DNA of 62,347 nt, filler included. It is 12 parts of 12 records of this genome, joined end to end, with 100 filler letters (N's around TTAATTAATTAA, not from the genome) between each part and the next. Parts side by side here need not be neighbours in the genome. Positions count along the whole stretch, not along the records: positions 33,416 to 38,194 come from SRR7504441_20687; 11 more parts are not named here. One strand, written 5' to 3'. Position 1 is the stretch's first letter; each line of letters starts with the position of its first letter. The notes beneath the pieces are model-generated. The model was not told the origin of the DNA and ran no database searches. It saw only the letters and a program-made list of their open reading frames with translations. Shown in pieces: positions 1-62,347 of the stretch. The translations under genes were made by a program, and so were the position numbers.

Positions 1-1518
1 CCCGCAGGATGCAGGCACAGCCGCCCAGGTGGCGCCGGCCGAGCAGGGCGGCAGAACGGCTGGAAGATGATCAACGAAGTCTGTCCGATCTCCCACTGCC
101 CGCTGATCGAGAAGGCCGGCGTCAAGTACAGCGGCAGGATGGGGATGGAAGTGCCCCGCACCCCCGGGGCGCGTGGGTCACCGATGACGGGGCAGGTGCT
201 CAGCACCAGCCAAGCTTCCGAGCGCAACCTGTCGTCCCAGGAGTCCCCGGTCTCCGAGGACGGCTTTGAGTGCATCCCGCCTCCAGGCACCGCCGGCCCG
301 GCAATCGCCTCGACCGACGGTGGGAGCCCGCTGCCGGCTGGGGTTGAACCGTGTGCAGAGCAAAGCGCCAAGATGGGCGAGCTGCTGCTCAAGGGCTGGC
401 GGATGATGGAGGAGTGCTGCCCTCACGCCGGCTCGCCCCTGATGCAGGACCCCGCTTCTGGCCGCAAGTTTTCCGTCGGAACAGGCGTCGGCCCTGCCAA
501 CAGGGCCAGCTGAGGGCAGCTGCAGGCACATTCGTCGATGAGACTCCGCCCCCCGTGGTTGTCGAGCCGGCTCCAGTCGCGCCGAGCCCAGCTGTGCCCA
601 GGCGCGCGTCAGGGCTTCCAGGGGCTGATCTGGGCGCAGCGTGGTGGAATCTGTGGGTGGGTGCGCCTCGGAGGCTAGTCGGGAGCAGCAGAGCACCAAG
701 ATGGGCGAGTTGCTGCTGCAGGGCTGGACCATGCTCGAGGAAATCTGCCCAGTCACCCAGGCCGTCCCGCTCATGCGTGATTCCGCAGGCCGGAAGGCAC
801 CAGGCTGCTATATTACGGACTCACGGCTGGGGGCAGTTTTCCGTGGCCACCAACAGCTACATTGACGACATGGCCGCCAGCCAATTTGCTGACGTCCCGG
901 AGCCGGCCGGGCCGGACCCCCTGGACGCGCTGATCGAGGAGGAGCTCTCTGTGTCCGAGCGGTGTGCAGCCGGGATGGCGGCCTCGAGCGGCGGCACAGG
1001 TACGAACAAGCCCGCCAGGAGCTGATAGAGCGGACGGCCGAGCGATCGCTGGTGGCCGAGCCTGCGCCGCTGGAGAGCGAACAGTCGGAGGGGATCTCGG
1101 ACGCGGCTATGAGCCAGGATATGAGCCAGCGGCTGCTGCAGGCAGGCCCGGGTTAGGCAGGCGGCTGATTGCGGGGCAGGGCTGGGCGCTGCTGGACGAG
1201 CCGTGCCCCGAGACCGGCCGGGCGGACCTGCTGCAGGACCCGGAAGGTCGCAAGTACTCGGTGGCCACTGGGTCCTACCTGGGCGAGCCGGCATGCGAGC
1301 CGGCATCGTCCACAGCGGTGGTGCCGCAGATGGGAGTGGCCCCACAGCAGGCTTGCAAATGGCCCGTGCTCAAGAAGGAGGCGGTGGAGGCCGTTGCCAG
1401 TAAGATGGCGTGTGCTGTAGACCAGCTGCCCAAGGCCGAGGGTCTGAAGGACGCCAAAGAGATGGTTGAACTGATCGAAGCGTGCGCGAGGGCAATGGAC
1501 ACCATGACAAACCTGTGA
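1..1518 (+). CDS. Protein with >=4 tandem SSSCA1/ZNRD2 (Auto_anti-p27)-like repeats; 5' truncated; 7 short introns
   Basis: Repeated motif S-K-MGELLL-GW-M-EE-CP...PLM-D--GRKFSV. Reading frame restored by introns 15-54 (GC), 151-195 (GT, in-frame), 485-525 (GC), 602-639 (GC), 797-836 (GC), 962-999 (GT), 1142-1179 (GC). Confidence 0.75.
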
Positions 1519-1754
1519 ATCGTCTGGTCTTAAACTAAGCATCTGCGTGTAAGGTGTACGGTGGATTGTGGTAGGGTGTGTCTGATGGCATCCGCTTTAT
1601 CTTGTTACAAGTACGGTACATGTACGTATAGTGAAAGTAAGTGTGACACAACACACGTCAAATATATTTTGTATAGTTGATTTAACAACGCATATCATAG
1701 AGAGGTAACGACCTGTACTGTATCGCGTATGTATATAATTATCACCGGCCGATC

Positions 1755-2546
1755 TCAATATTGCAACTCAATGTTCTTGGGACCAGAGTATGAGTCCGAC
1801 TGGATGAGTATGTACCCTCTGCTCGATGGCGCACAGCTCGCGTCGCGCGGCTTGTCCGTCGTGTCCATCCCTTCAAACAGCAGACTCGCCGGAATCCACA
1901 CCGGCTGCCAAGTCTTGACCGCCACATCATACACTAGGAAAGAGTCGGTTGCTCGATGATACGCGGCCAGCGGGCTCATGTGCCCCGCGAAGTGCGACTC
2001 GTACCCGACCAGCCGGCGCTCGAAGTTGACGATCACCCCGCCGCCGGCCTCGAGTGTCCGCACCGCCTCTAGTCTGAACTGATCCAGCTGGCATCGGTCG
2101 GCCTTGCGCACAATCACCCTGCCATGATGCCGCTTGGCGAGAGTACCAATCTCGTCGATCGTGCTCGAGAAGTACCGGCCGAAGGCGCAGCGCGGGTTGA
2201 TCAGGCGGCGCAGCTCCTCCTGCAGCTGGTGGGCCGAGTGTTGCTCGCCCCGGCCGGTCGCTTGGGCGTTGAGCAGGATGGCCAGCGAGGTCAGCCCGCA
2301 CTGCAGTGGCCCTTGGCCCACAAAGGCTCGCGTCAGGTTCTCGAAGTTAGCCAGGCCCTCGCTCTGGCACAGCTGCGAAAACCCTGTCTGGGAGAGCAGA
2401 GGCTGGAGGGTGGGCGGGTGCGGGCGATGCTGGGCGACCGCCAGGGCCTCCGAAGACTGCAGCGCGGCCAGCAGCTGGTCGTGGCGGCTGGATGGGACCG
2501 ACGGCCGGGCTGGGCTGGTCGGGCGGACGGGGGCGTGCACTGCCAT
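1755..2546 (-). CDS. Phytochelatin synthase-like (papain-fold, C83) catalytic domain only
   Basis: Motifs Q-x4-CGLTSLAILLNA, VIVNFER, GHMSPLAAYH, FLVYDVA, PVWIP and SRGYILI; Cys-His-Asp triad present; intronless. Confidence 0.85.
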   Translation of the reverse strand: MAVHAPVRPTSPARPSVPSSRHDQLLAALQSSEALAVAQHRPHPPTLQPLLSQTGFSQLCQSEGLANFENLTRAFVGQGPLQCGLTSLAILLNAQATGRGEQHSAHQLQEELRRLINPRCAFGRYFSSTIDEIGTLAKRHHGRVIVRKADRCQLDQFRLEAVRTLEAGGGVIVNFERRLVGYESHFAGHMSPLAAYHRATDSFLVYDVAVKTWQPVWIPASLLFEGMDTTDKPRDASCAPSSRGYILIQSDSYSGPKNIELQY

Positions 2547-2669
2547 GTTGCACCGAGCAGTTTGAGCTCCGAACCTGGACCCGTCCGCCGACGCGGCATC
2601 TGTTGCGCGCCAGTAACGGAAGCGCAGCGCGGGATCATCTCGGCGCCTGTGGGCAGGAGCTCAGCTAGC

Positions 2670-4184
2670 ATGGCTGCAGAGCCGGTTTACGTCGAGTACA
2701 TACCGGGCGAGGGGCCGGTGGTGATCAGCGCCCCGCACGGCGGCTACTTGTGCCCGGAGGAGATCCCCAAGCACAGCGGCTGCACCGAGCACGACACCAA
2801 TTCGCAGGAGCTCGCCCGAGCCATCAGCGATCAGCTCGGCCAACGGATGCCTCGCCCGCACCTGGTGGTCTGCAAGATCAGCCGGGAGAAGGTGGACGTC
2901 AACCGCTCGCTAGCCACCTGCTGCGACGGGCACCCAGCCGCCGAGCGGGTGTACCGACAGTACCACCAGAGCATCCAGCAGGCGCTGGAGGCCGCCAAGC
3001 GCCGCTGGGGGTTCGCGCACCTGTTCGACATTCACGGCCAGTCGCACCGCCGAGCGGTCGAGCTGGGCTATTGCCTGACTGCGGCCGAGCTCTGCTGCTG
3101 CGATAGCGAGCTGGATGAGTGCTCGGCTGCATGCTGCAAGTCTTCACTGCAGGGCCTCTTTGGGCGGGTCCCGGACACTCAGGATAGGCCGTCCCTGTCG
3201 GCAATGATGCGGGGCCCGAGCAGCCTGGGCGGGATTCTGGAGGCGAATGGCGTTGCGGCTGTACCGTCCACCAGTGAGCCTTGTCCCGATGGGCTCTACT
3301 TTAATGGTGCGTACACCACCACATACTACGGCCGAGTGGCGGGCGACTGCGCGGTCAGCGCGACTCAGGTGGAGCCACACATGATCTACAGGCAAGACCA
3401 CCAGGCGATCCAAAGCTTTGCGGCCGCGTTCGCCACGGCAGCGCACAGCTTTGTGGACCAGTTTCTCATGTCTAGTGCAACCACTCTCAAGGAGCAACCA
3501 CTCTCGAAGGAGCGAGTCGAGCAAGTGTTGACCTACTGGTACGGCCCGTTGTCGGATTGGGACCGGCAGCCAGAGGCTAGTCTGGCCCGCCACCAGTTCT
3601 GGTGGCAGGGAGGCCCCGATATGGATGCCCACATCGCTTCAGAGTACGGAGCTTTACATACGGCGGTCGTGGCTTGCCCGGATCCAGTGGTGAAAGCCGG
3701 CCAAAGCCGACGGGAGCTGGCCGAGCAAGCGTTGGCTCGGGTTATAATTATCTCACAGTTTACTCGGCACATCCATCGGGGAGCTTGGTCAAAAGAGATC
3801 TCGCAGCGTCGACTGGCGCACAGCGACGCCCGCGCCTTTGAGAACGACGACAAGGCCCGGAAGGTCGCCAGGTGGATGCTCGCCGAAGGCCTGGACAAGG
3901 AGCTGGCTCACTATGAGAAGACGTTCTTGAACTTGGTGTTCATCCAAAGCGAGGACATGGCAGACCAGCAGCATGCAGTGCAATATGTTACAGAGATGAA
4001 TGAGCTCGCAATCCGCTCGGGTCGGCGGGCTAGCGGCGCAGACGGTGGCGTCTCGTGGTGCCAGGAACGGAGAGAGACGATCCGGCGATTTGGGCGGCTG
4101 CCGTTCCGCAATGCGGCCCTGGGGAGGGAGTCGACGCCTGAAGAAGTGGCGTTTCTGCAAGGGTGGCGCCGCGGGATGGCGTAG
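2670..4184 (+). CDS. N-formylglutamate amidohydrolase-like domain fused to DUF924
   Basis: N-terminal ISAPHGG, SREKVDVNR and LFDIHGQSH. C-terminal VLTYWYG...WW.GG and RFGRLPFRNAALGRESTPEE. ATG 2670 chosen over the longer ORF-track start, which overlaps the neighbouring gene. Confidence 0.75.
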   Translation: MAAEPVYVEYIPGEGPVVISAPHGGYLCPEEIPKHSGCTEHDTNSQELARAISDQLGQRMPRPHLVVCKISREKVDVNRSLATCCDGHPAAERVYRQYHQSIQQALEAAKRRWGFAHLFDIHGQSHRRAVELGYCLTAAELCCCDSELDECSAACCKSSLQGLFGRVPDTQDRPSLSAMMRGPSSLGGILEANGVAAVPSTSEPCPDGLYFNGAYTTTYYGRVAGDCAVSATQVEPHMIYRQDHQAIQSFAAAFATAAHSFVDQFLMSSATTLKEQPLSKERVEQVLTYWYGPLSDWDRQPEASLARHQFWWQGGPDMDAHIASEYGALHTAVVACPDPVVKAGQSRRELAEQALARVIIISQFTRHIHRGAWSKEISQRRLAHSDARAFENDDKARKVARWMLAEGLDKELAHYEKTFLNLVFIQSEDMADQQHAVQYVTEMNELAIRSGRRASGADGGVSWCQERRETIRRFGRLPFRNAALGRESTPEEVAFLQGWRRGMA

Positions 4185-4626
4185 TACGACTACTCGTACA
4201 CTGTAAATAGCGAACGATGAATGTGATTAAGTCCTTCCATACCCCGAATAAATTGTTTAAATCCCCCCAGTGGCCGGTGTGCGAGGCCGGATGGTGTTCC
4301 CGGACGTACGAGTATATGAACATTCGGCCATCGTACGGCCATCGGTGCTACCCTATAGCTAGCTTGTGTTTACGATTGACCCATGGAATGACCCTAGGCC
4401 TAGGTTGCATGTTGCAAGCTGCAGAGGTACTACATAGGGACACGCGACGAAAGGAGCAGAGACGTCTATAATGGCACGTTTCTTTACTTTTTGTGCCAAA
4501 CACCGAGAGCAGAACAATCCTGATCACTCCCTGATCACCAGCAAGCAATTACGAGTACTTGAAGCTCGTCACACTTGGTACAATGTACTCGTACTCGCAA
4601 GTATGGCTGAAGTGGGTTCCAGACGC

Positions 4627-5541
4627 TTACTGAGCAGCCCAGGGGCTGCATGGTGGAAGCTCCGGAGTGATTAAGTGCGGAGCTCGCTGTGGCTGTGAGT
4701 TGCTCGCATACCACTCCCACTGTGCCTGCCTGCTCTGACTCATCCGCACGCCGTACCTCTCACCGGCTTGCCGTGACATGGACCCAAGCTGCCGGATCGG
4801 TCCGGGCAGCACATTGGTGCCCAGTCCGGAGCTCACAGGAGGCACCTCGCGGGGGACCATCGCCCTCTTGAGCATTGTCTGAGCCTGGCGTGGCCGGCCA
4901 TGCTTCCCGAGCACATGCTCGGCCTCGAACCTGGTCGGCTGCACGCTCGCACTCCGCTGGGCGAGCATGGGCTGCGGCGTGCTCATGAAACGCTGCTGCA
5001 GCTTCCGCTCGGCCTGCCGCCGGGGCGCCACGTTGCCAACCCCGCGTGGCCCGATCGCCCTGGGGGGCCCCCGGGAGGCCAGTCGCGGGAACACGGGGCC
5101 CTTCAGCTCGGTCTGGACCGCCCGGCTTCTGAACTGGTCGAGCAGCTGAATCAACGCCGAGTGCGAGTCCCGGAGTGCCCCGGTGCAGCTCACAGCGTCC
5201 TCGATCAGCGCCCCCATCGGGGCGGTTGCTACGTCCTCGTTGCAGGTGACACACACCCCGGCCACCGCCAGTAGCACCTGCGGGGCCACAGACCGGCACT
5301 GATTGACCAGCGAGGCCGAGCAGTCCGTAAATCCTATCAGGGCCTGCCGCGTGGCCGCCCGCTCCCCAACCAGCGCCTTGCGCAGCTCGGCCAGCGCGGC
5401 CGCCGCGGCCGAGAACGGGTCGGCGCTCTCGTCCACGGCCGGCGGCGGGGCGTCGGGCGCCACCATGGCGGCCAGCGCGGCAATCTCGGCCGCCAGCCGC
5501 GAGAGCCCGTCTGGCTGGTCCCCCGCCGGGGGCTCGGCCAT
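4627..5541 (-). CDS. Hypothetical protein (helical N-terminus, low-complexity C-terminus)
   Basis: Open frame from ATG 5541 (MAEPPAGDQ...) with coding-like composition; no recognised motif; ends uncertain. Confidence 0.45.
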   Translation of the reverse strand: MAEPPAGDQPDGLSRLAAEIAALAAMVAPDAPPPAVDESADPFSAAAAALAELRKALVGERAATRQALIGFTDCSASLVNQCRSVAPQVLLAVAGVCVTCNEDVATAPMGALIEDAVSCTGALRDSHSALIQLLDQFRSRAVQTELKGPVFPRLASRGPPRAIGPRGVGNVAPRRQAERKLQQRFMSTPQPMLAQRSASVQPTRFEAEHVLGKHGRPRQAQTMLKRAMVPREVPPVSSGLGTNVLPGPIRQLGSMSRQAGERYGVRMSQSRQAQWEWYASNSQPQRAPHLITPELPPCSPWAAQ

Positions 5542-5662
5542 CACACAAAGCGTGGTGCCTCCTGCCTTGTCGACGACTGGAATAGTCTGCCCTGTGACTG
5601 TTCCGTTATAATAACGACCTCGTGGGAGACAAGGCGGGGAGGCAAGGCGGGGGGGTAGGGGG

Positions 5663-6957
5663 CTGGAGGCGGTGCATCGGTCGCTGGTGGCGGGGGCGGC
5701 GGCGCTGCTGCCGCCCGGGCTGGTGGCGGAGGTGTTTGCCAAGCCGCGCGAGGCGGTCCGGCCCCACCCGAACGCCGGGCTGGGAGACTGGCAGTGCCAC
5801 GCGCCGGTGGTGCTCCAGAAGCGGCTGCCCGCCGAGCTGCGCGAGCGCTACCCGACCGGCGAGCGGCTGGCCGAGGCGATCCTGGACGAGGCGGCGGGGC
5901 TCGGTCCGCTGGTGGCCCACGCGGCGGTGCAGCCGGACGGAGGGCTGATCCTGACCTCCACTGGGTACGCCGAGGCCCAGCGGGGGCAAGGCCAGCTGCA
6001 GTGCGGCCGTTGTGGCCGGTTCTGCAGCGGGTTCAAGGGACTGCGGCACCACCAGCAGATCAAGCACGGCGAGAGCTACGAGGAAGCGATCAAGCAAGCG
6101 GACAAGACCAGGATGCAGATCGTGCCGTTCGTACCGTCCGGGCCCGAGGCGGCGCTGGCCAAACCAGTGGGCGGGCGGGCGGCTCCAGCGGAACTTCCGG
6201 TAATCGAGGCAGCCAAGAGGGGGGACTGGATTGAAATCGAGCGGCTGTGTGCCGAGGAGGGGCACTCGTTAGAGCAGAGAGACAGGCATGGCTCAACAGC
6301 GCTGCTCTGGGCTGCTGGGGCCGGCCACCTGGAGCTGTGCAGACGGCTTGTGGCGGCCGGGCTATCTGGGACCAGCCCGCAGAAGGACGGGCGGCAGCCG
6401 CTGCACTGGGCATGTCGGAATGGCCAGCTAGAGGTATAAAGGCAGGCGGCGCTTTGGCTGAGGGGCGGCAGGTGTGCAAGTGGCTAGTGGAGGAATGCGG
6501 GGCTGACCCGGACGCGGCGACCAAAGACGGGACCACTGGGTTCCACTGGGCGGTGTGGCAGGGCCAGATGGCCGTGTGCAAGTGGCTGATAGAAGCTGGA
6601 GCTGACTGGCGGTCGCTGAACAAGTTTGGCTGCAACGCGATCCAGTGGGCGGCCCAGACCTCCCGACTGGACATGTGCCGGTTCCTGGTCCACAACGGAC
6701 TGGACCCGGGGCTGCTGAATTATAACGGCCACTCTGCGCTGCACAAGGTGCCTTGTAGGGGGCGAGAGCGTGACTGGGAGGGTCAGGCTGCTGTCAAAGG
6801 GCAGCGCAAGGTGTGTGCGTGGCTAGTGCACGAAGTGGGGCTTGGGCAGCGGCAGATGCAGCCAGACCAGGACGGCAACACACCGTCTGAGATGGCCAGG
6901 CTTGAGGGCTACCAAGAGTTGGCTGAGTGGCTGCGCGAGCTCGAGGACGCCGGCTGA
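5663..6957 (+). CDS. Ankyrin-repeat protein with N-terminal ArgRS-N-like segment and C2H2 finger; start codon unresolved
   Basis: GDWQCHAP motif, CGRCGRFCSGFKGLRHHQQIKH finger and ankyrins (GSTALLWAA, GRQPLHWAC, GTTGFHWAV, GHSALHKAA). Introns 6434-6471 and 6748-6786. No ATG before 6113. Confidence 0.75.
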
Positions 6958-7172
6958 TCAATAGCTACATGTATGGATTATTAAAAATCTTGGTTGAGAG
7001 ATTAAACCCGCACTTACAAACCGGTTCATTTGGTATTCATTTGGCTACAACTAACTGGCATTATTTATTTAAATAATGCGGTGTGCACAGCCTGACCCTC
7101 CAATCATATCCTACCTGTACAGTCGTAGTCACGCTCCGCGCCCCTTGGATACCTTGGAAGGCTTGTGACGTT

Positions 7173-8495
7173 ATGCCGCTCATCCGGGGCCAGGACTCAG
7201 CCGGCCGGCCGCTCGAGTTCACAGTAGAGCTGCCTCCGGGCGCGACCGGGCTGGACCTTAAGGCTGCCATCGCAGGCCGCCCCGGTTTCTCCGCGGACAA
7301 GCTCCGGCTGATCCGTGCCGGGGTGATAGCCGACGAGCAGCAGGTCGACCTGGCCGACCCCCGACCGATCGTCTGCATCGTCAGGCGCCCAGCCCTCCCC
7401 AGCACGCCGGCCCCGGCCGTGTCGACGGGCAGCGCTCGGCCGAATCCTGCGATGGCCTGCCTGCCGACACAAGGTCGCGAGCCGCCGGATATTGACTGGG
7501 ACAGCCACAGAGTCCAGCTGGCGCTGCCCTTTGACCAGCTGCCGGAGCGGCTCTTCGGGCTGTTACCTGCACACCATGGCCGGCAGACGGGATTGCCGGT
7601 GGTGTCGGTTATCTTCGGGGCCGGTGGGCTCGGGTCTTATCGCCTGGGGGCGCTGGTGTGCAAAGCGGCCGGAGAAGCGGTGAGAATGGCCCGCCGGCAC
7701 ATCAACCGGCAGTTGGGCACAGCAGGTTGGGCACAGCGGCTGTCATACACCGGTGGGCTGCGCTGGCCAGCCCGGGCTGATGTGGTTTGGTTGTCAGAGC
7801 TGAAGAGGACGTTGCAGCAGGAACTTGCCGACAGGCAGGAGCAATGTGACACGGTCGAGGTCCTGGATCACCTCTTGTTCGCGCAACATCGCGGCGTCGA
7901 AGCAGTGCGTCAGAACGCGCTGGTCTGTGCTGCTGTCTCGGGCAATTGTGCAGCCGTGCAGAGTCTGCTGGAGGCTCAAGTGTGCTCTCTCGACTCCCAA
8001 GCAAGTATATTTGTCGATCGCCACGTGCTCAGTGCCGACCGAGTCATGTCCCCGCTAGAGGCAGCCTTGTCGTCACGGCACCCGGAGGCATGTGCGAGGC
8101 TGCTGCTGCAAGCGCAGGCTGACGTCAACCTGTTCACAAATGGCGAATTATGGCGTGGAAAGGGTTTCAGCCCTCTGCATCTTGCGGCAAGTCGCAACGA
8201 CCCGTCCCTTGTGCGGCTCCTCATCAGCCACGGCGCTTCAATCGAGGCGTCCACCAGCAACGGCACCACTCCGCTGATGACTGCAGCCTCCAGTGTCCCG
8301 AGCGCCTTCAGCTCACAGGAGAATGCTCGTGAGAAGATGACAGCCTTCGATCATGAGAGAGGATTTCACCATCTGCCATTTTCAGAGACCATGCAAGTGT
8401 TGATCGATGCCAAAGCTGATGTGAGTCAGAATGCCACTGTTAGAATACGAGCATTGGTTGAGTCTCGTTTTAATTGGTCGGGGGTCCGCAGGTAA
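7173..8495 (+). CDS. Ubiquitin-like domain plus ankyrin-repeat protein
   Basis: N-terminal TGLDLKAAIA...KLRLIRAG (UBL-like); C-terminal GFSPLHLAA, GTTPLMTAA and ADVN ankyrin motifs. Confidence 0.75.
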   Translation: MPLIRGQDSAGRPLEFTVELPPGATGLDLKAAIAGRPGFSADKLRLIRAGVIADEQQVDLADPRPIVCIVRRPALPSTPAPAVSTGSARPNPAMACLPTQGREPPDIDWDSHRVQLALPFDQLPERLFGLLPAHHGRQTGLPVVSVIFGAGGLGSYRLGALVCKAAGEAVRMARRHINRQLGTAGWAQRLSYTGGLRWPARADVVWLSELKRTLQQELADRQEQCDTVEVLDHLLFAQHRGVEAVRQNALVCAAVSGNCAAVQSLLEAQVCSLDSQASIFVDRHVLSADRVMSPLEAALSSRHPEACARLLLQAQADVNLFTNGELWRGKGFSPLHLAASRNDPSLVRLLISHGASIEASTSNGTTPLMTAASSVPSAFSSQENAREKMTAFDHERGFHHLPFSETMQVLIDAKADVSQNATVRIRALVESRFNWSGVRR

Positions 8496-9330
8496 ATGCA
8501 TTGGACGAGCAAGGCCATGACATCTGTGTCATGCTGGCAAATTACCAAATTGTCCAGGCGCCACGACCGAGATAAGGCATGCACGCAACACGCCAGGATA
8601 TTCCGCATGCGATCGCAGGCGATCGGAAGGAGGCCCGCGCTTGTTTGCCGATTGGTCAGTGCATTAATTGCAAGAGACGTGTATCGGCACTAGGCGCTCT
8701 TTGAGAATAATCTTTGAGTCAATTTTTTTTGATAGTATTTAAACTGGTTACGTAGTTAAAAACATGAGATCTTTACCCCGCACAACGTCCCAAGTTCTAG
8801 ATGACATCGTACTGGTATAGTACCGGTAGATCTACGAGTTTGATTTAGAATCCCTTCTGAATCCCTTCCCTATAACATCGTACGTGATTGTGCTCGATTC
8901 CATTCCGCGTGACCCGCAAATTGTTCACGTCGCAGTCGACCAGCGCACGCTTCTCCTCCCAATACGGCATGTTTACAAGCTCCACATCAAACCAGCCCTC
9001 ATGACCCTTGCACGTCATCTGAAAGGTCGCTCTAACGACGTTATCTCCTTTCCATTCCTCCAGCAACGGTTACCACAGAATCCACTACCAGTTTCTCGTA
9101 CTGTGCCCCTGCGCAGCCCTGCTCAGCCGTTCTCATTCAGCACTCCAAGATGAGAGCGACCGTGTGCATTGCTAAAGCGTTACAAAATAGGTACCGGACA
9201 GACTCAGAGCTGGTTGGTTTCTTGTAGGAGTGTCAAATAGGTAATTGTTGCAAAACACGACATCCACTTGTCGCAAAAGAGCATCAAGGTCATGATCGTT
9301 GCGATAGCTGGGCCACCACTATTTGGTATA

Positions 9331-9430
9331 NNNNNNNNNNNNNNNNNNNNNNNNNNNNNNNNNNNNNNNNNNNNTTAATTAATTAANNNNNNNNNNNNNN
9401 NNNNNNNNNNNNNNNNNNNNNNNNNNNNNN
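9331..9430. other. Artificial contig spacer (N-TTAATTAATTAA-N); also at 13100-13199, 18125-18224, 24214-24313, 30158-30257, 33316-33415, 38195-38294, 44980-45079, 48762-48861, 53591-53690, 57895-57994
   Basis: Identical 100-nt N-padded blocks carrying stops in all six frames; genes are truncated at them. Confidence 0.97.
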
Positions 9431-9741
9431 GGCTCTGCCAGCTCGGAGGAGAGTGCCTCCGCCGCGGGGGCCTCCGCCGGCCGCTTCACCCCGCCTTCTC
9501 CGGGCTGCTCCCGCACCACTGCCGCCACCGGGGCTGACGGCTCGGAAGGGGCGGTGTGCGCGTCGGCTCTGGCGGGGGACCGCTGGCCGCGCGGGCAATC
9601 CTCCATCGAGGCCCATTCCATCCGGAAGCCGCTGCTCTGCTGGGCCTGCTCCCCGGCGTTGAGCGTGAGCAGGTTGCGGATCATGAATCCGGAGTCTTGC
9701 GCCTCGGCGGCCGCCTCGGCGGGCGCTGCGGCGGGCTGCAT
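9431..9741 (-). CDS. Hypothetical protein, 3' truncated by contig end
   Basis: ATG 9741 (MQPAAAPAEAAAEAQDSGFMIRNLL...) is open to the gap and divergent from the E2 gene. Confidence 0.45.
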
Positions 9742-9988
9742 TCTTATCCGAGGCTTACCCGGGCTCTCCCATGCGGGCAACACGAGCTCCAGGAGGTGCG
9801 GTGCCTCCCCTCTGCGCCACGACGACCTGAAGGATTCCAGGTCAAGGCCTGGCCAATAGATTTTTTTTCCCCAGATTCTTCCGTTACCGTTGGCCCAGGC
9901 GCAGGTACAGGCAGGCGGTACACGATGAATCCAGTACAGCACAGCTCTAGTGCTGCTTACCGCCAAACGCCGGAGCTCTCGACGCAAC

Positions 9989-12802
9989 ATGTCCTGGAGC
10001 ACCGCGCGCGCCGCCAACCGCACAAACCCGACCCCTTCAGCCGCCTCGCGTGCAGCAGCCCGGCTGTCCCGGGACATCGGACTGATCCGGCATCAACCCT
10101 GCCCCGGGATCGTTGCCGGCCCGGTGGCGGACGACCTGTTCGAGTGGGCCGCGGCGCTCGCCCCACCCGACCAGCCTGAGGCCCGGTGCTTCCAGCTGCG
10201 GCTGCTCTTCCCGGAGGATTTCCCGACCAGCCCGCCCGAAGTTTGGCTGCGCACCCCGCTGTGCCACCCGGCCTACACCGGGCCGGGCTCGCCGCTCTGC
10301 TGCGACCTGCTCGGACTGGAACCGCACGGCGACCGGTTGAGCGGCTGGAGCTCCGGGTACGGGGTGGGCTCTTTGCTGCTCCAGCTGCAGGCTTTCCTGT
10401 TCGACTCCGAGTTGCTCAAGCCCGGGCTCAACGGCGTCCCCGACCTCAAAGCCGCCATCCAACTGGCCGAGCAGCACGCCAAGCAGCACGGCCCCGTGCT
10501 CGGCTGCCAGCCTGCGGCCTCGGCTGCGATGCAAGTTGTGAAGAAGCCTGCGATCCGAGTCTGTACGCTGAGACGCAAGCCGGCCGATGACGAGCCGGCC
10601 GATGACGAGCCTGTCCAAAAGGAGAACCAGCCAGCCCGAGCTGCGGCTAAAGCCGTTTCGAAGGAGTCGGAGTGGATTGTGGTTACTGGCCGGCGACACA
10701 AGCTGGCGGCTGCGCTGAACCCTAGCCCGGCGGCTGCTCAGCTGCTGTCCAACCGCTTCGAGTGCCTGCTGGCCAGCAAGTCTGACCCAGTTGGGAGCAG
10801 CCAGATGACCAAAGCGCATAGAAAGAACCTCCGCCGGCAGGCAGCCCGACGCAAGCTCAAGCAGTGCGCACCCTCCCAGCCGCCCAAGGACGTCTACCAC
10901 GACGCACTCGACTTGGCCGCGATAGACACGTCTGTGTCGACCCAAGCTGCCGACCCGCGCGCGGCAGTTGGGCTGTTGGACATGCCCTCGCGGGTACTGG
11001 TGGAGGGGGTCATCCTGCCTGAGCTGCCGGTGTCGTCAGTCGGGCTTCTTGCCCGGTCCTGCGCTGCGATGCGGGCTGCGTGTGAGTGTGGCGAGGTGTG
11101 GAAGGACCTCTTCACTCTGCACTGCCCTGAGTCGACTCTCACCGCGGCTGGGGTCGAGGATTGGAAACATGCCTACCTGTGCGAGGTGAGCTCTGTGATG
11201 AATGACCTGCGGTGCTTCCACAGCAAGGCCTCGTTCGATGAGGCTGTACTGGGGGTGCCAGTGGTGGCGACCACAAACCCGCGCACTGGCAAGGTCGACT
11301 ACATCGACTCAAGCATGGACATTCTCTCGCTCGAGGCGTACAAGTACGACAAGGTTCGGACCTCACTGTACAAAGAATCGTTTGACTTCTTCTTGCCCAT
11401 GTACATCACACCGGAGCATTTCGATCGCGCAATACCGGCATTCGAGCGCGCGATGCTAAAGCTGGCCCCTCACCTGGCATACAGAGGCCAATTCCGTCCG
11501 GAGATGGTGCTGCACGCGCTCCCGACCATGATGGTCACCCAGAGCGTACTGCTGGCCGACCGCGGCAAGCACGCTTCAGACAGGGCACTCGAGGGCTTCT
11601 GCATGCTCCACCGTTTGCTGCTGGCGGCGGTGGAGCATTATAACCTACAGCGCCAAGTGGAAGAGCGGCTCAGCCTGTTCATCAAATCGGAGCGCAACAG
11701 GTCCAAGGCCGAGTTTCCCGGGCTGGGGCACGTCTATGCGCTGCTTTCAGTGTCAAACAAGTACTCGTGGCGACAGGTGCACCACTTGGTGATGCAAGAG
11801 GGGTTTGACCGAGCAGTGCTCTGGGTTTGCAAGAAGAACAACAAGCTGGCCCAAGCGCATAAGCTCGACTCAGGGCTGACCGACGAGCAGTTGCTTGGCA
11901 GCTGGTTGGAAGCTGACTTGGTGAGGCTGCGGGTTACAATGTTTAACGTGTTCTTCTTACTCAAAGTGGCCCGCCCAGACGAGGCCCCGCTGGAGGCTGT
12001 GTGCAGTCAATACGACGAGCTCTACGGCAGACCGTCGGCGCTGCAGCGGAGGCTGCTTCAGCAGGGCTGCAATCAGATTCTAGCCGTCGATACCTGGCCT
12101 GCTTTCTTCCGCAGCTGCTCGCTGACTGTGCCGAGCAAGGCCTACGTACTCGACTTGTTCCGGAGTGCCGTCAAGAATTCGATAAAGAAGAAGTATCATA
12201 CAGATGGCATGGATTTCAATCGGGTGCACTCGTCAGGCGTGTCCAAGATCCTGCTCAAGGGCGAATCACACTCGACCGCGCCCAACCTGCGACACGTCCA
12301 GCTGCAAGAGGCATGGGGTTGGTCTGATGCAGGCACCGTGTATCTGGACGCCTCGTGCTTGCTCTTCTCGCATTCTGGTGAGTTTGTAGAGGTCGTAGAC
12401 TGGTGCCATAGGCATGGAACTCGGCGGGCTGTCGTACACTCAGGCGATGTGATTGATCACGTCAAGTGCGAAGGCCGGCATACCATCACATTAGATCTGT
12501 GCAAGCTCAGCTCAAAGATCGGGTCGCTTTACTTCACTATCAGTGCCTACACGACAACACTTGGCGACATACGACAGCCTTCCGTCTCGTTCTTTGACCA
12601 AGGCAATGGGCTAGCCGAGCTATGTCGGTACTCTCTAGAAAGGAGTTGCAAAGATAACGACAAGACTGCGGTCATCATGTGCAAATTGCATAGGAGCGGC
12701 CCCAAGGGGCCATGGACTGTGACTGCAATCGGCCACGTTGGCCCGGGCCGCGCCTCAGATTACGAGCCCATAATCCGAAATATCACAAACAACAACTTGT
12801 AA
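9989..12802 (+). CDS. Ubiquitin-conjugating (E2/UBC) domain + F-box-like segment + unnamed helical domain + C-terminal TerD domain
   Basis: UBC motifs RLSRDI, LFEW, FPEDFPTSPPEV, HP, LCCDLL and WSSGY..LLLQLQ. F-box-like LLDMPSRVL...LARSC...VWKDLF. TerD-like YLDASCLLF, VVHSGD, ITLDL.KL and LYFTISAY. Single exon. Confidence 0.85.
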   Translation: MSWSTARAANRTNPTPSAASRAAARLSRDIGLIRHQPCPGIVAGPVADDLFEWAAALAPPDQPEARCFQLRLLFPEDFPTSPPEVWLRTPLCHPAYTGPGSPLCCDLLGLEPHGDRLSGWSSGYGVGSLLLQLQAFLFDSELLKPGLNGVPDLKAAIQLAEQHAKQHGPVLGCQPAASAAMQVVKKPAIRVCTLRRKPADDEPADDEPVQKENQPARAAAKAVSKESEWIVVTGRRHKLAAALNPSPAAAQLLSNRFECLLASKSDPVGSSQMTKAHRKNLRRQAARRKLKQCAPSQPPKDVYHDALDLAAIDTSVSTQAADPRAAVGLLDMPSRVLVEGVILPELPVSSVGLLARSCAAMRAACECGEVWKDLFTLHCPESTLTAAGVEDWKHAYLCEVSSVMNDLRCFHSKASFDEAVLGVPVVATTNPRTGKVDYIDSSMDILSLEAYKYDKVRTSLYKESFDFFLPMYITPEHFDRAIPAFERAMLKLAPHLAYRGQFRPEMVLHALPTMMVTQSVLLADRGKHASDRALEGFCMLHRLLLAAVEHYNLQRQVEERLSLFIKSERNRSKAEFPGLGHVYALLSVSNKYSWRQVHHLVMQEGFDRAVLWVCKKNNKLAQAHKLDSGLTDEQLLGSWLEADLVRLRVTMFNVFFLLKVARPDEAPLEAVCSQYDELYGRPSALQRRLLQQGCNQILAVDTWPAFFRSCSLTVPSKAYVLDLFRSAVKNSIKKKYHTDGMDFNRVHSSGVSKILLKGESHSTAPNLRHVQLQEAWGWSDAGTVYLDASCLLFSHSGEFVEVVDWCHRHGTRRAVVHSGDVIDHVKCEGRHTITLDLCKLSSKIGSLYFTISAYTTTLGDIRQPSVSFFDQGNGLAELCRYSLERSCKDNDKTAVIMCKLHRSGPKGPWTVTAIGHVGPGRASDYEPIIRNITNNNL

Positions 12803-13199
12803 ATTAATCCGCATGTAAATAATTAATACCGGAGTGAAATCCTGAATCAAATGCAAATTGAATGAATGGTAAACTTCGGTGAAACAATGTCATCTGATAG
12901 GCAAACTCTAGTATATATCCCGGTACGAAGCTGTAGCATGATTTAATTAATTAACTCACATCATCATCTCTATTCTCTATTCGACGTTTGCTACTCGCTT
13001 GGTGTTGCTGAAGCACATGATCATTTCCGGTGGACAGTAAATTTCTCCCACTGCCCCACGCTGCCCCGGTTGCATTTGATTTGGTTGCCCTCGTCAGCAN
13101 NNNNNNNNNNNNNNNNNNNNNNNNNNNNNNNNNNNNNNNNNNNTTAATTAATTAANNNNNNNNNNNNNNNNNNNNNNNNNNNNNNNNNNNNNNNNNNNN

Positions 13200-16100
13200 C
13201 CAGCGACATGCTCAGTCTGCGGTACCCGGGTTGGCGTGTTCCACCCGCGAGTACAGTTACAGACACCGGAGGGGGCGCATGCCCCATGGCCACTGCAACC
13301 AGCTGACTCGGCGCACGTTGTCATTTTGGAGCTGCTAATCTCGCAATGTGGTCCAAACCATTCTGAAGGACACACGCAGCTGCAGTCGCGGCCAGACGAG
13401 TCGGAGCATTCGCACGAGCCCAAATGACAGCCGCCTGGGCACGCTGTCGGCTTGAACCACGCTTGAAACCCTTTGGCAACAGTTGCTTGGTCGGTACGCA
13501 AGATCACCTGCATCTGTGAGCCAGTTGAGACTATTGGTTGCCCGTCGAGAGCTGGAGAGCCGGTCAAGTTGGCCAAGAGCTCGCCATCCGAGTCGATCAC
13601 ATAAACAAAGTCCCAGTCCTCCTCAGTCTTCAGGTAATCGAAATAGAGCGCCACCCCATAGTCTGGGGCAACTCTGAGGTTCCAAGAGCAGTCGAGATTA
13701 CTCCCATAGGCCGAATCGAGTTGCCGGCCCGAGATGTCACCGGTGGCAGGAGGAAGCTGCGGCGGGCCAAACCGTCGGGACTCTGAGCCATACTCTCTGA
13801 GCGTGATGTTCTGTGATCGCAGGCACTGTCCAAACTCGCACGCGGCGCCAAAGCGCTGCTCGTCGCACCTGCATTTACCAGTGCTTTGGATGCATGTGCC
13901 TGCCAAACCCGTGAATTGGCCTTTAAGATGAGGGAGACCTGCCCCGGAGCAGTTGCCAGGACAACTGACAAGTGCGCACGATGCACCTGGGTGGACAACT
14001 CACATGGCGAGGCAACCAATTTTAGCACCGACGTAGCCGGCTGTGCATATGCAAACACCGTGTACGCAGTCTCCATTTCCACTACATACGTGTCCCTCGT
14101 GGATTGGGCAGTTGAGCGGACGGCACTCCCTGTCGACCACAGTTCCTGTGCCACAAGAATTTCAGGTATACAAAGGCTATTGATGCAGACCTGCCCTATC
14201 TGAGCTGAGGACTAGAGCAAAGTTCTGGTCCAGATAAGGCGCTGTAGATACATTCCGGCCGCAAAAGTGCTCTTTGGCGGCGTTATCACAGACACCACAG
14301 GTCATTGGACAGTTGACCCACAGTTGCTCTTGCTCGGTCGCGGTAGCACCTGGGAAGCTTTCGCAACTGTACCCCACCCATTCTGCGCAAGTGTATCCGT
14401 CTTTGTCCAAAAAGTCTGGATTGTCACTGCACACGGCTTCTGAACATGGCTGGAGGTCGGATGGACAGTCAGAGTTGTCGACACATTGAAGACGAGGAGG
14501 GCCAGTGTTCGAAACGACAATAAGAAACGAGGTTGCAGCATGGCTCGATGATGAAACCAGCACACGCTCTTGATTATTGTACTGGTCCGGGTATCCAACG
14601 TAATCGCCATCATAAAGCCCCAGATTCCCAGATACTGAAGCCCCGTTGGATTGATCTGTTACTGCAAGATCGAGATCATTTACCAATGCCTGGGCACTTG
14701 CTGGGTGGCCTGGTGGGTCTGTCCAAGTTAGAGTGACAGTCATTGTGGCTCCCACGGGGAGTGTAGCGCAGAGCTTGCTGTGATCGTCCGACCGATGTTG
14801 GAACGGATGGTTGGATCTTCTGCGGTTTCCGACAGGCATCACTCGAGGAGAGAGCCGCGGCCCCTCGAGGGCGAACAAGGAGCAGTCGGCGCTGCTGCTG
14901 GCCAGGCACAGTGTTCGATTTAGTTGCACTCGGCCATACCCGGAGTAAAAATTTGGTGTAATGCGTGGCAGCCCAAACTTGCCAGCATCGAGCGACACCT
15001 GCACCATGCCTTCCAGAGGCACAGCTGAATTCAACAGCACAGCTCTGAGCAGTGCTGCAGATGGCTCGAACCCTTGCTCGGCAGCCTCGTGGACAGGCGC
15101 CTCCAGCCTGAGTGGCCCTACAGGCATTGCTGCAGGAAAAGGGAACCAGCCATCGGCAAAGTACTGTCGAGCTATGGCTGCAATTCCTGATACAACAGGC
15201 GTAGCCATCGAGGTTCCGCTCATGAGCGTTATCGCAGAATCCGGTGCCTCCAAGTCGACATTGCACTGATGCGAGTAGGCTACCCCGTCCGATCTTGCCG
15301 ACGAGATGCTGTGCCCCGGAGCCGAGATGTCTGGCTTCAATCTCCCATCAGAGGCTGGCCCTCGAGATGAGAAGCCCGCGAGATTGGTAGCATTGAAAGT
15401 GAGCTTTGTCACGGCCCGCATTGACGCGTTGGCCCCAATCAACTCACCTCTCTGCCGTGCCCATCTGCTGGCGGTTTGGACAATGCTATAGTTACTGACC
15501 ATGCTGCTGTTCCTCAGCTGAAGCCGCCAATGTCGCACATCGCTCCTGACCCGCTTGAACTCCGTCGGCTTCAGCCAGCCAGCCTCGCACCACTCGTCTT
15601 GGGCGCAAGCAGGGCTAACAAACACGAGGTCGAGCAACCGGTCACGCCATCGGGCCAGCCCGGGTAGAGAGAGCTCGTTGTTGATGGGGATCTGCCCCCA
15701 CTGGCTGGCCTTCATATCACAACCAAAGCCGAGCTGGCCTGCAGCGTCCAGCCTCCCTGATATGCTGACCGCCGCGGTGGCATTGCAACCGGGCAGTAGA
15801 CCCCCGGAGAACTGGCCATCAACTGAGACATTAAGCCAGACACAGCTATCGCTCCCCAGCTCCTCGCCAGTCCACAAGCCCGCGGGTAGCCCTGGCGGCG
15901 GCGAACTATCGACTGTCTGCCAGAGAGCCGTGTGCCCGCCCAGCGAGACTTTGCACTGATCGTGCAGGGCCTCAACCTCGGCCGCAGCCAGCTTGGAGAC
16001 CATCACGCAAGGGATTCGAATCTCTCCCAGCATCATCCTGTCGATCTCAGAGTCGGCCATCGGGAAAGGAGGGAACAAATCAGTCTGCGCTACCACAAGC

Positions 16101-17371
16101 CCAGAGGCGCCAGCACGCTGTGCGTGGGCCGCTTTGGTGGCGAAGGAGCAGTTGCCTCGCTGCAGCAGCACGATACTCCCGTTATACGTCTCGATTGGAC
16201 CATCGAGCGCTGTGCAGCCTATTCGGGGCGAGCCAAGCACGAGCCGCGAACTAACCGACCCGGCCGCTAAATCGGCCCCAAATCGCGCCGGGATCGCCTC
16301 AAAGCTTACGCTGTCTGTGTGCCCGCATCCGGCTGCCAGCGCCAGGTGCAGCTCGGCGAACGCTTTGCCGTGGTTGTAAGCCTCGTGAGAGTTTTCAGTC
16401 GCACCGACAGCCAGGCAGTTCTTGCAGCTTGCCGGAGAACCCACCGAGAACATGCCGTCCTCGCCCGCGTTGCCAGCAGCCACCACTACCAGGAAATCCG
16501 GGTGTTGATGTACGAACGAGTCCAGCTGCATCGAGCGAAGCGTGTACGAAGCCGAGCTCGAGCCCCAGCTGTTGGAATGCACTCGCGCACCGGCTGCGTA
16601 CGCCGGCTCAAACAGGCCGAGCGAGCCGTCCGAGCCGTCGAGCGAGGTGGGCAAGTTGAGCCCGGAACTCTCGGCCTCGGGGCCCAAGATGTCTGTGAAG
16701 TGCAGCTTTGCCCCCGGCGCCATCCCGTTGAACTGACTCACTCCAGCCGCCCCGTGCTCTCCACGCAGCGACTGGGCAGATCCAGCGATCGAGCCGGCCA
16801 CGTGCGTGCCGTGCCCCTGTTCGTGGTCCAGCCTATCGCCCAGTCCGGTCTCGTACCGCGCTATCTTACGGCCGGCGCTCGGACGGTCGAACGGCATCCC
16901 TCCGGCGGAGTCCCAGAACAGACACGAGTCTATATCCACACCGGTGTCTGCGCAGCCAACCAGCTGCCCGCGCCCGTCGAGCCCAGCCTGCCAAAACGGA
17001 CGGGCTGTCGGCTGGCCGGCCTGGACGATTCCGGCGGCCCAGGCATTGAGCAGCCGCTCGTCGTTGGGCAGCGAGGCCTCCACCCAGCTCACCTCGGGCC
17101 GCTCGGACAGCCAGCGCACCGCCGCCTCAGGCTCGGTGCAGCCGAACACCGCCGACCGCCGGCCGTGCGAGAGCACCCGCAGCAGCCCGCCGGAGCGGGC
17201 GGCCAGCGCGGGCCAGTCGGTCGGCGTGCCAAGCACCTGCAGCCGGAGCCCAGGCTCGCCCAGCCGGCCGGGCCGAATCTGCCGGGTCTTCTGGGCCGGA
17301 GTCAGGCCCTCGAGGTGCGCCGATGCCCAGGCCGCAGCCAGCAGCGCCCACCCAAAGGCGAAGCTACGCAT
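13200..17371 (-). CDS. Secreted subtilase (S8, Kp43/TagA-like) with PA domain, ShKT-like Cys motif, EGF repeats and CUB domain; 3' truncated
   Basis: Signal peptide and catalytic motifs ADTG, GHGTHVAG, AAGN, SGTSMA. PA motif LLQRGNCSFATKA. Three short GT-AG introns (~14147-14191, ~13987-14028, ~13900-13938) join it to EGF (CSGNGDC...CICTAGY) and CUB (Y.SNLDCSW, TEEDWDFV) exons. Confidence 0.9.
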
Positions 17372-18331
17372 TGCAAGCGGCGGAATTTGCCGTTAGATCA
17401 ACTGGCTATCTCGGGTGGCGCGGCGGCGCGGCTTCAGGCTGAGCCTGCCGTTCAGCTGGATGTGCTCTTTGCAGGTTGCATTCCCACAGTTGGCCTTCTG
17501 GCACGCTTACGGTGCGGGCAGGCCTGGTGCTGCTCAATGTTCTCGATCATCTGCTCGGCCAGGTCGGCTACTGCCGCGATCCGGAGCTGGCCAACGGACG
17601 GACAATTCGCGAGCACGCGAGCAACTCGCAAGGATGCGGCTTCCGGGGGATAGAATGGTTGAGGCTCGGGAGGTGCTCTTTGGCAACGGGCAGATCCACT
17701 CGATGTCCGACCGGGAGCTGACGGCCGAGTGGGCAAGGCGGACTTCAGCCTGAGGACGCTCCGGCCACGAGCTCGGTAGCCACCGTGATAGCCACCGTGA
17801 TACAATACGGAGTACGTACGGAGTACGTGCAATTAAGCTTATATATAATAGTTTGCATTCTAAATGGTGCCTATTATAAGGGGCCGAGCTGAACTAGATC
17901 AAGCCCCTTTTTCAAACTACCGGTAGAGATCTAGCCAGACCAATCACTCACTAAGCAGGGTGGTGGACGCGAGTGAAGCAACAACACCCGGCCGTTGGGC
18001 ATCGCGGATGACCTTGCAGCGGCTGGCCTCCACTCTGGGGATGTCGATGTGAGGGCTATGGAGGAGGAAATCGCGGGCGTGCCGCCGGAGGGTTCGGAGC
18101 GCGGGGCGCCGGTGGTGCTGTTCANNNNNNNNNNNNNNNNNNNNNNNNNNNNNNNNNNNNNNNNNNNNTTAATTAATTAANNNNNNNNNNNNNNNNNNNN
18201 NNNNNNNNNNNNNNNNNNNNNNNNTGCCGGTTCCCGCCATTTTCGTATTCGTATTAATAAATAATAATACTGGTCAGCGGTTGGGACCACTCAGATCAAT
18301 GTCGATCATCTTTTTAATGCTTAATTTCGGA

Positions 18332-18935
18332 ATGGCGGCCGGTCTGTTCGGACCTGTGGAGCTGATTCAGCTGGACGGAGCCACGCCGGTCGCGGTGCCC
18401 GAGGAGATCGAGCTGGACGACAGCACGAGCGGGATGCGCGAACTGATCGCGCAGACCTCGGCTGAACGCAAGGAAAGATTTGCGGCTTGGCACCGGGCGC
18501 AGGCGGCGTGCGATACGTTGCTCGAGGCCCAGCGGGATCTGGAGGACGAGGTGGGTGTCCACTGAGTTCTGCCTCATGGGGGGGTAGGTGCTCCGGCAAA
18601 GCCGGTTGGTCCAGTTGGGGCTGGAGATGAAACTGGTGGTGGAGAAGAAGAGAAACCTACTGGTAGCTGGCCAACCAAATCCAACAGAAAAGTACGCTGA
18701 GATAGTGGACGCGGCCCGGGCCAAGCAGCGTCGCGCGCTCAGGCTGATCAAGATCAAGCGGGCTGAGGCCGATGCAGCCTGCCGTGCGGCCCCGGCAGTC
18801 CGACGGGACTACGACCTGGTTGACCGAAAGTTTCGTTGGGCCCTCCAGCATCTGCGGCTCAAGAACAGCGCCGGCTGTTTTGTGCACAACGGCCAGCGGT
18901 GCGCCCAGAAGAGAGCGCGATTGAAGGGGGCATAG
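18332..18935 (+). CDS. Small coiled-coil hypothetical protein, one intron
   Basis: Two ORFs joined in frame by a GT-AG intron at ~18551-18587; helical, charged sequence. Confidence 0.55.
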
Positions 18936-19269
18936 GTATTGTATCGGCGTGACCAAGTGGTGTGGGCAAGGCTCGAGCACCCACCCATGTTCTGAGCAGG
19001 TGCTGCCCAGGTTGCCTGGGGCGAACCTGGTGGATGCAGGAGCTGAATAAACAGCCGACTATCTCGGCAAATGCGTCAGTTCTGCTCAATGGCTCATCGC
19101 CGGTTGAGGTGCTCTGAATCGGATGATTCACTCATCGATTCACTTGACCATTACTTGACCATATTCACCGCAACAATTAAGGCCTAGGAAAAATAGGTTT
19201 TTACAATAGATACGAGTATCAATAAACGACTTCAACTCTACCGTGAATCAGCCTACAATCGCGGGCTAG

Positions 19270-22200
19270 CTAGCGCTCAACGTCGTTGACCAGCGTTAAT
19301 CGGAGCGATTGCTTTCGATCCGCCGCGATCAGACGTACATTCCTCACCGCCCCCGTGGTGGCCCCGTGCTGCACCCCCCAAGTCAGCTGGAATGGAAGCT
19401 GTGTCGACCTCCGGCCGGTCGCACCCGACCAGTAGCTTGCTAACCGTCTTGCCCACCAGTCCGTCTGGAAGCCGGAAAATCCGGGTCTGTTAATGACAAC
19501 CAGTTAGCACACATTTTAACAGTCGGTTGGTGACCATCCACTGCTGATGGGCAGTCCCAGCCAAGTCACTCGCTGGGTGAGCCAACGTCTCCAATTGATC
19601 CATCGCACCCAGCTCGGTCAACCGGGAGCCATCGCTGCCCCCGGCATGATTAAACAAGATTATAGTTCAGATCAGATCAAGTCTTTACCTGAACTGGGCA
19701 TCCAATACAATGTGAGAGTCTGGCTCGTTCCACATTAACTCGTACACCAGATGGTCATTCTGCCATGAACGATTTAGCACAGATTAATCAAAGGACCCAC
19801 CCGCTGGATCCGGTACTTGGCGGTGGCGGCTGGGTTGTCAGTTGGGGCCTCCAGCCACAAGAATGACCCGCTCTCCCCAGATGCCTCCTCCGTCGGCCAC
19901 TGGCTGCCCGACAACACGGCGTCAAGCACCTGCGACTGATGATGCATTTTGAGCAGGCTATTGCAATCTGACCGCCTCAGCCGCATCCTCCTCGCTCTCG
20001 CGCCGCTGCCGACGGAGTCATTTAGTATGAGCGAGGTTAATATTCATCACCGCACTGGGCTTTCCGAAGCTTAGTTGCTGAGAAACCGAAAGTCGCTCTC
20101 TTAGCATCGTAAGCCCTACTATTCGAACGGCTGGCTCGCCGCCCGGCCAGAGCAATGTCAGCCCAGCGCCTCGCTGTGCCTTCCAACTGTCATGGTGTCA
20201 CAACTGGCGGAGATCAGAGCGCTTTGCCTGGCGGTGCCCGCCTTGGTGCCGTCTACCCACAGCACCAGCTCGGCCTTGTGAGGGCTGAATGTCACCTGAA
20301 TAGAACAAATCATCGCGAAACAAACATGTGTTAAGCACCGCCAGAAGCTGCCACTTGTCAGGCTTGCACTCGATCGACAAGACCGTCACCCCGCCCACCT
20401 GCATTATGACGTCAACAGCTTCTGACTTGCCGCCCTGGCTGCCTGCCATCGCATCTTGCCGTTGCCTAAAAGCAACCTTGCATCACAGGGCAAGTGCGAC
20501 TTGCACCCAATCTGAACCAACACCACCATCCCCTGCCGGTCAGCCGATTGGAACCCCCAAAACAACAGCGTCAGCTCGCAGTCCATGTCTAGCCTCAGCA
20601 CTGGGATCTCGACGGGCGTCACCGGGCCTGCCAAACGGTAATTGACTAATCGAGAGTGAAGAACCGAGCGGCGAGGCTGCCAGCAACAGCCGGCCGAGCG
20701 CCGGGTCGCCTGGCTCGGCCTCGGCCAATTCGGCCACCTGCCACAGGGATAAACCAAGTCTGTTGAGTGAACAGTCGCCTCCAAGGCCGAGAGCGCTCGC
20801 GTGCTATGCAACACTAAAGACTCCACTTGGCCGTCCCACACCTGAATCAGACACACAGTAAACAACTCATCTGTTTTTAGGGTGACGCACCCGCTGGTTG
20901 GAGGGGACCAGTGTGCCACCTGGTGCGCTCCCTATCGTCAGTTGCAACCCACGAGGCTCCTCCTACCGCCCGCTCAACACTGATGATCAATCCGAATTTC
21001 ACCTGCAGATGGACAATGTGGCTCCACGACGGCTCACACACGCCATCAATATACAGACTCAACCGATGCTGACTGTAGGTAACCGCCACGTGATGCCATC
21101 CACGGTCAGTTACAGGTTTTGCAGCTCCCCATCGGCCATGCCACCCAACATCGAACGCCACCGCCCCCGAACTAACCATTAGCGCTCTGCAGCCTTTCGC
21201 CCACTGTCCGCTTGGCAGACATCGCGACAGCAGCACTCCGTCCCGCCCTCGCTCAGAGCGCAGCCATACTGTCAAGCTGAAATCCCCAGGCCCGAGCCCC
21301 ACTGCGGAGGCAGCTGCCTGATCTTGCCACCCACCGCCCGCCCGCCAGCCATCTCCCAGCGGCTGCAGCTGCGGCACGAGTCTAAGCTCGCGCCCGCGCT
21401 GCGAACGGAAACTCTCTGCGTGGATCCGAAACTCCGTGGCAGTCCGCCTTTGCCCTGGCCACAGCTCTACCCTCGCTAGCGCCCCATCGAGCCCAGCAGC
21501 CGGCTGCACAGGTCCGTTGTCTGATCCAAGCGTGATGAGCCCAGGCGGACACCAGCCGGCCTCGGCTCCAAACCCATCCCCCGCGATTGTCCCACTGCCG
21601 TCCAGCTGACTTGTCACAGGGTTGTTGTCGACGTACACGACCGCAGAGCGGCCGTCCCAGGAAGCCGCGAGGTGGTGCCACCGGCCGTCACCAGGCTTGA
21701 GACGATTTGGGTTCTGGGCACCCCCCAGACCGCCCAGCTGCAGGTGCACCTCGCCCGTGGGCATTATCAGCAGTGCCGCTGCTCCGGACCCAAATTTGTT
21801 ACCACGTGTCACACACACAACCACAGACGGCACCGCCCCATTGTGCACAAGCGGTTTGGCCCACTTCACCCAAGCAGCCATCGACACCGCCTCCACCCCC
21901 GGAACTGCCAATGCTGGCCCACGTCGCAGCCCCCAGCGGGCTTCTATTGGGCTGCCCTGAAGCTCAAGCTTGATTTGACTGGGACCGGAAGTTGCTTCTT
22001 TAGGTAGCGTGAATGCAGCGTGCAACGCCACCAGTCCAAAGGGATTGCGATGCCGGCTGCCACCCTACAATCACCCCCTACAGGCAAGCACTGACCGTAG
22101 AGCACCCGAGCCGCCAGGCCCGCTGGCGCCAAACAAACTCGTGTTGACCAGCTGCGAGCCGTCACCCTGTTCTTGCTTGGGTGGGTCGGCTGGGGCCCCG

Positions 22201-23992
22201 TCAAGCTGGATACACTTGTGCTTGGGAGCACACGGGTCACGGGGTGGTGACTTGGGCTTGGGCTTGACGTTTATATCCTGGTTCCTTTTCTCTCCAGTTT
22301 TCTTGTTGGTTGCCTTGGCTTTGACCGACCCATCAGCCTTGACGTCACGCTTGTCGTAGCTATATTCCCAACCGCCTTGGTCCTTCTCGGCCCTGCTGCC
22401 GTCCACGTCTTCCCCTCTATCAAACGCTTCGCGTAGCCTTTGGTTGGAAAGCACCTGTAATTCATGTAAAAGCATCGGAGTCTGGTGGTGAGGAGAGGAT
22501 TATCAACAAAATTGAATGGACCTGATAGGCCTCTGAGATCTTCTGAAACTCCTCAGCCGCCACTTCAGGATCAAACCCCGATTCTTGGACCTGAGCCGCC
22601 GCCTTAAATCCTCAGCTACCGTGCTACCAATCCCCAACCTTGTCAGGGTGATATTTAAGCGAGAGCCGATGGTACGCTCGTCGAATCTCAGCCAGCGACG
22701 CCCCCTTGGCCACCCCTAGAATCTCATAGTACTGCCGTTTGCCACGCTCAGCCTTGGCTTCCGTCGCCTTGGCAGCATTCACGGCGTCTGATAGTTTTCG
22801 TAGTGGCTTCCCATGCTGAGGGTCCACTGAGTGTGCTGAGGCCACGTCGGCTGCCGCCCGGGCTGTGGCATTGGCTTCTAGGTGCACCCAGCCCCTGTCG
22901 ATATGCGCCGCCGCAAGTTCCTTTGCGACGTCCCTGAACCCAAATCCTCCCACCATTTCCGCAGAAAGGAATCCAATGGCAGCCCCGCACCACTTGAGCG
23001 CCCGCTGGCTCATCCCTGCTTGCAACCTGTATGCAGTACACAGCGACCGGAGCACCTGGCGTCCGTCAGCACTAGGTGACGCTCATCGATAGTCAACCTC
23101 CGCTTTGTATGGCCCGTCGGATTCCTGCCTGAGGGCCCGGAGCAGCGAAATGGTCGCATCGCGCCAGTGTCTACCAGACATCTGGGCCCGTGCCGTCTCC
23201 ATCAGCGCCTGCCGCCACTGTAATGGCCAGCAACAGTAACGGTAACCTGAAGCGATCGGACGTACTTGTACTGGCGGCGGCAGCTGAGCTCCTCTGGGTT
23301 ATACAGCAGACAGCGCTTCAGCATTGCGGCCGCCATGTCGGCCGAGCCAACCGCCCTATACAGTGCATCGGCCAGCAGCGAGAGCGCCCGAGTGTTCTGA
23401 GGCTCCAGTGCTAATGCTCGGTTAGCATCATGCCGCACCCATGGAAAAGAATCCAGCGCGACCGCGCACTCGGCCCGCATCAGAAAGTGCCGCGGGGAGG
23501 CCCAGACCTAAACGAACAGGTCAGTTCCAGATGGCCGTTTCCTTACCTCCTTCAGCAGATCGGTCAGCACCTGGAACGCTTCGGCCGCCTTGCCAAGTTC
23601 CAACCGCCATCTCGCCGCCCGCTCGAGCGCCGCCGCCGAGTCGATCCGCTCCCGAAGCTGGCGCACCTTCGGTCCGTTAGTACCCTTTGGCTTCCTCGGC
23701 GCACCTTCGGGTTGTGCCCGTCGAGTGCTCGCGACGCGTTTCGGGCGGCCGCCAGGTCTCCCGTGAGCAGCAGCAACCGGGCGTGCAGGAAGCCAGCCTT
23801 GGGACCCTCTAGCCCCGCTTGCAGCCGGCTCGCCTCGAGGAGCAGCAGTGCGGAGCCGAATGAGCCGCCGCGAAGCTGGACGAGCGCCCGCTCGAAGTGG
23901 GTCTGGTTGCCGCCTGTGATCCCCAGCCCGGACCCCCACACCACCGGCAGCAGCAGCAGCAGCAGCGGTGCCCAGCACACCGCCGGCTCCAT
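19270..23992 (-). CDS. DNAJC3/P58IPK-like ER co-chaperone (signal peptide, TPRs, J domain) extended by LamG/concanavalin-like domains and a C-terminal beta-domain; many introns
   Basis: Signal peptide, TPR motif [22 protein letters not shown] domain YYEILGV...HPDK...[12 protein letters not shown]...FDRGED. A 39-nt intron near 22057-22095 joins it in frame to LamG motifs ([31 protein letters not shown]). 3' exon structure approximate. Confidence 0.75.
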
Positions 23993-24057
23993 ATGGTACA
24001 CCGCAAAACTCTAGTCCTGTTACGGTTGATTCTGATGATGAAGACGAAATCCCTGTA

Positions 24058-24136
24058 GATTTATATCGGCTTTTATATCTGTGCCTAGGATTTATATCGG
24101 CTTTTATATCTGTGCCAAGGATTTATATCGGCTTTT
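24058..24136 (+). repeat. 31-bp tandem repeat, ~2.5 copies
   Basis: GATTTATATCGGCTTTTATATCTGTGCC(T/A)AG starting at 24058, 24089 and 24120, just upstream of the DNAJC3-like ATG. Confidence 0.9.
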
Positions 24137-24634
24137 CTGGCAGCCTACGGTGCCGTTAGCCTGTTTTACATCTAAAAATAAGGCAACTTCCGGCACTCGG
24201 CATTTTTGATAGGNNNNNNNNNNNNNNNNNNNNNNNNNNNNNNNNNNNNNNNNNNNNTTAATTAATTAANNNNNNNNNNNNNNNNNNNNNNNNNNNNNNN
24301 NNNNNNNNNNNNNAGTGGTAGATTTGCCACTTTTGGATTAATCTAGATTGATCCAAGAACACACACAATAGTCCAAGACAGGTCAAATCATACTGTGTTG
24401 TAAGTCTGTTATGATTCATACAGTTCATGTAATAAGATCTATACCTAGTCACTGCAGTACCGATAGTCACTTCGCCGGCATGCTTGGAATACGTACTCGC
24501 ACGAGCATTGTGGTGTTAGTGCTTAGACAAGGCATGTATCTGGTCTTGAGCGACTGCAAAATCAGCACCAGTGCCACAGCAACCATTGCCTGCACACCCG
24601 ACCGAGTCGCGCGCCAGAATCCTATTCATGCCCC

Positions 24635-25799
24635 TCATCGCTGAATCCGGGCCGAGCCGCCCTGAGCAAATGCCTCAACCTCAGGGATGGTAGCCATCGT
24701 GGTGTCGCCCGGGTAGGTTGTCAGGAGCGCCCCGTGCGCCCAGCCCAGCCGGAGGGCCTGCTCGATATCCTCGCCGTTGAGCAGCCCGTAGAAGAAGCCC
24801 GAGGCGAACCCATCGCCACCACCCACGCGGTCATGCACACTCAGCTCGCATGTGGGTGCCTGGTACGTCTTACCCTCGGCCCAGCAGACCGCGCTCCATG
24901 AGTGCGAGTTGGTGTTGTGCACCTCGCGCAGCGTGGTCGCCACCACCTTGATGTTGGGGAACTGGGCGATCACGTTGTCAATCATTGCGAAGAAGGTCGA
25001 CGGGTCCAGTTTGGACTTCTTCGCGCCTTCCACCTCAGGACCCTTCACTCCGAGCCCCTTCTGGAGGTCCTCCTCGTTACCCACGATCACGTCGCAGTGG
25101 CTGGCGATCGCCCGCATCACCTCCTGTGCTTTGGCAATCCCGCCCTCCTGCCAAGGGCTCAATTCGTACCAAGCCCGACGCGAGTGCCTGAAGCTTCCAC
25201 AGCTTGGCGCGGTAGTTGAGGTCGAACGAAACGATTGCGCCGGCCTCTTTAGCCGCCTTCATCGCGTTGATGATCAGCTCGGGGGTAGTCTCGGACAGGG
25301 CCGAGAAGATGCCGCCCGAGTGGAACCAGCGGCATCCGCCGGCGAAGATCTGTTTCCAGTCAAAGTCGCCGTCCTTGAGCATCGCCCCAGCCTCGTTGCT
25401 CCTGTTGTACAGCACCACCGGCGCGCGCACGCCCTTGCCCTGGTCGCTGAGCACGGTGGCCATGTTGGGCCCGTTGACTCCATTGTGCTCGAACATTTTG
25501 TAGATCGGCTTGACACCCATCGCCCGAACCCGCTCGTTGATCAGGTTGCCGATCGGGTAGTCGACCATCGCGGTGCACACGGCGGTCTTGAGCCCGAAGC
25601 AGTCGGCCAGATTGGCCGAGCAGTTGAACTCACCCCCCGACACATGGATGTCCACCTTGGTGGCCTTGCGCCACGGGATGATCCCCGGGTCCAGCCGGTG
25701 CACCAGCGCCCCGAGCGAGCAAAAGTCCAGCTCGGCCGACGTGAGCATTTCCATCCCGTACCGCGTGGTGGTCCCCTCGAGTTTTTGCCGCTTCGCCAT
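24635..25799 (-). CDS. kdgK: PfkB-family sugar kinase, 2-keto-3-deoxygluconate kinase type
   Basis: Motifs GGEFN, SFDLNYR..LW, GNEED, ATTLR, DRVGGGDGFASG and PGD. One 40-nt GC-AG intron at 25148-25187 restores the frame. Confidence 0.85.
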
Positions 25800-25845
25800 G
25801 TTCCCCGCGCGATCGAGGCCGTTGTGGCTCGCGATCGTCCCAACA

Positions 25846-26575
25846 ATGTTGTCCCGCCTTCACAAGCTCGTCGCCCTGCTCTTCGCGCTGGTCAGCGCCG
25901 CGGTCCCCGCGTGGGCCAAGCAGGACAAATGCCGCGACTCCGACTTCGAAGCCCCGCACCACGAGTGGGACGCCTCCTGCGTGGCCCGGGTGACCTGCCC
26001 TTCGGCTGCCCCCGGCCGAGCGCTTGCCCGGCAGTTCCTCTCGCACATCGGTCTGGAGGACAAGGCTGGTGCTTTCTTCGCCAACGACATTGTGGGAAGC
26101 AGGCTCAAGGAGCTGAATGCCTCGGTCCGCCCTGGCTGGCCGGCCCCGGCTTGACCGGCTGGGCGGTAGGTCCTCGAGTCTATGAACATTAGCAAAACCA
26201 GCGACCAAGAGAACCTTCTCGAGAACATCGCCAGGCTCGAGCGCCACAACCCAGCCGCCACCGGGGTGCCCGCCCCACCGCCCGGCCCGACTCACCCTCC
26301 TTCAGGAGTCTGTGCTCTATCTGCCGTTGATGCTGCTGGGCGTGGGCACGTTTGTCTACATAATGTTTCTCAAGGTGCGACCGGCCCCGGCCGGCTGGCC
26401 GACCGGGCCTCAGGGGAGTGATTTTGAGCGGTCGATGCTCCGGAACCTGCGGCGGATCACAAAAAAGGCCAACGCGAGCCAGGCCGGCGGCATGATAGAC
26501 AAAGACGACTGGCTCAAGGGCACTGCTGCGGCCGCAGGCGGCAGCGGGGCCAGCCGCCGGCGCTCCCGCAAGTAG
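25846..26575 (+). CDS. Small type-I membrane protein: signal peptide, SAM domain, single TM helix, basic tail
   Basis: After removing 4 short GT-AG introns: MLSRLHKLVALLFALVSAAVPAWA / HEWDASCVARFLSHIGLEDKAGAFFANDIVGSRLKELNASVLESMNISKTSDQENLLENIARL / LYLPLMLLGVGTFVYIMFL / ...SRRRSRK. Confidence 0.7.
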
Positions 26576-26792
26576 CTGGCTAGGGATGGCCGAAGCTGCG
26601 GCCTAGACAGAGCGACACAGCTCAGGCGCCGAAACCAATTCGGGAAGCTTTAGTAGAGCGAATATGAAATCAATAAAGCTAACTTACCCACGTGAGAATC
26701 CACCAATGGCGCTGAATCCGGTCGTACGTCCGTATGCATATAATGTACTTACGAATTAGGTTTATATAAGTTGGCACCCCGCACCGTCGATG

Positions 26793-27743
26793 CTAAAACG
26801 TGCCTCCCTCTGCAGCCAACCAATGATCAGCAAGAACAGGCCGGGGGGCACCTTCGTCCGCCCCGCCATCGCCGTCCTCCTCCATATCTTCATCGTCGTC
26901 AAAGTACTCATTCACCTGCCCCGCCTCGCCCCAGCCATCCCACACCCGCAAAGCCTCGTTATTCCAGTCCAAAGCATCATCCGCCTCCGCCTCCGGCTCC
27001 ACCGGCTCGTCCGCGTCCGGCTCCTTCTCCCCCTCCGCGCCCTGCCCAGCCGTCGGCCCTATCCAGCCCGGTTCACCTTGGCCACTCCGCCGGTTTTCTC
27101 CTGCCCTTCCAGCCGCTTGAGCCTATTCTCCGGCGTCTCCTCGGCCTTGCGCTTAGCTGCCCCCAGGCCACTCACACCGGACAGTCCGGGCTGGGCACTG
27201 CCAGTCCGTTGGGCCGCGCTGGGCGGCTGGGTCGACTGGAGCTCGGCGGGGACCATCCCAGCCTCGAGCAGCGGGGCTGTCAATTTGTCTAGGCCTGCTT
27301 GGTCCCACCCTGGGCCGGCTCGGCCGCTCGACCGGCCGCTGGGCCACCTTGGGCGCCGCGGTAGTAGGGTAAGCTCCGCACCGCATCTTCGATAGCCCGT
27401 CGGGCTTCTATCAGCCTCTTATCAGTCTGGTCTTCCAGGGTGGCCAGGATCTCCAGTTTATGCTCGTTCGGCTGGCCGCCCCCGGCTCGGCCGCTGGCCC
27501 CGCCGCCCCGGGCACCGGGTACCGCGGGGGCGGCTCCGTGGCTCGGTTGATCGCAGCGCGCCCGCCCTCCTGCGCCGGGGCCGGCTGAGTGGCCGGGCTC
27601 GGGGGCGGGGCGCCTCGTCTATCATCTCGGCCTCCCGGGCGCGGAGCGCAGCCTGCCGCGGGTTCTGCCACACCCGATCGCTCGCCTGCCCCCGGCACCG
27701 ACCCTACCATCGCCCGGCCTCGGCCTCGCCCGCCGCCTCCCAT
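26793..27743 (-). CDS. RPC31: RNA polymerase III subunit RPC7/C31-like; ~8 introns
   Basis: N-terminal GRGRGR, PPPRYP, LPYY, VPAEL and acidic C-terminus with NEYFDDDED...GGTF. Spliced frame built with 5 GT and 3 GC donors. Confidence 0.7.
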
Positions 27744-27780
27744 CGCCTGAGCTTTTTTAACGGACTTTCATCCCGCCGTG

Positions 27781-28266
27781 ATGCTCCAGGCGCTGGCCGG
27801 TGCGCGGGGCTTGCCGGGAGGGCTCCGGCTGGGCACCGCGCGGTTGAGTCGGGCAGCTGGCGATTTCCGGCTGGGCGGCCGCGGCGAGGCCCGCCGGCGG
27901 CAGCCGGGGCGGCAGCCGGGGCGGTGGGCGCACCCCCGGCGCGGGACGGAGGAGGAGGTTGCGGTGTTCGTGAGGAATATTCCGAACCTGTTTGAGTGGA
28001 CCGACCTCAAGGACATGGCGCGGGAGCTGGCGCCCGATCTCGAGCCGCTGCACGCCAACGTGGCGCGGCACAAGGATGGGCGGTCGCGCGGGTTCGGAGT
28101 GGTCAAGTACGGCTCTCAGGACGAGGCGGAGCAGGCGGTCGAGATGCTCCATGGCCATTGGATCGACGGGCGGGAATTGAACGCGCGAGTGGACCTGACG
28201 CTGGTCGGGCATGGCAGAGATCATTGGGCCAAGAAGCAAAAAGGCGACAGTGATGACGATTCATGA
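27781..28266 (+). CDS. Single-RRM RNA-binding protein (Gbp2/hnRNP-M-type RRM) with Arg/Gly-rich N-terminus
   Basis: RNP2 VFVRNIP, WTDLKD, RNP1 GRSRGFGVVKY and AVEMLHG..IDGREL. Confidence 0.85.
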   Translation: MLQALAGARGLPGGLRLGTARLSRAAGDFRLGGRGEARRRQPGRQPGRWAHPRRGTEEEVAVFVRNIPNLFEWTDLKDMARELAPDLEPLHANVARHKDGRSRGFGVVKYGSQDEAEQAVEMLHGHWIDGRELNARVDLTLVGHGRDHWAKKQKGDSDDDS

Positions 28267-28517
28267 GGTTTCAATACAATCCCGGACGGCAGAAATGATG
28301 CGTATGTAGGTTTTAACTGCACGCACGACGTGTCTCGATCCGTAATAGCCAGCTCGTGTAGCGACTTTCAAACGCATTCAGTTGATAAAGACCTATTCTT
28401 ATTCCGTCCATTGTCTCTTATTATGTAGTACGCAGTATCGCCCGGTACCGGTATACCGGTGCACGCTGATCGGATGATTTTAATGAGCACTAGGTCTCTC
28501 TCGTGTGATTTTTAATA

Positions 28518-29903
28518 CTAGGTCGTCATCAAGCTAGAACTAGGGACCGGGCACGAAGGCGGCCCAACACTGCACAGGCCGTCGTGCCCCTGTACGGGCA
28601 GGGCACTCGGCGTGTAATTGCCCCGTGCCACGTTGTGCAGCTGAATGGTGATGCCATTGGGTGTCATGGCAAACAGTGTGAGCATTCCACTGGAATACGG
28701 GTGCCACGTGGTTGTGCCCGTGTGGTACTTGTACCCGAGGCGCTCAATGACGGGGATAATTTCGTCCAGCCTACGCCAGTTATGCGTAGACACCCCGTAG
28801 TGCATGTCCATGAACTGGTCCCATCCGCACACGTCGCTCGTGATGGCCTCGTCGTGCACTGCGTTCACTGTCGCCTCCAGCTCGGCCACTGTGAGCCGGC
28901 CGCTTGTGTTGGTCGCCGGGCGCTCGGTCAGCCACAGCTGCATGTAGTTCGGCCTGTTGCTCATATCCGAGAAATTGTACACGACAGACCTCACGTTCAC
29001 CTGCACGGCGTCGGCCGCGCCAGTCGCGCACAGCACGGGCGCGTCTCTCGGCCGGTCCAGCACCTGCTCGTAGTACAGCCGGTCGCGCGACAGGTCGGAG
29101 CTGTAGTGAGAGAGCCGGGCCGGGCGCGGGATGGGCTTGTTGTCCGGGCCGTAGGTGTCGTCGAGCCGCGGGAACACGTCGGCCGGCCCTTCGCCGCGGC
29201 GGAAGAGGAACCGTGGGGTAGGGGAGTGGTAGCGCCGCGCGGGCAGGAGCGTCTGGGCGCCACTCATGTACTCGAGCAGCATGTAGGAGCCAAAGGTTTT
29301 GTTTGCGACCTGCACGAGCAGCGAGTAGTACGTGCGGCCGTTCACGCCGTCCTGCCACTCGATGGGCAGCGTGTTGAACTGATCCGCGTCGGCGAACTCG
29401 CGGACAAAGGGGTCGAGATCGGCGACCCAGAGCCCCGTGCTGAAGTCCAGGAGGGCGTCGTAGCCGCCGGACGCAGCGGCCGCGCGCAGCTTGCGGGTCA
29501 CCTGGGCTTCGATCGCTTCCACCCCGCCCGCGCTGACGGCGCGAGGGGTCGGTCGCACGATGTGCGGCGCGCTTGCGTTGTAGCTGATCGTGTGCAGGCC
29601 GAACCCGCCGCCGTGGCTCCACGGCTGGCAGCTCCTGCACGGCGGGCAATCGGGGCAGAACAGCCCTGTGCGGCCCGCCTGGCCGCACGGGCAGAAGGTC
29701 TGGTTGAAGGGCTCGGGCATGGACGTGCAGTCCAAGCCGGCGTGGTCGTGGTACACCGGGAGGTGCGCTGTGAGCCACGACAGCGCGGCGGGCGCGTCCG
29801 ACACCAGGTGGGTGGCCTTGCCGATCCCGCTCGAATACATCTGGCAGGACGACAGAACGGCCATCATCGCCAGCAGCAGCGCAGTGCTGCTTGTCTCCAT
29901 CAT
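28518..29903 (-). CDS. Secreted protein with internally duplicated glyoxalase/VOC-like halves
   Basis: Hydrophobic N-terminus and paired motifs (KATHLVSD / RLSHYSSDL; YDALLDFSTGL / WDQFMDMHYGV; LFAMTPNGITIQL). Intronless. Fold assignment tentative. Confidence 0.55.
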   Translation of the reverse strand: MMETSSTALLLAMMAVLSSCQMYSSGIGKATHLVSDAPAALSWLTAHLPVYHDHAGLDCTSMPEPFNQTFCPCGQAGRTGLFCPDCPPCRSCQPWSHGGGFGLHTISYNASAPHIVRPTPRAVSAGGVEAIEAQVTRKLRAAAASGGYDALLDFSTGLWVADLDPFVREFADADQFNTLPIEWQDGVNGRTYYSLLVQVANKTFGSYMLLEYMSGAQTLLPARRYHSPTPRFLFRRGEGPADVFPRLDDTYGPDNKPIPRPARLSHYSSDLSRDRLYYEQVLDRPRDAPVLCATGAADAVQVNVRSVVYNFSDMSNRPNYMQLWLTERPATNTSGRLTVAELEATVNAVHDEAITSDVCGWDQFMDMHYGVSTHNWRRLDEIIPVIERLGYKYHTGTTTWHPYSSGMLTLFAMTPNGITIQLHNVARGNYTPSALPVQGHDGLCSVGPPSCPVPSSSLMTT

Positions 29904-30257
29904 CGCCTCGTCGTCTTCAGGCCCGCAGCAGGGGCTACAGCCCGAGCCGCGGCCGTTGATCAACGATCTGCTCGGGATTGCTTCTGGGCTATCCTCAAGG
30001 CATCACCGGGAGCTCGGGGTGCGAGGGGCTCCGCTTGCGCGTTTCTGTGCTCTTGCGCTAGGTGGTACCATTGCAGCGCCGTCTGCGTTTCCGGACCTCG
30101 TCCTTGGCTGCCATAATCCAAGTTCCCGGGGGGGGGGGGGTACGAGGCCGGAAACTTNNNNNNNNNNNNNNNNNNNNNNNNNNNNNNNNNNNNNNNNNNN
30201 NTTAATTAATTAANNNNNNNNNNNNNNNNNNNNNNNNNNNNNNNNNNNNNNNNNNNN

Positions 30258-33200
30258 TTCGCTGAACGATCTAATGCTTGATGGCGAGGACAGCGATCTG
30301 GGCTCGCTCAACGACTTGATGATAGGCAGCGGTGAAGATGAGGACAGCCAGCTGGACGACCAATCAGCTTCTGTGTCTTTGGCGAGCGAGGAGCAGTCGA
30401 CCGCGGGCCTGGACGAGTTTCTGGACGGGTTGGTGTCCAGTGGGAATGAGGAAAGCAAGGGCTCGCTGGACGATTTGTTGGGGGACGAGCCGGCCGAGGA
30501 CGATGAGAGCGACATGGGATCGCTCAATGAGCTGCTCAATGACAGCAGGGATTCACTGGACGACTTGTTGGACGAGGAAACATCGTCTGAGCAAGCTGAG
30601 GGCCAGCTGGAGGACGATGATGACGCGGAGAGTGTTGTGCTGGACGAATTCCTGGACGGCATGTTGTCCGAGATTGCCCAGGAAGCCGAGCAGGCCGAGC
30701 AGCCCGAGCAGGCAGACGCTGTCCAAGACCCACCGACGCGCAAGAAAGAGCGAATCTCCAAGCCAAACTGTATGCTTGCCTGCTTCATCTGTGGCGCGTG
30801 GTTCAACAATGGCTCGCTTGCGCCTCACTTTCGGAACTGCCTCAAGAAGCGTGTGCTGGAGGAGCCGGAGCTTGCACACCAGTCTGAATTTCTGCTAATG
30901 CAGTGTGTCCCAATCCCAGTAGGGGGGGTGAGCTCGCAGGCCGCAGTCGACCAGTTCAACAGCAACGCACAAGAGACGTATCGGCAGTCGCTGCCAACAT
31001 GCCCCAGCTGCGGGCATAGAGCGAGGAAGCCTTCGTTGCAGGTGCACATGCGGGGTTGTTGCCCGTCCACAGTGCTTTGGGACGCCCAAACTCACCACAC
31101 GCCCTCAAAGGGCTCATCTGCTTTGACCAATGCTCCGGTCACCCAGCACCTGCTAGTTATCTGCGCCACCTATCCTTTTTTGTATGATATAGCTTGACAG
31201 ATCTTCCCTTGTTGCAGGTCATCTGTCACCTTTGCGGCAAGCAATTCCCGATCCAGCAGCTCTCAATACACATCCCTCAGTGCCGGTCAAGGATTAGGGC
31301 AGCTCGCCAGAAAAAGAAGCGACGTGCTGTCGAGATGCGCCGCAAAGCCGCTCTCAACCAGGCAAAACTTGGTGACGAGAAGGGGTTGTTCCGGATGTCA
31401 GCCTCTCGATCCAAGATGCTCGGTACTTCCAGGCGAGCACCGGATAGCAATGGCCCAAAGCAGTCCGCTATGCGCTTCCAGTCCAGCATAGGAGCTTCAA
31501 CACAGGGGGTGAATCCCTTAATTTGATTTATGCTCAGACCTTGTGCAGGCGGCTTGGTCAACAATCCAACTCACGCCTGAAGTTCACTATATCAAGGATG
31601 AAAGTACAAGACAAAGAAGCGAAAGCCAGTCCTATGCCAAGCCAACTGCTTCAAGTGGCCGGCGCTCTAGTAGAAGCTTAGCTGCAAGCTCCGGAAAATT
31701 AGAGGCGGTGGAGCTAACAGCAACCCCTGGCTCTGCCCGAGACACGGCCCGCTCATCGCGTGCAGTTGTCTGCCACATCTGTGGTTCAAGATTTACAATT
31801 GCTTCACTGGCATTTCATATTCAAAGCTGCCTGCAAAAGCACAGAACAGCACAGAAAGAGGTGCTGCCAGCTAGTCTAGTCGTCGAGTTGTCAGAGACAG
31901 TGCCAAACATGTGTTTACCATGCAAAGGCTGGTCTCAAATGCAGGTACAGGAATATAACCAGGCAGCAGTCAGGCAGTTGAAGGCGTCGCAACATTCATG
32001 TCCAGGATGTCGCAAGTCATTCAAGACAGAACGGCTGCTGAGACACATGAGGGATTGCTGCCCAGCACTATTGAGAAAGGCAATGGGGATCGACCAACCA
32101 ACGCCAATGCGACGCAGGCAGCTGGAAGCTGATTCAATTGTACGGAGGTCACCAAAGAATTTGGACAGCACAGTGCCTTGTGGTGCGTCTCGCCCGAAGA
32201 ACAGTCTTCAGCAGTCCAACATAGGGTTGACCCCGAGGGCAAGTGAGTCCATGCAGAGCCACAGCAGCAAGAACCGTCTTCAGAAGTCCAACATGGGATT
32301 GACCCCAAGAGCAAGTGAATCCATGCAGAGCCACAGCAGTGAAGGGCATGCCACAGACGAGGTGGAGTTGAAACGAGAGAAAATCGAGGACAGCGACGTA
32401 GATCTAATGGAGGAGGCTCATGATGTTGTGAGCAATCAGAGTGATCTTCATTCGTCACAGCCTTTGACAAAGTTGCAGGATGAGAAAGAAAACAATAATG
32501 ATGACTTTAAGCGTCTCGGCTTCGACGCCGACATTCTGGCTGCACAAAGGGCCGGCTTGCTCGGAGAGAGACTTAAGAAGCAGGAGGAAGATGCAAGACA
32601 TGTAGTCGAGGAGAAGGAGGCCGCTCTAAAAGCGGCCGTAAAGGCAGCTGAGGAAGAGGAACAGAGGACGCGGCTTGCTTTGGAGCAGGTGCGGGCAGCA
32701 AAAAACGAGCTGGAAGCGAGAAGGGCGACAGATCACGAGGCGGTGCAAAATGCGGCAAGAGTAGAATCAACTACTTTAACTGGCGTGTTGATCAATGAGG
32801 CTGGTCAAAGACAGCAGGATGCAGCAGAAAATAAAGCGAGGCAGTCGAACAAACGTCAGTTTGTCACTATCAAAGTGCCTGAGGGTGGTAAACCTGGCCA
32901 GCAGTTGAATGTCAAGGTAAATGGCCAGCAGTGTGCCACAGTGTGCGTCCCTATGGATGCAAAAGCTGGGGATCCGATTCAAGTGGAGCTTCCAAGCGGA
33001 GATGCTACCGGCGCAGCCAGTGAGGAAGCACCCGCTTTGACCCACCAGCCAGATGGAGAGCCTGAGCGGCAGCGAGATCCACTCGATGCAGCATTTGAGC
33101 AGCACTACACGGAGTTGACACCTGAGGAACGAGGAGAGCCTGCTCTACCTGGAGAGTCTGAGCAATTGCCTGAACATGACAGCAACGGGACTGCTGTTAT

Positions 33201-33315
33201 GGAGCCTCTAGTCGAGGAAGAGGCAGCGGCTGCCGAGGCAGAAGAAGAGGCCAAGGCAGCCGAGGAGGCTGCTGCTGCCAAGGCTGCCGAGGAGGCCGCA
33301 GCTGCTAAGGCCGCT
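30258..33315 (+). CDS. Large protein with acidic repeats, multiple C2HC zinc fingers (ZC2HC1/ZNF474-like), coiled coil and AAEEAAAAK repeats; truncated at both ends
   Basis: Fingers CFICG...H...C, CHLCGKQF...HIPQC and CHICGSRF...HIQSC. Introns 31156-31217 and ~31509-31548. Confidence 0.75.
32197..32340 (+). repeat. 72-bp (24 aa) coding tandem duplication, 2 copies
   Basis: KNSLQQSNIGLTPRASESMQSHSS / KNRLQKSNMGLTPRASESMQSHSS. Confidence 0.9.
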
Positions 33316-33415
33316 NNNNNNNNNNNNNNNNNNNNNNNNNNNNNNNNNNNNNNNNNNNNTTAATTAATTAANNNNNNNNNNNNNNNNNNNNNNNNNNNNN
33401 NNNNNNNNNNNNNNN

Positions 33416-33660
33416 AGGCTCGTGTGCTGTTTGAGCGGATCGATGCAGATGCATCCGGGTACTTGGATCAGAACGAGTTAGTTGCTGTGGTTGGAGAAGA
33501 AGCTGCCCACGCTGTACTTACTGCAACGGATGGCGATCAAAACAATTTGGTTGATCTAGCCGAATGGATGGTGCTATTGAGTTCACTACCGGAGTTCGAG
33601 AGGTCACAAATGATGTCAACCATCGGCTCTACACTAGCCTCCTTTGAACGAGGAAAATGA
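33416..33660 (+). CDS. C-terminal EF-hand pair of a 5'-truncated gene
   Basis: EF loops DADASGYLDQNE and DGDQNNLVDLAE. Confidence 0.7.
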
Positions 33661-33866
33661 CTACGTGCTTGCAAAGTCAATGACGACCCATACTAGACCT
33701 TACATGTAACTAGACCCGTGATCAACTGCTTGTATAGTAGTATTGTTTCGCACTCTCAAAGAGTCTCTAGGAATCCAAGACCAACCCCCTAGATTCTCGG
33801 GACAGGCCTAGAATCTAGGGATGAATGCAGTTGATGCCATACAGTTGATGTTAAGTTGATGTTTAG

Positions 33867-35656
33867 CTACTCTTGGCTTTGGTCGAGCTCTTCGGCCTCA
33901 AACTGGCGCACGTGCTCCACCACGGCCTCCGCCAGCCACTCGGCCTCCACCTGCTCGCCCTCTTGCTGCACCACATCTCGGATATGGTGCCGCCTGCTCC
34001 CACCACCCTTGCACCCAAAGCTGTCGCCGTTCTCGGCATGTGCGTCGTACAGCGCGTCGTAGTGCCCGAGTAGCCCACGCACCACATCCGGGTACTGGCC
34101 CCGGTCCAGCTGTCCGCACAGCTCTGACACCCGCTCGGTGCCTAGCTTGCGCTCGAGCATCCGCATCGACTCGTGCATCTCTTTCGCCCACCGCTCAGGG
34201 TCGCTGCCCCGTGCCTCCGGGCCCGTGTACTCATCCAGCAGCAGCCGTACCCTGGCCGGCTCCGGCACAGAGATCTAACCCAACGCTCAGCCCTGCACCG
34301 GCGCGCCCTCACCCGAACCACCAGCGGAGCACAGCGAAGCATCGTGTACAGCCCAGGCGGAACGGTGCACTTGCCAACGAGCCTGTCGCCCATCAGCTCC
34401 GAACTAGCTCGTGCTCACCGGCCCTCGTCTTCAATAAACACCCAACGGTGCACGAACCGACACCCTGGCTGCTGGGCCAGCCGCTGCCAGGCCAAAGCTC
34501 ACAGAGCGGCTGCCAAGGCTCGCACCGCAGCTTCGCGCCAGGCCTGTGCCACGTTATTGGTATATTGCTCAATAGACGGCTGATACTCGCACTCGCGGTC
34601 GCCCCGACCGCACCAGCCGAACGCCGAGCCGCGGTGATTGGCCAGCCCCTCCAGATCCACCATCGGCTGGCCCATGCGCCCGAGCGCTTCAAGTACACGA
34701 GTCTTGCCCGTACCGGTCCTGCCAGCCACGATGCATACCCGGAGCATGCGCATCGCGGGCTCGAGCCCAACCGCCGCCCACTCGTCGTGCGACATGGCTA
34801 CCGGCCGGAGCGGGGATAGCTCCTGCGCGCGGGTGCACGCCAGCTGGAGCTGCCTCTGCTGCTCCGCCCTGACCTTGTGACCTCGCTTCACCTGCTTCTT
34901 CTTGGCCTTGTTGAACAGCTTCTTCTCCGCCTTGCGCAGCCGGGCCGGCCCAGCCTCCCTGGCCACTGGCTCGGCCTCCTCTGTGGGCTCGGCATCCACT
35001 GCAGTCTTCTCCGGCTCCTCCGGCTCCTCACGGCTCGGCTCAGTCTGCGCGTGCTCCGGCTCCGGGACCTGAACGGCCCGATCCCACAAGCTGCCCACCC
35101 ATCCCCGGTACGCCTTATACCCCCCCGCCAGGGTGACCGCCGACAGCCCGTTCTCGCGGAGCAAGACGGCCACAGCCCCGGAGCGCATCCCACCCCGCCA
35201 GCAGTGCACCGCAAGCGCCGGCCCGAGCCGCCGGGCAGCCGCCACCAGTGCTGGCAGCCGTGGACGGACCAGCCGAATCGCCAGCACCATTGCGGGCTGC
35301 TTGCCCTGCTCGGCGAACAGAGTGCCCACCGCCGCCCGCTCCTCGTTGCCGAGCAACGGAAGCGACGCCGCCCCGGGGATGTGCCCCTGGGCGTACTCAG
35401 CGGGGGAGCGCACGTCGATGATCGGGAGCCCGGCCTGGAGGAACTCGGGCACCGCAAGCCCCGGCGGGACTGGCCCGTCGGGACACTTGAGCAGCGCCCG
35501 CAGCCGGATCATCGCAGCCAAGTCGGCCCCCGGGGAGCTGCCGGCGGTTAGCCGAGCCAGAAGCGCCGGAACCGACTCGTCCGTCGGCTCGCGCCTGCGC
35601 AGCCACCGCAGGGCCAGCCCCAGCGCTGCGGCAGCCCCGAGCAGATCCGGCCACAT
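33867..35656 (-). CDS. selU: tRNA 2-selenouridine(34) synthase-like (rhodanese + P-loop), 3 introns
   Basis: Motifs IIDVRSPAEYAQGHIPGA.SLPLL..EERAAVGT, HCWRGGMRS, LAGGYKAYR, GRTGTGKT, DLEGLANHRGSAFG, QPS, FIEDEGRLVG, RVRLLLDEY and HYDALY. GT-AG introns 34484-34525, 34383-34418 and 34275-34312. Confidence 0.9.
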
Positions 35657-35699
35657 GCCGACGCGCGCGGCTGGTGTCGCGAAAAATCTCACCTCGAGG

Positions 35700-36745
35700 A
35701 TGGGCGAAATCGCCTGGGTCCGCCGGGCGCTCACATTCACAGTGCTGGTGCCCCCGGCCGTGTACATGGCCTGGACGAGCCAGCCGGCGGCCACGCTGCT
35801 CTGCGCGCTGTTCGTTGCCGGCGGCTCTTTCGAGTACGCCGGGCTGCTCCCTAGATTGCTGGCCGGAAAGCAGTCGGCCCACTGGCCCGCGACTGAGCCG
35901 CCCACCGCCTGGGCCCAGACGGCTGGGGGGCTGCTGCTCTGCCTGGCGGCCAGTGGCGGGAGCCGAGAGGCTCTGGACGCGGCGCTGGCGCTGGTTGCGG
36001 CAGGTCTAGGGCTGCTGATGAGCGCAGGCAGCCGGGCCGAGTAGTAGGCTGACTGAGCAGTCTGCAGGTGGTCGCGGGTTTGTGTCGGTGGCGCTGGGGC
36101 TGTTCGGGTTGTGGTGCGGTCGGCTCCCGGGGCGGGGAGGAGCGCTGGCAGGTGGATTGGATGGACGATGGCGCACGCGCTGCTGCTTCGGCAGTCGGCC
36201 GGCCCGGGGCTGGCGGTGGGCACTCTCCTCTCCTGTTTCATCGGCGACACAGGTCTGCCCACCTTCTCGCACGACTGACGGTCGGCAGCGGCCCTGGTGG
36301 TCGGCCGCGCAATCACGCGCTGCGGTTTCCGGCCGGCGCTGCTGGCGCCGGCCCTCAGCCCGAAGAAGACCTGGGCAGGGGTGCTGGGGCACCTGGCCGG
36401 CAGTGTGGCCACCTGTGATGCACTGCACCGGTCGGGCGTGGTGCCATGCGGGCATGGCGATGCGGTAGTGCTCGGGCTCTTGATATCCGTCTGCTGTGTG
36501 CTGGGTGTGCCTGCTGTGTGTGCCGCGCCCACCGGCCATTAGGCGACTTGCTCGAATCCATGATGAAGCGGGCTGCCGAGGTTAAGGACGCCAGTAGCAT
36601 CTTCCCGGGACACGGTGCCCGCGGGCGCTGTGCAACAAGGATGAGCCGAGCGGCAGGTGGTTTCTTGGACCGATTGGACGGCTTGCTTGTCGCCTTCCCG
36701 GCCGTGTACTGCTACGTGAGCTGGCGTGGCATAACTAATAACTGA
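35700..36745 (+). CDS. cdsA: Phosphatidate cytidylyltransferase (CDP-DAG synthase), short CdsA type; ~5 introns
   Basis: Polytopic membrane protein with [16 protein letters not shown] and [31 protein letters not shown]. Confidence 0.88.
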
Positions 36746-37116
36746 GCGTGTCAGCGCCAAGCCGACACAACACAAGTTTGGGTACTTTAAAAATCATGCT
36801 CGTCCTCGTAACGTGTGCATAATCACGGCATACGCACGTAAACCGACAATGCAATATTGTGATATCGATGCGAATAGTGACCTTGCCCTTACGTGAGGGT
36901 GGTCGTCGTCACCAACCAACGGTTGCGGTAAGTCTTTGATGAGCCGGCAGTCGTGGCTCATGTCCGCATGTCGTGGCTCATGTTTACCCTCAGCGCGCCC
37001 CCTGAAAGAGTACCGGTAACGTCTCCCGTGCCACAAAGCGCTCGTGGCCAGTTGGCGCGGCGCCACCTGCTGCTGCAGCCGAGGCGGAGAGGCTGAAGGG
37101 CTGCGAGCTGGACGAG

Positions 37117-37892
37117 ATGGGCTCGACTGAGCAGCACGAGGGGCTGCTCCCGATCCGCGAGAACTCGCCGGATGACCCCGCACTGCCCGACAGTCTCGCC
37201 ACCCCCCCAGACACTCCGCCGTCCGAGCTCGAGGACCCCGCGCTGGCCCGCTCGGACGAGGTGCGGCCAGTCGGCCGGGCAGGGTTGACCTGTAGCGCAG
37301 GCGTTGACGCCGATCCCCCCTCCGGCGAAGAGCGCCAAGAAGCGCACCCGCCAGAGGGTCTCTTTCAACGATAGGGTCACCGACCTCGCTACCCAGGCCG
37401 CCTGGCCAATCACCGGCCGAGATGAGTCGGGCGGGCAGGAAGAGTACACGCGCTATTTCGAGGCGTATGTCACAAGGTGCTACAGCGGCTGCTTTGATAG
37501 CAAGCCGGTGCGGGAGCTTGAGTGGCCCGGCGGCGGAGGCTGTGGGGGCAGTCGTGCGGGATTCGAGTACGGACAGACACCCGGTCGTGGGTGGTCCGGC
37601 GGCAGATTCAGCAGCTGGAGGAGCTTCGGCTGACGGTGTTTCGCCGGGTCGGGCAGTTGCTGATCCGAGCCAGATGTTGATGCATATGGAACTGGACGAA
37701 GATAAGACGCCGATACCGGAGGTCGGTCTAACGCTAGACTCGACCTCGGGCTTCCTGCTCTATCTGCTCCGGTGGCGGCGCGCCCGGGCCCGGCAGGACG
37801 GCTCGGCAGGAACTGGAAGCTGGCTCGGAGCTGTGCGCTGGAGCAGCTCGGGGTGCTGTTGGGATTTGCCAATCACGTGTGGGCTAGGGTAG
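37117..37892 (+). CDS. Multi-exon hypothetical protein with a KKRTRQRVSF (RVxF-like) motif
   Basis: ATG 37117; short GT and GC introns link successive ORFs; 3' end uncertain. Confidence 0.4.
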
Positions 37893-38643
37893 CTGAAGCG
37901 CTGACTGGTGGGGCAGGCTTGCGGAGTCGAGAACTATATCCCGTACCTTGACACAGTAGAGGAGAGATACAAGCGGCGGACCGAGGAGAAACCGTGCTGC
38001 GATGTGTGCTGCGTAGTGCTCTGAGGCTTTGGGCGGGTTCGTTGTCACATTAGAGCGCCCATACGAGCACATGCGGTGCAGGCCGTCGGCTGGCTGGATG
38101 GGCACTGGTGGACGCGCCGGCTGCGGGAGGTGGTGCCGCTCGAGCTAGAAAAGGCCCGGTTGAGGATGCCTAGCTAGCCGGAGCGGAAGCCGAGNNNNNN
38201 NNNNNNNNNNNNNNNNNNNNNNNNNNNNNNNNNNNNNNTTAATTAATTAANNNNNNNNNNNNNNNNNNNNNNNNNNNNNNNNNNNNNNNNNNNNGGCCAG
38301 AGAGATGAGCACAGCTGCAGCGACGGAGCCCACTACGCGCAGCATGTTGACGAGCTTGCACGCGCGCTCAATACTTGGCTGATGAGCGCCGTGAACGCGA
38401 ACGTTGAGAACTGAGGACTTGTTGGTGTCCTCAACGGCATGCGCTGCGCACTTCATGGTGTAGTATAGTAAGTATACCAGTACGGTGCAGTATACGCGTA
38501 TACGGTTGCACGCACTTGCAGCTGACTTGCAGCTGGGTTCGTTTAGCGGTTGACATCTTATAATTCTTATTGACATCTAACTACCATTATACTGGACATT
38601 AATCATGCCGGGTGATAAGCGATTAAATGGATGCTGATTTAAT

Positions 38644-40634
38644 TTACGCGTTTACGTTGTGATGCGCCTCGAGCAGCTCGAGAAGCCTGTCCACTTTGCT
38701 CTCCACCCGCGTCATCCGGCTCTCAATCGTACCCAGCCGCACACTCACCGAGAATTGGGCCGTCGCCGCCTCTACTTTGGACTCGATCCGGTCAATTGCA
38801 GCCTCCAAGGAGCCCAGCCGTTCGAGATCCGCAGCCTCAGGCGCACTCCCAGCTTGCGGCTCATCCACAGCTGAAGGAGCCGGCTCGGCATCTAGCCTCC
38901 TCGACTCTTCTAGAGCCGGCTCAGCGGAGTGGGCAGGCCAGGTCATCTGAAACCTCAGTTAAAAGCGCGCTGGCAGTCGCTGCACCGCGAATTCGTGCAG
39001 GGTTAGAGTCATCTCAGCCCCTCCCGCAAACCTGAACAAGTCCTGTGCCGGAGCACCATCCGGTTGCACAGTGGCTAGCACAAGGAGCTTGCCCTGGGCT
39101 GTGACCTATCCTCTGCTGGCTCGTGGCCGGCCACCTCGCAGGCACCTCAAGCCCCTCAACACCTCTAATGCCCTGAGCAAGCTGAAACGCCCTCACTTGC
39201 TCCGAACTGGATCCCGCAGAGACCATAGCCACAAGCCCACTAGCAGGACTGGCCACCAGCAGTATGTTCTCCGCCTGCGCCTGCTGGCCCTCACGCCGTC
39301 AGGCACACACCTCACTGTATCCTGCCACAACCGGGTCGAGCAGAGGCACTGGCACACTCCGGTCGAGCTGCGGCGGCCGGGCCACGCCATAAGACACAAA
39401 GCATACTCGGCCGCCTGACAGTCCAGTCGTCACGCCGCCACGATCGGTGGCGCACCGCCTCCAGGCCGGCTCTGCTCACTCGCCCGCTCCAGTGGCCGCA
39501 ACCCTGCCAGGCCCTTACCCACGCACACCGGTCTCGAACCGCGCAGGTCGATGGCGCGCTGGTCGGCCTCGAGCTGGAAAATCGCGGCTGTGGATTGAGG
39601 TGAGATGGCTGGGGCACGGTGTTAGCGACCTGGCTGTACTGGAGGTGGCAGGAGCATCATGCTGGGCACTTGGACCTCCAGCGAACTCGCAGCCACACAG
39701 CGCAGCCCCGCCAGCGCGTCTATGCCCTCCCCGCTGCCCCTAGCTCGCCCCACACCCGGCCGGGCGCACCCGAAGTCGGTAGGGGGCTGGTCCTCGACAG
39801 GTGTGAGCAGTGACGGGCCCGAGCTGTCGTGCAGTGTCAGCTTGGCTTCACAGCACACCGCCATCCGGCGGCCATCGAGGGCGCAGCCGGTCCGGGCCCC
39901 GGGGATTGGGATCGTGTGCACTTGGTGCATGGCGTCCCACATCCCCGGAACATTAAACATGACGGCACTCAGCCGCCCGCCGTGACACACACACAGCGCG
40001 TCACCAGGCTGGCTCCAGGCGCAATGGCCCGCGGGCTCGGGCTCTACTGGGATCCGTGCGAGCAGCTGCCCGTGCTTGGCCTCCCCCGTGCTGTAGATCA
40101 GCACAGATCCGGGTACAGACACCTGCCCTCCCCCAGGGTGGCCCTGTCCCCGGGCGGCAGTCACACCGCCACAACCGGCTCAGTTGGGTGACAGTCCAGC
40201 CCACCAGCAGCCTCGGCCCCGGCCAGCACTGTCACCGGCCCGCTGCCCGCGGCTCGTCTCCCGCCCGGGCCGCTCGGCACCATTCTCGGCTGATTCCGCA
40301 GCCATCCGCGCCCCGCAGCACCAGCGCCGCCCCGTCACTGGACCACTGGACTGCCCGCACCGGCCCGAGTGCACTGCCGCCCGGTTCGGCACCGGCCCGC
40401 CGGGTGCGGCCGCCTGTGCTCCAGGGGAGGGCCCGGCTGCAGGTGGGAGACACCCTGGAGGTCGGTGCACAGTTCCCCGAGCTGCAGCTCCCGGCCCGAG
40501 CTCCAGCTGATTCGACCGGTGGCCCGGTCCAGCGCTGCACCGCAACCTCAGGCCGCCCGGCCGGCGCGGGCACCGCGGTGCAGCCGGTTGCCAGGGCTGC
40601 CCCCGGGACTCCGGAACCCTCCGAGCTCGATCAT
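38644..40634 (-). CDS. WD40/beta-propeller plus C-terminal coiled coil, WDCP (C2orf44)-like; multi-exon
   Basis: Spliced N-terminus MIELG...GNRLHRALDRATGRISWSSGRELQL, WD-like VRAVQWSSDG and HCAWSQPGD, and a heptad C-terminus LEAAIDRIESKV...VDRLLELL. Confidence 0.55.
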
Positions 40635-40694
40635 GCTCACTTGGCGCCAAGACCCCGTTGGCAATTTATAACGGAAGGCGAGGCCAAGAGCAAC

Positions 40695-41145
40695 ATGAGG
40701 ATCTCACTGTCGCAGCCACTGCTGGTGTGTTTGTTGGGGCTTGCGGCGGCGAGCGGACGGGTCCCGCTCCCGACCGCGGCGTTCGCCGAGCCGGTGCCGG
40801 TGATTCCTCGCCGGTCGTCGACTGCCGAGGACTGCCCGAAGCCGGAGTGCGCCCAGCCGCCCAGCCAGTGCCCCAAGAATTCGCACATGGGCGTCGAGAC
40901 TGATAAGGTGCCTCGGGGCGCGGCCGAGCCAGACGGAGGGGCAGCGCGGTTGCCAGTTCTGCACCAACTGCCTGTCGGACGTGGATGGATCGCCGGTGGA
41001 GGTGCCCACGTGCTGGCGCAAGGGGGGGGCGGTGTGCGCCCCGGCGGACTGCCCAGCCGGAATGAGTGGGGTCGAGATCCGACCGGCCGGGGCGGGCGGG
41101 GCCGAGCCGTGCTGCCCGACCTATGGCTGCAGCCCCCAGCGATAG
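40695..41145 (+). CDS. Small secreted cysteine-rich protein (antistasin/VWC-like Cys pattern), one intron
   Basis: Signal peptide; CP..EC....QCP....VETDKRGCQFCTNC and C..ADCP...PCCPTYGC after removing a 37-nt GT-AG intron at ~40908-40944. Confidence 0.6.
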
Positions 41146-41580
41146 AGTCGCCTGACCACTGCGCAGCTGACCCTCAGCGGTAGTCACTAGCTTCGACGAC
41201 GTCGACACGAGATCAAGTGTACATTATTAGCAAACTTTACATAGTTATAAAGCGCTATCCCCAGGAAGCACATTGTCGCAGCCGCCATCTCCGATCAAAA
41301 TCCCCCATGCCAGCCCTCGACGAAAATCTTCTCCCAATATCATCTTGCGACCACAATCGATCGCACGCCGCTGCCATCAACGCTATCTAGCATGCATCCC
41401 TTGCAAGCTCCCAGCCGTCGACAGCGCCCCCCACACAGCCGCCGCCCGGTCCACCGCGCGCGCGTCGTGGCCACCCCCAATCCGCTATACTCTGCACCGA
41501 TCCACAGCCAGTAGCTTGTCTGGCCCCCCAGCTACATTGACCGGCCTGTCAGCCACAGGACAGCCGATTATTTCCCGTTA

Positions 41581-42899
41581 TTACGTCTGGAGCTGGGTCT
41601 CCATAAACTCCACACACATGTACCTGCCCCGCCTGCTCATATCCACAGCACGTCATCGTCCGGACCTGAGCGCTGGTATCTTGAGCTGGTCGGCGGCCAG
41701 CAGCACCCCGCCGCACTGCAGCGTGTCCACCAGCTCCAGCTCGCCCGTATCCAGGAATGCCAGCGCCAGCTGGACAGCTTGTGGCTCGAGCCCTTGAACC
41801 GTCAACTCGCTCGCTTGCTTGTCCTGTGCCCGGAACCAGCCGCTTCCTTGGTCCAGTTTGCGCCGCACCCCCCGCATTGTCAGCCGACTGTCCCCGCCTG
41901 CCCCCGCTCTGCCCCCTCCGCCCGGCCACCCACCCGGCCCGATCGCGACTACAGTGACATCCGCATCCTTCGGCCCCACAGCCGCCGGCGGACTTGGCGG
42001 CTCCGGCAACGGCGGAGGGCTGGACGTCTCCGGCGGCGGCTCGAGCTCCGCGAGCAGCTCGTCCGCCAGCTGGCCGCACTGGCGTGACCGCTCGGCGCTA
42101 GGGCTCAGGATGCTCTGCTCCGGCCCCGATGAGACAGTCACTCTTGGGCCGGACGAATCGCTCGGCGCAAACACTGTCAGCTGCGGCTTGGGCTCGATCG
42201 GCCGGATTGGTGTGCCGGCCGGCTGCGGCGCCTCTGAGAGCAGCTGCTGTGCCTCGAGCAGCTCCTTCCTGAGCACCTGCACCCACTGCTCACCCAGCGC
42301 CTCTGCCCAGGCACCCGCTGCTCGGCCTGCTCCAGCTCAAACTGCTCGCGCGACTCCGTCAGCCGCCGGGAGAGCTGCCGTATCACTGCCCGAGCGTCCG
42401 CCTCGATTGTCATGCGCGCCTCCTCGGCCTGCGCCGTTCTCAGCAAGCCGCGCGGGTCGGCCGGTGCCTCGCGCATGCGGCGGGAGGTCTCCAGGTCACG
42501 CCGCTCGAGCTCCTGCGTGTACAGCGCCTGGATTCGCTTGGCCCGTATCTGGCTCTTGATTGCCTTGGCGTTGGCCATCTCCACGTCGTGAGCCTGCCCG
42601 GGCTGAGTGTCCGCCGGCAGGGCGGCACCGTGCTCTGGAGCTGCGCCTCGAGCTGTCCGACGTACTCCCACAGCTCATCGAGCTCGGCCTTGGCCTGGGA
42701 GAGAGCCAGCGCACCGTCGCCGTCCAATACCCGCCGAGTCCGCGTGCCTAGTTGCTCGAGCAGCCCGCTCACCGGCTCCGGGCCTGGCGCCGGGTGGGCG
42801 GGCTGGGCGGCACGGGGCGGCACCGGGCGACGGCTCGGGCTCCGGGTCCAGGTCGAGCGCCCGGTGGTCGAGTGCCTCTGGCTGCAAGGCCATGCTCAT
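41581..42899 (-). CDS. Coiled-coil protein with C-terminal BTB/POZ domain; multi-exon
   Basis: ADVTVV...SGWFRA...LAFLDTGEL...VLLAADQLKIPALRYMCVEFM (last exon follows a GT-AG intron). Confidence 0.7.
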
Positions 42900-43199
42900 C
42901 AAGCTACCTGTGCCAGACCATTTCCAGACTCGTGCCGTTATCCTCGCGGCCAGCTCATGGTGGCGCACAGCCGCCCCCTCTGAGTCCTCTCCGCGGCGAG
43001 CCCCTCGCTCACAAGCAGGTGGAACCTCGCCTTAGACCGTCCGACGGCACGCGGCTAGACCCCGCCTGCCGCCCGGCCCTCCCACTCCGTCCGCCGCTGC
43101 CCGACCCCGCTGCCTGACCCCCTCTGTACCAAGCAGGACGGGCCACAACTCCAGACTGACGGCTGGGTGTTGCAGCGCCGTCGGAGCTAGCGCAGGGCG

Positions 43200-44468
43200 A
43201 TGGGACTATGGGTGATTGGGGTTGCGATCTACGTGATCGGACGGACCACAATGGCACTGGGGGGCAACCTGCAGCGGTACAGCATGGAGAAAGAAAAGCA
43301 CCGCCCCGAGTTGGACAAGCGAGCCCGGATGCGGCAGCCGCTGCTCGTGACCGGGCTGGTTCTGTTTGTCGGGAGTGGGATCTTCCAGAGCTCAGCTGTG
43401 ATCTTCGCCCCGCTCTCGATACTGGCGCCATGCGGGGTAGTGTTCATCGTGGCTAACGCCATATTCGCGGCCTGGCTCAACGGCGAGCGGTTCGTGTGGA
43501 AGGAGGACGGGCTGTGCAACCTGGTGATCATGGTCGGAGTGGTTCTGTGCATCAGCTCGGCGCCCAAGGAAGAGCAAGGCCAGGGCGGAGGCGACTCAGT
43601 GCACACGTATACCGACGAGGAGTTGGTCGCACTGTACCAGCAGGCCACCTTCGCCTTTTACATCGTGATCGTAGTGACGGTGGTCGGGCTGTTCATGCTG
43701 GCCAAATACCTGATCCTCAAGGGGGTGGACTGGGACTGGAGTAAGCTGGCGCTCGACCAGACAAAGATCACTGTCGTCAATCTGAGCTACGGGTGTATTG
43801 CTGGGATGCTCGGAGGATTCAACGTGACGCTCACCAAGAGCATGTTCTCTGTGATAGGCGGTATGCTCGAGGGCGAAGGCATTCTCGGGCTGCTTACCTC
43901 CTGGCTGTTTTATTGCCTCTCTGCAGCGCTGCTGGCCGCGTTCCTGTTTCAGTTGGTGTGCATCACTGATGGGCTAGAGAAGTGCAGCGCAATGGTAGTG
44001 ATGCCGTGCCAGGCTGTATGCGAGACCCTGAGCACTGCGTTTGGAGGGCTTTTGTATTTCCAGGACTACAAAAAGTTCAGTACTGGCACGGCGTTTGTGT
44101 TCGCTCTGGGCAACTTGCTAGCGGTCATAGCTGTAGCTGTGATGGTTCGGCTCAGAATGGGGCACGAGTTTGCCATCGCGGTTGGGCTGGCCGACGAGAT
44201 TGAGATGCCCAACGATTCGGGCGCGTATTCACCACGATCTGTAGTGGGGAATGTGCTTTCAATATCCAATTCCAACAGCCCCACCTCGCCGGGATCAGAC
44301 GGCGGGATCGGCAACCCGCAGGGGCACGGCTTCCAAGTGATACAGCTGGTGGAGACCTCCACGCCTGTTATGCATGATGAATTAGCGGGGTCACCGACCA
44401 ATGCGGAGCTGCTGAAAGGAGCTGGCACCAAATCGCCTCGGAACAAGGGCCGTGATGACGGCCTGTAG
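43200..44468 (+). CDS. NIPA-type Mg2+ transporter (DMT superfamily)
   Basis: About 9 TM helices; G.NLQR, FAPLSILAP.G...VAN.IFA..LNGE and GGLLYFQDY; intronless. Confidence 0.85.
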   Translation: MGLWVIGVAIYVIGRTTMALGGNLQRYSMEKEKHRPELDKRARMRQPLLVTGLVLFVGSGIFQSSAVIFAPLSILAPCGVVFIVANAIFAAWLNGERFVWKEDGLCNLVIMVGVVLCISSAPKEEQGQGGGDSVHTYTDEELVALYQQATFAFYIVIVVTVVGLFMLAKYLILKGVDWDWSKLALDQTKITVVNLSYGCIAGMLGGFNVTLTKSMFSVIGGMLEGEGILGLLTSWLFYCLSAALLAAFLFQLVCITDGLEKCSAMVVMPCQAVCETLSTAFGGLLYFQDYKKFSTGTAFVFALGNLLAVIAVAVMVRLRMGHEFAIAVGLADEIEMPNDSGAYSPRSVVGNVLSISNSNSPTSPGSDGGIGNPQGHGFQVIQLVETSTPVMHDELAGSPTNAELLKGAGTKSPRNKGRDDGL

Positions 44469-44872
44469 TCATCTAGCAGCATGGTACACTGTTTTCATTG
44501 ACTGATGAGGTCATAGGCGCAAGGTGATGCACCAAAATTTAGACCAACGTCGCAAAATCATGATCACACGGTCGTGATTGATCATGAATGCTCGTATATC
44601 TAACATGCTCTCAAGCCCCAAGTTTGATAAAGTGATTTATGCGCAATTCTAATTCTTACATGATCGTAGTACAGTTCCTATCAAGTTCCCAACTAGTCGC
44701 CGGCATCATTAATTAATCACTCAACATGACATTGTCATCACTGGTATCGATCAGGCACTCATGACACGTTTTTGGGCTTGGGACATCACCGTTCACGCAT
44801 TGCCCGTCACGCACGCACAAAATGCTGCGTTCGCAAAGAGGCGCAACGCAGAGCTCTACCGCAAGCAAACAC

Positions 44873-44979
44873 ATGGTAAGCTGGCTCCGCGTGCCGGCGC
44901 TCAGACCGGGTGTTGGCAGATCCGCTCCGTCCGTATCATCGCTCTCTTCCTCGCCGCCCTGGCCGTGGCCGCTCCCGCC
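44873..44979 (+). CDS. 5' end of a secreted protein; first coding exon is the ATG alone
   Basis: ATG|GTAAG...GGCAG (intron 44876-44919) then IRSVRIIALFLAALAVAAPA running into the gap. Confidence 0.55.
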
Positions 44980-45471
44980 NNNNNNNNNNNNNNNNNNNNN
45001 NNNNNNNNNNNNNNNNNNNNNNNTTAATTAATTAANNNNNNNNNNNNNNNNNNNNNNNNNNNNNNNNNNNNNNNNNNNNAGCATTTAATACTACTTCCAA
45101 GCATTTAATTTTACCAACACTCAGCTATATAGTATGATTTGTTCAACTTCGGTGGGAATCAAATATTTACATGTAATCGTAATGATTGTAATATACATGT
45201 AATTAATCGCAGCTTGGGAAGCGCGCCGAGAGCTTGCTCTCATAGAGCGCCTGACCACAGGAGCTAGATAACTGATTGCCCGCATCCTCTGTCCCTAGTG
45301 ACACCCACCAGGCACGCAGCGAGGCGATAATTAATAATGAGGAGACTAGCGCAACAACAGACATTGCTGGCCGACACGAATAGGTTTTAATTCAATTGAG
45401 GAGGATAAATTATAGCTAGCTATGGTATGGCTTAAGGAATTTGAGCAATACTTACCGGAATAATCCTCGTT

Positions 45472-48400
45472 TCACTCCTCTTTCATAGTGATCGGAGGCC
45501 GCACCCCGATTTGAAGCTCGATCGTTGTGTCGCCAGACATGAAGTCGAGCACGGGGCAGAACCGGCCTTCAGGCAGACTGATCGGCCTGCCTGCTTGATG
45601 CCCGGCCACGAAGAAGAACAGCTCAGCTCCTTGGCGGCCAAACACCAAACTCACCCCTATCACCATGCCCGGGTGCTCGTCTGGGATCGGTGCACACAGC
45701 GACTTATTACTCCCTCCGTGCCAGATGTTGCCGTCAGCCAGGCCGAGACACCACCCGGCACGCGTGTTACTCGAAGCCGCGTTACCCGCCGCCCGGAAAC
45801 TGTCTGTGCACACACCCACCCTCGCACTGACGCCCTTGCTCACCACCACCTGTCGCACCCACTCATAACGTCACGCCTCGCGGCGCACCTCCCAGTAGTG
45901 CTGGCCGGTGCTCATCCGAAGCCGTGCCACCGCCGACCCTTGCGTGCTGACCTGACACTTGCCGCTCCGCCGATCCAGCCCGATCGTCACGTTCGGGTGG
46001 CATTTCTCTGCGTCAAAATACAGCACATCCGCCACCTGCACGTCCGATCACCGGAGGCACCCAGACCGACTCGCCTGAGTCGACACCTCACCACTCCAGC
46101 CACCAGGACCAGCACTCGTGTGCGCCCGCACTCTGAATCGGTGCACACTCCCAGGTTCAAGCGCCTCCGCTAGGTACTCCGTGTCCAGCCCACGGTATAC
46201 CGTCCGGAACGCACCCTTGTAACGTTGGCGGACCCGTTGCTCAAGTGAAGCGCCCTTGGCCGGGTTGGAGCCTCCTCCGCCGGCACCTCTCTGGACTTCA
46301 AAGCTGTGAACCTTGAGCGAAGATGATTTGGGCGCCTCAAAAGTGACGTAAATGGAGAGTCCGTTGGCGACCGCCTTGAGCTGAGCGGGCGCTGCTGGGC
46401 CTCCGACCATACCGAATATCTTTAGCGCAGCGGCCGCATCTCCAGAGAACGAAAGCGCCAGCTCGCCGCCTGCCCGGCCTGTCAGACGGCACGTGGCCGA
46501 GTGGGTGACCGTTGACAGGGTTGAGCTCCAGTCCGCTCTGCATCTGACTGGTCTGCTCTATGAGACTCCTCAGCTCGGCGAACTGTGAGAGAAGAGCCAC
46601 GTCGTCCTGCTGCATAGCGCTCTCACACTCGGCCAGGCTCACTTCTGTGTGTGCCCGGACGGCCGCTAGCTCGTCCCTTTGCTCGTGCAGCGCTCCAGAC
46701 AGCAGTTTGGCGTCGGCATCCACGTCTCGTTTCAGCACCTGGCCGCAAATTTCCAATTACAGCTTCCTAATTATTAGGCACCTGCTGTCGGGAGTCAACA
46801 AGTCGGTGGAGCGCCACACACTGCCTGTCGATCTCCTCTCGCTTCATCTCAACGTTCCGTTCCAGATTGTTCAGCACCGAGGCCACCTCCATTAGCGCGC
46901 CGTCGATCATCCCCCGCTGGGCGTTCATCTGAGACCTCAGTGCCAGCACGGTCGAGCGAGCCTGCCCTACCCAGCTCACACCGGCCAGGCCTGGTGCGGT
47001 ACGTCCGTAGCGGAGCTCTGCTTGGCATCTTCGACCGCCTTCTCGGCTTCCACTGCGGCCTCGATCTTGGACACCACCAGCTCATGCAATGAAGGGTCGT
47101 TAGACTCCTGCCCCCCTGTTACAACAAGTGAGCAGCGTGTGAGGCCTTCAGGCGGGAGAGCAACATCAAATTCTCCTGCTTAAGCCGCTTGATCTCATCC
47201 TCAGGGGTTGGTTCACCCCCGCTCCCCGCATTGAGCTGAGATACTGTCAGCGCTGACTTGGACAGCTGTCGGTTCCGGTTAATGCTGCCAACCGCTCCAG
47301 GCCGACCCGAGTGCGGCTGCACCTCTGCTGCAGTTCGCTCTCTTCGCGCTGACTCCTCCGGTTGATCAAATCCAACACGTGCGTGTTGACCTGCCGTTGG
47401 ACTCAACGGCCAACGGCAGGTAATTACCCGGAGAGACACCACCCCCGTCTTGGCGAGTGGGACAGTCAGCAGACAGACTGGGCACTTGATCAGCCTAGAG
47501 GCGCCGCCCTTTGCCACGTGCAGCGCGAATGCGGCCTCGAGCGCCTTGTGCGAGATGGTGTGCCCGCATGCGAGCAGCCGGGGCAGCAGGGCGCCCTGCG
47601 GCTCAAACTGCCTCCGTTCTACAGGGCAGACCTATCGTGCATGTCACACCACAAGCAGCGCCCAGTGGGGCACCGTGATAGCAATCGCAGTGCTCTCGGC
47701 CGTGTCGGTCGGGACAGCCACGGCCAGCGCGGAGGTTTCGAGCGGGTGGGCTGGGACGGCGGGGGTCACAGCAGGCGGCTCCGCTTTGATCTGTTGGGAC
47801 TTGGCTGCAGAGACTACAGCAGTGAGTTTGGGAGTAGAAGAGAGGAGCTGGCCGCGCACAGTCTCATTGTCGCCCTGAACACGGCCGTTTGACATTCTCT
47901 CAGGCGGCCAAGCGCCTGTCGGGTGGAGATTAATGTGTTGAGGTCCCGCCCAAATGTTATCAGGTGGACGGTTCCGCTGATCTGGACCCAGTGCTGCTCC
48001 CCCAGCGGGCACTGGGCGTAGGCCGCCTCATCATCCACCACCTGCCGCCGGGTGACACCGTGCGCCGGCCTGGCCGCCGCCTTATCGGCGCACGTGACGA
48101 CCAGCCGGGCATCTGGCAGAAACTGGAGCCGAGCCCCGCCCCAGGACCAAACGCTCTCCTCCAGAGCCTCCGACGGCATCAGCCAGTCGGCTTCCTCGGT
48201 CCTCTACCCGTCGGTTGGACCGGGCCGGCCCGAGGGGCACCGGCTTGAGCTGGAGGAGCCTCAGCTGCAGGTCCGGGCCGCACTGGAGCAGCACCCCCTT
48301 GCGCACAGTCTTGTCTACCGACGGCGTCGGGGCCTCCAAGGGGGGGAGGCACCGGGCAGCCGGGTGACGGTGATGGTGTCGTAGGTCAGACCGAACTGGA

Positions 48401-48617
48401 CCCTGCCCTGGGCTGGGCTGGGACACCAGGCGGTGCGGCACCGGTGGTGGATCCCCCGGATCTGGGCCGCGACGGTGCCGGCCACTAGGGTCCAGGAGCC
48501 GGCGTGTTCGAGGGTGGAGTCACCCCAGGTGGCCACAAGCAGCCCCTCCGGCTCGAACCGAAGCAGCCCGTCCCCCCAGGTGTACACCGCCCCCTCCAGC
48601 AGCGACGATTGCTCCAT
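45472..48617 (-). CDS. TRIM-like protein: duplicated N-terminal beta-domain, degenerate RING, coiled coil, FN3, SPRY; many introns
   Basis: CPV...PRLLACGHTIS...IKCPVC...SLRVNTHVLDLI, long heptads, FN3 (LEPGSVHRFRVRAHTSAGPGGWS) and SPRY (RVGVC...GMVIGVSL..LFFFV.G...FCPVL). Exons joined by 36-42 nt introns. Confidence 0.7.
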
Positions 48618-48861
48618 ACAAATGCAGACTGATGGGGACTGTTCTACTGTAGACTGTAGACTGTAGACTCTATACAGGCAGGACCAGCGTAAAATGAGAA
48701 TATCTTGGGGAAGGCCGTTCTCGCCGAGTACTTAGGCTACGGACCTCATACAAAGTGCTACNNNNNNNNNNNNNNNNNNNNNNNNNNNNNNNNNNNNNNN
48801 NNNNNTTAATTAATTAANNNNNNNNNNNNNNNNNNNNNNNNNNNNNNNNNNNNNNNNNNNN

Positions 48862-49064
48862 TGCTGCTGCTGCTGCTGCTGCTGCCTCCTCAGCTGTTGC
48901 TGTTGCCTCCTGCTCAGCTTCTCACTTGGCTGCTCGTCAGCCCCTCCATCGATCAGCTTACCGGTCTTGATCATTGACCAGGTCACTTCCGCCAAATCCG
49001 TTTCCGCTTGCAGTAGCCTTCTGGTAACCTCATCCCAGTCACCTTCCACGTCTCGGATCTTCAT
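48862..49064 (-). CDS. Partial hypothetical protein ending in a (CAG)n polyglutamine tract at the contig end
   Basis: MKIRDVEGDWDEVTRRLL...RRQQQQQQQ; (TGC)n at 48862-48884. Confidence 0.4.
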
Positions 49065-49276
49065 TTCCTCATCCGATGCCACTGGATAAAGGTACTCCCA
49101 GCTAACAAGTTCGACCCGCTGCGCGCGATGACCATAAAGCCCATATCAAAGCCCACATAATTAACATTAGAATTGAGTTATTCAGACTACCGGTATGTAC
49201 ACCGAAAACTCCATCACCTCCCTTGGTGCCTAGAGGTTCTAGGCCTCTGGGGAGCGAAAGTAAAAATCTTGTGCGT

Positions 49277-50468
49277 CTAAGCCGGCCGATGGCCGGGGCG
49301 CCGCCAGCCTACGAGCCACGGATCCTCAAGCACCTGCTCGAGCGCTAGTCGGTCGGTCTGACGATGGGCCATCATGCTGAGCACCATTTGCTTGCTGGCT
49401 CTACTCCGGTGCCGCCACTCAGGGCCACTCATCGGGCTGTAAGCACCTTCGCGCACCCTTTGCTCCACGGCGGCTTTGGGCTCGTTCGGGTCTCGCCAGA
49501 ATGGGTGTCCCTTGACCAGGCAGATGTACATGATCACGCCCAGGCTGAACACTGCCCACCAGTCAAACAACAGACCGATTCGGTTGCATACCGTCCACTT
49601 TGTGCGGATCGGACCCATAGTCGACCACCGCCCGTTTCCCCTCCGGCTTGGCCGCCTGGGACGCGTTGAGCAGCTCGGGCGCAGTGTACCCGACGGTGCC
49701 GCACTGGAAGGTGAACACCCCGCCGGGCTCCACCCCCATCCGGGCCAGCCCAAAGTCGGCCACCTTGAGCTGGTCTATCCCGCCCGGCCCGACCAGCACG
49801 TTCTCGGGCTTGAGATCCCTGTGGATGGCGCCCAGCTTGGTCTTGAGATAGATCAAAGCATCGGCGATGTGGTGCACGATCGTGGCCACCTGCCGCTCGG
49901 TGGCCGACATCGCAGCCCCAAGGCCCCAGCCGGGCACGGCGGCGGTCAACCAGCTGAATAAGTCTGGCGAGACTTTGGGTGCCGGCATCGGGAAGAGCTC
50001 CATCACCAGTGAGAGTGTGTTCCGGTAGGCAAACACCTCCTCGATCCGGACCAAGCGCGGGTGCTCGGCGCACTGGACCATCAGCCCGATCTCGCGCTCG
50101 AGCGCCAGCCCCTGGGCGGCCCGCTTAATCTCCTTTATAGCGAACGCTGCCCCGTCCGACTTGCGGGTGGCCTCGAGCACCACGCCGTAGGTGCCCCTTC
50201 CGAGCACCCGGTCCAGATGGTGCTCGTAATAGCGCCGCGGATCCCGACGCCGCAGTCCGTGATGAAACTGTTGGGCCGCGGCCGCCTCTACATTTGTCTG
50301 CTGCTCGTAGGCCGAAGCCACAAGCTCCAGGTTGCGATCGAGCGACTCACGAAGCCGCGCCTCGCCTGCCACCGAGCGGCTGCCGGAGAGCGACTCACGG
50401 AGCTGCCGGACTGTCCCACTGCCGGAGGCCCTGCCCGACCGCTGACCACAGGGCGGCTTGTTGCCCAT
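49277..50468 (-). CDS. Ser/Thr protein kinase (CAMK-like), possible N-myristoylation (MGNK)
   Basis: GRGTYG, AIK, HRDLKPEN, DFG, GTVGYTAPE and D|VFSLGVIMY across a 40-nt GT-AG intron. Confidence 0.9.
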
Positions 50469-50566
50469 GATGGAGATCGCCGTTATGAGTCCGTTGCCGG
50501 CTCCCAAGAATGGGAGTGCCGCGCCACGGGTGGTGTTGAGGAGGCATGTGTAGTTGGGACGTGCTG

Positions 50567-50965
50567 ATGGCGCGGGGGCTGCCGGATTACCCGCCGGCGC
50601 TCGGGATGCTGCCAGCGAGTACGGCGGCTGGCACTTGGGTGGAGCAGTCCTGGTGCAGCTGCTGCAGCGTCACGATAAAGACGGGGGACGCGATCAGCAG
50701 CTGCTGCGCCGACGACTTGCTGGTGTGCGACTGGTGCGGCCCGTGCCCATTCAGCTGTGGGTGGTTCATACGGTACACGCTGAGCGGCAACTACTTTTGC
50801 TGGCAAGGGGCTCACATCACGCTGGTGGATCAGGATACTTTGCTGTACGGATACCTCTGCTGCTACGGCCTGTACAAGAGGAGCAAACCGCAAGGCTCGG
50901 CAGTCACCCCGGAGCTGCAGCCTCAGCAGGCACCCCCGTCCCCGGTAGAGCCATTCAAGCCCTAG
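50567..50965 (+). CDS. Small Cys/Trp-rich hypothetical protein
   Basis: ATG-initiated 132-aa ORF divergent from the kinase; CSCC, CC and CDWCGPCPFSC motifs. Confidence 0.5.
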   Translation: MARGLPDYPPALGMLPASTAAGTWVEQSWCSCCSVTIKTGDAISSCCADDLLVCDWCGPCPFSCGWFIRYTLSGNYFCWQGAHITLVDQDTLLYGYLCCYGLYKRSKPQGSAVTPELQPQQAPPSPVEPFKP

Positions 50966-51337
50966 CCGCCCCGGTCGATCGCGCACCAGTAGAGCGAGCA
51001 AGTAAGCTTAGAAGTCGCTCGGTTGCGGCAATGCTACAACAACAATATTTTCTAGAGATAATGGCACAGGAATACAATCCACGCGGCCGCAGGCCGCGCA
51101 AGGAGCTCCGGAGGCGCGACATAGCGCGACGTCCGCCATGGATTTTCGGTGCTGTTTTGGGCAGATCGCACTATGTGAGCACTACTGTATGGTTAGGGTT
51201 AGTGGTATTTATGGGTTGTATGTGCATACGCTCAAAATTGTATATATACAATTTGCTTAATGGTACATGCACTGCTGCACGTACTCAGTGTGCTCGTTGT
51301 CACTGTGGTGGGTGATCGGAAGTCAATCACAAGTAAA

Positions 51338-52257
51338 TCAGAAGGCTTGGTAGCTGCACGGCATCATCGAGACCTTGGAGCCCTCTGGCAGCCCAACAAC
51401 GCCGTAGAGCGTTTGACTTCCGCGCTCAGTCCGACTCTGCAGCCTGCGAGCGGCCAGCTTGCGGCTCATCCCGCGCTGCTGTGTCCCGAAGCTCACAGTG
51501 CCTCTATCCAAGTCCAGCTCGACCAACACTATGTCCCCTTCTCCGAACCGAACATCGTAAGTCCGTCCGCAGTACCCGGTGCTCCCGTATATGTATCCAG
51601 CGTGCGAGAGCAGACAGGCGGTCCCGGAGCCGGCGGTCTGCCTGGTGCCCATCACGAAGCTTTGGGAGCCCACTCCTACCACCAGCCGGACGGCCAGGTT
51701 CTTAGGGTCCGACAATCGGTCCACACGCAGCGCCCACCGGTGCCTCCCGGCCCGGAACCCGCGCTCGGTGAAGGCCAGCTGGCTGATTTGGTCCACAACG
51801 TACGGGCTGCGGCTGGCCCCGCCTTGGCCCCGCCAGGCCTCCGCCTGGCCGACGATCCTGTGTGGTCCCAGCTCCAGCAGACTGGCCGGGCCCGGATTCC
51901 GGAAGCTGAGCGTGCTGGCGGCGCACCGGATGCAACGCCCCCGCGGCAGCAGCGGCAGCAGCGCCGGGCAGCCAGCTGGCCAGTGCCGCTGAGAGAGCGC
52001 GGGCCACAGCGGTTGGAGCCAGCGGCGGCACTGCGGGTGGCTGCTCTCGAGCAAGCTACCCACAGAGTCAAGCCCAGCCCAAGGGAACGGCACCAGAGCG
52101 AGCGGACCGTCAGCCGACCCCAAACCAGCCCAAACACACCCGGCTCGTCCAGTGCTGCCCACAGCCGCCACAGCCCCATCGCGTCCACACACAAGCCTGC
52201 TTCCCGCCAAAAGCTTTGCTGGCTATTGACACCGCGGCGCCGGCGGCAAGAAATCAT
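51338..52257 (-). CDS. SPRY-domain protein (N-terminal exons uncertain)
   Basis: GFRAGRHRWALRV, LVVGV, FGEGDIVLVELDLDRGTVSF and LYGVVGL. Confidence 0.65.
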
Positions 52258-52818
52258 GGTAGATCTAGACTACAGTAAGTAGGGAGTCCCTACGTACAGT
52301 GCGTGTGTGTGACCGGCTGACCACATGTGACGACTGACTGTGTGAACACTACGGAGATCGACGTCACGAGCAACTAATACTTCAGTCGCCGAGTCGCTAC
52401 AGTAGATGCGCGGTGCGACTCAAGATTAGCGTTTGTACATGTACAGAATTGAGATCAGCTAGGGTCTACGGCGGCGTCTAGGGCTTGGCTTTGTGCCTTC
52501 CTTAGCTTCGCGCTAGCTTGTCGGTTGAGCTTCGCGCTAGCTTGACGGTTAATCTTTGCCGATGGTCTGCGCGCCCCGCGCCGCTTATTCAATCGACTAA
52601 AAAAGAGTTTAAGTGCTCGGTATTTAACTCAACAGCTAGTCGAGCTAGTGCTCAAGCAAGTCCCACTAGTCAGCACTGTGTGTTGTCCTCGGCGAAGACG
52701 GCGATGCTATGAGGCCACTTGCGAGTGCCCAAGCGGCCATCGTTGCAGCCGTCAGTGGGGTGCTTGTGACGACACTCGCAGCTCAGAGAGATTGGCCCAG
52801 AGCGCAGCCGCTAGGCCG

Positions 52819-53496
52819 CTAAATCTTGTACTGTCCCATAGCGTAGGGCAGTCCGTCCACCTCCTGATTGTCAAAATATCTGCGCCATTGGGTCTCCACC
52901 TCAGACGAGCGCCTGTCCCGGGCCTGCGTCTCTCGCGGTCCGATCTGCTGGGTCCACGAGTAGCTGTGCTGGTCGAGCGTCCGGTCCTTGATCGCGTCGA
53001 ACGGGTCCGGGGGCGGGCCGTTCTTGGGCTGCCTCGGGGTGAGCGCCCAGGGCGGGGTCGGGAAAAAGCAGTTGTGGTCGCGCCAGTTCCAGCGGCGGAC
53101 CATGCTAAACGGAAACCCGGAGCCCTTGCCCGACTTGGGCCCGGTTAAGTCCCCCGCGCCGGGGCCTGGCGACTCCTCCTCGTGCAGCCGCACCCCGCCG
53201 TTGAGCGAGAAGGCGGCCTTGGCCCCGGTCATTGGGCCGCAGTCGCGCACCCGCGACTCGAACCCCTGGCTGCGCACCGAGAAGCTCTTCTTGAGCAGGT
53301 TGACCTGGGGCGGGTCGTAGTAGCAGGCGTGCGGGAACTTGCGGGTCCGCTGCTCCTCCAGGTTTGGGAACACGCAGGTTGACAGGGGGTCCCCCCGGGG
53401 GCAGCTCGAAAACTTGACCCCGCCCTCGCCCCACCGCGTCCCCCCGGGCGGCGGGCTCATCGGCGGAACCTCCTCCCGCCGCGCCCCCCGCGCCAT
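52819..53496 (-). CDS. Hypothetical Pro/Gly-rich protein (SPGPG motif, possibly ciliary)
   Basis: 225-aa ATG ORF with high GC3; YYDP, SPGPGA and FSM-R elements resemble SHIPPO-like repeats (weak). Confidence 0.5.
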   Translation of the reverse strand: MARGARREEVPPMSPPPGGTRWGEGGVKFSSCPRGDPLSTCVFPNLEEQRTRKFPHACYYDPPQVNLLKKSFSVRSQGFESRVRDCGPMTGAKAAFSLNGGVRLHEEESPGPGAGDLTGPKSGKGSGFPFSMVRRWNWRDHNCFFPTPPWALTPRQPKNGPPPDPFDAIKDRTLDQHSYSWTQQIGPRETQARDRRSSEVETQWRRYFDNQEVDGLPYAMGQYKI

Positions 53497-53703
53497 CAGC
53501 CGTCGCTTCGGGAGATATATTTAGCGTTAGATACCGGTATCTAGATCTGGACCGGAACTCGGATGTTCTGGGATGAGTCCCAGAGGTCGANNNNNNNNNN
53601 NNNNNNNNNNNNNNNNNNNNNNNNNNNNNNNNNNTTAATTAATTAANNNNNNNNNNNNNNNNNNNNNNNNNNNNNNNNNNNNNNNNNNNNGGCAGCTGAA
53701 GCG

Positions 53704-56700
53704 ATGGAGCCAGAGGCACCGCTGCCTGCTGTGGACCCATTCGTTGAGCTGAGCCAAGTTGCTGACCAACGAGAGGCAGCTGCAGCGAGTCTGTCAGAGC
53801 TACCTGATCACTTCACAGAGCCGCGCAGCAACAGCCATACCCCTGACACTGCAGAAGGGGTGTGTGAGCGCAACTACGGGCCAGCGGCGGACACTAGGCC
53901 GGCGATGTCCAGTGCGAGATCCTCCACCCGGCAGGTAGGCTGGCAATGCTCGGTGTGTGATCGGCAGGCCAACGGGGTGGTTGACAAGGATGAATGGCTC
54001 GTCTGCCAGCAGTGCAAGCTGACTGTGCACGCCCAGTGCTACGATGGCCTCGATACGCCCCTTCCAGTGCTCGACTGGCTGTGCGATTATTGCAGATTTG
54101 CTCAAGGCTGCACTGATGGAGTGATGGAGGCCCAGCGCTGTGCTGTGTGTGATGGCACTGGTGGTGCTCTCAAACAAGTGCAGCGCTGCACTGCGTCTTG
54201 GGCGCATATCAGCTGCACTGCACGCCAGCTCTCTGCTGGAATCAAGGCCTGCAACCAAACCCACATTCAGGATGTCAAGCCTCGCGAGCTGGAGCCGCCA
54301 CTGCCTGAAATCGACTTTGACGGGGCCTCTTACTTGTGGCATCGGGACCACAATCGGGCGGGCAAAAGGAAACCAGCACAGACCACCACTATGGACGTCG
54401 TGACTGAGTGCCCAAAGTGTAAGAAGACCCCTCTCGATTTCTGTCGAGGCATTCGCGGGCTCAGGGCGCACATTGCACAATGTTCGCGCATTGCGCCTCA
54501 GCCCAAACGGAGCAAGCCCACCTCACAGCCTGGGCAGTCTAAGCAAAGCAAGCCCCCGCCTCAGGCTGGTGGCCAGTCTAAGCAAAGCAAGACCGCAGCT
54601 GCCTCCTCGTCAAAAAAAGCCCCTCCCAATAAAACAAAGGCCAATGGGAAGAACGACGATGGCGGCACTGAATGCTTTGCAGACCGGATCATTGGTGCTC
54701 GTGGGAAGCCCAATCAAGAAGAGTTCTTAGTAGAGTGGACTCCAAGTAGCTGCCTAAGCCGCATCATGACTCTGGGCTGATCGCTCTGTGGCAGGTTGGG
54801 TAGCAAAGAGCAATATTGGCCCAGGGCTGTTGACTGACTGGAAGCGTCCGAATGGGCGGAAAGTGCCCCCTGGATGGCCGCCAGAGGTCAAGTACACTGA
54901 CGTCCTGGTGTTGAATCCCAAGCTGTTTCACATTTTCAAGTCGGGTCATGATTTGACCCCAGGCGTGCAGATCTGCAAGCTACCGGAGACGCATCCAGCT
55001 GCAGAGGACTGTGACGGCGCAAGAGGCCTCTTTGCTAGTATGCGATTCGAAGCTCAACAAACAATAGGGCATTACACGGGTCTAGTGAAAGAGAGGGTCG
55101 AGAACGATGCATCTCAGTTTCTCTTCCCTCTTTCTGACGATGGCGAAGGGTGGGATGTGGATGCGAGCGAGTATGGCAACGAGCTGCGGTTCATCAATGA
55201 TTATAGGGCAGTTGCTGGTCAGCCTAACGCTGTGTTCGAGGTATGCTGCGACCCCCGTACAAGAATGCGAGTCGTAAAGGTCATGGCACTTAGAGCAATA
55301 GCAAGACATAGCGAGGTCGTCATCGACTATGAGACTCACTTTAGGGGGCTGTGGGTCGAAGCATATTTGAAGAAGGCGGAGCAGAGGCTTATCATTCTTA
55401 GGAAGGAGGAAGAGAAGGAAATTGCCAAGCGAGATGCTCAGCATCGATGTGTGTGTGGGGTGCCATACTCCGACGACGCAGCGTACCTATGCTGCGACCA
55501 CTGCAATATCTGGTTTCATTTCGAATGTGTCGGACTGGCAAAGAATGCCAAGCTTAAAGGATCCTGGTTTTGCCCAAGCTGCGAGAAGAAAATCTCCGTT
55601 GCGACAGTTTTTCAAGATTATGCAGGGAAAGAAGTGGCTGTGCGTGTGCAGTCTGGGAAGCAGGTCCGGGGGCTCCTCCTGTATGATTATGGGCTGCAAG
55701 CTGCCTTTGTATCAGCCTCTGCAGATGATGGTGAAAGAGCTACGCTTTTGTCACTGGCTGAGTTCGAGGCCCTGGGCAAGGCCAAGAGCCGGAAGCCTGA
55801 AGCAAGTATTTACGCGGTGGATGACGGTGATCAATGCAGTCTCCTCCAAGCAGCCGTCAAGGCAGCCACTGGAGGCGAGGCGACTTCAAAAGGCATCTTA
55901 GGACTAGAGGGTGGGCAATATCACATTTCACAGTGTCCAGCTACCAATAACGAGACACTGACTGAAATGGCACGAGATCTTGGTGTTACTGACCACATGC
56001 TGCTCCAATTAAACAAGCATCGGTACACCGGCCTGAAGTTAACATCGAGGCTCATCCAGGGCACGCTAGTCTCTTTTGCTTTTCGAACCAAAGATCATTC
56101 CGCCGATGATGATGATACACTGACGCGGATTGCACGTAAGTTGAACAGCGTTCCAGGTGGCTGAGCGTGCTTTAGCTGGGACTGGGACCTGTGGGTTTGG
56201 CCCACTTTAGTGCTAGAATTCGCCCATCGGCTTTGCTTTGGTTCACTCTGTTGCTGCAGGTGTATTACTCAAGCTAAACCAGCACCGATACAATGGGCTG
56301 ACAATCAGTTCTAAGCTCGTTCAGGGCACACGTGTGTGTGCCCCAGCGACAAATACCCAGGCTGAGCGACTGATAGCAGCTGTTCAGCATGTGGCCGCGC
56401 CTTCTAAACAGATGAAGCCTACAACCGTCACAGCTGATGGCGCGGTGACGATTTCCTGCCCTAAGTGTGGCAAGACCGCAGCTGAGTTCCCCAGTGGGCC
56501 TGCCGGGCTACGTAATCATATGACACAGTGCAAGGGGTCCAAACCTCGGAAGCTGCTGCCTCAGCTGTCCCATTTGGCTGTGAATAAAAGTACAGTCGAG
56601 TGTCCCAAGTGTGGCAAAACGATTGACGACTTCTACAGTGGATACCGTGGCCTCTGCATGCACATTGTAGTCTGCAAAGCCGTCACTAAATTTCGTCGGC

Positions 56701-57894
56701 CAAAGAAGAAGCCAAACATTGCGTTGACACTAAATACCGAAATTGTGCGTAAAAGTGCAGGGTTTGTACCTCCAGTGCCAAACCAGTGCCCAACCTGCTC
56801 CAAGACACTTGCAGACTTCAAGGAGAAAGGTGAGGCTGGCTTTATGTCTCACGTCAACTCCTGCCGGAAGACTCAGTCGACCATTGCTCATACTGCGATT
56901 GTCAATGCTATAAAGATCGCTGCTTTAGGAGCCAGCTGGGGTGAGTGTGAGCTCGCGAGTCATTTGCAAATGTCGAGATCAGATCTAAATCTGTTTATGA
57001 AATCAAAAGACCAACACTCCGTGTTCTGCACTAATCCAGCTAAGAAGCGATTCCCAGAGTTGACAAGGAAAGCCTTTGATTGGGTGACTGGTCACTCTTG
57101 CAGGGCATGTTGTGAATCTTCGCCGTTGATGGTGGCGCATTTGCTCTGCGAAGGATGCTATCAAGTGCTAACGGTATCGGAGTCAGGGACTGAATGGCTC
57201 GCAAAGCAGCAGAACATCGTGAAGGACCTCGATCTGAACGCTGACAACAGTGTGCTGCAGCTGAGAATTGCGTCTGAGAATGAGCATGCTGTATCATTAG
57301 TCAAAGAAACGCAAGCTGCAGCTGCAGCAGCAGAGCAAGAACTGAAGTTATTTGAGGAGGAGAGAAAAATGCTGGCGAAGAAGCAAGATCAAGCTACAGG
57401 CAGCATGAACGAAGCAGAGCGAGCGTTGGAGGTGGCAAAGGCAGCTGGCGATGCCGAGGCTATTGCTGCAGCAGAGACAGCGCTAGCAAATGCACTCAAG
57501 AGCCTTGCTGAAGCTCGGCGTGCATTGGAGTTGCATTGCTCTGGTGATCAACAGGGCGGTGAAGAGTCCAAGAACGACACTGAAAATCAAAAGGGGGGTA
57601 AGAACGACGCCGAAGAAGAAGACTATGACATTGTGTTGGATGCCAGTGGCCCTAGATACAAGTGTCGTTGGAGTGGCTGTGATGCATGCTTCAGTGACAA
57701 AAACAAGATTCGAAGGCACATGATAGTCCATACAGGCGCTCGACCATGGCTCTGTCCGGTGGCCGGCTGTGGCCGCATGTTTTCGCAGGATTTCAATGCA
57801 CGAGCACACTTGAGGCGACACGCCACCAGTGGAGACATCTCAGCTTCAGTCAGCGAGCGCTGTAAGCTGCTGAAGGTCGATGATCCCAATCCTG
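53704..57894 (+). CDS. Multidomain chromatin protein: PHD, chromo, SET, PHD, SAND-like, 2 LysM-like, 4 C2HC fingers, coiled coil, 2 C2H2; 3' truncated
   Basis: PHD (CSVC...CQQC..VHAQCY...WLCDYC), chromo (FLVEWTPSWV..SNI), SET (RGLFA, YTG, VDA..GNELRFIND, EVVIDY), PHD (CVCG...WFHFECVG...WFCPSC) and HTGARPWLC linker. Introns 54746-54794 and 56157-56259. Confidence 0.85.
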
Positions 57895-59218
57895 NNNNNN
57901 NNNNNNNNNNNNNNNNNNNNNNNNNNNNNNNNNNNNNNTTAATTAATTAANNNNNNNNNNNNNNNNNNNNNNNNNNNNNNNNNNNNNNNNNNNNGGCCAA
58001 ACAGCAAGCAGCCAAACATCAAATACCGGGCGTAAAATCGTGGTGGTGCTGACGGGCCCAAATGACCAAAATGAGACGGACGGCGTGAGCTGTCGACCGT
58101 GTCGACAGCTGTCTCGCGACGAAAAGGCGGCCCTTTAGTTGATTAGGAATTCGGGTAAGTTGTTGGGGATTTCATCCATTTCGCGCCGCTAGCCTACCTC
58201 GAGATTAGCTCGGTCCACCGCTAGGGTCGAGTGGCTGCCCGCTGGCAGCCGGCCGAATGCCTCGCCAGGCTAGGGCACTGCGGACAGCGGACGCAAGGCC
58301 GCTGTTACCGGATGAGCGGACCGAGGGCAGGTAGCCCCCAAGCGCCACTATCTTAATTTTAACCTAGGTTATGTGAGCCCTACGGCCCCGAATTTCTAAT
58401 AAATGGACTCATATGCATTAATTTTGATCTCGATGCGTGAGCATTCCATTTAATTCATTTCGACCCCACCTCAATCCATATCAGCTACAAGCGCTTGCAT
58501 CACTTCGGTTGGCGGCGGTTCTCCCATCAGTGCGCTCTCTTGCTCACCTGACTCGGCTACTAGTGACACCTCCACTCGCTCCCCTGCATCCTAGCTCAAT
58601 ATACATACAATTTATAGGTGGCACCGGGAGCGCCTGGTGGAGGGCCATCCCACTCCCACCTCCAACAGTGCGAGTATAGGCATTCAGGCGGGCCTGGAAT
58701 CAAAATATCAATTCAGAGGTAGTTTGGCGACGGGCCTGGACACTCAGGTTGTCGGCGGCAAGGAATTGGATGCATTTTGGTACACTTTGAGTTATCGCAT
58801 TCTCCGCCACGCGGACACGCCGTCAGATGGTAATGCCTGCATACTGATCAAACCACCAGTCACTACAGCATGCTACCGGCAATGCTGGTGGGTACAATTT
58901 GCTTGAAGTCTGTGCACAATGACGGCGTCATTAACAAATTACGACAGCATATGCAGACCGGCAGAGTGGACGGTGGGAGAAGCGGCAGTGGACTCTGGTG
59001 CAGTGCGGATGATACCTGCCGTTCATCAGCAGATGATAGGGTGCGCCTGCACCGGCAGTCGGGAGGATGCCGGAGCTCGCACCAGCGTCGAGAGCAGCTG
59101 TCCAGCTTACAGTAAGCAGCTGGCTCTTCCATTGGACTTACTCCCAAGGGGCAATGTCGAAACGTGGGTTATTATAGTGCTATAGTAGTTGGCTACAAGG
59201 ATATCATAATAAACAATA

Positions 59219-62200
59219 CTCACAGGTTGGAGTCAGGGCAGAGTGGTTTTGGGCTCCAGCACAGATCCACCTGTGCCGACCGATTTACAATGTCGGCATG
59301 TCAAACAAAATTAGTCAAGGGTACCGCAAGGGCAATGTGATCCGAGGAGAAGATTGCATTGGGCAGTGCACTGCTTGATGCCAGCACTGGTGTAGGCACT
59401 GGCTGCAAAACGCCCGCAAGCGTAAATACCTGCCGTTGACACCGATAAGGCTAGCCCAGTCCGTTGTTGGATAGGCATTCGCCTAGTATTGCGTTACGAA
59501 AAGGCGCTGAATCTAGATCGTGACTGTATAGGATAGTGAAGCTTACATCAGGTGGGGCCAGGATGTAGTCAATGCACCCCTTGAACTTGTCAGTATAGTT
59601 TGTAAACTCTGGCTCCTGAACAGCTTCCTAATCAGTGAATGCCCAGCGCAACAATTTTCTAAACAGGGAAAGTGGCCTTGCCATCAGCCATAGTCGCCAT
59701 TGAGGTCAGCTGGATCGGACAAGACGGCCGTACCCATGGAGACTTGCCCTGCCCGGCTACTCAGGTGTAAATTTTGGCCGATAGTGCTACCTTGGGCCAC
59801 ACACCAGCAGTCAGCAGTTGATGCACCTGTAGCCAAGATTCTCGGGTTTCTGCTTATCAGGCAAGTGCGAAACAACCGGGTCGCCAGGTGTTGAGTTAAG
59901 GTCCGCACAGAGTAGCACTGGACAATCTATTGCCCAGAAATGGTCAGATCGGCATGAAGTGCGGGAGCACGGCGGCTCTCGCTGGTGGCTTTGTCAATGG
60001 CGTTCAGCAGAGTCATCGCCTGCACCAAATATTCGCTTACTACAGGCAGGTATTGACCCATACTCCCTTATCAGGCACACACCTGGAGCAGCTTCACGTC
60101 CTCAGCGTCAGTTGAATGGAATAGATGAGCGTTCAGCACCTGCAATTAATGTTAAGAATTACCCCAATGGTACTGGGACCCAAAGCAAGTCCTCGCCTCC
60201 ATCCACCTGCCATCCGTATCAGCGTGAGCCTCAGTAGTACTGCCGTCGGAAAAAGAGGCCACTAAAGTAAAATGTTCTATCAAAAGAGAGACGCTCGGAC
60301 CTCAAAGCAGACCAATTGAGCCACATTGTTAGTAGCAAATCGTGAACCTGACAGAGAGTATCAAGGCTGGGTTGTCAACGCCAAGGTACCGCCATAACGA
60401 ACCAGCTCATTCATCTGGATAACAAGCTGCCAGCCGGCTGTTTGTTAGCGATTCGACGCTAAATCAGACTAGGAGGCCAATATTCCTGTCGAGATTAGTT
60501 CACCTGGTCGCGCTTCTTCAATCTCGACTCCCTGAAAAATCACAGGTCGCTTGCACATGCACTTAGAGGGCCATGCGCCACTAAGTCTGGTTAACTGAAC
60601 ATTACCCTACTGGGGGGTGTTTAGCCTTCGCCCCTCCCTAAGATAGATGTTGCTCGCACCTGTAGAAAATTGCACACCCGTCGCGCTTGGACTTGTGTGG
60701 TCGCTTGGTGTAAACTCCACGATATCTGCCGGCATGTTTTCTGAACAACGCAGGGAAGGTATCTCTCAAAAGCGGTTTATATATCTCTTATCAGGCAGGT
60801 GCCGCACCCAAGCCGTCGGAGCTCAGGTAGAAAATAGTCGCCGTATCTGCCCCATCAACCACAGTCTCACAAAGCTTCTACCCATACAGGAATGTACCCA
60901 TAACAAACTAGTGATGACAGTCTGGCAGCCTTAACGGGATGCCAGGCGGCATTACAGTAGGGCTGTTCACCGGTCTACTTCCTGGAGGCAAAGCAAATCA
61001 GCGTCCAGAGCCACTAATTCCTGCAGCCGGGCACGTGTTAACCCCACACTCCTTGCAGGAAGGCGTGCCTGGAGCAGGTTGACCCTCCGGAACTCCCAAC
61101 TCAGGTAGGCAGCGCTGCCCCCCGAAGCTATTCCCTTCCTAGGACAAGGGTCTCACTTGCAGTACTGAAACCACTCGGGTCGGGCGTAGGCATCTGCTAA
61201 GATATTGTACTGCTCACCCACAAGCAGTCAGGCCTTTTTTAAAATATCATTCTGGTACCTGCACCACACGAAGGGGAATCCCCCGTACTGGGCCACAGCT
61301 GCCATAGGGGTCATGCTGCCATTTCAATTGACAGACCGACGCCAGGAGCGTATGCTTGGACCTTGATCAAGGTAGTTCTGCACTCGATGCCGCTGCAAGG
61401 ACGATTAATGATCACTCCAATGCCCCAGATAATTACAGCCATGCTGCTATCAGCAAAACCAAAACAATGGCTTACCTGACCGACCTGGCAGCGCCACTCC
61501 AGGAGCAAACTATGCACCTATTCATCTTGATCAGCCAATCATTTATTCTTTGGTCTCACCAACTCCGAGCCGCGTTGATGCTCAGCTTCACTCATGAGTG
61601 TCACTGCCTTCCGGAGGACCTGAGCTCCAAGTCAAGCTCAACCCTACACTTTCACACACCGGCGGGCGCAGCCGTAAACGACCAGCCATCTGCCAGTCAG
61701 CTGTCAAATCATAAAAACAGAATCCGTCACACCTGCGACCACGCAGCCGAAGGTGGGCAGCGTAGTGCGGCCGCCATCTCGTGCCATCTGCCAAATCCAC
61801 TGTTGGCTGCACTAGTCACTGGCCAGGCCCACCTTCCCCAACTGCCGCTGGAGCTCCACGCCCTGAGCACCGACTGGGCCGCCCTGTCCCCAGAGTGTGC
61901 GCCTTCTCGGAATATTTCGCACCGCGAGGCGTGGCTGACTCCCCGCCAGCGGCCAAACCTGTCCCTCACGGCTGATGCTCGGTGTCACTAAACCAGTTAC
62001 CCGGCCGATAGCCGCGAGCGTCCCCGTCCGAACTTTACCTGCTGCAGTGGCCCAGCGTCTGGCCTGCCTCCCCGTGTGATTGATCGATCAGGCACAGGAG
62101 CGCGCTAACAAGCACATCGGTCCAGGGAATCAACCCACCGGTGCCGCTGCCGCAAACTGATCGACACCCGCGGCCAGCTGCCCCCCCCGGGCGGTCAGTG

Positions 62201-62347
62201 TGTTTCACGGGCAGAACACTCGTGCGCACCCTCGCTTCCAGGCCTGGAGCGCTTGCCGGGCGTGCGAGGCCGCAGCCGGGCCGAGGGTAAGCCCCTCGGT
62301 TGCTGGCTCCTCTGGCACAGCACCGGTCTGTTCGGCCGCACTGGTGG
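59219..62347 (-). CDS. CCR4/Angel/PDE12-family EEP nuclease, many small exons with longer introns; 5' end outside window, 3' end uncertain
   Basis: Ordered exon motifs YNILADAY, WEFRR.NLL, DADLLCLQEVD, DGCAIFYR, NNVAQL, NAHL, DVKLLQ, LCADLNSTP, FTNYTDKFKGCIDYI and LPN.IFSSDHIAL. Missed by the ORF track. Confidence 0.8.

What the first reader, a model, noticed from the sequence alone, without database searches (positions are those of the whole stretch)
33867..35656. Spliced, nuclear-type tRNA 2-selenouridine synthase (SelU/MnmH) in a eukaryote
Seen: a complete rhodanese domain (CWRGGMRS active-site Cys) plus P-loop, interrupted by three 36-42 nt spliceosomal introns of the same style as its neighbours, so this is not a bacterial contaminant. 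It also has additions relative to bacterial SelU: a hydrophobic/Arg N-terminal anchor or targeting peptide (MWPDLLGAAAALGLALRWLRRR) and an acidic/Lys-rich linker insertion. Established: SelU geranylates and selenates wobble 2-thiouridine in bacterial tRNAs using selenophosphate from SelD, and the pathway is regarded as prokaryotic. Inference: this protist may install seleno- or geranyl-uridine on cytosolic or organellar tRNAs.
Basis: partly seen in the sequence, partly recalled or inferred. Interest (0 to 1): 0.8.

Follow-up and report, generated by a model that had tools for sequence, protein, structure and literature searches.

The report
Intron-split algal-type selenouridine synthase gene
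A GC-rich marine protist carries, among ordinary nuclear genes, an intact intron-containing copy of the enzyme that bacteria use to put selenium or a geranyl group on the wobble base of some tRNAs, here with a membrane anchor and a charged linker.

Summary
On the minus strand, 35656..33867 encodes a 557-residue SelU/MnmH homologue. It has a rhodanese domain with the catalytic Cys and a P-loop domain with an intact Walker A. Three GT-AG introns of 42, 36 and 38 nt split it. Introns 2 and 3 are fixed uniquely by homology; the ends of intron 1 are not, and no RNA evidence for any junction could be obtained.

The contig is eukaryotic: neighbours include ubiquitin/ankyrin, an E2, SET-PHD, a kinase and NIPA. 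The head-to-head neighbour has a 38-nt intron of the same style.

The protein belongs to a well-supported eukaryote-type SelU clade (97/97). That clade holds unannotated proteins of Micromonas pusilla, Emiliania huxleyi and Chrysophaeum taylorii, plus many marine environmental sequences. This scan has already noted such genes in green picoalgae on other DNA. The papers I could search still treat selenouridine as a prokaryotic trait.

Three features are particular to this gene and its two nearest relatives:
- an N-terminal hydrophobic anchor with a basic flank;
- a long acidic-then-basic linker;
- Ala at the otherwise invariant Gly67 position, where Salmonella mutants over-geranylate tRNA.

Function, compartment and the presence of a selenophosphate synthetase remain untested, because no genome is held for this window.

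The parts
34526..35656 (-). Exon 1 (residues 1-377): start codon, anchor, eukaryote-type N-terminal extension, rhodanese domain, charged linker, start of the P-loop domain
   Evidence: Open frame from the ATG at 35656. It matches Pfam Rhodanese and the NCBIfam MnmH equivalogs. The exon end depends on the choice made for intron 1.
35591..35656 (-). N-terminal hydrophobic segment followed by an Arg cluster (residues 1-22): probable signal-anchor
   Evidence: The 15-residue Kyte-Doolittle maximum is 1.71 at residues 5-19. Like segments with basic C-flanks occur in P0003, P0004 and P0280, which gives 7 of the 41 rows examined, or 4 distinct proteins. The matching part of P0003 is modelled as one helix, residues 2-47.
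35105..35428 (-). Rhodanese domain (residues 77-184), including the MnmH-type insertion
   Evidence: Pfam PF00581 matches residues 77-184. The region aligns without gaps to the E. coli SelU insertion region.
35201..35203 (-). Codon of the catalytic Cys152 (E. coli Cys97)
   Evidence: Alignment to E. coli SelU. The column is Cys in all 252 rows that have a residue there, out of 266 rows.
35279..35281 (-). Codon of Ala126, at the position of E. coli/Salmonella Gly67
   Evidence: Of 266 rows, 242 have Gly, 9 have Ala and 15 have a gap. The Ala rows are the window, five rows of the P0003 cluster, two of the P0004 cluster, and P0318. In Salmonella, G67E/R/V raise tRNA geranylation (PMC4830565, passages).
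34949..35068 (-). Acidic part of the linker (residues about 197-236)
   Evidence: Hand count on the translation: 14 D/E and 3 K/R in 40 residues. The matching part of P0003 is modelled as disordered, with pLDDT below 50 over residues 219-273. Bacterial SelU lacks this part.
34838..34948 (-). Lys/Arg-rich part of the linker (residues about 237-273)
   Evidence: Hand count on the translation: 14 K/R and 2 D/E in 37 residues. It aligns with the like segments of P0003 and P0004. In P0003 the segment is modelled as a long helix, residues 273-309, with block pLDDT of 64-85.
34700..34723 (-). Walker A (G-x4-GKT) of the P-loop domain, residues 312-319, with Lys318 = E. coli Lys155
   Evidence: Alignment to E. 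coli SelU. The Lys column is conserved in 254 of the 255 rows that have a residue there.
34484..34525 (-). Intron 1 (42 nt, GT..CAG, in frame, contains a TGA); ends not fixed
   Evidence: Alternatives ending at 34472 (54 nt) or 34469 (57 nt), or with GC donors, score within about 3 bits. There is no RNA evidence.
34419..34483 (-). Exon 2 (65 nt)
   Evidence: It aligns to the conserved block that ends in the E-D-E motif of the family.
34383..34418 (-). Intron 2 (36 nt, GT..CAG, contains an in-frame TGA)
   Evidence: It is the only intron-2 choice among the 25 best models printed. Removing it gives a gapless alignment to P0003.
34313..34382 (-). Exon 3 (70 nt)
34275..34312 (-). Intron 3 (38 nt, GT..TAG, shifts the frame if retained)
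   Evidence: The best alternative, a GC donor giving 32 nt, scores 5 bits lower. Removing the intron gives a gapless alignment to P0003.
33867..34274 (-). Exon 4 (135 residues plus the stop codon at 33869-33867): C-terminal part of the P-loop domain and the eukaryote-type C-terminal extension
   Evidence: (TIGR03167 profile positions 230-303).
35700..36745 (+). Head-to-head neighbour: a CTP_transf_1 (cytidylyltransferase family) gene, 43 nt between the two start codons, with a 38-nt intron at 36505..36542. It is context, not part of SelU.
   Evidence: (PF01148 at E 7.1e-6 and 5.2e-15 on two frame pieces).

Best explanation
This is a real nuclear gene of a GC-rich marine protist. [quoted passage not shown]

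Shown here:
- family membership by sequence;
- intact catalytic Cys, Arg184 (E. coli Arg129) and Walker A lysine;
- eukaryotic neighbours;
- membership of a eukaryote-only clade.

Inferred from the bacterial enzyme: the P-loop domain binds geranyl pyrophosphate and geranylates the 2-thio group of wobble s2U34 in tRNA-Lys, tRNA-Glu and tRNA-Gln. The rhodanese Cys then exchanges the geranyl-thio group for selenium from selenophosphate.

Inferred from the anatomy:
- The short hydrophobic N-terminus with its basic C-flank tethers the enzyme to a membrane, with the catalytic domains on the cytosolic face (positive-inside rule).
- There is no room for an organelle transit peptide, because residues from about 28 onward already align with the N-terminal extension shared by soluble eukaryote-type SelU proteins.
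- The likely substrates are therefore cytosolic 2-thiolated tRNAs.
- The Lys/Arg-rich helix of the linker may add tRNA affinity.
- The Gly67-to-Ala change may shift the balance between geranylation and selenation.
For: Identity:
- NCBIfam MnmH equivalogs match exon 1 (E 1.4e-58 and 6.1e-57) and exon 4 (E 5.3e-9).
- The nearest full-length relative, P0003 (56% identity over 404 tree columns), passes the curated cut-offs: TIGR03167 at 286 bits against 219.75, and NF008750 at 288.7 against 241.

Catalytic residues: Cys152, Arg184, Ala122 and the Walker A Lys318 align with E. coli C97, R129, A63 and K155. Their roles come from PMC4830565, abstract and passages.

Gene model.

Eukaryotic context: ubiquitin plus ankyrin, UQ_con, subtilase with PA domain, laminin-G, C2H2, NIPA, SET plus PHD, protein kinase and phytochelatin synthase. 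The neighbour has a 38-nt intron.

Clade:
- All 35 eukaryote-type rows fall on one side of a branch, with support 97/97 and in 98% of 200 bootstrap trees.
- The window pairs with P0003 at 100/100.
- Both lie inside a 14-row clade (100/95) that holds the E. huxleyi protein.

Anchor and charge flanks. Linker model.

Selenium supply in kindred algae: green algae and pelagophytes have large selenoproteomes and SPS2 (preprint 10.1101/014928, passages), and SelD fusions occur in Ostreococcus (PMC2398784, passage).

A 250-nt contig from a seawater RNA library is 97% identical to 35405..35654. This is a weak sign that a close relative is transcribed.
Against: - No read or contig crosses any of the three junctions, so splicing is inferred from homology only.
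- The ends of intron 1 are ambiguous.
- The joined 557-residue product could not be handed to the curated NCBIfam models. On their own the pieces score 193.4 and 35.9 bits, below the TIGR03167 whole-protein cut-off of 219.75.
- No genome is held, so SelD/SPS2, the tRNA thiolation genes and the C5 side-chain pathways could not be sought.
- The otherwise invariant Gly67 is Ala.
- Cytosolic eukaryotic tRNAs carry a different C5 side chain from the bacterial substrates. That is established knowledge; I did not test it here.
- No signal or transit-peptide predictor was available, so the N-terminus could still be a targeting signal.
- Most rows of the 'eukaryote-type' clade are unnamed environmental sequences. 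I labelled them by architecture and by their grouping with 3 named eukaryotes and 1 MMETSP transcript.
Confidence: 0.62

Rival explanations
1. The enzyme works inside an organelle (mitochondrion or plastid). The hydrophobic, Arg-rich N-terminus is an import or inner-membrane sorting signal, and the substrates are the bacterial-type (c)mnm5s2U-like wobble bases of organellar tRNAs.
For: - The natural substrates of bacterial SelU are (c)mnm5s2U tRNAs (PMC4830565), and organelles keep bacterial-type wobble pathways (established knowledge).
- Some members of the green-algal clade have long Ser/Thr/Arg-rich N-termini, for example P0310 and P0311.
Against: - In the window, only about 8 residues lie between the hydrophobic segment and the N-terminal extension shared with soluble family members. 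That stretch holds acidic residues.
- The charge flanks of all four anchored proteins place the catalytic part on the positive, cytosolic side.
- The named Micromonas, Emiliania and Chrysophaeum models show no presequence, although their gene models may be cut short at the N-terminus.
Confidence: 0.2
2. The anchored subfamily has changed its job. It could act only as a prenyl (geranyl) transferase on tRNA or on another thiolated substrate at a membrane, or as a sulfur or selenium carrier, without making selenouridine.
For: - Gly67 is replaced by Ala only in the window, the P0003 and P0004 clusters, and P0318 (9 of the 251 rows with a residue).
- Substitutions at Gly67 in Salmonella make geranylated tRNA accumulate.
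- The subfamily has a membrane anchor and a long linker that other members lack.
Against: - The catalytic Cys that is needed for selenation but not for geranylation is kept.
- Ala is a small change compared with the tested E, R and V substitutions.
- The rest of the conserved positions are intact.
Confidence: 0.12
3. The locus is not expressed as modelled. It is either a decaying copy whose stops and frameshift merely look like introns, or intron 1 is really coding sequence whose TGA is read as selenocysteine.
For: - There is no RNA evidence for the junctions.
- Intron 1 is in frame and lies in a stretch of variable length.
Against: - All three segments have GT..AG ends and a narrow size range (36-42 nt), like the neighbour's 38-nt intron.
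- Removing introns 2 and 3 restores a gapless alignment.
- Every conserved catalytic position is intact.
- No SECIS-like match appears in the whole window at gathering scores, nor in the 3' region at E up to 10.
Confidence: 0.04
4. Bacterial contamination or a very recent transfer from bacteria.
For: The family is overwhelmingly bacterial. The best bacterial matches reach 53-58% identity over the rhodanese domain.
Against: - The gene has introns and eukaryotic neighbours on both sides.
- It shares an N-terminal extension, linker and C-terminal extension with named eukaryotes.
- It lies deep inside the eukaryote-type clade.
Confidence: 0.01

Closest known systems
Bacterial tRNA 2-selenouridine synthase SelU (MnmH, YbbB) of E. 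coli / Salmonella; NCBIfam TIGR03167 and NF008750
   Same: - Two-domain plan: a rhodanese domain with the MnmH-type insertion, followed by a P-loop domain.
- The catalytic Cys (C97), R129, A63 and the Walker A Lys (K155) are all conserved.
- The conserved blocks of the P-loop domain align throughout.
   Different: - 557 residues against 364.
- An N-terminal anchor plus a helical extension of about 76 residues.
- A linker of about 110 residues between the domains.
- A C-terminal extension.
- Ala at the Gly67 position.
- Three spliceosomal-type introns and a nuclear context.
- The activity has not been tested.
Uncharacterised eukaryote-type SelU homologues in public genomes: Micromonas pusilla CCMP1545 MICPUCDRAFT_30706, Emiliania huxleyi EMIHUDRAFT_452770, Chrysophaeum taylorii CTAYLR_008138; an MMETSP transcript (P0158)
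   Same: - Same clade, with support 97/97.
- A shared N-terminal extension, a basic patch after the rhodanese domain, and a C-terminal extension.
- These proteins pass the TIGR03167 cut-off: 263.4, 236 and 317.4 bits against 219.75.
   Different: - They lack the hydrophobic anchor and the long acidic/basic linker, and they keep Gly at position 67.
- Micromonas and Chrysophaeum lie in other subclades.
- The sources name them only as hypothetical or rhodanese-domain proteins.
P0003 and P0004: unnamed marine environmental proteins (588 aa and a 386-aa fragment)
   Same: - Nearest relatives: 40% identity over 98% of exon 1, and 48% over 86%.
- P0003 pairs with the window at 100/100.
- Same anchor, same kind of linker, and the same Ala at position 67.
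   Different: P0003 is an uninterrupted open frame on contigs of 2.0-3.3 kb, so it is either a transcript or an intron-less gene. Its organism is unknown.
Split archaeal SelU of Methanococcales (NCBIfam TIGR04568 and TIGR04569)
   Same: The same two domains and the same presumed reaction. The matches are weak: 64.4 and 19.8 bits for exon 1.
   Different: The archaeal enzyme is two separate polypeptides. Here the two domains are joined by a long linker, and the scores are far below the archaeal cut-offs of 200 and 180.

Membership tests
SelU/MnmH/YbbB tRNA 2-selenouridine synthase | Rhodanese domain with the catalytic Cys in the active-site loop (E. coli C97) | tested here: met
   Pfam Rhodanese at E 3.4e-10. 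Cys152 aligns with C97. The column is invariant in all 252 rows that have a residue there.
SelU/MnmH/YbbB tRNA 2-selenouridine synthase | MnmH-specific insertion of about 36 residues in the rhodanese domain, absent from single-domain rhodaneses (PMC4830565, Fig. 2 legend) | tested here: met
   The region between the two rhodanese motifs aligns without gaps with the E. coli SelU insertion. It includes the conserved Ala (A63 = A122).
SelU/MnmH/YbbB tRNA 2-selenouridine synthase | P-loop domain with an intact Walker A (G-x4-GKT; E. coli K155), needed for geranylation | tested here: met
   Residues 312-319. Lys318 aligns with K155.
SelU/MnmH/YbbB tRNA 2-selenouridine synthase | Whole protein scores above the curated cut-off of an equivalog model | tested here: inconclusive
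   Only unspliced pieces could be scanned. For TIGR03167 they score 193.4 bits (exon 1) and 35.9 bits (exon 4), against a cut-off of 219.75. The nearest relative, P0003, scores 286 bits.
SelU/MnmH/YbbB tRNA 2-selenouridine synthase | Gly at E. coli position 67, reported as 100% conserved in bacterial orthologues | tested here: not met
   Ala126. Of 266 rows, 242 have Gly, 9 have Ala and 15 have a gap. This is a conserved site rather than a catalytic one, so it lowers the claim of identical behaviour, not the claim of homology.
SelU/MnmH/YbbB tRNA 2-selenouridine synthase | Selenophosphate-dependent selenation and geranyl-PP-dependent geranylation of s2U34 in tRNA | not testable with these tools
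   This needs enzyme assays or nucleoside mass spectrometry.
Selenouridine trait (SelD + SelU in one genome) | A selenophosphate synthetase (SelD/SPS2) in the same organism | not testable with these tools
   No genome is held for the window. None of the ORFs I scanned in the window is SelD.
Eukaryotic nuclear gene with spliceosomal introns | GT-AG segments whose removal restores the frame and a gapless alignment to intron-less relatives | tested here: met
   for introns 2 and 3. Intron 1 is met only in the sense that some in-frame GT-AG segment containing the TGA must be removed.
Eukaryotic nuclear gene with spliceosomal introns | Spliced junctions seen in RNA | tested here: inconclusive
   One RNA run held 4% of the sampled words. 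The only good contig lies wholly within exon 1, at 35405..35654.
Eukaryote-type SelU clade | Groups with named eukaryotic sequences, apart from bacteria | tested here: met
   Careful IQ-TREE run under LG+C20 PMSF on 55 rows. The 35 eukaryote-type rows lie on one side of a branch at 97/97, and the window sits in a 14-row clade with E. huxleyi at 100/95.

The most novel reading that the evidence does not exclude
A membrane-tethered, cytosol-facing SelU gives this protist, and by extension a set of marine algae, a selenium- or geranyl-modified wobble uridine on cytosolic tRNA-Lys, tRNA-Glu and tRNA-Gln. That would be a eukaryotic selenouridine trait tied to ocean selenium supply. In the anchored subfamily, the Gly67-to-Ala change would favour the lipid-like geranylated tRNA at a membrane surface.
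Probability: 0.2. Interest if true: 0.85.

Novelty: new variant of a known kind. Interest (0 to 1): 0.58.

Why it matters
Reviews of selenium biology divide selenium use into three parts: selenocysteine in all domains, and selenouridine and a selenium cofactor in prokaryotes only (PMC9312934 and PMC11227280, passages). Nucleoside catalogues nevertheless list a 2-selenouridine derivative for eukaryotes without naming an enzyme (PMC7694415, section 7.10, passages).

A conserved, intron-bearing SelU clade in green algae, haptophytes, pelagophytes and this protist offers a concrete candidate enzyme. These are lineages known for large selenoproteomes. The clade also offers cultivable species in which the nucleoside can be sought.

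The anchored variant adds two questions that can be tested directly. Where in a eukaryotic cell is the modification made? Does the change at Gly67 tune geranylation against selenation?

Tried and rejected
- **Own genome.** None is held, so SelD/SPS2, MnmA/MTU1, MnmE/G, Ncs6/Urm1 and Elongator could not be sought.
- **RNA evidence.** One search listed 4 runs. One seawater RNA run held 0.04 of the words. Laying all 4 runs gave one 250-nt contig inside exon 1, plus a 33-nt low-complexity match. There were no joints and no cover over the introns. The five codons that differ in that contig (2 synonymous, 3 not) say nothing about selection.
- **Full enumeration of intron combinations.** It timed out twice, and a third run failed on an off-by-three coordinate. 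I replaced it with one-junction-at-a-time enumeration.
- **ORF-based scan for short introns across the window.** It listed 239 candidates on the plus strand and 246 on the minus strand. It was too noisy in GC-rich DNA to give an intron-size distribution, and I used it only for the 36505..36542 candidate.
- **Lineage of the organism.**
  - The neighbour subtilase has no close named relative: the best hit is unnamed at 41%, and Chlamydomonas is at 31%.
  - The cluster look-up gave no organism names.
  - The Atlas look-ups gave only 'Bacteria' for SelU and Chordata, Haptophyta and Streptophyta clusters, all at 0.95, for NIPA.
  - The lineage stays open. The haptophyte hint rests on the SelU tree alone.
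- **Genomic DNA of close relatives.** The metagenome scan kept 80 loci, none of them close. L002-L004 are eukaryote-type at 32-35% identity. L003 and L004 are uninterrupted over residues 79-501, so the three introns are not shared there.
- **Plastid (cyanobacterial) origin.** Cyanobacteria were the best bacterial hits to exon 1. In the tree, however, the eukaryote-type clade is not nested in or sister to them. With only near hits sampled, the source remains unresolved.
- **Selenocysteine reading of the TGA in intron 1.** No SECIS was found. See the rival explanations.
- **Solved structures.** Only the isolated rhodanese domain of a Clostridium difficile homologue, 3g5j, is related. The PDB copy holds no full-length SelU.
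- **Literature.** Searches, plus (which was too loose to be useful), found no paper that describes a eukaryotic SelU gene. My recollection that Mariotti et al. 2015 reported eukaryotic ybbB was not borne out by the passages I read from the paper or its preprint. Their supplements could not be seen and may hold such data. My recollection of old reports of a seleno-derivative of the cytosolic wobble base in mammals and plants comes from no call; the term search found 0 papers.
- **Motif positions by script.** Positions in the report were counted by hand and cross-checked against the residue numbers.
Full report
**What is there.** The minus strand between 35656 and 33867 holds a long open frame of 385 codons from an ATG (P0001). 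Downstream lie two short open pieces and a last open piece of 135 codons (P0002).
- P0001 matches Pfam Rhodanese (E 3.4e-10, residues 77-184).
- P0001 also matches the NCBIfam MnmH equivalogs NF008750 (198.7 bits) and TIGR03167 (193.4 bits).
- P0002 matches the C-terminal part of TIGR03167 (35.9 bits, profile positions 230-303).
- A search of about 5.8 billion proteins gave 1824 hits at E <= 0.001 among 8000 scored candidates. The best was an unnamed 588-residue marine protein, P0003, at 40% identity over 98% of the query.

**Gene model.** Using 13 homologues as a profile, I varied each junction in turn and scored the 50 stop-free GT/GC-AG models.
- Intron 2 is 34418..34383 (36 nt) and intron 3 is 34312..34275 (38 nt). 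All of the 19 best models use these two. Removing them gives a gapless alignment to P0003 across both junctions.
- Intron 1 lies in a stretch that varies in length among relatives. The GT-AG option 34525..34484 (42 nt) scores 496.5 bits, and options ending at 34472 or 34469, or using GC donors, score within about 3 bits.
- All three donors begin GTG. The acceptors are CAG, CAG and TAG.
- The product has 557 residues.
- Two earlier attempts at a full enumeration timed out, and one failed on my coordinate slip.

**Is it eukaryotic?** Open frames along the window match the following families:
- ubiquitin plus ankyrin repeats;
- a ubiquitin-conjugating enzyme;
- a subtilase with a PA domain;
- laminin-G domains;
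- a C2H2 finger;
- a NIPA magnesium transporter;
- SET plus PHD;
- a protein kinase;
- phytochelatin synthase.

The gene that starts 43 nt upstream on the other strand (35700) is a CTP_transf_1 family member. Two of its frame pieces match consecutive parts of the Pfam profile (162-217 and 213-241) across a 38-nt GT..TAG segment at 36505..36542. So at least one neighbour has an intron of the same style. The subtilase gene, by contrast, is uninterrupted for 2.8 kb. No tRNA gene and no Rfam family was found in the window.

**RNA evidence.** Laying four runs gave one 250-nt contig at 35405..35654 with 8 differences, all inside exon 1, and no joint. Splicing therefore rests on homology alone.

**Catalytic anatomy.** I aligned the product with E. 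coli SelU, taken from the K-12 record.

| Window residue | E. coli residue |
|---|---|
| Cys152 | C97 |
| Arg184 | R129 |
| Ala122 | A63 |
| Walker A 312-319, Lys318 | K155 |

The MnmH-type insertion of the rhodanese domain is also present.

According to Jäger et al. 2016 (PMC4830565, abstract and passages):
- C97 is required for selenation but not for geranylation;
- an intact Walker A is required for geranylation;
- substitutions at G67 (E, R, V) make geranylated tRNA accumulate.

In the window that position is Ala126. Across the 266 SelU-like rows I held, the column has 242 Gly, 9 Ala and 15 gaps. The Ala rows are the window, five rows of the P0003 cluster, two of the P0004 cluster, and P0318.

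**Additions to the bacterial plan.** There are four.
1. Residues 1-22 form a hydrophobic segment followed by an Arg cluster. Of 41 rows examined, 7 have such a segment with a basic C-flank, and these represent 4 distinct proteins: the window, P0003, P0004 and P0280.
2. Residues about 23-76 are a helical extension shared by most eukaryote-type members.
3. The linker of about 110 residues between the domains has an acidic half and a Lys/Arg-rich half (hand count). In an AlphaFold2 model of P0003 built on an 11-row alignment (mean pLDDT 74.9, pTM 0.71), the acidic half is disordered and the basic half is a long helix.
4. A C-terminal extension is shared with the clade.

Only the rhodanese domain has a solved relative, 3g5j.

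**Relatives and tree.** I searched with an alignment of 11 eukaryote-type proteins (A1). The first 48 listed rows score 369-780 bits and are 394-901 residues long. They precede the first row of bacterial length (341 aa, 353 bits). The list shows 120 of the 2800 hits at E <= 1e-30.
- Named rows among the eukaryote-type hits are Emiliania huxleyi EMIHUDRAFT_452770 and Micromonas pusilla MICPUCDRAFT_30706. Chrysophaeum taylorii appeared, and one cluster holds an MMETSP transcript.
- P0003 and these three named proteins pass the TIGR03167 cut-off.
- I built a careful IQ-TREE (LG+C20 PMSF) of 55 rows: the window, 34 eukaryote-type rows, 8 cyanobacteria, 11 other bacteria and E. coli. I left out near-duplicates such as P0290-P0309 (apart from three of them) and the fragments P0004, P0007 and P0012.
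- All 35 eukaryote-type rows fall on one side of a branch (97/97, and 98% of 200 bootstrap trees).
- The window pairs with P0003 at 100/100, inside a 14-row clade (100/95) that contains the E. huxleyi protein. Micromonas lies in a separate 16-row clade (100/100).
- The eukaryote-type clade is not nested within cyanobacteria (quick trees agree).
- Two eukaryote-type metagenome loci are uninterrupted across the window's intron positions, so these introns are lineage-specific.

**How it probably works.** Following the bacterial enzyme, the P-loop domain should bind geranyl pyrophosphate and geranylate the sulfur of wobble s2U. The rhodanese Cys should then replace the geranyl-thio group with selenium from selenophosphate.

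The compartment is inferred, not shown.
- In all four anchored proteins, the charge is greater on the C-terminal side of the hydrophobic segment. By the positive-inside rule, this puts the catalytic part on the cytosolic face of a membrane.
- The residues that follow already align with the mature N-terminal extension of soluble relatives. That leaves no room for a transit peptide.

This points to cytosolic 2-thiolated tRNAs as substrates, with an organellar role as the main rival. Whether Ala126 alters the geranylation/selenation balance is open.

**What is known.** The passages I read from Romero 2005, Zhang and Gladyshev 2008, Mariotti 2015 (paper and preprint), Zhang 2022 and the 2024 Asgard paper all treat selenouridine/ybbB as a prokaryotic trait. 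McCown 2020 lists a selenouridine derivative for all three domains without naming a eukaryotic enzyme. No search found a paper on a eukaryotic SelU gene. Supplements were closed.

The scan's own earlier notes report SelU genes in Ostreococcus lucimarinus and another green picoalga, and call the group little-noticed. My tree and searches agree with this and extend it to a second, haptophyte-containing subclade with an anchored variant.

**Verdict.** The identity and the eukaryotic origin are well supported. Function, compartment and selenium supply are inferred. This is a new variant (anchored, long linker, Ala at position 67, tiny introns) of a known enzyme family, and the family's eukaryotic branch is present in databases but absent from the papers I could search.

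Noticed in passing
window 35657-35699 and 35700-36745 (+): Only 43 nt separate the start codon of SelU from that of a head-to-head CTP_transf_1 (cytidylyltransferase family) gene. That gene is itself cut by very short introns: one of 38 nt is supported by profile continuity, and others of about 27-42 nt are suggested by reading the sequence.
   Followed up: partly
P0282 (901 aa, one 3084-nt Logan contig), residues 263-453: A eukaryote-type SelU carries an AlkB-like 2OG-Fe(II) oxygenase domain (PF13532, E 3e-9; weak likeness to ALKBH5) between the rhodanese and P-loop domains. That is exactly where the window's protein has its charged linker. It may be a natural fusion of two RNA-modifying activities, or it may be an assembly chimera.
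   Followed up: partly
window 9929-12802 (+): One 957-codon open frame matches a ubiquitin-conjugating enzyme domain (residues 45-162) and a TerD domain (residues 783-936). This is an unusual pairing if it is one protein.
   Followed up: no
window 2073-4184 (+): One 703-codon open frame matches DUF924 (E 3.5e-35) and, weakly, N-formylglutamate amidohydrolase. Both are mostly bacterial families, yet here they sit in a eukaryotic contig.
   Followed up: no
window 1758-2660 (-): A phytochelatin synthase domain (E 2e-25). It is a metal-handling gene on the same contig as the selenium-related gene. Nothing shows a link between them.
   Followed up: no
P0283 (Emiliania huxleyi EMIHUDRAFT_452770, 412 aa): The public gene model lacks the segment that holds the Walker A motif (a gap in the alignment). 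The near-identical environmental row P0285 is longer. The reference annotation of this gene is probably incomplete.
   Followed up: no
window 35405-35654: A contig from a seawater RNA library is 97% identical to this stretch (8 differences in 250 nt). A close relative of this organism therefore occurs, and is probably transcribed, in the sea.
   Followed up: partly
window, 22 blocks such as 9331-9374 / 9387-9430 and 33316-33359 / 33372-33415: Pairs of 44-N blocks recur every 4-6 kb (968 N in all). They look like masking rather than assembly gaps, and they cut several open frames.
   Followed up: no
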